This document shows, one piece after another, positions 1 through 64,000 of a DNA stretch of 64,000 nucleotides. The position numbers and the translations under genes were made by a program. The DNA comes from Pelomyxa schiedti (Eukaryota > Protista > Evosea). The stretch's first letter is position 1; each line of letters starts with the position of its first letter. The notes below the pieces were generated by a model that made no database searches, had not been told where the DNA came from, and saw only the letters and a program-made list of their open reading frames with translations. The stretch is from the NCBI GenBank assembly GCA_020536535.1, contig JAHLWZ010000734.1, positions 4,016-68,015 of the forward strand, in the 5' to 3' direction.

Positions 1-39
1 GACCAGCCCCGCGGGTGGGGAGGGTGCAGGAGGCCTCGC

Positions 40-991
40 ATGTGGGGAGCAGGAGGCAGCCGGTGCGCGGCTCCGGCGGCGGCTCCGGATGAGTTATCCA
101 GGTTCTTTTTTTTTTTGTTTGTTTGTTTGTTTGCTTCTTGTTCGTTTCGGTTTGTTTGGATTGGTGTCAACGTAGTGTTCCCGGCAGTTATGTTTTTCAG
201 TATTTGTGGAAAATTGCGAGTTAATCGTTGGTGAATATAGGGCCAAGGGGATTGTGGGAGGCATATTGGATAAAGCGGGCACTCTTGGTGCTGTGAGGAC
301 TAAATTCATTGACCCATCACAGGACATTGTTGTCTCTCGTTGGGTTCGCCTTAAATGCCAATTTGGGTGCCCCACATATGGCAAGAATGCATGTTGTCCA
401 CCAAAGTAAGTCTGGAATCTAATTTGATAGAACAAGCAGTAAAGCTGTTTCTTTTTTTGTGGTTAACTGTCTTGTAGTAGTGTGGATATTCATGAAACTC
501 GCGAAATTCTGAGCGAGTACTCCCTTGGGGTTATCCTGAACTTTAGTGCTTCTTTTGAAAAGGTTGTTGCAATCTCTTTTGTTTCCACACCTTCCCTTAT
601 GTGCTCCAGCCTGAAGAACGTAGACCTTGGTCCCAGGCACTCCAAGGTGAACTGCTGAAGCTTGAGAGGGCAGTCTTTTTGGCAGGATTCCACAAGGCTT
701 TCCTTTTTAATCTGGATGAATGCCGAATCTGTGGCACAGAGTGCCCTGCCGCCACAGCTACAACAGGGAATGGAATGCACAGTGTAAGGGAGATGTGTAA
801 GTGCCAAAAGATGGCTCGGCCCTCATTGGAAGGCATGGGTGTTGATGTCTTCACCACTGGTATTCTGAAGTTCTGTACAATTTCATTTGTAGACTGACTC
901 TATCACAGTACGTAAGGCTGGGTTTGACATTCATGTGCTCCAGGATTACAGTGAAACCATGAACCGGTTTGCCATTCTACTCATTATGTGA
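40..991 (+). CDS. DUF2284-family predicted metal-binding protein, spliced; 5' end uncertain
   Basis: Spliced exons read ...[46 protein letters not shown]...[24 protein letters not shown]...[31 protein letters not shown]...[10 protein letters not shown]. The CxxGCxxYGxxxxCPP and ARPSxExxGxDV pattern is typical of DUF2284. GT-AG introns at about 406-480, 563-609 and 860-909. Confidence 0.8.
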
Positions 992-2760
992 GGCAGCACC
1001 AGAAGAAATGCTTTGAAAAACCAAATGTAAAACTTGGTGATACAAAGCCACATCTTTGTCTTTTACTTTTTATCGTATTTCCTCTCCTTTGGGTGCTGGG
1101 AATAGTTATTCCAATTCACCAATGGGTGGCGAAGCTATAGTTTCGCTTGCTTGTGACACCCTCAACTGGAGCCAGAGGCTCATCCCCACCATGGAACAAA
1201 AACCCCGAGTTGTTGATGAACGGCCTGGAGAACCACCCAGACCCACCTCAGTCTCGTCGCTCCCGTGTGTGTAGGAAGCAGACACCAGCACCAACCCAGG
1301 CAGCCTCACCCCAGATTGAAAATCCATACTTCTGAGAGGGTTGTTGTGACTGATGAATGCTGGACAGCTGTACTGTACTTCCTGGTGATACTGAGACTGG
1401 TACTTAACTTTGGTTTTGATGAAGCTATTGTCTTACTGGGTTCCTGTCACCAGAACCTTTAGGGTTGTCACTCGTGAATTTTAAGTATCTCGGTGACCAA
1501 GTGCACCATAAAGTTACGGGAGATACTTCTGGGTGATGCTTGTGACTACCCCAGAGGGTATGGTACTGTTGGCCTCCATTTGATTCAACTTGAGAGAAAA
1601 GATATGAGCCCAGTGTATACCTGGAGCATACACAGTGACAAGAACTTAGAGTATTGGATGAGTTGATAGATGAAGGGCCGTTTTCCTTTGGTTTGTTTAA
1701 CACAGCACAGGAATTAGATACGGTTCATGATGAATTCAACTGCCACTGAGTCTCAGGAAGCAGTGACAACTCCCAGATGAAGTCCTGGAACAAATAAGAA
1801 GTGTGGCGAAATTTCAGTCACACCCACTGCTGGAAATTGCTACTAAAATTCCAAAGCCATCACTGTACTATAGGTCTTAATATTGGAAATGGGGAATGTA
1901 CTTGAATAAACGGAAATTATCCTTATTGGGCAAAGCTAGTTTAAAGGGGGCCTATTCACTTTCTGCTCATTGATAGATAACCCTTCAATATAGTTGACCT
2001 GCTTTTTTGTTTGGAACAAGTAAAACCGAATGTGAATTGAGACAATTCAATGGTTGTTGTATTGAGGGAGAGTTGTTAACCACAATTCGTCGTACTGGGT
2101 TTTTCTTTGGCGACGGGGCACTTCACACGGAAGTGCCCTCTGTCAAAAATAAGTGGGATTGTGATGTGCCTGCCTCCAAGAGTGCTTGAGAGGCATTTCA
2201 AAAATAGGTGCGGAAAAGCGGGATTAGAGCACAGCGTTAGCCTCTAGGACCCCCTTTAAAAGAGTTTCCCCAAGATCGCTGTGACAGACTTGTTCCCACA
2301 CCAGAGCATTCACTCCCTTAGGTAGGGATTTAGTTTTCCTAACAACCACCGGTTCGAACTTGATCGGCTTCCCCACTTCAATGTCGGGACACGCAAACCT
2401 GTGCGATCTAGTATCCTTGGCTGGTCTTTCCCCTGCAGCTCAGAGATGTGTGGTCCCACCCAGCCCAGTGACCAATATCACAGTCGAGGTCACCCCAACC
2501 TGGAACTGGACTCAGGACTCTGATCTCCCATCACACACAATAGCACCGACGTCGCCATCACTCCAAGCACGAATCACACAACACACAAAAGACGATAACG
2601 AGAATTAAGAGAATCCCTTATCGTACGATCGGTTCGTCGTCCTGCAGGGTACTCTACACCCCTTCATCCCTACAGATGTAGTCTAGGTGAGAGTCCATTA
2701 GCTGGAGTAGCACTGAGACTCAGAGTCAACTCAATGAGCCAAAACGAGTGGTTAGAGGGC

Positions 2761-2790
2761 AATTTCTATTCGCGTATCAATAGAAATTTC
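2761..2790. promoter_or_regulatory. 10-bp perfect dyad overlapping a GAAnnTTC heat-shock-element-like core, upstream of Hsp104
   Basis: AATTTCTATT (2761-2770) and AATAGAAATT (2779-2788); GAAATTTC at 2783-2790; TATAA near 2870, about 100 bp before the ATG. Confidence 0.3.
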
Positions 2791-2972
2791 GCAAAAATGC
2801 CGTTGGTGTTTCCGAGCGATGTCACTGACGTCTGCCTTCCATTCGACGTAAATGCCGCCAGTGACACCTTATAAGCCACAAATTACCATGAAACAAAGCA
2901 ACAAAAAAAAAAAAAAACCTAACCTAACAAGTGTCATTAAAACCAACAACAAACAACAAAACACCTGTATAC

Positions 2973-5900
2973 ATGGACACAGCACAATTTACTGAGAAAG
3001 CCAGCGAGGGATTATCCAAGGCACAACGAATAGCACTTGAGAACAGTGCACCGGAAGTGGCACCCCCACATCTTGCTGTTGCACTTTTTTCAGACGAAAC
3101 TGGCCTGGCTCGTCAGTTGTACGCCAAAGCTGGTGGCGACTTTAATTCTGTTGGCTCGGCGTTGAAGAGGCTGGTGGTATGTTGTTTTCTATTTGTTTTG
3201 CTTATCACACTCTAATCCGTAAGTAAATTAAGTAATTATGTTACATTTTGGTGCCTGACCTATTGGTTTTAGGAAAAGCAACCAAAACAGGACCCACCAC
3301 CATCGAGACTGTCCCCTGGAGGCTCTATGATGAGAGTACTGAGAACTGCCTTGGAGCTTCAGACAAAACAAAAAGATAGTCATGTGGCTGTTGATCACCT
3401 ATTAAGTCAGTCTATCTAGACTCTTAATTTTTATCCTACTAACTCCTCGGCAGTTGCACTGTATGCTGACAAGGAGGTTGGAGCTGCTTTGCAGGCTGGT
3501 GGTGTCTCGAAATACCAAATTGAAAAGACAATTTCTCAATTCCGTGGGACAAGAAAAGTAGAGGGCCAAAACCCTGAAGATTCCTATAACGCCCTCGAAA
3601 AATATGGACATGACCTAGTGGCAATGGCAGAACAGGGCAAACTGGATCCTGTGATTGGCCGTGATGAAGAGATCCGCCGCGTTATCAGGATTTTGGCAAG
3701 GTACCATCTTTTGTACCTTTTCACCCTTCATGACTTCAGTTTTTAGGCGAACAAAAAACAATCCTGTTCTAATTGGAGAACCTGGGGTAGGGAAGACGGC
3801 TATTGTAGAAGGTCTTGCACAGCGAATTGTAAGAGGTGATATTCCCACTGATCTCCAGTGCAAAGTGATTGCCCTTGATATGGTTCGTTTATTTCTTAGT
3901 TCAGTGTAGAAATTCTAATGCTCCTGTAGGGTGCTCTGGTAGCTGGTGCTAAATACCGTGGTGAATTCGAGGAAAGGCTTAAAGCAGTTCTAAAGGAAAT
4001 CTCGGAATCTCAAACTGGCATCATATTGTTCATTGATGAAATCCATCTCGTCTTGGGGGCTGGAAAAGCAGAAGGCTCAATGGATGCTGCCAACCTTCTA
4101 AAACCTATGCTGTATGTCTTTTAATTTCCCTGCAATTACTTTTAACTGTTCTTCCTACAGTGCCAGGGGTGAACTACGTTGCATTGGTGCCACAACTCTT
4201 GATGAGTACAGGAAACATGTCGAAAAAGATGCTGCCTTTGAAAGAAGATTCCAGCAAGTATATGTTGGTGAACCCAGTATACCTGATACAATCAGCATTC
4301 TACGAGGCTTGAAGGAACGTTATGAGACCCATCATGGTGTCAGACTCCTGGATAGTGCTCTGGTTGTTGCTGCACAGTTAGCCCAGCGCTATATTACAAA
4401 TAGATTCCTTCCCGACAAGGCCATTGATCTCATTGATGAAGCAGCCGCAAATGTGAGAGTTCAGCTAGATAGTCAACCGGAAGTCATTGACCAACTGGAG
4501 AGAAAACAGCTACAACTTGAAATCGAGGCAACAGCTCTGGAGAAAGAAAAAGATGCAGGAAGCAAACAACGATTGGCCAAGGTTCGAGAGGAGCTAACTA
4601 AGATCCGAGAAGAATTGATGCCCCTAAAAGCTCGCCATGAGGCTGAAAAGGCAAGGGTTGATGAAATAAACCAGCTCAAGCAGAAAGCAGAGACCCTCAA
4701 AAATAAAATGGAGAGTGCAAAAAGGAGAGGAGACCTTGCCTTGGTTGCTGATTTGCAATACGGAGCTATTCCAGAGATAGAAAAGCGTGTCAAATTGGTA
4801 TGTCAACATTGATGGTATACTGTCATCTCACTTTATGCAGCTTACTGAAGAGCTCCAACGAACAGAAAAGGACCGCATGTTAACAGAAGTAGTTGGGCCA
4901 GAACAAATTGCAGAAGTGGTGAGCAGATGGACAGGAATACCAGTGACAAAATTGAGCCAAACTGACCGCGAACGTCTGTTGCTACTCTCAGACCAGCTAC
5001 ACCGAAGAGTTATCGGACAGAACGAAGCCGTTGATGCGGTTGCTGAGGCTGTCTTAAGATCCCGTGCTGGCCTTGGAAATGTAGGAAAGCCCACAGGAAG
5101 TTTCATGGTAAGTTATTATTGCTTTCTTTTGAAGATTCAATAACTGTATCAAAGTTTTTGGGTCCATCTGGAGTTGGAAAAACAGAGCTAGCCAAAGCCC
5201 TTGCTTTTGAACTTTTTGATGACGAGAAACATATGGTGAGAATAGACATGTCTGAGGTATGCTTTCTATGAGGATATCAGCCTGTAGCTAATAATGTATA
5301 CAGTATATGGAACAACATAGCGTTGCGCGGTTGATAGGTTCACCACCCGGATATGTTGGGTTTGAGGAAGGAGGCCAGCTCACTGAAGCCGTGAGACGGA
5401 GGCCTTACTCTGTGGTATTATTTGACGAAATCGAAAAAGCACACACCCAGGTCTGGAATGTGCTACTTCAAGGTTGGTCCCACTCCCTCTTCACTTGATT
5501 ATACTCATATTTCTACAACAGTTCTAGATGACGGGCGCCTCACTGACGGCCACGGCCGAACTGTAGACTTCAGCAACACAATCATTATCATGACTTCAAA
5601 TATTGGATCGGACTTGCTTTTGAACAGCATCCGACCAGATGGAACTATGCCAGGAGGCGTTTCCGATAAGGTGATGTCTCTAGTTCGCAAGCAGTTCCGG
5701 CCAGGTAATCCACTTGAATTTCGTTTTGCTGTCTGCGCTAAACCTATTTACACCCAGAGTTTCTGAACCGGCTGGACAACATTGTGGTTTTCAACCCCCT
5801 GACCCACGCGAACCTGCTGCAGATTGTTGGGCTGATGGTCAACAAGATCACACAGAGACTGGAGGGCCAGAGCATCAAGCTTGCAATGAGCGACGACGCC

Positions 5901-6125
5901 AAGCAGTTTGTGATCAGCCAGGCCTACGAACCCCAGTTTGGAGCACGGCCGATCGGCAGATACCTCGAGAAGCACATCATCACAGAAATGTCCAAGATGA
6001 TAATCAGTGGGCAGCTACGTGACCACTCCACCGTCAGTGTGACGGCCGATCACGGCAGCCTGCACTTTTCCGTGATACAGGCTGCACCAGCACCAACAGT
6101 ACCTGACACTGACGAAATGTCATGA
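2973..6125 (+). CDS. clpB: Hsp104/Hsp101/ClpB AAA+ disaggregase, multi-intron
   Basis: [29 protein letters not shown] (Walker A1), [16 protein letters not shown], coiled-coil middle domain, [11 protein letters not shown] (Walker A2), [15 protein letters not shown]. Confidence 0.97.
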
Positions 6126-6421
6126 ACCCCTGTTCAACCACCCAGATGACACGCAAAGGCACAAGACCACACTACAGCACCAACACCCAAAATGTTAAAT
6201 ATCCTCTGTTCATCCCCTAGTTAACACAATTAAGTTTTTGTTACAGCTCAACTTCTCCATGTTTGTTGTTTTTTTCCCCTTCTTCATCTTCAAACAACTG
6301 TGAGTAGCACCCAAAAGCCCAAATGCCTTCTATGTTGGGTGGTTTTTCCGAGTGTAATTCGGTGCAAGTCTGTTTAACAGAAACAAACAAAAAAACAAGG
6401 AGAGAAACCCGTCGGTTTGTG

Positions 6422-7272
6422 ATGAAGATTTGTGCGTTTGTGACACTGGCGTGCACGCTGGCGTTTTGTGCCGGCTCCATAAGTACGGCACCTCTTCAAA
6501 ACAATATTTGATCAACTTCATTGTTTACTTTGATTTTTTTTTTTTTTTGCCCTGTGACCTTACCCTTTGCTTTCCAAAGTTTGCGTAATTTACAGTGTAT
6601 CTCCTGATACCGTGTGGTACAAGTACACTACGTTGGGAGGTAATTTCATTCTGACTTTTTTTTTTTTCCTTTTGCCGCACTGATTGACCGGAACGCAGTT
6701 GACACCGAGGAAACTTGGGATACTGTTACTGAGAACGATGGCGATCCTATGGCGGAACTGTACAAAATAGTTTGGGGGCTGACAATTTCTGGGGCAGGTG
6801 TGGGCCTGTTGGGCACTTGTATGTGCACTATTATGTTATTCCGAGTCTGTTGTAGCAAGAAGTCTGGAAATCCCGTAATGAAGTATGTGTTAGAATTTGT
6901 CCCACAGGCGTACTGAAACTTTTCTTTTTCTTTTCACCAAGAGCAATAGCTATAACACTTTCCTCTTTGTCATTGCTTACCTGCATTATTGGTTCGCTAT
7001 ACTTCCTGAGGCACCCCTACTACTACGATAAATACGTACTGTGCGACCTTGTTGGCGATACTACCAGTGCATGCTCGGATTTCAGCGGCCAGACAGAAGT
7101 TGCAGGAGTTGTTACCTCAGAATGGGGGCCAGGTAAAAACCCACAAACACACACCAAGCACTTCCCATATTTCTTACTTCAACGCACAGAGAAAGGCTGG
7201 TACGCGTCTCTTATAGGTGCTGGTTGCACTATGCTAAATGCACTGGCGATAATCGTCGCGCCCACCAAGTAA
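6422..7272 (+). CDS. Small multi-pass (about 4 TM) membrane protein, claudin/LHFPL-like topology, spliced
   Basis: Hydrophobic N-terminus MKICAFVTLACTLAFCA, further hydrophobic segments, a Cys-containing loop and a WGP..GWY motif before the last TM helix. Confidence 0.55.
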
Positions 7273-7499
7273 AAAGACCCCCAATCAACGCATCGCCAAC
7301 GAACGGAACTTCGTTTGTACTTTTCGCGGAAACAACGAACGTCCATTTGTTTCTTTTAAGGAAATTATTGAGAAAGTGGTGCACGAGAGGTGCACTATTT
7401 GTCACAATTTGCCTGCCTGTGCACCTCGTCTGCCAGCGAGGAAAAAAAAAGCGGGCCCCCAAGCAACACTTTAATTAATTAAAAAAAACAAAGGTAGTA

Positions 7500-9862
7500 A
7501 TGACGTCGGTTGTTGTGGCAGCGGTGGAGCAACCAGTTCTGGGTAAGGTGAGCAGAAGGGAGGAGATCTCCGTATCGTGCAAAGACGGAATACAGTTGAT
7601 CTCCACTGTTGACTCACTGGCTTTTGTGGGGGTTGGGGGTTGCCTGTTGGCCCTGTGGTGTCCGCAACTGTGCAAGTGCAAGTTGAAAAACTCGCGTATC
7701 CCGAATCCCTCTGATTCGCCCCGACCACCTTTATCACGATCGAACACTCCAGCCACTATCACACTCACAAGAACCCCATCGGTTTCCCCATCCCCAACAC
7801 CAACAAATACCCCACCACCTTCACCTCTCCCTTCCCGCGCTCGACGAAGTGGAAGCGAGTCATGTGAGAGTCCAGGTCTCACTGTATCTACTTCGCCATC
7901 GCTTCCTTTGTGCGATCCTCCCAGGAGTGCGCCTCTTCCAATCCCTGTTACATCGAAAATGCGTCAGTCTCAAAATATATCTTCCTCTTCTTCGTCTTCA
8001 TCTTCCTCTTACTCGAGTTCCTATTCTTCACTATCCTCTTCATATTCATCTTCGTCTTCCTCTTGTTCTCCTCCCAAAGAATTTTGCAATTCACAACCAG
8101 TTCTTCCTGCCAACACGACAGCTACTCAACACGAGGAGCAGGATAGCCCCTGTCCAACAGAACCGTCAACAACCGACCCACAAGAATCGCAACTTTCCTA
8201 TCAATGCACGTGCTCTTGCTCCTCAGTGGAGTTATTCAGGCTGCATGATACTCACGCAGCCATACGTTCACCACTAATACATTTGTGGAAAATGAATATC
8301 AAAGGTTGGTTTTCCTTACTTAGTCGCTCGGACGAAGTTTATATAAATTTAATTGTACAATGAAACAAGGCCTGTCAGGTGCTGGATTCTCTTTGGTGAA
8401 TTCTATTTACCACATGAAGTGTGTCTATGCAGGAAGTTATGGGAGCCTATTAGCACTATATCCAGATACTGGGTCAATTAAATGGCAAGTCCGCCCCAAA
8501 GGTTCCGCTAAAACAAGGCCTACTGTGCCCTTATTCTAAATGAAAAGGTTTAAGACGTTGTTCTGGAATGGACATGTGGCCTTATGAGGATTGGCTAATT
8601 CTCGGAGGCTCTGGTTGTGTTGCATGTATCTCTTGTGAAGACGGCCATGTAAATTCCTTTTTTATTATTACCTTCACACCAAATATTGCAAGGACATATG
8701 GAGCACAAGTCTGCCGGGTACATTTTTCTGGAATGTTACCCTACTAGTAAGAGATAACATAGTCTACGCGGGCACATACTGCCAAGCTTTTGCCCTGGAT
8801 ATTTTCACAGGAAAAATCCTGTGGTCACAGAGCTTCTTGAAAATTAAGATCATTGCCCCAGTACACTGTTCTTCTCTCGTTGAGTAATATTTCTAATAAC
8901 ATCCAGGTGACTTTTGGGTGGCTTTCTGTTCCTCAAAACTCCCAGTTTGAAAAATGTGAATTTTTAATTGTGGGTAGGTTCAACAACATTTTACTAGCTC
9001 GCTACTAAAATTCTGTTTTCAAGGTTGTTACGGCTACATTTACATGGTTGATCCTCAAACGGGCGAGGTTTGTAGGGAAATTTCTCTTTTTCTCTCTGAC
9101 TGAAATTTGTGACTAGGTACTCATTGAGGTTTCTCTTCCGGGGACTGGCTTTCATGTGGTGTCTTTATTAGTGAACGGCCCCACCATCTACTCAGGTATC
9201 CTGTAACTTAATTTTTAGATTACATTAACCGTACGCAGTTTGCAATGGGGTTGCTTTTGCGCACGATATGCGGGTGCAGGAAAAACTATGGGAAAATAAA
9301 CTGAAAGGTACTACCCACTCCACATTGATTGTCTGTCTACTACCCCCGAAAACAGGATTTGGAGTAGGAGAAGGTGCTTGTATTTTGGAATACACCCTGG
9401 GTTCCCACAACGACCCACCTGAAACCCCCACACATATCGCAATCGGGCTCAATGGAAAGGTTGCATCCCTTTCTGCTTTGTCAGGAGAGATCTTCTGGGT
9501 CTGTTCACTGCCCAATTGTGGATATGGCTTTGTTTCTCTCGGAATGTTGAGAGGCCTTTTGTATGCCGTCAGTTGGGGAAAGATGTATATATTAGATCCT
9601 GAAACCGGTATGGCTGTACTTCTTGAAATTCCCACTTATAACCACCACCGCCTTACAGGCAAGGTTCTTTTCCTGGAAGCCCTCACAGGAACTGGGCATG
9701 GGCCCGCAACAATTGCTTCTGCAGGAGCAAGAATGGACTCCTCTGCCTGCACTCTCTTTGCCAGGACTGATGTAAGGCTTCCCCTTCCCCATAGTACTTC
9801 TGTAGCCACTTAGTACTGTCTAGGTTACTGGACGCAACTCCACGCCTGCTGATCTCACCTAG
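7500..9862 (+). CDS. PQQ-like beta-propeller repeat protein with a long Ser/Pro-rich insertion, spliced
   Basis: Repeated blades such as YAGSYGSLLALYPDTGSIKWQ, YAGTYCQAFALDIFTGKILW, IGLNGKVASLSALSGEIFW and YAVSWGKMYILDPETG. Confidence 0.7.
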
Positions 9863-9972
9863 TGTCTATCTTCTCACTTTAACAAACCCAATTTGTGTTG
9901 TTGTAGCAGTATAACTTGAGAAATAATTGGCGATGGACAAACTTATGTTTTTTTGCAATTACATTTTTGTTG

Positions 9973-11695
9973 TTAATTCGAGGCAACTTTTGCAATCAAA
10001 ATGGAGAGAAGCGAGCCCACTAGAAGCCCTGTGGCGAGACCAATGGCCATCACAGCTCCAGTCACCTGTTTGTGGGTTGGGATAAAGCTAAAAGAGTAAC
10101 AGTACATACATCTTCATCTCTCTTGTTTGTAATCAAGGTGTGGGAAAACGAGAAGCAATTCACTGAGCCCCATCCTGAAGTCCACCCAAATGAAAGTGAG
10201 AGTGCGTAGCACACAAGGTCATGAGCAAGATAGCCCTTGCTGACAAGAACGAAAATGGGTATGAAAAAGACGCGAATGAGAATCAATATTGCTAAGGAAT
10301 ATCTCTTGTTCATTCTTAGAATGCCAGTGTCCCCTTTGAGGAGTTAGTGGTGGAGTCTAAAAACAGTTGATGAAGCACCAAATTGCTTCCCGGCCCAGTC
10401 AACAAGTGAAAACAGAGTCAAGAGAATAACTGGAAACCAACCGGAATCCAAGGGCCATGTGTTATTCGGGAGAGAAACAATCAACACAGGTACAACCTTT
10501 TTAAAAGAGTGAGTTAAGAAAGATTTTTTCCTTAAAAAACACAAGGACCTACTGATAAGGTGATTATGTATTGTACTATGAGGAGTGTTAAAGGTAGTCT
10601 GACGAGTTTCATCACTGTGAGAACGTTGCGCCAATCAGATAGCACGCCTTGACGGGTGGTAACAGCGCACATCCCTCCACACTTACCCGTGCCTTTTCTC
10701 AGAATAGGAGAGAAGCACAGCATAATCATGCACAGTAAGCAACATGCACTTGAAATACCAAAGTATAGGTATGTGCTGGCCACTAACCCAGTCTCGTTCT
10801 GGGGGAAAGCCGCTTTGGTAATTACGCGTAGCAGGGATATTACAACCCCACTGCCACTTTGTCCGCCCTGAGCCCAGTGCAAGGCACTGCGGCCGAACAT
10901 ACTTGCCACACTATATAGAGATGACTCTATGCAACCGTCAGCTAGAGCTGCAATAGCTATAATGGAAAGCAGTAGGCCCCACGCTGTGGTCGTGGAAGTG
11001 TCATTTACTGCAGAAAGAAGAGGACCTGTTTTGATACGTTAAAACTTCATTTCATTCATGGAAGAAACATTACTGATTGCTGGCAAAAATGCCAAAGCTA
11101 TTGTAAATACTAGAAATCCTGGTAAAAGTCTTGCTCGTGGTGTAAGGTAGTGCCCCCACAAAGCAGAAATCCATACTCCCACAAAAACAGCTGAAAGGAA
11201 ACAAGTAGAAAAGCGCAGTTCAATCTGCGATGCCGTGAAAGTAGGAAACTGATTCGTGTAGTAGTCAATGCTCGTAATCAGCGAGTACCACGGGAAAAGC
11301 GACCCCGCTCCTTCGGATTTTCAGTTTAATCTCAAAACTTGTGAAATTACGAAGAACAAAAAGAAGATACCGATCATAAACGCGAACAAGCGCTGGACGG
11401 TGGTGGCGTCTTCCGCAGGGGGTTGTCCCTCAACCTCTATGCTCAGCAGTCCCTTCCCAGTGCTTACGTCCGGCGATGGGGGACTTCTTCCACCCTCCGC
11501 CCCCGACTTGGCTGTGACGTCTGAGATCTGCCCAACGGGCTCCTTCGGCATGGCAACAACCACAGCGCCCCCCTGCGTGCCATCTGACGACATCTGTCTT
11601 TCGCTGGAAACCAAGTTGGTTATTTCCAGTCCTTGCTTCTGGTTGGGACTGGAGGCATCGTTCGAAGAGAATGGAGGTCGATGGGTGGGATCCAT
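9973..11695 (-). CDS. Equilibrative nucleoside transporter (SLC29/ENT), spliced
   Basis: GSLFPWYSLITSIDYY, GQSGSGVVISLLRVITKA, WFPVILLTLFSLVDWAGK, RVFFIPIF, FGWTSGW; about 11 hydrophobic segments. Confidence 0.9.
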
Positions 11696-11801
11696 CCAGA
11701 GTCTGTGCTGGAAATTCCCTCAGTTCCTTCTCTCATCACATTAATATTCGTTTTGTACGTTGAGAAAATATCAGCCAAGAACACGTTTAAAAAACCAAAC
11801 C

Positions 11802-14607
11802 ATGTCGTGGGTAGGAACGTGGAGTACGACATCGACATCATCTGCGTCACTGTCGTATGGATCTACGGAATCTGACCAGGCCGACGATGCTCGTCGTAAG
11901 TTGGAAAAAGAACAGACGGCGGAGTTACTTGACGCGCGCCTTGAAGGCGGCGCTAAAGTGGTTCGTTCTACTGAGACCTGTTTTTTTTTCCCTTTCTTTC
12001 TTTCTCTTTTTTCTTTTTTTCTCCCCTGGGCCCTTTGACATTTACTCACTTTTGCATTCTTTAGTATTTGTTGTCGCATAAATGGTTTCAGGATTGGAAG
12101 ACATATGTACAGGTTGGTATAAGTACAGTTTTCTTCCCCTTGCCCTCGTTGTTATTGATTGACTCTGGACTTTGGCAGTACTCGTTTGGAAAACGACCAC
12201 CCGCCGTAGATAACGCTTCCTTAGTACTTTCAGATGGCACACTGCGAGACCCCAACCCTTACAAAGGAGTTGATTACGACATCGTTCCAGAGCCTGTTTG
12301 GGAATTGCTCATTAAATGGTTTACAGAAAGGGGATGTTTCTCATGATCACGGTTTTTGCCAGGTATGGCGGCGGACCACCAGTGATTCGAAGAATAAAAA
12401 AGCATGGCTATGGTGCTGATGTGGATTTGGAAGACTACAAAGTATCTTGTAGACTCCTCACTACCAACAAGGAGCTCAGATTGCAAGTATCAAAGGAGAG
12501 ATGCACCTGTCATAAACTTAAAAAAAAGGTGGCCTTTTTTCCTACCATTGTTCAATACTTAGACCTCTAGATACACAAGTTGTATGAACTTACAACGGAG
12601 CTTTCACAAGTGCGTTTATTTGTTGAGGAGAAAGAAATTTCTGATGACGAGTTTGTGTCCTCTTTCACGAGCTCATATTCAACTGTTCTTGTTGACCCTG
12701 ATGGCTCCCATCCAGTATTTCTCTCACTCCTAGTCCTCTACTCAAAAAGCTGCCAGCCCCCAACCAACAGCTCATTCTCCTCTGGTGTTTATCCTAGTTC
12801 GTCTTACACAAGTTCGCCACCTTCCTATAGCTCTTATGGCTCTTCAGACTCTTCCTACTACCATTCAAGTGGGAGCTCACGCGAAAAGGGCGTTATAGGA
12901 CTTTCAAACCTTGGAAACACTTGTATTTCCCCCTCCCAGCAATTTGAGCTGTGCCAAACAATCTTCTCCTGAAGTACTTATTCATAAAAGTTTCTTCTTC
13001 CTCCCTTTTCTTTAGGTTACATGAATGCTGGGCTTCAGTGTTTGGTGCACACGACCCCTCTGACAGAATTTCTTTCCGGTGAAGAATTTCAGCAGATTCT
13101 AAGTACTTAACAGTTTTTTGGCATACCATGTGTGTTCACATGCGCAGATACAAAGGCACCCAAAAAAAATGTGGTCAGTGCTCTGTTGCACCCAAAGAAA
13201 GTGTCTTATGGAAGTGGTGACTTGGCCAGGTCCTATTCTGAATTAGTGAAGGAAATGTGGTCGAGCACAAGTTATTGTGCAACACCTTCTTCTCTAAAAG
13301 ACAACCTTGGTGTGTAAATATACTTCCAGGCAACTTTCTCAAACTTTTTGTTGACGAAAAAAGGTCAACTCTCTTCCCAGTTTTCAGGGTACGGACAACA
13401 GGATTCTCACGAAATGCTTCTATTCCTCCTGGATGGGTTGCATGAAGATTTTAACCGAGTCAAGGAAAAACCGTACATCGAAACGTTAACAGTTACACTT
13501 CAGCCAAATTAAAAGAATACTAACTCTAGTAGGGTGCGCCTGGCTGCGATGAGGTGGAGTTGGCCCGAAATTCATGGCGAGATCACTTGGGTATGCCTAA
13601 AATAAAATGTGTCTATTGTCTCAGGAAAACTAACCAAACAAAAAAAAAAAAAAAAAAAAAAGCTCGCAACAATAGTTTTATCGTTGAAATGTTCCAAGGA
13701 CAACTAAAGTCAACTCTGCAGTGCAACTCTTGCCGTCATACTTCCATCGCCTTTGATCCATTCATGACTCTAAGGTAGAGCACGTTACAACTTCAAATGG
13801 CTTATAAATTTAGCCTTCCTCTCGACGAGGCAACAAACAACAGAGGCTATGATCACTTTTCTGAGGGGCTCACCATAGATTCTTGCATAAAGGCCTTCCT
13901 GAGAGAGGAGCAATTGTCCGATGATGATCTGTGGTTAGGCGATGTGCACCTGCTTCCGTTCTCTCACGTTTCTTTCAGGTATTGTCCTAAGTGCAGAAAA
14001 CACCGCCCAGCTACAAAAAAATTTAACTTGTGGAACATTCCCACAATTCTCATTCTCCACTTGAAGCGTTTCCGCACGATTTCGACTGGAGGCGTAAGGG
14101 GATGGGATTGGCCTTCCAAAATAACCAGCTTTGTCGATTTTCCACTGAGCGGGTTTAACATTGGGGCCTATGTTGTTGGGCCTTCACCCATTGCCGGAAA
14201 ATCTCTTTTATACGATGTCTATGCCGTTGTGGTACATTTCATTTGCTATTTCCCTTCCTATTGACCTAAAATCCTTCCTTTTGCAGAATCACAGTGGAGG
14301 CACTGATGGGGGCCACTATACAGCTTGTGCCAAGGTTGGAAGCAAATGGTACGAATTCAATGACACTTCCACCACGGACATCCCAGAGAGCAATGTGAAA
14401 TCAGATAGAAACTACATTATCTTCCTACAGAAAAGACCGGAACCCGTTCCACAACCAACACCCAACACACCAGCCTCCACACCCACAACCACCACAACAG
14501 ACACAGCAACCCCTTCAACTAAATCAAGTTCACATTCCCACAACACGCATTCGCACTCTCACACTTCACATTCACACAGCTCCAAGAAAGACAAGAAGAA
14601 ACCATAG
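11802..14607 (+). CDS. Ubiquitin-specific protease with N-terminal DUSP domain (USP4/11/15-like), spliced
   Basis: DUSP ([10 protein letters not shown]...[21 protein letters not shown]), Cys box [31 protein letters not shown], His box [19 protein letters not shown]. Confidence 0.93.
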
Positions 14608-14873
14608 TGGCAACTTTAGGACTGTCTGGTACATTACTTTTTTTCGTAGTTTCTGTTTTGGCAGTTCCCATAATGTACCTGGTTGAGATAAAATCTTTAG
14701 TTCCGCCACGGTTTTTCCTTCAAATCAAACATGCGGGGACGAGACCAATAAACCTAGCTCTCTGATCACGGGATCTGAACAATCCCTCCTACGAAGAAGA
14801 AAAACAACCGAGCAACTCTTTTTTTGTCCATTCACAATTGCATTCCCTTATCATGCCGTATCAAACCTGACTA

Positions 14874-15569
14874 TCACAACACACAACCATAGGAGCACCA
14901 CCCAACATTGTCATATTCGTTGGAGTAGTAGCAGCTGTCGAAATTGTAGAACTTGGTGACGTAGTCCACAGTGCAGATTGTGTCCGTGAACTCTGTCCAC
15001 CATGCCTGCTTCTCATTGCACTGCCAGTCTGCATATATAACACAGTCTTGGCTCCATGCCACATTGGTTTTGTAATCTGTGGAATTGCACTTGTTCTGTC
15101 CATGGTTCATAACTGTGGTGTATCTGTTGAAAGTGAGATATGTTGGGTAGGTGTCTTGTGGGATTCGTCTCGTTCCCATACTCCGCACTGCAATAACAAC
15201 AACAGAGGTAAATAGAACACAAAAATACACACGGTGGGGCGATGTAGTCTGACAGCTGCGGCTCAGCATCCAAGCAATAGCACAATGTAGAAAAAACACC
15301 ATAGGCGTAGCACGAACTAGAGCAGTCAGCGCAATTGGACTGCCGAATTTCCACCTCATAGACGTTATCGTACTGGCACTCTTATTTCCATGCAGAAAAA
15401 AACAAAAAAACCAGCATTAGCTAACAACTGCCACAAAGCACGTGTACTACACACTGCCGTCGTTGTAGTAAGTGATGTCGACCTGCCAATAGGACATACA
15501 CACTCCCATCGAAACGGCACACGAGGCAATCAACAAAAGCAACCGCCAGCCACCAACCGACGCCATCAT
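14874..15569 (-). CDS. Small secreted Cys/Tyr-rich protein, spliced
   Basis: Signal peptide MMASVGGWRLLLLIASCAVSMG; Cys-rich exons ending ...CYYSNEYDNVGWCSYGCVL*. Confidence 0.6.
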
Positions 15570-16155
15570 TCGACGGAAACGAGTTTTGCGAACTACGAAG
15601 GAAAAAAAAAATGGTTGGTTGTTGTGGTTGCGTGCTTCACAAGATTTTTTTATGGAGCGCCCCACAACACGTTTTCCTTTGCAGGCGTCAGTGTCGCGAG
15701 GCAGGAGGGTTTGGTGAAGCCAAATTCACCCTTTGCAGGTGAATCTGCCCTCTAAGACGAATGCCGAAGCATTACATCTCGATGAAAGTCGTCTGCACGC
15801 AGTGTACTCTTCGCATTAATTTAAACAAAAGTGGATTTCGAGGAAGTAAAGTCACTTTATGCACTTCAACCAACCGAAAAACAACATCGCTTTCCAGCGT
15901 TTTGTCCGCCATATTAACTTGTCCAGACTTTATTATGGGCTGAACCTGGGCAAATTTTCTGGCCAAGTAAGCCGCCCTCGGGGCAACCGTAAAACAGGTC
16001 TTTGAGGAATGCGGACCACAGGGCAAAGTGGGGAATGAAATACATTACAAAGGAACATTTGTGTTACTGAGGAATTGGTGGCTGTTAAAAGCTGTAGCCT
16101 AACAAAATGTTTTGTATCACATTTGCAAAGTCCTACAAGTGCATTACACAGGCTG

Positions 16156-17281
<1,126 letters not shown>

Positions 17282-17422
17282 TGCGTCTTGCCTTGCGCCA
17301 AGGGCTGTTTAATTTTAAGAAATGATCTTTCTCTTTGTCCCAAATCTCAAATCTAAAATCAGTCCTTCGTTTTTTTTAATGTGTCTTCGTTTGCCTTCTT
17401 TTGATCAAAAGTGTTTTCATTT

Positions 17423-20400
17423 TCAAAGAAGTTTCGCGGCGAAGGGTTTGACGGCGTGGGCGAACGCCACCATGGCCTGGCTGAATTTTTCTCTGGCTTT
17501 GTACTCTATCGAGGGTTCTATCTCTGCAGATAGTTTCGTGAATTCTTGTTGCAGTTTGTCTCTTTGGTCTTGTTGTGGTTGTGCTCCAATCAGCCGTGCT
17601 TTGGTATCTTCATATGCCTGTGTTGTTGAAAAGTGTTGGAAATTAGATATAACTGTGTCAATTTGAGGTGGAGAGGATTTACTTTTGGTGCTACCAAAAT
17701 GAGAGGGAAAAGAGTTTTGGTGATCCCGTACTGGTGTCCGGAGTCAAAGGATAACAGGGTCTAACAAGAGTTTTAGTGCCAAGGTGTTAGGAAAGGAACC
17801 GGCTCAGACCTGGAAGAAGAGTGACACTATACGGCAAAATACCTCAAAGAGAGGCGCTAAGCGCGACTCCATGAGAGGGGCGAGTGCTGCAGAACTCCTA
17901 AGATGTTGAGATGAACTTGATGGGGCCGCTTTTAGTTTGTCGGCGTTACGACGATGAGTAAGGTAAGCAGAGAGGAGGTGATCAAGGGTTGTGCAGCAGT
18001 TGGTAACAATTTGTACATCTAAAGTAGAACGGTTGATTTCAGCACCAAAGGATTGGAGGCAGAGACCTGTGGACGATAGACCGGGTTCAAGAGAAGAAAC
18101 AAGAGAGAAGAACAATTGTGGTTCGAGATTGTACACTAACAATACATGATTATTGCATATGACATCCAGAAATGCAAAGTAAATTTTCATGAATTTAGGG
18201 TAGGCCTATTTGTGACAATGCAGAAAAGATAAATAGCTTGATTAGGTATTGTATTCAGGTGCATACCAGGAGGTCAGATAGAGGAATGCTAAGGGCGAGT
18301 TTAGTGGACAACATTACGGAATCAGTGAGGCAAGTATCATTATAAATGCTGAAAACACCAAAATTGACATAATCACCTGGGTTATGGTGTCAATTGGAAT
18401 CATCATAGATATGCTCTTACCTCCCAAGGCATGTGTTAGTGCATTCAAAATCAACACAATCGGTTTATATCTCTCAATGTATACATCCTTGCGAGGATTA
18501 AGGTGTGCCAGACGAGAACCTAGAAGAGTCCAATGGGAAGTCCAAATTACAAAAAGTGGTACCTAAAGTAATAATGACTTTGCTTGCCTCCTTAAACAAT
18601 AATATTCCATTGGCAGAAAAAGACTCAAATTGCAGCCGGCCAAACTTATTCCACACAAGTTCACCAACAAACTTGACCAACGGAACCGTGACAGTTGGCA
18701 TATCCCAGTAAGCTTCAGCAATTCGACAGAGGATGGGAGTAAATTGTGGGCTCCTTTTTTTTATAAAAAAAAAAGTGTTCAGCCATCTAAATTTTGTGAA
18801 AAAGAGAAAAACATACAGCCAGTCAAAAAAAACGGGGAAAAGCTTTCTCTGTATTGAGGCGGCAATCCCTGCCAGATCGTATAGAAGCCCGATTACTGAA
18901 GGCTGGAGATACGGAAAGTGAGTTTCGCTGACGGCATTGAATCTTATTAAGCGTACCATAAATTGTTCTTGTCTGAGAGATTCGATTGATGGCTGTGCCA
19001 GAAGTGTGTTAATCTGCTGTTCAAAGGGAATCATGAATAGATCAAAGCGTGGTGCAAGTTCATCCATAAACAATATGCGGCCAAGAATGCTTTTTTAATC
19101 ATTAGATGCTAGTTTTGTTTTGGGATCCCATTTATGAGGAGGGATGGAAACCTGTAATAGGTTGTTCGGTATTTGCCACCTTTGCTCCCTGTGTTACTTG
19201 ATAAGAAAGGGATATATTCTGACTATAAATGGCTTTGAGATGAGGGGGTTTTTTTATGAAGGAGGCTCACTGTATGGTGGCTTAACAGCTGATCAATCAT
19301 GTCGAGTTTTGCTATGTACTTGCTGCTGCTGTACCTGTACACAACTTGTCAAACAGGGAAAGTAAACAGTTAAGAGCTACCCTGAGCAAATGTCAAAAAA
19401 CAAAGACAGCGATCTCTGAATTACGCCACTGAAGTCTTTCCAAAACTTGAGGTTGTTCAAGCTTTTTGGTTGTTAGTTGGATTTTTCTAATTAGAGCAAA
19501 AGCAACTGGCTGTTTTACATTTTTGTGAGTAGAAGTTGAAGTACAACTTGATGATTTGAAAGCCCGATAAGTTCATTCATTCTGTCATAGACCTTTGCGC
19601 TTTTACAGTGATATTACACGTCACAAAGACAAACTTTAGAGCTGGTGAGCGCATGATCCCCAATATACATTCTTCGAAATTGCTGGGTAAAATAAAGGAA
19701 GGCATATTCGAGTTTACAATCAAAACTTTCTTTGGGAAACGTAAACCCTTGAAGCTATTTTTTTTCTTAAAATAAATGGAATAAAATAGTGAAATATACA
19801 CGTGATAATCTTGTATCACACAGCTTCTGAACATGAAACACTCTGGTAGCTAAGTCACCATCACGCATATCATGCTCCTGTGACACGCTCATAGTCATGC
19901 GACCACTGATGAGAGATCCCACAGCGAAAATTAGCCACGCTAACTGCCCTTGATGTTCCTCAGTTAGTATGAATTTAGTCAGACTCCAAAAGATACCTTG
20001 AATGAGAGATAACTGTGGATCGCCTGGTGGTTTAGCAAGCATTCCCTAATGTTGTTGACTCAGGGAAGGTAAAATAGGCTACAGGGATTACCTCAAAAAT
20101 GGGGATAGACTGATCAAATAATGCTGTAAGAAACTTTGAAAACTCATCATATTTACAGCGCCCAAGGGGTGCTACGAACTCCAACATTTCTGAGACTGCA
20201 TCCTCATTTGACAGGGCATCTATAGATGTATTTAGAGTGAGATATATCAGAAGAAGAATGAAACCTTCTACTTGGCCACTCAGGAAAGCTGACACACGTT
20301 CCAATTGTGATGTCATATAAGCTTGTACAATCTAGAAGATAAAGATAAATTAAGGAAATTAACCGGTATTTCTTTACCTTAGGTGCATAAGCATCCACTA

Positions 20401-22237
20401 AAGCTGGTCTTGCTGAACTTGGTAGATACCCGATCGAGGTTACAGTTTTGTGCCAAAATTGCATTAAATAGTGCACTGAATTTGGGGACCACTGTAGAAT
20501 TTTTTGTAAGATGAGAGAGATGATTTCGCTACCTGCCAGGCTTTTAGGGATGTCAAGGTGAAATCAGCAACCAATTTCAACCAATCTTGCCAACCCTCTG
20601 CAGCTATGAGTGCTTGTAACTGATAGTTGGTCTATCTTTCAAGTTAAAAGATGGGTGAAAGAGGTATGGTAGGACCTTCAAAATTGCCAAAAGCCTACAG
20701 AAGACGTGATGATTGCCTTGGTCCTGAAGGCCTGTGTGCAAATGTGAATATGCAAAGCAAAGATGGTATTAAACCTGCTGAATGATGAATGATTGCTTCT
20801 GATGTTCGAAGAAGAGAGTTCAAAAATTTGGCTCGCTCCGTTTCATGTGGAAATAGAGAGCGCCTAACAGATGCTGTGAAGATAAGATGGCAAAAGTGTG
20901 TAAAAAGGTTTACCAATGAGCACCATACACTCCAGAGTCTGCGAAAATGTTAGGAACCTCATGTTTATTAATTGAGGGTAGTCAAACTTGTGTTGAAGAA
21001 GGAGGAGTTGTATTTGTGTAGGTATGCAGAAAGAGTGGAAGAAGCTCAGGATCTTCAAAATGTGGTCTCCATGCAGCGGGAATTTGGATCGTACCAAGGT
21101 CGTCATTGGACTCATCAGGTGTTGTACCTGCAACAAATCATTTTTTGTTTCAATCATGAGACCAAGTACCAATAAAATCGAAGGAAAGGCATTGTATTAT
21201 GAGCTTGAGTGTTTCTTCTTTTAAGTTGTTTGCTGCTCTTTCTGTATCATAGTTACTTAACTGTTATGAGCACTCGGAAATACCTGGTGATTGCCTAATT
21301 CTTTTTAACAAGTTTATACCAATTTGGAAAATATCCAGTAAAAATTGGTCCCTGAATGCGATTGCAATTTTCCTGTGTTGTGCCAGGGTCATTTGGCTCT
21401 GATCATGTGAACCAATTTCCTTTTGAAAATTAGGAGAGAAGGCACTACTTGGTGCATAACATTACATAAACTAAGCCAGTAAGTAAGACCAGACCAATAG
21501 GACAATGGGCAGGCGTTGCCTAAGTGGAGTCAGTATGTGAAAAAGGCGGTAATCATTGTTTGTAACCTCAAGAAAGGTCTTTATTTGTGGTACAGTCTGA
21601 GGTGGGTGTGCTGGGTCATCAAACCATCCGACTTTGCAGATCATTGAAACCAGTTGTACACAACTTTTAAGTAAGTAGTTCGGAAGAGAAGGGCCTTGCT
21701 TTGCCAAGAAATTGAGGACACACATTTCTAGAAATGTGTGAAAAAGGGGGGAAGTGGATACAGCGTTTTAAAAGGTTCATCGGTTTGTGAAAGCACAGAG
21801 ACAACATACGAATATCATTCCGTTGACTTGAAGTGAAGGTGTTCCAGCTCTCTTTGGTATAACGATGCAACGTTGACACAGCAAATAGCTTCAAAGAAAG
21901 TCATTACAGAGATAGCAAAATACAATTAGGTAAAAACAAGCACTTGGAGAGCGAATTGACACTGACCCACACAACAAACGCTAAATCCGTTACATCTCAC
22001 ACACACCACAGCATAGCCACTGCCCGTATTCTGGAGTAGGAAAATGCACTGCGACGCGCCCGTCCACGACGGCTGCCCAACAGCGGCAGTGAGTGCTCTC
22101 TCCGCCGAAGACCGCGCCTCTGCGTCAGTCGACGTGTATGCACGCTCGCACAGCCGCTCAAACTCAGCGAGATCTGACGCGCTCATCGCGCCAACACCTC
22201 CCGGAGCCCCTGCCGTGCTCGTTGTGCTTGTTGCCAT
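17423..22237 (-). CDS. XPO7: Exportin-7 / RanBP16-like karyopherin, many introns
   Basis: EFERLCERAY, CKVGWFD, ASVRRSLF, YLMQFW, QLAWLIFAVGSLISGR, RLQFESFSANGILLFKEASK, DYVNFGVF, CCTTLDHL. Confidence 0.9.
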
Positions 22238-22502
22238 GTAGTCCTGTGTCTGTTTCTGGTGATGTGTTGCAGTCGATGTGATCTCAAGATCGCTACTAGG
22301 AAGAACACCACGCGTCGCGTACGAGAGTTTGGCAAACCAATTTATTTTTTTTGTTTGGTTTTCCTCAGAATCTGATAGCTGATCGGGACTGGGGCTGAGG
22401 ACCTGCCAATCAAACCGGAAAAGAGCTAACGAGAAAAGGCATAAAAATAAAAAAAAACTAAGGGAGGTGCTGCACCGCACTGGTTTTAATACGATACGGA
22501 GA

Positions 22503-23732
22503 ATGGACTTTGATTTTCTAGACGGGCCGGCGTCGTCGTTTGTGCCTATGTGCGAAGGTGGTTCCACTTTTGATCTCCCGGTTGAGGAAACGGTGACCCT
22601 TCCCCCCCCCCTCTCTTTTCTATGTCCCCTTTGTTATACTCTAATGGTGATGTCATATGACTGCTTTGTTGGTGAGGCAGTTTTCATTTTTTTTTAGCAT
22701 GGTGTTTGTTTTGACTCCCAGCGGTTTATTTTCTTACTTTTTGCTATTGGCAGCCTGGAGAGTTTCTTAGGAGCTGTGGGAAAGATTCGCCACTTGCATC
22801 AATGAAGCACGGTACAACTACTTTGGGGTTCATATTTCAGGGTGGCGTTGTCATAGCTGTGGATTCTAGGTCCACACAAGGAAGCTACATATGTATGTGA
22901 GCAGAGTACAGCTTACATTTTCGTAACTTGTGGAAGCCTCCGGAACTGTGAAGAAGGTGATTGAGATTAATCCTTTCCTTCTTGGTACCATGGCTGGAGG
23001 TGCTGCTGATTGTGCCTTCTGGGAACGAGAGCTTGGCAGACAATGCAGGTTAATCACTGCTTTGTGAAATAAAGAGTGTAACCACACCCGAAGACTGTAT
23101 GAACTACAAAACAAACAAAGAATATCAGTTGCTGCGGCATCCAAGATACTTTCTAACATTCTTTACTATTACCGTGGATATGGACTTTCTGTGGTATTTG
23201 CTTTTTCCAAAAGTAAAGTCAATACCAAACAATTTTCACCAGGGAACGATGATTGCTGGTTGGGATAAGAAGGTTACAAGAATTGGCAAGCTACAAAAGT
23301 AACAATTTTAGGGACCAGGACTCTATTACGTTGATGATGATGGAACACGGTTATCTGGCCACTTATTCAGTGTGGGATCTGGATCAATGTAGTATCAAAG
23401 GGGTTCTTTTACTTTGCTTAAAAAGTCTTGCAGGCACGCATATGGTGTATTAGACTCCGGGTGGAGATATGACCTCTCTGAAGAAGATGCCCTTGAACTT
23501 GGTCGACGTGCAATTTACCACGCCACACATAGGGATGCCTACACTGGTGGCATCGTCAACGGTATTTTGTGTCTTCATAACTTCAAATTTCTCAACTACT
23601 TCAGTGTACCTTGTCAAGCCAGAAGGCTGGAGGAAAGTCTCCTCCGAGGATTGTTGTGATTTGCACTACCGCCTCTATAAGGGTCTTACCACAACGGTTA
23701 CACTTAAGGGTCATGAAGTGATTATGGAATAA
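22503..23732 (+). CDS. PSMB5: 20S proteasome subunit beta-5
   Basis: Propeptide followed by [63 protein letters not shown]. Confidence 0.96.
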
Positions 23733-23797
23733 AGAGATTTTGGATTTGTGCACAAACAATGCTAAAGAAAATTGAATATCCAATATATTCAATGATT

Positions 23798-24767
23798 TTA
23801 GTACAGAGGGTTCTTCCGCCATTCACGTAGGAATTCAGCCATTTTCTTGTCCTGCACATAAGCTAGCACAGACTTTCCTTCAGAAGTGTAGGTGTCCAAT
23901 GAAGCGCCATAGGATAGTAGTAGCTGGACAGTTTCTATAGACCCAGACCGCACTGCAATGTGAATTGGTGTCTCCCCCCGCTTGTTACCAGCATTAGCAA
24001 TGGCACTTCTAGTCATTTTTGAAGAAAGGTATCTGTGCAAAATGGACATAGTAAATTTGCATGTACGCAACATGAAAAAAAAAAAAAAATAGAAAAATTT
24101 CAAACCTCAAAACGGGTGCCCTACCAGCCCCAGCGGCAGCAAAAATCAAATCGTAGTACTCTCCATCCTCTCCGATTTGAGAAAAAGTAGCAGTGACGTC
24201 ACCAGCCTGCAGATCCTGCCCCACCCGTGGGTCACTGTACGTCGTCCCTCCCGAGATATAAGGCTCTCCCTGCGGCCTACGCTCGCGCTCACGCGACTCC
24301 AGCAGCTCGGACAGCTTGGCCACGCAGCCCAGCCTCGCCAGGCTTATGGGATCGTCGCCGCGTGCCAGCGGGCACAGCACGGCCGGGGGCTGCAGCGAGC
24401 CCACGACCCAGGCGCCCACGACGGCGGCGAGGCACAGCGCGACGCAGACGGAGAGGCTGCGGCGGGGGCCGGAGACGGCGGCGGGGGGCCCGCGCGCCAC
24501 GAACTCGCTCACGAGGGTGCGGCCGTTGGAGGCGGCGGCGGCGGGCGCGGCGCGCTTGTCGCGGAACTGGCGGTAGGCTATGTCTTGCATCGCCTGTTGG
24601 GTGAGGCGGGCCCCTTCGGCGTCAAACTGCTCCGCGGTCATCTGCTCGAGACATCTGTGTGCGTAAAAACACAAAGTTATCGTTTTGTGTCTAGCAGTTG
24701 GCCCACGGTCCCCGGCAAACTACACACAATAATAATCGCACCTCGGCGCGTCTTCCTCCTCTTGCAT
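23798..24767 (-). CDS. Single-TM ankyrin-repeat protein, spliced
   Basis: TM segment VCVALCLAAVVGAWVVG; ankyrin motifs LIFAAAGAGRAPVLR and NKRGETPIHIAVRSGSIETVQLLLSYGA. Confidence 0.7.
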
Positions 24768-25998
24768 GCTAAAGCCTTTGTTGTTTCCAATCAATCAATT
24801 GACTTTTATTAGAAATGCAAGTACAATCAATCTGGATTGGGGTTCAAGAAGGCATACTAACCCTGAGTCCCCCGAGACCCTGCAACTGAGGTTCTCAGTC
24901 CTGCTCCTGGTCTCAGGACGCCTTTATTTTGCTGACCTGAGATAATTATTACACGGGTTCCCTGCAGAACTGTTTTTTTATTAACTGCAGTGATACTATT
25001 TATTGGGGACACACAACAACAAACACAAGATAAAACAAAGAGGAGATCCACAAGCAAGTAAGGCCAAACAAACAGTGGTACTAGGACACTGATCTAACCA
25101 CTAGGACCAACAATGTCGAAGAAAGTACCTGTAGGGGACATGGGGGAGAAACAAAATAAGATGGACTTACTCAATTCATTGAAAGATACAGTACGTGCTT
25201 ACCGTGTGTACTGTGACTTACATACGTCGAACAGGCATCAGCCCTCGGAATCTCTGAAGGAAAGTATGTATCGGAAGGAATAGATCGTCGCACCGCTGCT
25301 TTGGCGTATCGTGTTGTATGGCTTCAAAACCACTTCGATCCTTAACCATGATTTCTGATACAGAACAAGAAACTCGCAACGGGTGTGCAGCCGCGAGTCG
25401 TCATGGTTGGTCCAGAGACTTCGTTGCCAATCCAGAGCAAGAGCCGCGGTGCGAAGCAGGTGTACGAAGGGGACTTTGACAGCGAGACCTACACAACCAG
25501 GACCCGGTCGCAGGCACCATCCTCCTTCAACACCAATGAGCCCAACAACAACAACAAGGCGCCCGTCAGGACCCCTCGCAAACCTCCACGCAAGAACAGC
25601 CAGTAGTCGCAAACAGGACGAAAATCAATATGATTTTGATTGCCGAGCACTGTGGCACCGCCTCAGTCCCCAGATGGAATGATAGTGAATGAACAATCGA
25701 CTACAACATGGTAACGTAGGAGCTAGTTCCTGAAAGCGATATTGTTTCACTGGCTATTTTTCACCAGAGAAGGTTGTCAATAATGACAATCCCCAACACT
25801 GTGGGTATCAGCTGGGACTACAACTTGTTCGGCTTGGAACTGATGTTTGGATGTGTCATGGTTTTTCAGCTTCAATTTCAGGCAATTGGCTGAAATGACC
25901 GGAAAATGACCGCGTTCCGGTCTGTTGATTGTTTTATTCAGCCAATTGTTAACAAAACCAAGCCTAAAAAAAAAATAAACACTGTTCCGCGGCTTTCT

Positions 25999-28900
25999 TC
26001 AAATTGCCATTGACAAAGCAAGGGCCAACAAGGCAACAAGTGATGGAACCACGAGTCCATTGGCGCCACTGGTGGAAAACGACGTGGGCTCAGTGGAGCC
26101 GCTTTCTTCAGTGGACCCAGACTCCTCATCGGACTCCTCAGTGGAACCTCCAGATTCAGTCCCAGACTCCTCAGTGGAGCCGCCAGATTCTGTCCCGGAC
26201 TCGGCCCCGGATTCATACGATATCTCGGTTGATGTCGTGGATGATCCCCCAGTCGACGTCGTGGATCCTCCCGTGGATGTTGTCGATCCCTCTGTCGATG
26301 TGGTCGACGACCCGGTAGTCTGTGAGGACTCCGACGATGACGACGAGTGCGACGACTCGGAGGAGCTTCTGGCCACCAGGACGTACTTGGCTCCGTCGAC
26401 GCAGTCGCCGGCGTAGTAGGTCTTATGGGAATCGCACCACGTGCAGTCGGCGGAGCACCCAGAGTCTATTGTTATCAGCGTGTCTGCCACTGAGACCTTG
26501 TATGGCTTGTTGGAAACGAGCTCGTGGTGCGTGCAGCCCAGTGGAAGGAAATAGACGTTCGTCTGGGTATCCAGGACATCGTCGCATGTGGAGCCGTCAT
26601 ACTGGTAAACCCAGACTCTAATTCCCAAGTTAAATGTTTGTTTGGTGGGTGGGTTGGTTGGTTGGTTGGTTTGTTGGTTTGTTTTGACTGTGTGTTTTGG
26701 GCAAGGGAAAGAGGAAGAGGAAGAGCTGGGAAATGCATACCCGTCGTAATCTTCAACGGTGGTGGTGCATTCAGTTGTGTTTGATACATCTTCAATTATC
26801 TCACACGTTTCCTCTTCACACATCAACTCCCTTGTTGCATATCCCTCCACGAAAAGGGGTGTTGTCTCCCCACAGACATCTGTATTACAACACAACTGAT
26901 CAAAGGATAGAAAAGACCTAAAACAACAACGCACCGTCGTCGAATGCACTGGATAAATGCCAAACTGGAGGGTCGGTGGAAATGGCACTGCAATCGAGCT
27001 TGTAATAGGCGCCCAAGTCACTGGAGTAATAACAGCCATCAGTTTCGGAATAGGGTGCAAGAATGTAGTCACTGGTATAGCAGGCATAATGACACTCTTG
27101 ATTGCAATTGTATTCCTATTGGCGGTATTGTAAGCCGAAAGAACCGAACAAAGGGGCTCAACTGTAAGGTATCCATCAGAGCAGTCGTAATAGTACGTGT
27201 CTTCCATGTCATATGTTGCAAAGCAATCCGCAGGTACTGCGGTCCAATACAGTTGATTTGTACAAGTTGAATCTTCATAGATATTTATCAGCACTGAACT
27301 GTAAACGAAACGGTCAGTTTTTTTCTTTTAAAAAAAAAGGCAATGTGAGAACCTTGTCTCAAATTTATCCGAGGGAGTCACTTCAGTGCTGGAGCAAATT
27401 CCTGAAATGGAGCCATCATTGTCAATGGATTCGAATTCACGGCAATACTTAGTGTACCAGCTGGACACAGACTCAAGTGTTCCCGGAATAAGACGTGCAT
27501 ACGCTAATAAAATAAGAAAATTATTTAGAAAAAGGTTTGAAACCTGCCCCCAGCCTTTCTTCATGAAGGTAATAAGCAGGGTTGGTATTGCTACAAGAAA
27601 GCATATAGTACTCCGAAGACATTCCCAGACTATTCTGGTAGCACCCTGCAACAACAGGGGTGACATCAGGGTCATTACTAACAACTGGAGAATATGAGCA
27701 CGTTATCATGTCACCACATGTGTCACTGCAGCTGTATTTCTTGTTGAACTCTTAGTTTACCAGGTTTACAAGGCCAAAGTGTAATACCACTAAATCATCG
27801 GCGTCTGTGCAAGACAAGTAGGTAGAAGAATATGTATCACTGAGGCAGTCATCAGAGTATGCAGTCCAGGAAGTCCAGGCAGAGCAGTGATCGTCACTGT
27901 ATGTGTTCACAACCATAGGTCTGCATTTTTTTTCCTCAGTAAAGTAAAAACTGAGTAGTTATTTGGCGCACAAAGTGGTGACATCAGAGGGAACAGGCTG
28001 TGTGGCGTAGCATTCCTGTTCTTTAGTATGTGTATTCACGTCCACGAAAAGTGGTTCAGTCCTACAAAAATCGGAAAGTTCGCATTGGACAGTTTGGAGA
28101 TCTGCAGCGATGAGAGAGGATACGGTATGTTCCAGTCGAACCTGCATCCGGAGGGTAATCCGAGCTCACAAGCCAACCAGAAGTTCCACAAGACAAGATG
28201 CCATACTGATAGTACTCGTAACTGTAAGAGCAACCATATTCCTGGGTGGAAGAGGACAAAATATTTTGACTGAAAAGGCAACTGTCCGAACAAGAATCTG
28301 TGTTGCAAGAGACAAGCTAATAAACCATTAGTGTCTCACCAGGCAACGATGGGACAAACTGAGAGTTGATTGTCTGCGCAATGGAAAAAGTCGGACCAAC
28401 TAAACGAGGGCACACAATCTCCATTGTAAACTACAAACCCGGTTTCACTTGTGCCAGTGCATTCATAATCAGAGCCGTAGAGTGTCAACGTAATGGAGCT
28501 TTTAAAAAGTGAGAAGAATAGATTTAAAGGCACCCTACGTGGCAAAGAAAGTTTTCTTGTCAGGATAGGTTGTTGGACACTCTGTGGTGGTGAAGAACGT
28601 AGAGACTGGATCGTATGAGCAGGTCGCATCCGCTATACAGTACGTAGACCACTCCACATGAACACTGATAAGTGAAGCAGCATCACAAGAACCTTACAAA
28701 ATGAGGATGGACAACTGGAACTGACAACATACACCAAAAAAAAAAAAAAGCAAATGGAAATAGAAATAGAAATGCCAAAAAGAAAGAAAAGAAAGCAACC
28801 TATGTAGCTCTTGACAGTCTTCCAAGCAGGGTAAGTCGACGACGACTCTGAGTCTGATGACGACCCGGAGGAGGAGCTCAGCCAGGACGACGACACCGAG

Positions 28901-29208
28901 GATGAGAGCGACGAGGAGAGGGACGAAGAGAGGGACGACGAGAGCGAGGACGACAGGGAGGAGGAGAGCGAAGACGACAGGGAGGACGACAAGGAGGACG
29001 AGAGGGACGACGAGAGGGACGACGAGGCGGACGACGAGAGCGAGGAGGACAGGGACATGGAGGAGGACGTGGACGACGACTCGGAGGAGCTGTAGGACGA
29101 GGACGCAGAGGAAGACAGCGACGACGATTCCTGCCCTACCGAGGGCCCGAGGAGGAGGGAGAGAACGAGGCCGAGAACAACAACAACGGCTGCCGTTGTT
29201 CGCATCAT
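25999..29208 (-). CDS. Large Cys/Tyr-rich surface protein with signal peptide, poly-Ser N-terminus, S/T/E/G-rich stalk and GPI-type C-terminal signal, spliced
   Basis: MMRTTAAVVVVLGLVLSLLLGPSVG; (SSSL)n tract; repeated Cys modules; ends ...SFSTSGANGLVVPSLVALLALALSMAI*. Confidence 0.75.
28850..29130 (-). repeat. Coding low-complexity tandem repeat, about 12-bp unit encoding SSSL
   Basis: GAGGA(C/G)GA(C/G)GAG-type iterations on the plus strand; translation SSSLSSSLSSSL... Confidence 0.8.
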
Positions 29209-29514
29209 CAAATCGCTTGGTTTTTGTTTCGGTTTGTTTTTTATTTTTTAATTTTTTGTTTGTTTGTTTGTGTTTTCTCTGTGTGGTGTGGAAACAGATT
29301 GACTGATTTTTTTGTTGATCCGTTAACGCGTTCTTTTTGCACCAGATGTGCTTTTCCCTTACTGTGAGGTGAACGCAGACGTAGTCAACCGAAAGACAAA
29401 ATTATTTCATACTTAAAAAAAAAAAAAAAAAACAGAAAAAACAAACAAAACAAACCGAAACAAAAACCAAGCGATTTGATGATGCGAACAACGGCAGCCG
29501 TTGTTGTTGTTCTC
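29173..29514. repeat. Perfect 68-bp inverted repeat (29173-29240 / 29447-29514) with a 206-bp spacer, covering the 5'UTR and start of two divergent paralogues
   Basis: The reverse complement of the left arm equals the right arm, AAAACAAACCGAAACAAAAACCAAGCGATTTGATGATGCGAACAACGGCAGCCGTTGTTGTTGTTCTC. Confidence 0.95.
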
Positions 29515-32500
29515 TGCCTCCTCGGCGTCTCCTTGGGCCAGTCGTCGTCCTCCTCCTCCATCATCCTCGACTCGCCGTCCGGCGGCGACGTGTCCTCCGC
29601 CGAGTCCTCCGGCGGCGCCTCCTCCACAACGAGCACCGGCTCGTCTACGACCGGCTCGGTCACGTCCAGCGCTGGCTCAGTAACGTCGTCCGGCGGCGAC
29701 GTGTCCTCCGCCGCGTCCTCCGGCGGCGCCTCCTCCGCGACGAGCACCGCCTCGTCGACGGCCGGCTCGGTCACGTCCAGCGGCGCCGGCGGCTCTTCCG
29801 GCGCCGAGTCTCCCAGTAGCCCCGCCGGCTCGTCGATGACGGGATCGTCCCCTGCCGGGTCTGGTTCTGCCATGTACCAAATCACTCACCACTATGCCAA
29901 GCAGGGCTACGGTGATGGTATGTGCTTCCCCGCGTTTTTTTTCTTTTTTTCCTTTTCCTTTTTTTTCTTCTTCTTTTGCTCTTTCTCTTTCTTTTTCTTC
30001 GATTTATACTTCTGTCCTACTGAGAATATTAAATAACGTATTTCGGCTTATGGTGGTAACTTTTGAAAAGAGACTTGCATCTCGGATGATTATCGTCTGT
30101 GGGTTGAGGTATAGGCCGTTGTTGGCCTTGGCATTCTATTTCTTCTTCGTCCTGATTGTTGTTCTGTTGCGCAGGTTGCTTATGTTACTGAGTGCTCCCC
30201 TGAGCCTTGTGCCTCTGATATGATGGACTATAATAACAACATACTAGTTGAATGCCAAACTGACGAACCTTTTCAAACGTGGTTTACTAAGTAATTTCCC
30301 TCCCAAATATGTCATATGAATGGACTAACTGTGCGCAGTCCATACACTGTAGTGAAGTACGGTGACGATGATACTTGCAAGACTGTTGTCTCTACAGTTT
30401 ACTATAATCCCTCTTGCTGGAAGAGCCCCTCTTATAACTCATACTTCTATCACTGCGACGCCACAGGTCTATGGGTGTGTCTCTGCCCCAAACAGTAAAT
30501 AGTAACCACATAAACAGGAACAACAGTGCCAATATGCTTGGGATGAAATTACCTGCGACTCCTGTGACTACACCAGTTATGGAACAGGTCTCATCACAGG
30601 GGAAGCCTCTACCTGCATGTTCAGTGGTGAAGAGCTCATTTATTTCTCTGTGGACTGCGGTTCAACAGGCTGGGATGTGTTGGAGGTATTTGCTGATTCG
30701 GAGTACACAGGTTACCTATATTTTGAGAGTAATGATGAACCTCACGTACTTCGTAGATGCCTCTCCTGTCGCCGTCAAGACATCCCCCAGTGAAAACTGC
30801 CATGACGAGCCCGCCCCCTTTTATGACTCCTCTGAAACGTACACGTGGTACCTGTGCTTTGACAGTGCGCCAGAGGGTGAAGATTTTTATGCAAAGTGAG
30901 TGGAAAATTGCTGCCCTGTTTGCGTTTTTGTTCTAACTCCCTGGATTAGCCCCATCTCTCTTACGATGTTTGCTGAAAATACTTGTGAAACTCAGACCGA
31001 TTCCTACTTCTTTGACTCCAATTGCAACAGTATTTCGGGAGGATCCACATTCTGGCAGTGTTCTGCTGATGTTCTAACTGTACCTGCCCACCTACTATCA
31101 AAAATCAGCCTTACTTGAGGCCAGGAAAAAACCTGTTCCTCCGAAAATTGCGTACCCGCATTCTGGTGCGCTGAAGAGGGCAACATGGTTGAGAATGATC
31201 CCACTATGGGAGTGAACGATGGTTGCTACTACACCGACTCCTATAACAGCTGGTACCAACTTGTATGTGGCCCATCAACTCCTGCCTACCAGGTTACAGT
31301 GTCCCGCATGAATTCCAGTACGCTTTCCGCCTTCATTAAGGCACCAAACTCACTACTACAACTCAAGACTATCCCTTCATGCCCGGAGACTTGATCTCGG
31401 TTTCCTGGGTGCACACTGACTTCTGCACCGAGGACTACAACAAGGACTGGGACACCGTGACATATGTGACTTGCCAGGACACAGAACCAACTGTTGCTGA
31501 TTTCTTCAATGGATACGAGTACGGCACATTCATTTCCCTTATGGCTGCCTCTTAATAAGCTCGCAGTCCTCTTGCTATAACCTATTGGGGCGATTCTTCG
31601 TGCTCCGACGACACTCAGACAATGATCGAGCTGAGGAGTCCTTATTGTGTGATTCCACCAAAGAACTTTGACTCTATTGATACACTCTTCTACTCTTGTA
31701 CTAATGGAAGGGTCGATGTAGGTCACCAATGCTCTTCTCCCATTCATTTGTTTTGTTAATTCTTGGTTCTTTGCCGCAGGAAAACGACTGTGAGACCGAT
31801 TGCGTTGATGATTGCAAGTCATCAACCGTGCTTATGGGAACAACCGTCGATAGCGTGTGCTGGACAACTTATGACATGTCCAAATACTATACAGTTGACT
31901 GCGGTGACGCTGTTGAAGCTACAACAGCAAATGGCTTCTGGCAAGTAAGGAGTGCACACACTGACACTGGTATTTGAGCAGTTCTCCTGGTTTATGTTAA
32001 CGTTTTGTGGCAGAATGCAGCACTACTCCTATATTCCAGGAAGCATTCCTGACAACTGAAACAACCTGTGTAGCTGTGGATTGCGAAGCATCACTTTGGG
32101 ATTCATACAACAAAACCAGCTGCGTTGCCGCCGCCAGTTTCGTCCAACAACCTGGGTTTGTTCCCGTTACCTTCTTCCAGGCTCTTATCATAGCGCCCCT
32201 AAAATTGCAGGTTGTGGATGTACGAGTACGATGACGAAACTTGCCTGGATACATCACTTTTCCACATGACTTACCTCTCCGGAGCATGCACAACATACCA
32301 GCAAGTTTCCGGCGACGATTTCTGGCTGGTTGTTGATGGCGGCACAACAGTCTCTGTCAAGTTTGATTGTAACGATGATTGCACGTGGTGCGGAGGTTCC
32401 AGATCGTACTCGCTGGACGCATGCACACCCTACACCGACGACTCTAAATACACAACAACGAGCATCAAGTATAAGCTGGTATGTGTACCTCTCAGATCTG

Positions 32501-32543
32501 AGTCTTTCTTTCTTTGTGACACCCCACCGCGTAGGTCGCCTGA
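29479..32543 (+). CDS. Large Cys/Tyr-rich secreted protein, paralogue of the 25999-29208 gene, no C-terminal anchor, spliced
   Basis: Same signal-peptide start, Ser/Gly-rich N-terminus and Cys modules; last domain WMYEYDDETC...CNDDCTWC...SIKYKL/VA* (final intron ends at 32534). Confidence 0.72.
29577..29781 (+). repeat. Two-copy coding tandem duplication with a 111-bp period
   Basis: GTCCGGCGGCGACGTGTCCTCCGCCG... starts at 29577 and 29688; peptide SGGDVSSA(E/A)SSGGASS occurs twice. Confidence 0.85.
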
Positions 32544-32708
32544 GATCTCTCGTGTCGTCTCTGCTCTATGAGCGATTTGTTTGCACAAACGGAAAAAAAA
32601 GCACCTTTCACTTCTCTTCTTTCGGGTTTTTTTTTTTGTTTCGAGAACGAACAAAGAAGTAGAAACGACATTTTGTTATTTTTTTTTAAGGTTTTGTGTT
32701 TTGGGTTG

Positions 32709-35700
32709 TCAGACGAGGTCCATAACTGGGTTTGTGGACCAGAAGTCGTGTGTGTCCTCCAGATTTAATAATAAGTCCGGAACGGGGCACGCTAGATCCA
32801 GAACTGTTGCAAGAGGTTGGGCCACCAACTTAACAAAGTTCGTCTGTAGTTTGGCCAGTTTTGCAGTTCCGCAAGATCTGTCGGTGAATGGGCTAGGTGC
32901 CACGCCCTGTTCTTGTTCTTGATCTCCTTGTGAGAAAAATTCCATTGTGAGGTTTTTAACCCACTGTTGCATGAGTGTGTGTGGCCGCATTACCTTTTTT
33001 TTTTGGTTTAGTTTGGTGAGCTTTCTTCACACTTATTAATGAGGAGATGGAACATTGGAGATATCTGCTGTTTTGATTGCTATTGCCAATAACTGTGAGA
33101 GGTGTTCTCTGTTGTTTTTAAAATCACGTTTCGGGTTTGCCATCAAGACCTTTTTGGAATTGAGTTTAATGCTTGGATGCTTAAGCACTACCTTGAATTT
33201 GGAGATGATCTCGAAATGTTGCGATACATCAGTAGCTAGGACCAAGTTGATAATCCCTGTTCGTACTTTTTTGCTTGAGTTTAATTTAGCCAGTCCACGC
33301 ATTCTCACCTTGTTTGATTTCTTCTTTTGGCAAGTTCCAGCGGGAGGCGTATTTCGAAAGAAATATTTTTATTGCCAAGCTGGCGTGGAAGTTTTCCAAG
33401 ACACTTCTATCTGAGAAGTAGTTTATGTTTGGTTTTCTTCAAATTAGTATGTACTGCTGGTGTGTCACAAATTACCATTGTAACGCAGGGCTAACTCATT
33501 TTCCGTGGCAATGAGAAATGCCTGACTCTGTGAGAGAGGAATCACTAATTGAGTGTTGTACATTGTTGACACCAGGATGCCCAACATCGTGAACAACTCC
33601 AGATATTATTAAAATGAAGACATCAAGGTAATTAGTGACTCCAATAACTTCCCACAATCCGTGAATAAGTAGATAATACAAACATTGTACAACGTCTGCC
33701 GCATGAACTGTATTGTGATAGTCATTTGGCTGAAAGAATATTTAGGTAATTGCCAGAAATTGTTTCACACGCATTCAACCTTATACAGGTGCTCGATTTC
33801 GTCAATGTATGCCTTAACTTCTTCTGGAGGGATGTTCAATGGGGTTAACACATCCAATTCGTGAAGAACCTTTTGAATGAGGGGTATGCATTAGTGAAAA
33901 AGGGAACATACCTGCATTGATACATTAACTAGAATTCCCTCAGAAGGGATATCAAATAACTGGACGAGAGTGAATAGAAGCAGAAAATGATTATGACGAA
34001 CCGGAAACTGCAGTGATGCCAAGTCCATATCCCCTAATTTTGGCTGGGATGCCTTCATGCTAACTGTAGTTGATGATGGTTGGCTCTGAGGATTTTTTGG
34101 TTCATTAAAGCCACGTGGGGCTATTTCGTCATCCAACCTAAAATATTCATGAGGATGTCAAGCAGAAAAAAGTGATGAATACCATTTCTGAATGTCTTTG
34201 TCAAAGAGTACTTCTTGGTTTTTAAGGTCGGGCATAAAAAGGGCAGTTGTTTGACTCAAATTAAGAATTATCTCTGCAATGAGCTTTTTACTCCTTTTGT
34301 TACTTTTTTCTCTCAAGTCCTGCAAAGCAGCGATCACCTTATTTCACTGATATCAAACTAGGCATGCAAAGAAAAAAAGAGCAAACTTTTGTAATGCCGG
34401 AGTCGAGGTCTATTGCTTGTGGCTTGGTGTTTTGTGTACGAGACAATGTTACTGTTGAAAGTGCCCTTTCGGATACATTACTGCCGCGATTATTTGGCAA
34501 GGTAAAGGCTTACGCAATTCCCACAAGAATAAGTCCAATTCCCAAAGTTATTCCAATGGACAGGAGGAGCCGAGCAGAGAGATTTGCCTTCTCCTCATAC
34601 GTTCTAGGTGAAAAAATGAGTTTGTGCGTGTAAAGTTGGACAACTACTGTGAAGAAATAGCAATTACTCGAATCCATTTTGTATTAGCATGCAAATACAT
34701 TGGAGTCACTGTAATTGATGAAAAGTTCACTTAGAGTGCTTCAACATACCTTCGCTGTTTTTTTTTTAATTAGTAAAATGTCCAACAAATATCAGACATA
34801 CATCTGGTACTGGGTGTTCTTGAATGTGAACGCAAAATAAACAGAGACAGACAGAGAAGTTGTATTGACTCTGTGCTCAATCGCCCTCATGGAATTCGCA
34901 ATTTTTGTATCATTGCATTCAGTGGGTTTCTTTGCGCTTGAAAGATTCAGTTTACATTTACATTTTGATGTAGACATACCCAACTTCTTCGTCAGAAATG
35001 TTGGCCGATCCCATAGAACAGACAATGAAACCCGTAGAATCAACAAGGTAAGCAAAACTCTCATCTCGAAATTCAATTGTGGATAGCATATCTGATAGCT
35101 AGAGAGGAATAAATGAATAATAGAGGTAGGAAATGCTACCAAGAGAGTTTTTGCTCCACTACTTACCCAACCAATGGGATAACCGTAAGGAGAGAAGAGA
35201 ACCTATTTGTCTTAGTTTTTGTAATCAGTCAGTTCCTAATACCTTCTCTACAAAGATCATGGAACTTGTAGAGTCACTGTAAGGAGTTAGAGGAGAGTAT
35301 AATCAGACATCAGTCTTACAAGAATGAAACAAATCCAGGACCTGAGAATACAGTCCCGTCACTTGAATTCAATGGTGGTTCTAGAAGGTAAGTCCACGAT
35401 AGATTTCCATCACTTAGAAACACTGGCACGTGATCTTGTGAGGTTGGGGAAATTATTTCCCCTTTCAAGAGTCCGCCGGTTGAGTTATCTCTGGACATAT
35501 ATAGAAGATTTCCTGTGCCGTCTTCAAATGGAAATATCAGGCTCAACATCTTGAGTATGTTGGGGAGTTGCTAATGAGTTGTAAGTGCATACAATGTCAG
35601 TTTCAGAAACCAAGCGAGTTCCAATGTATGGATCAAAAGTTTCTGGGTGGAGTGGGATGGCAATAATGGAAGCGTGGTTTTTGCCCTGTTGTGGCTTTAA

Positions 35701-36156
35701 TTGACTCTCAATATAATGAGATTGACTAACAGCAATAATCAAACTGGCCTGCTGTGTGTATATTTCTGAACCAGAAGCGCCTTTGCTTTCTGGATCAAAC
35801 ACTATGGAGGCTGATAAAATATTTGTTTGAGTTGACAGAATCTTTCATAGTGCTATGTGAGTCACATGCCAGGACCCAAAAATAAAGGCACAATATAATA
35901 TTACCTGAAAAGTCGACATAATCTCGTTTCCTATCACTGTCCAGACATTAAAAAACCCACCAAAAAAACCAGACATACACTCAGAAGCGTACTTCATCTC
36001 TTCCGCCGTCATGATATCGATTGAACGCTGCAAGGACGCGAACCATGTCCCCCAAACACACACGGCCGTGATCACCACCAACGCCACAGCCACACTAACC
36101 TTGATACTCACCTCTCTGCACCTAGGATGACTCTGCTTCTCAGTATTGGCTTTCAT
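32709..36156 (-). CDS. Membrane-anchored class I cyclic-nucleotide phosphodiesterase with a large domain between two TM helices, spliced
   Basis: YHNTVHAADV, HDVGHPGVNN, SVLENFH, LATDVSQH, KTADISN, EFFSQGDQE, QTNF; TM helices near 36030-36100 and 34520-34580. Confidence 0.88.
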
Positions 36157-36985
36157 CTCTTAGGTTTTTTGTGCTGCCAGTTGTATGTGAGAGACAGCAG
36201 GGAGGGAGCCAAATGGTGGGTGAATGAAACAACACAAACAAACAGCAAAACAAACACATAAAATAGAAACAATACAATAACAAGAAACGGCTTCGTGCTG
36301 TGGCGTTCCACACGGGGGTCGTTAGGTCGCCTTTCACGAAAACGAGTCTTCTGCAAGTAAGATAACGGCTGTTGTTCCGTTGTGTACCTTTCGAGGAACT
36401 GGTTGATTTCAGTTTGGTTCAGTTCACTTCACAAGTCTGGCTGAAAGGTAACTAGACTAGATCCAGAATCTCGGCCCCGGGGGACCTTGTTCCAGCTGAG
36501 AGTCAGAAGGGCAGGGGAGAGTTTTCTTGCTTTGTGTTTGGAGCAGAGCCGAAAGTGGTTCTTGAACAGCAGGGAATTTCCGCCAAAACGAAACCACGTA
36601 GATCCGGATCAAGATAATTCATAATTTAAAATAAACAACCCGACAACAAACCCACCGCCGCACATCCCCACCTCAAAAAAAAACCCAACAAGACCCAGCC
36701 AAACAGCCACAAGATCGTATTCAATAGGCGTTGGTTAAGCCTTCGCACCCAATAAGGGGCACCACAACGCACCCAGCGGAATTTTTTCCGCGACGCTTTT
36801 TCACATCACCACACCCACTCCTTCCTTCCTTCTCCTTCGCTTATCGTTCGTTTCGACCTCGAAAATCCCGTTCTACTGGTCTCCTGCTTGGACCTCGCTG
36901 TTCAGGGCTGTGGACTTTTAAAGTTGCTCGCACTGAAAATTCCTTCCGATATACTACCTCTGTCTAATAAAATTGGAGCAGCTGC

Positions 36986-38583
36986 ATGACTGCGAGTGTG
37001 ACACCTTTCCTCGTTCATTTACTTACCTTTAATAACTTTACTCTGGCAGCCACCACCCTGTCTCATACTTCGGATGTCGTGACAGCACCTTTCAGCTGCA
37101 ATAGAGCGGTGGTGAACCGTTCTCTCCTTTGTACAGCAGTCCCTTCTCTCAATCAAATGCAACGCCCACAAAACGGCCCTTGTGATACTGGCTCCATGTC
37201 AGCCTCCTATTCTCTGCACCACCCTGATGCTGTTGCCAATGTAGTTGATGAGATGGTAAACCTAGTTTGTTGGCTTGGTTTGGCAGAAAGTCTACCCCAA
37301 CTACGCCTTGCTCCATCCCTTGCATCTGTGCTACGCAATACCCCTTCTCCTGTTGTATGGGAAATTGTACGAGGCCTTCATTCAGCCAATAATATTCTTC
37401 TCAAGACAGCTGGAAGCATGCATTCTTTTCCCCAGCCAGCACCCTCACCTTTTACTCCTTTTGCTCAAGTTATACCTACGGTTTGAACCCTCTATATGTA
37501 TTAAACAACTAATTTGGATAGGATAATGGCCCTTGTGAACAAGAGCCACAAAGGAAGAGACCAAGGATTCCTACATTGGAGGGTTTTAATGGCTACTGTG
37601 CCGCTATGTCCGGAACGAGAACACCTGTTCTCACAAGTTCATCTGCTGATACCTCCGATTCTGAAGAGACGTCATGTTACACTTCGCCGCCCTCTCCAAA
37701 TAATACACCCGCTGTCACTGGCCCAACGTCCCCGTCAGTGAATAATCAACAGCAAAGCTGCGTTCTTTCTCCGGACTCTTTTCCTACAACTCCGGCACCC
37801 TCTCCCGTTTGTACTTCTCCCTGTGGGTCTCCTTCTTTTCCTTCGCCGATAGTACCGGCAGTTATGCCAAACTCTCTGTCTCTTCGCGGGTGTGTCTTCC
37901 TTTTTATGTCGATTCTAGTAACCATTTTCCAGAGAAGATCCTGCCATGAGAATCGCCGAAGTGCTCTGTAGTCTACACAAGCATAATGGTGCTCCAGCAC
38001 AATCACCCTGTTTTACAGGGCTAGCACTTAGACATCCCAAGTTGACTACTGGCGAGCTCCTTCAGCATTTGGATATGCAACGTGCCCAGAATAAATTCTT
38101 ACCGGGTGATGTTCCGCTACGCCGCCATCAGGAGGAATCTGTAACTCAGCCATCCTTGCCGGACACTCCACTGTTGGAGTCCCCACCCGTAGCTTCCGAG
38201 TCAGAACCCATGCCAAACTCCAACTCTAATAACTGGGTACATCCTTTTGCTGACTTCCACTTTTTAACAACCAACCCCAGACAATATGCACTTCTTTGCC
38301 ACAAAAACGGAAACGCAGTAAATTACCTCCTGATGCCACTAAGATTCTCAAGGCTTGGTTATTTTCACATAAGGAAAAACCTTATCCAACAGATGACGAG
38401 AAGCTTGGTATGGCATCACATAAAGTTTGCTCAACTAACATGTCCACATAGCTTTGGCAGAGCGCACAAATCTGTCACTCTTGCAATTGAATAACTGGTT
38501 GAGGAAAAATCCCCTCTAAATAAGACTAACAACTTATCAGGTTCACAAACGCTAGGCGCCGTATTCTTCCAAAGGAGGACTGA
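36986..38583 (+). CDS. Hypothetical Ser/Pro-rich protein, spliced; ends approximate
   Basis: Successive long ORFs separated by GT-AG intron-like gaps; no recognised domain. Confidence 0.45.
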
Positions 38584-38692
38584 GTGAATATACCACCACA
38601 ACAAGTAATTGGGGATTAAAAAAATTGTAAACTTTCTTCCCTCCCAAATTTGTTTCCATTTTCTTTGTCACCGTCGTGATAATAACTAATAA

Positions 38693-40098
38693 CTAGTCTT
38701 CAACCACAGTGGCACCTTTCATGTCCAGTGTTGGTTGTACAACACTGCATTCTAGACCAGCACTCCTAAACATTCTTGCTATCTCTTGTCCAATGTGGTC
38801 CATGTTGTCTGAGAAAAAAGTAGATTACCATAACTCCACAATAAAGGACCAAATACCTGTGCATAAAGCTAGAACGGTGGGACCACTTCCACTAATGACT
38901 ACACCCAGAAGACCACGTAAATCGGGTCTGGTGAAGATGGAATTGTTGAGTTCTAGGATGGAGGAAAGTCCAGGGGCCAGGGTCTGCCGGTAGGGCTGAT
39001 GCACAGTATCACCAATGCAATTAGGGAACTGCGGGATTGAAACGGTTTCGGTTAGTTTAGAGAAGTGTAGGAGGAAAGATACTAAGGAGGTATCTCCTGT
39101 GATAAATCCAACCATGAGGGCTGATAGGTGCTGGATAGTGAAAACCTGATTGGTTCTTGAATGGTGGGTGAAAGAGGAAGTTGGGGGATACCATATCTTC
39201 GCGGCTGTAATGAGTAGGAAGTAGAGTGCGGGCGTGAACAGTCGATTTCTCTTTTTCAGGAATTACAACGACGAACTGTGAAGAGGGTTAAATGAGAAAC
39301 GGCAAGGAATATGTTACTTTGAATTTGTCGTGTAGTGGGAATCTGGTGAATGTAGGCAATGAAGGGTGATTTGGCTTCAAGCATGCTATGCACCCTCCAG
39401 CAAGAGCAGCGGTTACATTGTCTGGGTGGCCTACAAATCTGAGAAGAAAAATGTGAGAGGAATGCTTGCATACCCTCGAGTTCAGATGTGTGTAATAGGA
39501 GTTCTTCGAAAGAAATTGGTAAACGGCACGCATGCTTAGCTATTAAAGCGCCAGCAATCCGGGCTGCTCCACTTGATCCTAGGCCTCTTCCAAGAGGTAT
39601 GGCATTATTAACCTGGAAAATGGATACTTAATAACTTGGGGGTTTGGTTAGAGCACAATACCCTCAATGTAAGGGAGGGTAAAATGGCACCAAACTTTTT
39701 GCTTGTAATGACTGCTGCTTGTACAATCTATTAATATGTGGTCTTAAGGATTAAGAACCAAGAAAGTAACTGGCTAGTAAAAGAGAGTACTTACTACGTT
39801 GGAAGAATCCAGTGGTACAGAACCAGAACCAGACCCACAATGTGTTACGCTCACTGTTCCCAGTCCATTATATTCAGCGGTCACATCAACCTGCCGAAAG
39901 CGAAAAATATCAATGCCTACGGTACTGTGCGCATCCCACAAGCCAAATGCACGGCCACATTCTGAGCACTACCTCCAAGTAAAGGGACACCGCGAAACCT
40001 AGAGAATCAAAGCCAGGCCCAATGTTGCATATTGAGGCAGGCACACGAACTTTGAACGAGCAACTTTTAGTACCTCCCTCCACACTGCAGCTTGACAT
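38693..40098 (-). CDS. thrB: Homoserine kinase (GHMP family), spliced
   Basis: [63 protein letters not shown]. Confidence 0.92.
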
Positions 40099-40366
40099 TT
40101 TCTCCAAGAATCTTTTTGTCTTCAAATGAATTGATACTCCCTCACATCATTTGTCCTGCACAGGACGTTCTGCTCAGCATATCCGTTCCTGATCTCATGA
40201 TTGTATCCCTCTCAATCGCTCCCTATCTGTCACAGGAAAGAGCATTGGAAAGAAGCTTTCCCTACTGGGAAACCTCTGTTGTTTCGTGTTTTTGGCTGTT
40301 TGAGCTTTTCAAGCTAGATGTCTGGGTGTAAGGGCAAACAAACCAACACAAACAACAACAGAAGAA

Positions 40367-41297
40367 ATGGTGGAGCAAATGGTTGGTACGAATCCGCCGA
40401 TTGTGGAGTGCCTAGTGAAGAATGCAGCTAGTTTACCGGACTTAGCTACGATGTGCCACGTTAGCAGGCTCTTTAGGTCCTTTGCCTCACCGTATGCTAT
40501 CGCCCTTGGTTTTTCCCCGCAACCCAAAACGCTACCCCCAATGATTTGGTGAGTTACCTTACTGTTTGTAGAAAGCTTAGGCAGATACGATCGTCAATGG
40601 TAATCTTCCTTCCGCGGAGAGAACCACCCCCAGAGCCTGATCCTGGTCTATATCAGGAGAGGGTGGCAGTACTTGGGGAGAAGGCCACCGGGAAAACGTG
40701 CCTATCTACTCGCTTGCACAGTGACAGTTTCTCTGAGGAATACGTCCCTACTGTGGGTAGTGTGTTTTTCACCAAACCAGTTTTGGAGGGACGCGAAATG
40801 GCAATGTGGGGTATGAACAATATTGCTTTTTCCAAGGAATTTACATGTGTTGAATAGATACCTCTGGTCAGGATATGTATCGGCCACTGGTATCACATTT
40901 CAGCACCTAGTACACTTTTGCCTAACCATTCTCTAGCTTCCGATGTATTATACCTGCGCCAATGTTGTTATTCTTGTGTACGACACCTCAAACAGGGACA
41001 ACGGTTTTGCCTTCGTGCAAACCATTGCTCCCGACGTTCACGCCAAGACACCTGCAGGAAATGTACAAACTTGCAAGTACGGCCTAATGTATGACCTAAC
41101 GACCCAAAAAGATTATACTATGCGGGACTAAGTGTGATTTACCACGAGGGCCAAATGGTGTGTCATTTGAAGAAGGATACAGAACAGCGAAATGTGTTGG
41201 TGCAGTGGCTTTTGTTGAGACATCAGCCAAGACTGGGCAGAATGTTACCAAATTGTTTGAAGCTGTTGGGAAGCTGCTGGCTCCCCATCAGTCCTAA
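40367..41297 (+). CDS. Divergent Rab-like GTPase with an N-terminal F-box-like extension and no prenylation motif
   Basis: LPDLATMCHVSRLFRSFAS; then GEKATGKT, YVPTVG, WDTSGQD, GTKCD, ETSAK; ends LLAPHQS*. Confidence 0.78.
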
Positions 41298-41489
41298 CAA
41301 AGACATACTCCAAAGGAAACCACATGTCATGTAACAGTATTGAACAAACAAAACTATGGAAAGCCTATGTTTTTTCTTCGTGTTTGAGAATAGAGGTGAA
41401 TATGCTAAGGTTTGTGTTTGTTTGTCAAAGGGAGGAAAAACCGCTTGTGGGCTGAAGTCCACAGAAAAATTGATACATGCCTAATCTTA

Positions 41490-42591
41490 CTAGCAACACC
41501 CATTGTTTGGTGGTGGTTCAGGAGCTACGGGGTCTGGGGCTACAACAGGGACTGCATCTTCTGCGGGTTGTAGAGCGTCTGTGATTGAAGAGAGTTCAAG
41601 AACGCATTTTGCAAGCTTTTGCATAGCAACATCTAGTGGTTTAGTTTAAGTCAATAGAAGTTAAACCTAATCTCGGCTTACCTATGTTGGTGTTGTTCAT
41701 TGCAGATGTGGCCACCCTGCAAAAAAATGTAAATCAGCGGTAATAAACTGGAAAAACGTACCAGCCAATGAAGTGGTTATCTTGAACAAACTTGTCAAGT
41801 ACTTCAGGATTCGGTACAGTTTGTGAGTCACACTATATTCTCGTTAGAAATGTTCCGAGTGGGGGAGCTTGTATCACCTTGTTGGCTATAAGCAGGCAGG
41901 GAATGTTCTCTCCATTGGCCAACTTCACTTTCTGATCAACATCTTCTTTCCACTAATAGTTTGAGTAATTAAAATAAAACCCAGTGACTCACTTTTATGA
42001 CACCCTCGAAGGTTGCAGGCCTCTGTAGATCGTAAACTATTTATTTTTGGTGAGTAGGGTTGAAACCGACAGAGAAATATACCTATAAGAGCAGCAATTG
42101 CGTATTTATAGTACGATCGAGTCATACTGCCTTCAATTATTATAAAGTGTGAGGCAAGAAAAGAGTTGTAAAAAGGAGACCGAATCTCTCGTGCCCTGCA
42201 ATGTCCCACAGCTGTTTTAGTTGTTACTTGGAGGATAGAATAGCCTTTAAACAACCTGTAGAGTGACTGTTGTATCGTCAACTGTCACTTCTTTTACACT
42301 AAGCCAAAAAGTTGTTAGTGTTTGTAAAAACAAACTAAAGAAAAAGCGAGTGCTTGGTAAAAGAAAAGTGCTAAGGGAAGAGACCGCACGCGAAATCAAC
42401 GCCAATAGTGAGTTTGTAGTTTGGAGTAAAGATACCCTCGCAATAACGCTTGATGATACTGGTTTTCCCCACGGCATAATCTACGAGGGAGGGAAAAAGC
42501 GCATTACGTTGTTATGTAGGAACAAACAAACGATGAAATGAGTGCCCGCACCGCCAATGACCAGAATTTTATACAAATGTCTCGTCGCCAT
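41490..42591 (-). CDS. RAB32: Rab32/38-family GTPase, spliced
   Basis: MATRHLYKILVIGDYAVGKTSIIKRY, YKLTIGVDFA, LWDIAGHERFGSMTRSYYKYA, IPCLLIANK, TSA, ends NGCC*. Confidence 0.88.
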
Positions 42592-42829
42592 GGCCCTTTG
42601 TTATCTTGCTCGATTTGAAAAAATTATTTGCTTTTACTTCTCCAACACTTTTTTTTCAAACAAGATCAATCTGGTGGCACCTTATCCGGGGATTGAGAGT
42701 GTCAATCTGTCAAAAGTCCAAGTCTCCTTTTACCCGCACGAAGTGGGTATTGTGGCTAGTGCCATAAACCAAGTTGTTTCATAAAATGGCCAGCAATAAT
42801 TCCATAGAATCAGGAATTTTTGATTGGAG

Positions 42830-43819
42830 TTAACTAGAGCCAAGGTATTGCTCTGCAGTCATAAACTTCACTCCTATTTGAGCACACATAGCACGGACTG
42901 TGCGGAGGCCAAATTCCGCATCGGGCATGCCGTAGTCTTCGCCTAGGAGTTGTGTGCAGGCGTCGTGGATGATGCAAACATTAGCCTTTGGGAACATCTG
43001 CTTGGCGTTTGATGCGCTCTGGAAAACACAAATGCCTGAATAGGAGGGATTGATTAGCAGGATTCGGGAGAAAGGGGTTGTGTTGGATACCTAGAACGGT
43101 CCCTGTGAACAAGAAATCAACACCCTCGCCCAATCCATACTGCTTGCGGTACAACGTGAAAGCGTTGTAGTCTGTGTCGTTGACTCCGGCCATAGGCCCG
43201 ATGTGCGCCGTGGAGTACAAGGAAACGCCGTTGAACTCACTCTTGGCAGATATAACGTAAGGATATTCACCAAACCTAGCAGGGTCTACAGACTTAGCAC
43301 CAAATGTTGCCTCCACATCCTCAACAGTGTAGGCAGGAACAGCAGGGTGAGAGTCGCCGTTGTAAGCCTGGAATTGGGCACAGCGCGGCACAATAACAGC
43401 GGCTTTCCATCCCTTAGCGTCGATAACATCCTGAAGTGGCTTGGTCAACAAGCACGAGGTCGACTTCCCAGAATACACTGGCGAAGGGTGAGGCTCGTCC
43501 CTTTTCAGCAAATTGTGTGCCGGATACAAGCCACCTTGCTCCACAAACTCCAATGCGCCGCGGTGATGCACGTCGCACGTGTAGACAGCCCGATCGCATG
43601 CTCTTAAAATTTTAGCAGCTGCAGCCTTCTCCTCTAAAGACGTGCCAGAGTAAAAACTACGCAGGGAAAAAAAAGAAAACGCAAAAAAAAAAAAAAGGCG
43701 TTAAACAACGAGCTGGTGCATTTTATGAAGGGGGATGCACCCCACCTGCCGTTCGGATCGACGAATGCCTCACTCCAGTCGACAAGTACGTTAATTCTCA
43801 CAGGCCTCCTGGTTGCCAT
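42830..43819 (-). CDS. Isochorismatase-family cysteine hydrolase, nicotinamidase/PncA-like, spliced
   Basis: VLVDWSEAFVDPNG (Asp), CDVH...EF...YPAH, AKSEF (Lys), spliced TGTVLGICV (Cys), IIHDAC. Confidence 0.75.
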
Positions 43820-44053
43820 TTTTTTTATTTTTTGATTTCTGCAGCAGGTCAACTTGATCAGCGCAGGGAACTGCTGTCTCCAGAGAGTTAAGGACTTGTC
43901 GACTGGAGGGTGCTTGTATTCTCAATAAGCAGAATCCTACTCCCAAAGGTTTCTTTGAAAAGAGTCCCCGGCGAACCTTTCAAATAAATCTGTCAAAAAC
44001 CGAACCAAGCGAACTCATAAAAATAACAAACAAATAAAAAAAAACCAAAGGCG

Positions 44054-45045
44054 ATGTCGGCCACGCCCGTAGCACCGGCGTCAGGTGGAGGCGATAGGGT
44101 TAAGTTGGTGGCCGTTGGAGATGGTGCAGTGGGCAAGGTAGGGTGGTTCTCCCCCTATCAATCGGTTTTTCACGTCGCCGTAGACTTGCTTGCTCATTTG
44201 CTACGCAAAAAACGAATTCCCAGAGAAATACGTACCAACTGTACACTCCCGTTCCCTTCACTTCCTAAAAGAAAGCAAACCCCATCACCCCATTTGCTTG
44301 CCAAAATGCACGTGCACAACATTCTTAACCAAGCAAAGGTTTTTGAAAATTATGTAAAAGTTGTAAACAGACCAACGGTAGGCCACCCTCATTCTAATGG
44401 TAATTCCATAACACGGTTTACACGACAGGGAGAATTATGCTTTGAATTGTGGGATACTGCTGGTGTGTCGTTGATTTTCCATTATCCTCACTTATATTCC
44501 AAAGGCCAGGAAGACTTTGATCGTCTTCGCCCCTTGTCGTATGCTGTTGACAAGAAGCAAATATCTCTGCTCACTTTCGCACTAGATACCCAGATACTGA
44601 CATTGTGTTGATATGTTTCAGTTTAGTCTCCAGGAGATCCTTCGATAACGTGAAGGTAAAGGGTTGTTGTTTCCATTTGTAGGGCTCAGTTTAAATAGGA
44701 TCGATGGTACCTAGAAATTAGACATTACTGTCCAGGTACAACAAGAAATAAAAATGTAAACCATAAGTAATACTCTTCTTAGATGTACCAACCATTGTTG
44801 TTGGTCTCAAGTCAGACCTACGCGATGCTAATGCCGCAGATGCTATGACAGGCAAAGTTGACAACATAAGCACTGAGGAAGGCCAACAAGTGGCCACGAG
44901 TTTGGGGGCATCCGTGTACATGGAAGCAAGTGCCAAGACTAGGAAAGGGTTGGATGAAGTGTTTACTGCGGCGATAGACATTGCTATGACAAAAAAGAAA
45001 CCCGCAACCCCACCAGAGAAGAAGAAGCGGTGCAGTATCCTCTAA
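44054..45045 (+). CDS. Rho/Rac-family GTPase, spliced
   Basis: KLVAVGDGAVGKTCLL, YVPTVFENY, LWDTAGQEDFDRLRPLSYP, VGLKSDLR, EASAK, polybasic tail with CAAX (KKKRCSIL*). Confidence 0.93.
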
Positions 45046-46003
45046 AAAGTTTTGTGTTTGATGCCTTGTAAACCAAAAAGTGTTGTGAAAATTTTTCTCC
45101 AAACCCCAACAAACAATCATCACAAAAAATCCCAGCCTCTTTGTTGCTACCAAAAGCCGAAAGTTTGAGCCCAATACCCCCACCAACCAGTGCACCAACC
45201 AACAAGCAAAGCAACAACAACCGACACCAAGAGAAGAGGGTGCCACGTTGTCTGATATCGATAGATATGGGGGAGTACATACACAGCAGGACTGTGATAA
45301 TCGGAGGGAGGGCTGGTGACGGGAACTCAACACGATGGGGGTCATTGTCTGAGTGGGACGAGCCTGGCTGGGGCATGCGCTTCTACGTACGTCCCAACAC
45401 ACCTCGTATCAATATCGTAATACTGGTTGTGCTGTGCTGTAATCTTGCTTTTAAATAATAATAATAACGGGGTTAATTATCTATGGGAAAGATTGACGAG
45501 TAGATAGGTTGATCAGGATGGTGTGGTGAGTGGCGGAAACTCGAATGAATCTTCAGGGCCACAAAAGAGAAAAACCTACACTGGAACATTCAGAAACAAT
45601 CACCTCAACGTAACCAGCAACCACGGTGTACTATATCAAGCTGATGTCAAGGTCTGTTTGATTTTGCAGTACTATTATCTATTATATTATGGAATACTCT
45701 ATGCCCACAAGTCGCAGTACATTACATATTTCCTCTTTCTTTCTTTCCTTACCTTATTCACACAATACAAACAATCACTTTCCAAACACAGGATGGTGAA
45801 ATGTGCACTATATACATATCGCACCCTACATCAGGCAACGCCCTTGGAAAAGGACGAGTTACTATCAGGAATGGTGGTGTTGTACAGCTAAACTAATCAT
45901 AGATACCTTTGCCTCGGTAATGGCAAAAAACCAAAAGAAAATTGTATTTTTTTTTTAAACACAAGTGTTATTTTGAATAAAAGGACGATGTGGTACTCCC
46001 ACA

Positions 46004-49458
<3,455 letters not shown>

Positions 49459-49599
49459 TTGATCTACGCAGAACAAATAAAAATCTGCAAACGAAAAAAA
49501 AAAAAAGAAAAGGGCAGAGTGCAGTTGCCCGGCAGGCAATTAACCTAACAGATCTGTTTCGTTTCGTATCGTTTTTTTCCCACTTAGTTTTTTTTAATG

Positions 49600-52519
49600 T
49601 CACACAGCTTCGTGGGCCGTGCGTGAAATGATCTCGTCTTGTAGACTCTTCCCTAGATCACAGAAATAATCGCTGTATCCCGCAACACGCACGATGAGAT
49701 CTCTGCAAGTAAAACAGCATGTGAGATTGATTGTTAGGAACAAGAAAAGGACGAGATGGAGGGGGTCACCTGTATTGTTCTGGGTGGTTCTGGGCTTGTA
49801 TCAAGGTCTCGCGGTCAACGACATTAAATTGTATGTGGTGGCCGTCTAGTTTGAAGTATGTCTTTATCAGATTAACGAGTTTATCCAGTGCTGCATCTCC
49901 TTCAAGCACCTTTGCGATATTAATTGGCAGAAAGAAAAGGTAGGTGAATAGAATAACCTTTGGAGTAAATCGCATATTCAATAGGGTCCCGCCGGTGCGA
50001 ATATGATCCATTTTTGCAACAGATTTCAGAACCGCTGTCGGTCCGTTACGATCTGCACCTTGAACAGGAGATACCCCTTCTGATAATGGGAGTCCAGCCT
50101 TTCTACCATCTGCACTTGCCAGTGTCACCGAGCTACATCTTTAAGCAACCAGAAAAAAGAGAAGTCAAACATACCCAAAATAGACATGGCAAGTTGTTGG
50201 GAGCATCATTACGTGGTACCAACCACCCTTAGTATTTGGTCGGCCCTCTACGCATTGTACAAATGACTCAAACACCTGGCACATGATGGAATCCGCTTCA
50301 TCATTATCATTTCCATATTTCGGAGTATGGTTCTGAAGCATCAATCTTATTCGCTCCCCACCAAGGCCACTGAAATTACTTTTTAATGCGGCACTTAATT
50401 GGGCTGCTGAAATTTGACTTGCAGTTGAATCATGTTGGAAAAGGAGATGATTTAATGCAGATAGGCAATCGGTAATAGTTCCTATTCCTACACCCTGAAT
50501 GTAGGTGTTGTTGTACCGAGCTCCTCCACTGTTGTAGTCTTTAGCTTTTTTAATACAATCAGAGACCAGAATCGATAAAAATGGAGCTGGCATATTTTCT
50601 GCATATAGTCGTTCAATTACATTATTTCCTCGAACCTGGTTCATTTGTTAACAACTTGAAATGGTGGAAAACATACCTTGATATCAACGAAATGTTTCAA
50701 CTGTGTCCGAAATGAAGACAGAATATCGGCAAACGAATGGAAACTCTCAAGTGTTACTCCTGTGGGAACTCCAATCATGTTTCCGGTGCGGGCATCCAAG
50801 CCCCCATTAAGTGCAATTTCCAGTATTTTCGGCAGGTTGAGGTATCCTGTGAGGTTGCAGTTTTCCTTTCCATAACATGACACCTCCACACATCCACTTG
50901 AGCCACCTTCCCTAGCATCGGCTAGAGAAGCACCGTTTCTCACGAGTTCCTGTACTATTGCATCGGTATTGAACATAGAGGGCTGGCCAAAACCAGTCCG
51001 AGAAATTCTTGCTGCATGCTTTAATAAGGAATCAGGGCTCCGCTTGCTTACTTGGACTGAAGCACTTGGTTGAAGAAGTCTCATTTGTTCAACTACGTCG
51101 AGTATTGCATGGGTTGCTGGTGTTGTGGCATCAGAGCCATCGTTGTGCAAACCCCCAACACCAATTTGGGCAAAATCTGTATATGTCATACTCTCTGCAG
51201 CTGTTACACCGGTTTTTGGGGGTGCTGGTTGATTGTTGAATTTGATCCAAAAGCATTGCAACAATTCACGTGCTCCTGTTTCTCCCATTTCCTCGGACGA
51301 ACAGGCTTCAGTCCACCATCCAGCAATATGTTGATCCAAATGCCCAGGGGAGAAAGAATCCCACGTATTCAACTCGGTCGTAACTCCAAGATGGCAAAAC
51401 CAATACATTTGCAGAGCTTCCCACAAATTACTAGGCGCGTGTGCTGGTACCTTCCGGCATATAGTAGCTATCTTCTCTAGTTCACCTTTTCTCCTAACCT
51501 GTTCAGGTGTTCCACTGACAGGTATGGCCTCTGCCATCTCAAGAGCTCGTTGTGAATAGCGAGTCGAGAGCGTAATGAGAGACGTTGCACAAATTCGCAT
51601 TGCGTGTAGTTGTTCTGATTTACTATGTGCCATAGGGTCGTTCAACCAATCAAGTAAAGAAAGCTGAAGGTCGATTTCTTCAATAAAGTTAAGCATTCCT
51701 TTGTGATAAATCTTATTATCTAGAACACAATGTCCAGGTGCTCTCTATGGCACAATGGTAGGTTGAGAGGAAAAAATTGAAGGTGCACCTGTTCCATGAA
51801 TTCCGTGAAGATCCCAGCCTTGTATGCCTGGATCCAATCGGGAGTCATCTTGGAGAAGATTACCTCACGTATGCTGCGCCCTGTCCAAAATGGAATAACT
51901 TTTTCTGCAAAAACCTATCCTGCTCAATGAGCCAAACGATGCGAATCACTCAGAACAGACCTGTCTTGTTTCAGTGGTTACATGAAATGGAACCTTTTCT
52001 CTTGAATTGAGGCAGTCGAGGTCTTCCAACGAATGGCAACACAACTCAGGATAAGTTGGGCAGTGCTTAGGGGCCGGACCCTTCTCTCCAACTATGAGCT
52101 CATCTTCCCCAATGTAAATTGTGCAATGAGAACATAGATACTGGAACAACAGTGCCCGGATTCTTACAGGGCTCGTTGTTACCAATGAACAAAATTCCTT
52201 TTTAGTTAAAACAGAGGTTACTGGAGCCACACCGGAAAGAAACAAATCCAAAACAACACTCAAGTAAAAAAAAAAAAAAAAAAAAACAAAAAACAGAAAA
52301 GTTGAAACAACAAACTGAGACACAAGAATCTGCCAACGGTTGAGTAGAGCAGCCCACGTAAAAATCAGTTACGAGGGACGCCCTCTCACAGGACAGAGCC
52401 TCACGTGCCCTCACACTTCCTTCACGTAGCCTCCTCACCCTCTCCGTCGCCATCATCCCATAAGTGGAAGTAGCTGCTGCTGTGCCCACGTCCGTTGCAC
52501 CGCAGCACGAAGTAGTCAT
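49600..52519 (-). CDS. hypD: Glycyl radical enzyme, trans-4-hydroxy-L-proline dehydratase (HypD)-like; 7 introns, about 823 aa
   Basis: [60 protein letters not shown] (Cys at 50890-50892), LTGYLN, MLPTTCH, RVAGYS (Gly at 49678-49680). Introns at 49703-49769, 49910-49957, 50133-50174, 50636-50676, 51745-51788, 51915-51960 and about 52198-52357 give an in-frame product. Confidence 0.9.
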
Positions 52520-52594
52520 TTACTTCCCGTTGCGCTTTCTTGAAGTTGTCACAGACTTCGCAGAAAAAGGGGATTGATGCTTTGTTGATAGCGA
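52520..52594. promoter_or_regulatory. 75-bp ATG-to-ATG interval, probable bidirectional promoter with a central dyad
   Basis: TTTCT-T-GAAGT-N8-ACTTC-GC-AGAAA at 52536-52566, between the divergent start codons. Confidence 0.55.
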
Positions 52595-53759
52595 ATGAGA
52601 ACTTCGTCTTGTGCTGATGCGGGTGCACGCGGAATGTTGTTTGATGTGAGGCGGTTCTCGGTGAATGACGGTCCGGGTATCAGGACAACTGTGTTCTTCA
52701 AAGGGTGTCCTTTGTCCTGCCTTTGGTGTCACAACCCTGAGAGTCAGGTGTGCTTTTTTACTACTACACGTAAACTTGTAGGCTACGTTATACTAATAGG
52801 TTGCGGCATGCAACTTCGCTTGCCTTAACTTGGTGGTATTTTTTGCCAGTCATATGCCCAGGAAGTAATGTTCCATGAAAACCGTTGTATTAAATGTGGA
52901 GCTTGCGCGGAGGCATGCACAAGTGGAGCCATCAAAAGAACTTGTGTGGATGATTCCACCTCTGTAGTAACGGTAGACCAGTCTCTGTGCACGTCGTGTG
53001 GGCGGTGTGTACCCCTCTGTGTAGCGGACGCCAGACTTCTTGTTGGGAGAGAGTACACTGCCAGCCAAGTCATGCAAATAATAGCTCGTGACATGGAATT
53101 CTATGAGGAATCTGGGGGAGGCGTAACGGTAATTCATCACCTCTCTTATCCTTAATTGAAATCATACACACAAAAAAATTGGTCAGTTCTCTGGTGGGGA
53201 ACCGCTCTCACAACCAAAGCTTCTCAAGGAGCTTCTTCAACTATGCAAATCAGCAGGAATTCACACAGCCGTGGACACCTGTGGGCAAGCAGCCTGGTCA
53301 GTGTTCAGTGAGATATTCCCCCTGGTCGACTTGTGGCTCTACGATATCAAAGCAGCATCCCCGTCCACACACAAGCATATCACAGGCAAGGATAACAGTC
53401 TGCCAATCTCCAATCTCCGGCAGATCACCTCACTGGGTGCCACTGTGATCATCCGCGCTCCAATTGTTCCTACTCTCAATGACTCACTGGAGGACATTGA
53501 AGGGTTGTGTGGAATTCTTGTGGGACTGTGTGCCATTCAGCATACTGCAGTGATAGGTGATTCTAATGGAGTACAGCACCCCACTGCCCAGGAAACACTG
53601 TCCCTCGAAGTAATGGGGTATCACAGCATTGGAAACCATAAGTATGCAGCTTTGGGCCGTAAGTACCAACTTGCTGCCCTTATGAGTTTATCACAAGAGC
53701 ACAGCGCTACAATTCAAGCCCACATAAGGCAACGTGTTCCCAACATCAAATTACTATAA
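52595..53759 (+). CDS. Glycyl-radical enzyme activating enzyme (radical SAM with a 2x[4Fe-4S] ferredoxin insert); 2 introns, about 334 aa
   Basis: [81 protein letters not shown]. Introns at 52748-52849 and 53129-53186. Confidence 0.95.
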
Positions 53760-53994
53760 AACAAAAGAGAAAGATCATACACAACATAGATAAACATTGG
53801 GACTCACACTTTTTGGCATAAACGGGGCAGAAAAGGTACTGGTTCTCTGTACCCTGTGAAGGGAAAATGCTGAAATGTCTGGACCACATCTGGACCATTC
53901 TACCGTTTCGTGGTCGTTCCAGGCTCCTAGGAGCATGACATTCCAATAGAACCTAATACCCAAAATATTCAAAGTGCGAGTACCAAACTTTGCC

Positions 53995-54155
53995 ACGCAG
54001 GGGTTAATGCTAGGAAACCCGTTTCCATTGAGGAGGTTAGAGTAAGCTTCTGCCGGCGCACTAGTGGCGGAGTTGTGTTGAGCGTTTGTTCCGCGACCCA
54101 CAGGGTGCGAGATCGAATCCGGGGCTTACGGCCCCACCGACAGTTCTTTTTGTTT
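53995..54155 (+). ncRNA. Candidate structured Pol III-type RNA or tRNA-derived element
   Basis: A-box-like TGGCGGAGTTG (54065-54075), B-box GATCGAATC (54111-54119), several GC hairpins, terminal GGGGC-TTACG-GCCCC hairpin followed by T runs. Confidence 0.3.
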
Positions 54156-54345
54156 TTTTTTGGGGAGATTGAGGTGAGGGAGGAAGGAACAAGGAGGAGG
54201 AGGTGTAACAAATTATAATGATGCCACACCCCTCTCATGAGAAAACACAGACCCAGACCCCCAAACAAGCACACCACTTATAAATATTAATAAATAAGCC
54301 TTTGCTTGTGCTTGTTTCCAAAAAATAGTTGTTTATGGAAACTGT

Positions 54346-56956
54346 TTACAAGTCATCATTTGTTACCAGGGGGGAAAGGAATTGATTGGATGAGAGTTGT
54401 TGTGGGGTCTGGGATCGGCTGCTTAGCATGTTGGCTTTCCATGTTGATGCACCTTTGGCTATCCACTGCTTCTTGAATTTGTAGTGAAGTACTAGCTGCA
54501 CCACAACTGCAATTACGATAATGAGAAGAGCCACTCCTATTCCAATCCCCACATAGACGGCAGTGTTCAGGGGCTCTGGTTTTTTGGTATAAGTGTTTCT
54601 TAAATCAATGTTAGCTGTGTACCCTTTTTACACGCCACGCCGGTATCAGTAGTGATTGTTGAGTAGCCTGATTGACATCTTTTTTGTGTTAAAGTTGTTA
54701 AAATGAAGTGCAGATTCTCTGCAAACACACATGCACTGTAAATGGCTGATAGACCCGGTCTCAGTAGTGGAGGAGTGGTCGGGGCACTTGGTGCATGAAG
54801 TGGCCCCTTCCTCTTCTGCATATGTTCCCTTCTCACAAATATCACAGAAAGATGTTCCCTGATGTTTTTTGAATGAAAGAAACCGAGTATAACTTGTACA
54901 TTAAATGGAGCATAGGTGCCTGGACTGCACAGAATACATGAAGTTGCATTTGTGGATGGAGCCGACCCTGCAGCACACTTCTGGCATTCTCCAGGCCCAG
55001 GCCAGTCCTTTACACAACCTTTAAAACTGTTTGACTTGATTTGTTTAATATTCAGCTGGGAGAAAACCAGATGGGCATGGAGCACATATAACACCAGCCT
55101 CCACTGAGAAAGTACTGGTATAATTAATGGTTATAAAAGAAGTAATAAAAGTCAAATACCCTATGGGGCAAGGCTCACAGAAATATGTGATACTTGGTTG
55201 TTGTCCAAGAGGGCAGCTCATGCATGTATTTGCTGAAACATTAAAAAACAATCCTTCAGTACACGAATCCAGAGAAAATTGTCCGAGATCTAGAATTCCG
55301 GCAACGTACCTTGTCATAAATGAGATTTGAGTGCTGGAGAGTTTACCCACCAATCCATCTCTTTGAGTTCTTCATCTGATAGGTAGGACCCTTCAGGAAT
55401 GCGTAAAATGCCATCTATATCATATATTGGGCCAACAAATGGATTTTCACCATTTACAATGTTGTCCTTGGCAGCTTCCAGCTGTGCCTATTTAGACAAA
55501 GAAAAGGAAAGATCGGCATACCAATGCAGAAAAAATGGTAGGTACTAACTGGGATGTAGCTGAGAGGTCACACATGCCCTCTGATATCCCTTCCCATAAG
55601 TCAAGGTTGGGTATCCACTAAGGTGGGTGTGTAAGTTTGTTAGGAAGGAGTGCTCTTACAGAATGGTTCAGGACACTAAGTGCGAAGTTATAGTAGGTAG
55701 ATCCCCATCTATAATGGTCAATGAAAGTTGAGGGGAAAATTAGGTACAAAAACATAGGTGATGTAAGCACAGTATTGCCAATGAATGTTGTCATGTCAGA
55801 ATTAAACCTGAAACCAGTCACTTGGCAATAACGGGAATAAAGGCACACCCAATAGAAAATAGTGACACATCATGAAACGCTTCCTGGGCAGTAATTGAAT
55901 CAGTACTTTGAGCAAGAAGTGAGCAACCCATTGCAACAAATTTCCATGCGGCCATTAATTCAACTGAGATGGAAATTGCATCCCCAGAAAAATACATTGT
56001 AATGGTTGTTTACCTTCTGGGTTCCCGTATGAGTTTATCCATAGTGCAGCAATCTGCGCATCCTTTGCATATTTCTGCACACCAAGCACAAATGAGTTTA
56101 ACCCTCTAATATCTTCTGTTTCTGGAAAAGAATAAATCTTGATGGTTTTTTGAGTTGGTAAATAAATGCCAGTTAGAAACGTCACTAAAGGAAAAAAGTA
56201 CAAAACATAAAGAGCCTGAAGATCTCATAACACCAGCCAAAAGACCACTGAGATAAGTAGGTTCTTCAATTTTTGACATTGCAGTTGCAAAATTCCCGTG
56301 GGAAGACTTTGCATATCCTGATATCTAATAAAAAAAAAAAAAAAAGGTAAATGAACGAAATGGAATAGAAAATGTAACTACATGCACAAAATATATCTGG
56401 GGATAGCATTCAGCGAGAGCAAGAGCTGCATCACCCTGGCCAAAACTGCACACCTCCCAGGGAAGAAAGGTAAAATATAAATGGCTTTGTTCGTGCTTCT
56501 TTGAGAGAACCTTGTGGCAATAATGAGCTTGCAGTTCTCTTCTTTCATGAGCTTATATATTGCAGCAATACTTTGGTTGTGTGTTATCACATTGTCAACA
56601 TAATGTGTTTGCACTTCATCAGGAAGTGAATACTGTAAAAACAATCTTCCCATAATAAGAGAAAAAGTGAAGCCAAAGTAATACAAGTAATACCTTCCTT
56701 TATCGTGCTGGAGGTTCCAACCCAGATCATTTGGTTGACCGAGGAACAAGAACCCAACATGCAGAACGCCACTTACATATCCAGTTGGGTTGTAACTGGT
56801 GTCACACACACTGGTGCCCACATCGTCGGCAGCACAAACACTAATACCTTTGCACCTTGAGTGAGAACAAGGATGTGTGCCACCAGCAAAATAAAACAAA
56901 CCTATTCCTGATAGGCCCACCACAAATAGCACAACAATGGCGTGCGTCAGATCCAT
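54346..56956 (-). CDS. Type I membrane protein: BMP/PnrA-like solute-binding domain, Cys-rich (GCC2/GCC3-like) repeats, TM helix and short tail; spliced
   Basis: VGFLFLGQPNDLGWNLQHDKGR, YLSGLLAG, PETEDIRGLNSFVLGV, FNSDM, DLWEG; CMSCPLG, CEPCPIG, CAPCPSG, CILCSPGTY, CDICEKGTY; TM GIGIGVALLIIVIAVVV. Confidence 0.8.
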
Positions 56957-57096
56957 ACAACACTATGACGTGGAGCCAAGGACTGTTGTGGTCGTAGATT
57001 CGGGAGTCGCTGAACCCCAGATCGTGTGGACAAACGTGTATGAATCTCGTCCGAAAGTTTGATTTTTTCAAAAGTTATCGTTTTTCATATTTTGGC

Positions 57097-59696
57097 TTAG
57101 GGAAATTGCACGAGGACAGCGGGGTCAATGTTGGAGTGGTGCTTCAGGAATTCTCCCGGGGAGATACCACACCGGTCAAGGTGATATCCAATGGAGTCAT
57201 GGCAGTCCAAAAGGGCCTCTGCTAGGTCGACAAGCGGCATTGGAAAGGAGGAGCTGGTGGGGGTGCCTACGCGACCGCCGTGGGTGATGTATGTGGCCCA
57301 GGCCATGCACTGAGTGGAGTAGCAGTCCATGATGGATACCTGACCCAGTGGACGTTTAAGAAGCCAGTTTAATGCAGCCAGATGCTCCAGGGTTGAGAAG
57401 TATACTGCGACAGAATACATGGTCATTGGGCAGGAGCCAGGAGACTCCGGGGTACTGGAAGGAATCAGCTCCGGCATAGAATGTAATAGTGCTTGTAGCA
57501 TCAGACTTAGTGCACAGCAAGGATCAATCGCTTGCCTGTTTTTCAGAAACGTGATTGCAGTCCAAGCCATAGCTAAAGGGCCTTTTTCAAGTACACTTGT
57601 CACTGGAGTGCCGCTTGTGGTCCTGGGGGTTGCGGGAGTTGGGGGGCTGCCAGGGGTGGTCATTTCAGGAAGAGTGGTGGTGTAGGGTTTCTTAGTCCTG
57701 TTTTTGGTCACTTTCTTGTTAACATCTTTCCAGGTAGAGATTATATGGGTGGAGCCATCTTTTGGGGAATAAGTCGACGCAGTGGATCCCTTAGCTATTA
57801 AGCAGTGAGCCTTAAAAAAAAATGACAAGGCAAGATAACCTGAGCAGTATTCACAAAAAAAAGACCACTCCTTAACTACAACATTTGAGAGAAATAAAAC
57901 TTGGGCAAGGGCTTTTCTCAAGGGCTTTGTCACGGTAAAAATCAGGTTTCTGCCTGGAATGTTGGTAGATACATAGTTGTAAAACGTTGGGCATAGAAGG
58001 TTCCGTATAATCTTGGGTGTGTCATCGGAAAGAACCAGGCTTACAACATCGGTTTTCATGTCACCCGTTCTTCTTCGCCTTGCTTCCATTGGATTGCTTG
58101 GTTGAACCAGTTTGTAGCTTCGCTCAAATTTCTCACCTCTGTCGTGAACGTAGCTGGCAACGTCGAGTATTTCGCGAGTGAGCAAGATCGCTGGATGCAA
58201 ATTACTTTTGGCGCGCTTCGTGCCTCCTGTTGTGGCGGGGGTGACCGGGCAAGAAACCAATTTCCCTAGAGGTGCAGCGGAAGGACGCTTCACTTCATCT
58301 GAAAGGTCTCTCGACGAATAATTCTTCAATTCGGTACAAAGTTCCTGGTAGGAAGATGTAATGTAATCATTTCCTGCAAGACATGATAATAAGGGAAGAT
58401 GTGATTCCGGTAGCTGCAAATATTGTCTCAATTCACTCCTGCTTAATTTTACTACAGGAAAGTCAAATTCCAAAAGAAACATACTTTGCCACCATTTCAA
58501 CTGAAAAGTTGCTCTTAAAATTAGCTGTCAAGCACAAAAACCATTTTTCAACTCCAGGGAAAATGATTGTGTCACTATCTGGTGAGAGGATTCCGAGTGC
58601 TTTGTATTTTGCGCAAAGGAAGGCTGCCTCTTGGTCAGCCTCATAGGCAGCAAAAGACACCTGGGTGCAAGTCATCTTAATTAATATAAATCTTGGATTA
58701 GCACTATGCAGCCCGCTGTACTGAAAGTGTCGGCCATTATTTGCATTTGGGCTTCACGCCTAAGCCACATAGATTTTCGCCCTTTGCACTCATGATCGAT
58801 ATAACAGTGGGTACATAAAAGCCTGGTCTCGGTATTACTTTCTATTGTACTTGTTAGTGAGTTTTACTTTTTATTAATTTACCTGAGCAAGAGGACACAT
58901 ATGTTGTGTTCGGGCTGGAGCTTTTGGTGCCTATTGAAGTGAGCGGAATCAACATTGACAGCGCATACCAAAAGTCTGCGGACCATCTTTTTCTGCAAGT
59001 TTCATGTTTTTTCTGCCTTTCCTTTTCTTGCCTTGGTGCGGTGGCGCAGGAGTGTCACTCTACGAAGTATTAGTCAAATTAAGTTAACAGTAATTATACC
59101 TCAGTTTAGACTTGCATCGGTACATCAGTAGGAGAAGTATCGCCTTTGTAATGTTAATCAAGAAAAAGACTGTTATCGTAAACACCAGTGTGAGAATTTC
59201 TCCTTGCTTTCTTGGCAGGTGTCACTGCTGCCAGCTGGGGAGCGCTTTGGCGCTTTGACCCAGCTAGTTTCGGTTCAAGATTTGCAGTTTTGCAGTCACT
59301 GTGACTGGGTACTTTCAGGAATCTCCTCTCCCATTGTTCCACTTTTTCGTCTGTAATCCCTCCGTCGAACACTACAATCAAAGTGATTCCGAGCTCTCGC
59401 CATGTCTTGACGAAAGCTTGAATTCCAGAGCACAGTTCCTCTAGAGTGCAGTTTTTCCCGTCGTTGGTCTGGAACCAGTACACCAACCCAGGGGCATCAA
59501 CCACCAAGTACGTAGGTCCAGTGCTCTTCTCGGCTTCCGCACGGAAATTTTCTGGGCGCCAGACTCGGGCCAGCCCCTCTTTGCGGAGCAGAGTTGTAAG
59601 ACCTGTGTTGGGAGAGTAAAAGCTGATGTTAAGACAACGGGATTATGCAACGCAACCAAGAATAAGAAAAAATATTACAGTACCCAGTACACCCAT
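57097..59696 (-). CDS. Asteroid/FAM120-like XPG/FEN1-family PIN-domain protein, spliced
   Basis: MGVLG/LTT, VVDA, VVFDG, YEADQE, SPDSDT, LAGNDY. Confidence 0.8.
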
Positions 59697-60134
59697 CCTC
59701 TTGGTTACGCGAGGTGTCTAGACTGTTTGAATAAAAAAAAAGAAGGAGCCGGCGAACGGGCGCAGTAAAAAACAAACAAGTTCAAAGTTACACTTCGAGG
59801 CGCCTTCTGTTTCGAAGAATCCTTATTTGAAATTGGAAAAACTAAACCGAAATTGGAACAGCCCTAGTGAGATTTCTTTGTCAACCCAAAAGAGGGGCGG
59901 CACACAACCCAAAAAAGGGCCCTTCGCCTAACCTTCAAATTTTCATCGAATTACTTACAATTGCCAATTCCACAACCGGGAAAAGGCGCAACTGTTAGAA
60001 GAAATCTCGGGGGTTTCCATTTCAAACAAATGGGTTTTGTTTTCTCGCCTTTGTGTTTCGGTTGTTGAAAGGATTCTTCGAAACCAAAACTTTCCTTGTA
60101 GTCGAACTTTTTTTTTTTACTTGATCTTACAAAA

Positions 60135-60826
60135 TCATCGTCCATCTTGCGGACGTGATTGAGGTTGTAGTTGCCTTGCTGGTGGATTTGAAATGTTGCC
60201 AATAGGCACTAAACCTGACATTGCAGCTGCACCAGAAATAGGAGCAGAGCCAGGAGGATGGCCCCAGATAATGTCACTCCTTCTGGTTTCTGGTGTGTCC
60301 GAGAATGTCTATATAGAATTCATGAAAAAAAGAGTGGAACGAGAGGGGTATGACAAACCATTGTGAATTCGCCAATTCGCTGAAGAGAACCTGTCTTCGA
60401 TGTGACTAGTTGTATACGACCATTCCACAGTGTTGTTGTGCCACCACGCATGCAAATAATATCAGATGGTTGAATCGTATCCCCGGAATCCCAAATACAA
60501 GCGATAACAGTCCCCGAATTGTCTGCAACCTGAAAACACTTGTCAAGATGGTTCGGTGGTAACGGTAACAAACCAGGAACGAGTGTACCACATGTCCCTC
60601 CTTGGATGGTTTTTGGTCTTTCTTCTCCAGGACGATAAATGTGCACTCCACATTAAACAATCCAGGAATAAGGTCACAAATACGATACTGTTGAAATCAG
60701 AAGAGGGAAAAAGGGGAAAAAAGGGGGAAAAAGGGGAAAAAAACACACGGGTTTGGAGGCGTGGTATCCACCTTGTATTAGTGGTTTGTTGTTTATCGGC
60801 ACCGCGCCAGACTGTTGTGCGTTCAT
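60135..60826 (-). CDS. SOSS complex subunit B / NABP OB-fold ssDNA-binding protein, spliced
   Basis: NVECTFIVLEK...HSFL/VADNSGTVIACIWD....IQPSDII.MRGG.TTLWNG..QL....GSLQRIGEFTM.F. Confidence 0.85.
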
Positions 60827-61325
60827 CCTCGCCGTAACACCACACTCCTCGCCAACCACACCACACTCCCCTAATTGTGTTCTGGTTTGTCTCGAATGTT
60901 ACCGTCACTACGTTCTCCGGAAACCACTCACGTGTTGCCCTCAACTACACTCATGTCTTTGGAAAGAAAAAAAGACCAAATCACTCGTTGCTTCGCTGCC
61001 TGAGCCACCCCTGGTACCTTGCTCCCAAGAACCTCAGAGGAGATTCTCTTGCAGACGGGAGAAATGGATGATGTCACTGCCTCAGGTGGGTAACACCTTG
61101 GGATAGAAAAAAGGATGAACAGGTTTCATTTCTATATTTCGGGCCCAAAAGGGCCAGAGTCGCAGTTGGCTCAGGAGATGATGTCACTTGAATAGATCAG
61201 GGACCTGTTGCATACGGGTAATTAATTTTTTGTTCTTCTCTTTTTTTTCTTTTTCGTGTAGTCGCCCGTATCGGCTCTTATCGGCACCCCGTGCAAGTCA
61301 CCCATCGCGTTTTTTTTGCTACAAA

Positions 61326-62324
61326 ATGAGGCTCATTAAACACTCATCGGAGGTCCTCATTCCCGACGGAGGTGCGACCAACCAAACGAACCAAAAAAAA
61401 CACAGCAACATCGCATGTTGATTTTGCGACGTAGATCTCATGGTCAACGAGATCCACGTCACAAACACAAACACGAAACAAAACGACTGCCGCCACGCAC
61501 GACCGCACGACTAACACACACTCCACAAATTAATAAAAAACCAAGCAACGCAAAAACGCTGCGCCTACTATGTCGAAACACTCACCCTTTTAAAAGTCAA
61601 GATAAGCATCAAGTCACGACACGTGACCGTTTCCGGGCCACGCGGAAAACTGACCAAGGACTTCTCCCACACCAATTTGGACATTCAAAAAGTTCGCGTC
61701 GGCAAGAAGTTCAAACTCGTCGTCGACATGTGGTTCGGCAGACGCAAACAACTCGCAGCTGTCCGCACAGTTTGCACACACATCGAAAACATGATCACCG
61801 GAGTTACCAAGGTTTGTCTGTTTCTTCTAACTGCATAATGTATTTTTATAGACTCAGTTTTTACTTTTTTTTTTGTTTATTATGTTTGGGTTTGACACAG
61901 CAAATATTAACCGATGCTTTTTGTAGGGATACGAGTACAAGATGAGATTTGTTTATGCTCACTTTCCCATCAACTCTTCAATCTCTGAGGATGGCAAGGA
62001 ACTCAAGATCAACAATTTCCTTGGCGAGAAAGTCCAAAGAGTTTGCGACATGCCACAGGGTGTTACTGTAGCCCGAAGCGAGAAGGTCAAGGACGAGATC
62101 ATTCTCCAAGGCAATTCCATTGAGCTTGTTTCCCAAGCAGGTTTGTTTCATTATTCCCTCCTTTTGCCCTGTAGCGTTAAAACTTTAAATACTTGTACCC
62201 ATCCTTACTCATTTGCTTTTTTGCAGCCGCCCGAATTCACCACTCCACACAAGTCAAGGGCAAGGATATTCGAAAGTTCTTGGACGGAATCTACGTGAGC
62301 GAGAAGCATGTTATTGGGGAGTAA
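61326..62324 (+). CDS. RPL9: 60S ribosomal protein L9 (uL6), 3 introns
   Basis: [16 protein letters not shown]...[14 protein letters not shown]...[27 protein letters not shown]...[15 protein letters not shown]. Confidence 0.96.
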
Positions 62325-62525
62325 ACAACTGCTCCTTACCTTGTCACCATTTTCTTGTTCTTTTCATGTTTTGTTCCCCTTTTTTAGAAAATGAGGGTAA
62401 TACGATGAAACCTACACCACGTCTTGTTTTTTTTTTCTGGGTGTTAGTACAGGCCTGTACTTACCAAGACCCTCAAGATAAATCAAGGACTACGAATAAG
62501 AAAAAAAACCGACGAGTAACTGACA

Positions 62526-63499
62526 ATGGACAAACCACGGCATTGGTTCACGGTCTCGATAGAGTCGCAGGGTTGTGGAGTTCGTTTCGGTTGCTCTTTG
62601 TGTGTTCTGACTTGTTTGTCTTGGTCGACGCAGGGCAGTTTGAGGACCTGGCCAAGTTCGAGGCACGTCGTAAGGCAGAGCTGACGGTGCTGGCCGCCTA
62701 CCACCCTCGTTGTGGTGCACACAGGTACTGCCAAAAAAAAAACATGTTTTTGTTTTGCTTTGTTTTTGTGTTTTCGGTTGTTGTTTCGAAGTTTTTTTTT
62801 TTTTGGTTGTCGTGGGATTGAGCTTGTGATACAAATGTGGAAGTACTCTCCCTGCACTGCCTGTACATGTAACACGATGGATACTGGAAATGTTACGCCC
62901 GAATACAATAAATGCGTGCTGCTCGAGAGGTTAGGGCCATTCGTTTTTTTTTTAATGATAAAACCTAAATCCTCCTGCTGCAACTCGTCTAATTGGGAAG
63001 TAGTGAGCCGAAACACAAGTGGATATGTTATATGTATCCCTGATAAATCTGGTGGGATTGTTCTTGCCGAAGAAGGACCCCCAGCATACTTTGGGTCCTG
63101 GGCTTCATTTGTTCAACGTCTACCAGCTGACCAATGTGTTTTGGCTGTAGCAAATTTCTTCTACAAGCAGGCCTTTGATGTATTCCATTGTACTATGCGG
63201 AATTCACTTATATTTACGAACCTCCAGGACCCACCTCATCATACTGGTGAAATTGTGTCCAAAAAAATATCAGTACTCTGGTCTCCAACAGCGGCTCACT
63301 CTCTCAAAGATAAATTTGTACTATGCAGCACCAGAGAGTCTTTCCTCCGGAATATGTTTGGCTCTGACAGCCCGATTCAGGCAATGCCTACCCTGTCCAA
63401 TTCATGCACAAAACTAACTACTATAATCATTAGATGCAAGCCAGCGAGCCTGAACAACTCGGCTTTGAAGAAGTTCTGGACAAGTTGTATAGAACGTAG
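62526..63499 (+). CDS. ADF/cofilin-like domain protein with an N-terminal HPRCG..S.L..LP helical motif, spliced
   Basis: Spliced read LAAYHPRCGAHSTLPALPVHVTRWILEML; then WASFVQRLPADQCVLAVANF...SKKISVLWSP.....KDKFVLCSTRE...IQ/MQASEPEQL, an ADF-H pattern. Confidence 0.65.
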
Positions 63500-63723
63500 A
63501 ACACAGCATATATACCTAGGACACCCAGATTTAACAATCTGGCACCCGTTTTATACTTACTCCAGGGAATGCCACATCCACACAGCCCAGCAAAAACAAC
63601 AACATGTAATACCACTTTCTCACAAGACCAGACACCGCCCAGCAACAAATTGGTCCAATACCTTTCCTAAAAAAGCCGCAGGGCCGCGCCCAAAAGCCGA
63701 AAAAAAGCAACATTTGCTTCCAA

Positions 63724-64000
63724 ATGTCAACGGGCGGCAGCGGTGCGGGCTTGTTGCGGCCGCAGCGCTCGAAGAAGCAGCTGGCGGTGTCTTCCTTCGA
63801 CGTGACGGCGCGCCGCGAGGCGTCGCCTACGTCCGTGCCCACCACTACGTTGACGGCGAGGCCACCCGCCGTAGTGGTCGTCGAGCCGGCGGCGTGCGGG
63901 TCCGGGATGATGATAGTGACTACCAAGAGGGCCGCCGCCTCCACGGTTATGGGTGGAGGAAGCGGGAACGATCCTGCCGCGCCTTCCCATAATGACGGGG
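63724..64000 (+). CDS. 5' end of a gene running off the window; low-complexity N-terminus
   Basis: ATG after an A-rich leader; frame MSTGGSGAGLLRPQRSKKQL... is open to the window end; GC-rich like other first exons here. Confidence 0.5.
   Translation, partial: MSTGGSGAGLLRPQRSKKQLAVSSFDVTARREASPTSVPTTTLTARPPAVVVVEPAACGSGMMIVTTKRAAASTVMGGGSGNDPAAPSHNDG

Follow-up and report, generated by a model that had tools for sequence, protein, structure and literature searches.

A predicted trans-4-hydroxy-L-proline dehydratase and its activase in the nuclear genome of the anaerobic amoeba Pelomyxa schiedti

Introduction

Proteins of plants, algae and animals are rich in hydroxyproline. For its dehydratase HypD, an oxygen-sensitive glycyl radical enzyme (GRE), the chemistry is established: an activase cleaves SAM and the radical is placed on a C-terminal Gly, from where it passes to the CxE-loop Cys; this residue abstracts the C5 hydrogen of hydroxyproline, and loss of water at C4 yields P5C (PMC7077986). 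The acid-base network consists of His160, Asp278, Asp339 and Glu436, and the carboxylate is contacted by Ser334, Tyr450 and Thr645 (PMC7077986). Descriptions of HypD are confined to bacteria and archaea (PMC6219649). No report of a eukaryotic HypD was found in the literature.

4-Hydroxyphenylacetate decarboxylase (HPAD), the p-cresol-producing enzyme, represents glycyl radical chemistry other than that of pyruvate formate-lyase (PFL). Laterally acquired p-cresol-producing enzymes of Mastigamoeba balamuthi are cited in PMC8136499 and PMC7762791. As in Pelomyxa, a bacterial non-PFL GRE was gained there by a free-living Archamoeba, and this precedent makes a HypD less surprising; HPAD is a decarboxylase, whereas the Pelomyxa enzyme is of the C-O eliminase type. 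The M. balamuthi HPAD is presumably fused to its activase, whereas the Pelomyxa pair consists of two genes. M. balamuthi also carries glutamate 5-kinase and glutamate-5-semialdehyde dehydrogenase as a head-to-head pair (PMC8136499). It resembles the Pelomyxa module as a bacterial two-gene module taken en bloc, arranged head-to-head and, as predicted here, feeding P5C and proline. Its enzymes are unrelated, however, and P5C is formed from glutamate at the cost of ATP and NADPH, not from dietary hydroxyproline. HypD chemistry is not new in itself, and protists of this kind have often gained anaerobic enzymes laterally.

Results and Discussion

Gene structure of the locus

The window, i.e., the whole analyzed stretch of 64,000 nucleotides, originates from Pelomyxa schiedti, an anaerobic amoeba. 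Two divergent genes are embedded there among eukaryotic genes.

49600-52519, minus strand: HypD-type GRE gene with 823 codons in 8 exons; each exon matches NF043068 best
52358-52519, minus strand: GRE exon 1, a 21-aa extension followed by the N-terminus of HypD; NF043068 profile 1-30
52198-52357, minus strand: GRE intron 1, 160 bp, with a poly-T tract; boundaries by homology, alternatives stay in frame; no RNA cover
51961-52197, minus strand: GRE exon 2, from NF043068 and frame
51915-51960, minus strand: GRE intron 2, 46 bp; spliced in RNA run X4
51789-51914, minus strand: GRE exon 3, Phe152 equivalent at 51800-51798
51745-51788, minus strand: GRE intron 3, 44 bp; from frame and homology only
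50677-51744, minus strand: GRE exon 4, equivalents of Arg156, His160, Asp278, Lys326, Ser334, Asp339, Phe340, Cys434 (50892-50890), Glu436 and Tyr450
50636-50676, minus strand: GRE intron 4, 41 bp; from frame and homology only
50175-50635, minus strand: GRE exon 5, Thr645 equivalent at 50197-50195
50133-50174, minus strand: GRE intron 5, 42 bp with a stop codon in frame; spliced out in RNA contigs of run X3
49958-50132, minus strand: GRE exon 6, from RNA and NF043068
49910-49957, minus strand: GRE intron 6, 48 bp, in frame, no stop; spliced in RNA run X3
49770-49909, minus strand: GRE exon 7, from RNA and NF043068
49703-49769, minus strand: GRE intron 7, 67 bp; spliced in RNA run X3
49600-49702, minus strand: GRE exon 8, glycyl-radical Gly (49680-49678) and stop
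52595-53759, plus strand: gene of the glycyl-radical activase, 334 codons in 3 exons; NCBI record KAH3758805.1
52748-52849, plus strand: activase intron 1, 102 bp; spliced out in RNA contigs of run X3
53129-53186, plus strand: activase intron 2, 58 bp; spliced out in RNA contigs of runs X3 and X4

The seven GT-AG introns of the GRE gene and the two of the activase gene, as proposed in the initial annotation, were recovered in the spliced models, and the reading frames were checked on the joined exons. The GRE frame runs over all 8 exons without internal stop, its introns (41-160 bp) are all GT..AG, and homology to HypD begins only at Met22/23; a start at Met22 (52456) would give 802 codons. 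The activase exons are located at 52595-52747, 52850-53128 and 53187-53759 on the plus strand. Both of its introns are GT..AG, and its homology begins only at Met14. The left neighbour is a DEAH helicase gene as annotated (HA2_C match, E=2e-12; candidate ATG at 49458). For the right neighbour, read before as a spliced receptor gene, only a weak ephrin-receptor-like repeat match (E=8e-4) was found, which leaves a receptor no more than plausible. No tRNA or Rfam RNA was detected near the module.

Family identity and active site

Database searches were run exon by exon and trees were built from single exons; exons were joined only for the frame check. NF043068 (HypD) was the top NCBIfam family for all 8 GRE exons and covered profile positions 1-783 of 784. 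The exon scores add up to 1019 bits. For a bona fide HypD, cutting lowered the score from 1274 to 1141 bits, a loss of 132 bits, and with this calibrated loss the whole GRE is estimated at about 1150 bits (curated cut-off 1100). The best PDB match is C. difficile HypD (6vxc) with 350 bits, the next best reaching 160. PF02901 and PF01228 match at the locus, the glycyl-radical motif RVAG is located at aa 795-798, and the Cys loop of the CxE eliminases is present as GCVE (aa 459-462). All 13 active-site residues taken from PMC7077986 are kept (His160, Asp278, Asp339, Glu436, Ser334, Tyr450, Thr645, Phe152, Phe340, Arg156, Lys326, Cys434 and Gly765), a set that also occurs in 179 of 199 bacterial HypD loci. 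The active-site motifs named in the initial annotation for C. difficile HypD (PGH, WD, ES.TYTDF, C-x-E, LTGY, PTTCH, RVAG) are all present, and the proposed HypD identity is borne out by profile, structure match, residues and phylogeny alike. CutC, glycerol/propanediol dehydratase, HpfG/HpsG, IAD and HPAD were rejected as identities (99-184 bits on exon 4 vs 465 for HypD). The Atlas search returned only generic bacterial PFL-like clusters.

The activase contains the radical-SAM motif CxxxCxxC (aa 38-45), two ferredoxin-type Cys motifs (aa 64-74 and 98-108) and SGGEP. It scores 310 bits on NF043069 (cut-off 425), the scored record being an NCBI model with a mis-modelled C-terminus; hypD-adjacent activases of Anaerolineae also remain below this cut-off (379-400 bits). 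The broader TIGR02494 is matched with 317 bits, above its cut-off of 174. The nearest relatives of the activase (50-53%) are activases sited beside hypD, and in Pelomyxa the cognate activase adjoins the GRE as its divergent neighbour.

The pair resembles HypD and HypD-AE of Clostridioides difficile and other anaerobic bacteria and archaea (NF043068, NF043069; PDB 6VXC/6VXE) in the full-length colinear match, the conserved active site, the cognate activase of the long type, which has two additional ferredoxin motifs, and the physical linkage of the genes. In contrast to these systems it is nuclear, contains 9 introns, is divergent instead of tandem, has short N-terminal extensions on both proteins and lacks an adjacent proC. 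We consider it very probable that the module encodes a functional trans-4-hydroxy-L-proline dehydratase with its cognate activase. The donor would have been an anaerobic bacterium of the environment, in all likelihood one from the HypD subclade dominated by Anaerolineae, and the genes would have been acquired long ago and since domesticated in the nucleus of Pelomyxa.

Phylogeny and age of the transfer

As the initial annotation had expected, the GRE groups within the HypD clade (99/98 in the exon 4 tree, 94/80 in the exon 5 tree) and a prokaryotic origin of the module holds. Under a mixture model, exon 4 falls inside a Chloroflexota-dominated clade of 22 rows (100/98), and Anaerolineae HypDs form the sister group in the exon 4 LG tree (100/94). 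This sister group was not recovered from exon 5, and neither the exon 5 nor the activase trees resolved the donor. Exon 5 hinted weakly at a placement in Bacillota, but exon 4 rejects it (p-AU 0.028, for a group picked after seeing a tree). The closest sequences are HypDs of Anaerolinea thermolimosa and related Anaerolineae (L026, L029, L046) with 63.8% identity exon-wise. Among the genome and metagenome matches none is closer than about 64%, and the nearest relatives are all bacterial. GC3 is 0.40 in the GRE and 0.49 in the activase, similar to the host (0.45), whereas it reaches 0.70 in Anaerolinea. In A. thermolimosa the activase is not beside hypD, unlike in Pelomyxa, so that this species is no model for the donor locus. 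Fourfold sites are identical at only 16 of 75 positions, i.e., silent sites are saturated. Together with the identity of about 64% and the host-like codon use, this argues for an old lateral transfer.

The terminal branch of the GRE is long (0.66-1.11 vs a median of 0.19-0.26), and specificity might therefore have drifted. An enzyme derived from HypD with a shifted substrate (another hydroxyproline isomer, or an N-methylated or glycosylated form) or with promiscuous activity would fit this branch. The related GREs HpyG, HpzG and HplG act on other hydroxyproline isomers (PMC13450708), and a HypD-related GRE of the same genome (P0046) has an altered pocket. However, the residues that bind substrate or act in catalysis are the same as in C. 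difficile HypD at 13 of 13 positions, and HpyG, HpzG and HplG score 132, 132 and 84 bits in the structure-match search vs 350 for HypD. We regard such a shift as improbable.

Transcription, splicing and contiguity

The module is transcribed. RNA contigs splice six of the nine introns exactly, namely GRE introns 2, 5, 6 and 7 and both activase introns; GRE introns 1, 3 and 4 have no RNA cover and follow from frame and homology. The DNA and RNA runs belong to a single study, probably including the source of the assembly itself. RNA cover of the GRE is low and patchy and it evolved faster than its bacterial orthologues, as might be seen in a gene acquired but decaying or out of use, transcribed yet left unactivated or without flux. 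The host also lives at oxic-anoxic borders. Glycyl radicals are destroyed there. On the other side, both frames are intact, and expression cannot be ranked by contig depth. The two silent polymorphisms seen in the contigs both fall on third codon positions. In addition, conservation of 64% of the residues, including every catalytic one, contrasts with saturated silent sites, which indicates long purifying selection. Decay or disuse is accordingly quite unlikely.

A bacterial contaminant, endosymbiont DNA or a chimeric assembly is hardly credible. The assembly stems from a single cell full of prokaryotes, all nearest relatives are bacterial, and the Logan contigs are broken within GRE intron 1, at a poly-A tract (52256-52302). 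Exon 1 and the activase are located on a separate DNA contig. One 22.5-kb DNA contig (run X2) joins the helicase start with GRE exons 2-8. The nine spliceosomal introns, the host-like codon use and the lack of any genome or metagenome match above about 64% also speak against foreign DNA. Given the spliced RNA, the initial rejection of contamination stands in substance. Equally remote is the reading as the PFL of the published metabolic map, in which two 'PFL' genes are listed (PMC10579272) and for which it counts that automatic pipelines label HypDs 'formate C-acetyltransferase', since the GCVE loop has a single Cys instead of Cys-Cys, TIGR01255 matches no exons but 6-8 and scores 15-21 bits there, and the accessions of the two genes (KAH3766596.1, KAH3756486.1) lie far from KAH3758805.1 of the activase.

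Proline and P5C metabolism

By the established chemistry, the Pelomyxa pair would convert hydroxyproline to P5C. We infer that hydroxyproline is supplied by digested wall glycoproteins of plants and algae or by animal detritus. P5C would then be reduced to proline by P5C reductase (NAD(P)H) or oxidized to glutamate by P5C dehydrogenase. Both enzymes are present in the Pelomyxa genome, the reductase as found by the search that had been suggested for it. No clear glutamate 5-kinase was found in the genome (best proB match only E=3e-4). Ornithine aminotransferase is another source of P5C. Proline dehydrogenase gave no match in the genome, in agreement with PMC8887013 (Table S2). With both P5C enzymes present and neither proline dehydrogenase nor a clear glutamate 5-kinase found, HypD may be the source of their P5C; it would supply the upstream step that is missing where these enzymes are listed in the Pelomyxa genome papers.

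A working protist copy would extend anaerobic hydroxyproline breakdown to eukaryotes of anoxic sediments. No other eukaryotic HypD occurred among the matches of an exon 4 search (proteins of 196-623 aa only) or the best 120 of an Anaerolinea-anchored profile, all bacterial kin, which is a weak blank. A wider reading is tentative and, in our view, rather doubtful as a whole. It holds that this is the first eukaryotic HypD and the main or only P5C source of Pelomyxa, by which proline would be made and some NAD(P)H reoxidized without hydrogen from the hydroxyproline of engulfed plant and algal debris. The enzyme would be one of four non-PFL GREs in a genome without true PFL, and a single inversion around a duplicated start region and two gene fusions would have converted the bacterial operon. 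If true, this would call for changes to the metabolic map published for the consortium of amoeba and methanogens.

Arrangement of the two genes

The region between the genes comprises two features.

52520-52594, no strand: spacer between the divergent first ATGs, 75 bp, presumed shared promoter
52498-52616, no strand: imperfect 23-nt inverted repeat, arms 52498-52520 and 52594-52616, i.e., the two start regions, ATGs in register

The distance of 75 bp noted earlier is correct for the first ATGs of both genes; it would be about 177 bp if GRE Met22/23 and activase Met14 are the true starts. In bacteria, the activase precedes hypD in tandem in 60 of the 60 closest loci where an activase is visible. 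The genes have been kept linked as proposed, whereas the head-to-head layout itself is not bacterial and the Pelomyxa activase is inverted relative to the tandem order. The inversion probably followed the transfer, because a tandem operon is not translatable as a single eukaryotic mRNA, and both genes would now share one short two-way promoter. The locus would be a clean case of an obligate two-gene bacterial module surviving the move into a monocistronic genome. A bacterial promoter scan of the module stayed at chance level. As a free palindrome the spacer is not exceptional (P=0.03-0.08), and many tiles of the window score equally high. Between the arms of the inverted repeat, 13 of the 19 bases after the ATG match (codon-shuffle P=0.002).

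Gene models and transcription of the locus

[quoted passage not shown]

52519 to 49600, minus strand: GRE gene, 8 exons, 823-codon frame, 7 GT-AG introns of 41-160 bp
52595 to 53759, plus strand: activase gene, 3 exons, 334-codon frame, 2 introns

This intron-bearing pair, with 75 bp between the first ATGs, had been described in the initial annotation and was confirmed with intact frames and the same 7 and 2 introns. Six of the nine introns (GRE introns 2, 5, 6 and 7 and both activase introns) are absent from RNA contigs, with boundaries exactly as modelled. GRE introns 1, 3 and 4 lie outside the RNA contig cover; 3 and 4 were set by frame and homology, and the boundaries of intron 1, for which in-frame alternatives exist, were picked by length match to bacterial HypD. 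Since introns are seen spliced, a prokaryotic source of the sequence is excluded. Bacterial contamination is further argued against by a single 22.5-kb DNA contig, which carries GRE exons 2-8 together with the adjoining DEAH helicase gene. GRE exon 1 shares a second DNA contig with the activase; the two contigs separate at a poly-A tract within GRE intron 1. All DNA and RNA runs come from one study and are not independent of the assembly. The remaining window is eukaryotic, with domain matches to helicase and Ras-family domains and with Hsp100-, ubiquitin protease- and exportin-like frames recognized by eye.

The activase corresponds to the NCBI record KAH3758805.1, named for P. schiedti. This 308-aa model departs from the genomic frame after residue 301 (window 53658-53759). 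The 334-aa frame fits better, because RNA contigs read straight through this stretch unspliced and homologues also extend on. Directly after the activase lies a short multicopy element (53800-54070), where contig depth is about 550 as against 45 and loose ends occur at 54009; tRNA and Rfam searches gave no match for it.

Identity of the glycyl radical enzyme

Family searches were run exon by exon, and exons were joined by coordinates only for a frame check. The HypD family NF043068 was the top NCBIfam family for all 8 GRE exons and its profile was covered end to end, with exon scores totalling 1019 bits. Since the HypD of Anaerolinea loses 132 bits when cut at the same places, the whole protein is estimated to score about 1150 bits (cut-off 1100). 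The best solved structure for exon 4 is C. difficile HypD (PDB 6VXC) with 350 bits, the runner-up reaching 160. Through a gap-free Anaerolinea-6VXC alignment, all 13 residues discussed in the HypD structure paper (PMC7077986; Phe152 from PMC6219649) were found to be identical in the GRE, and the protein groups within the HypD clade in the trees of exon 4 (94 rows, support 99/98) and exon 5 (94/80). In the activase, the radical-SAM motif CxxxCxxC is accompanied by SGGEP and a pair of ferredoxin-type motifs. Its identity to bacterial activases adjoining hypD is 50-53%, compared with 26-42% to other GRE activases.

The assignment to HypD is correct: a known enzyme is present in a new domain of life. 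The review of HypD lists the enzyme for bacteria and archaea alone (PMC6219649), and a 2026 GRE review nowhere mentions a eukaryotic eliminase. A targeted literature search, with most subscription papers outside its reach, found no report of a eukaryotic HypD; this may be the first one. Already known are a p-cresol-producing enzyme that Mastigamoeba gained laterally and, in Trepomonas, a similar enzyme mis-called "PFL" (PMC8136499, PMC7762791).

Origin and arrangement of the gene pair

The proposed prokaryotic origin is borne out by exon 4, which finds its nearest genome matches (56-63%) among Anaerolineae and further anaerobes of sediments; metagenome searches gave no closer sequence. An LG tree pairs it with Anaerolinea thermolimosa (100/94), and a mixture model places it inside a 22-row Chloroflexota-dominated clade (100/98), its precise position within the clade not being fixed. 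Neither the exon 5 tree nor the activase tree resolves the donor. HypDs of gut-type Bacillota and Bacteroidota branch farther away, and the entries listed in published endosymbiont tables contain no HypD or glycyl term. Because codon use matches the host, not the Anaerolinea bacterium, and fourfold sites are identical at 16/75, which is chance level, the sequences point to an old transfer under purifying selection since.

The pair was thought to have been kept linked. The two genes do adjoin, but in bacteria the activase lies upstream of hypD on the same strand, mostly within a few bases. This tandem was found in 60/60 of the closest bacterial loci with an activase in view and in 36/39 Bacillota/Bacteroidota loci; in six of the 60, the activase had been scored as downstream merely through overlap of the ORF starts. 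The head-to-head arrangement is therefore derived. With the upstream activase inverted, each gene could be transcribed into its own monocistronic mRNA from a single short spacer. M. balamuthi provides a precedent for this layout in a laterally gained gene pair that stands head-to-head and serves proline synthesis (PMC8136499). The start regions of both genes are alike in register on the ATG (13/19 bases match; codon-shuffle P=0.002), and a similar 7-residue stretch, missing in bacteria, opens both proteins, although Ser/Thr-rich N-termini may be common in P. schiedti. As a lead, this likeness may reflect either an inverted duplication of one of the start regions or an N-terminal signal common to both proteins, and it favours the upstream ATGs as starts. 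Tested as a palindrome, the 75-bp spacer showed nothing unusual. In A. thermolimosa, hypD has no adjacent activase, the best candidate lying about 650 kb off.

Further glycyl radical enzymes

Three further GRE loci were found in the P. schiedti genome:

contig C644, 49800-53400: activase-GRE fusion, 1025 aa, KAH3759939.1
contig C127, 25200-29200: indoleacetate/hydroxyphenylacetate decarboxylase-like GRE, then a same-strand activase domain
contig C822, about 7200-9300, minus strand: fourth GRE-like locus, divergent, intron-rich

The fusion branches as the sister of the HypD clade and differs from HypD at several substrate-binding residues. The C822 locus gave no Gly-radical domain match and no activase was seen nearby. 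A weak activase-like match on contig C828 (24050-24470; E about 1e-5 to 1e-6), which has no GRE match, might be the activating partner of the C822 enzyme or of an anaerobic ribonucleotide reductase.

Searches with TIGR01255 or E. coli PFL (PflB) found no true PFL in the genome, in line with PMC8887013 and PMC10711303. This conflicts with the two "PFL" genes, Pelo_1539 and Pelo_11677, of the published metabolic map (PMC10579272). These may be non-PFL glycyl radical enzymes, in which case formate production by PFL drops out of the map.

Proposed metabolic role

P5C reductase, which was to be sought in the genome, is present together with P5C dehydrogenase; both are on published P. schiedti lists (PMC8887013, PMC10579272), and the proC locus begins with the published P5CR sequence (PMC8887013). 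Genome searches gave no match for proline dehydrogenase, also missing from the published table (PMC8887013), and only a fragment at E=3e-4 for glutamate 5-kinase, although absence from a draft genome does not prove absence. Ornithine aminotransferase is unnamed in the published enzyme list. Given the P5C enzymes, the unfound proline dehydrogenase and the glutamate 5-kinase fragment, HypD would supply the missing upstream step by converting hydroxyproline to P5C. Reduction of P5C to proline could then act as NAD(P)H sink and proline supply; alternatively, P5C could be converted to glutamate. The role so proposed for HypD in P. schiedti metabolism is tidy and testable. A peroxisomal signal has been reported on P5CR (PMC8887013). 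Neither the GRE nor the activase ends in a PTS1 tripeptide, so both are probably cytosolic.
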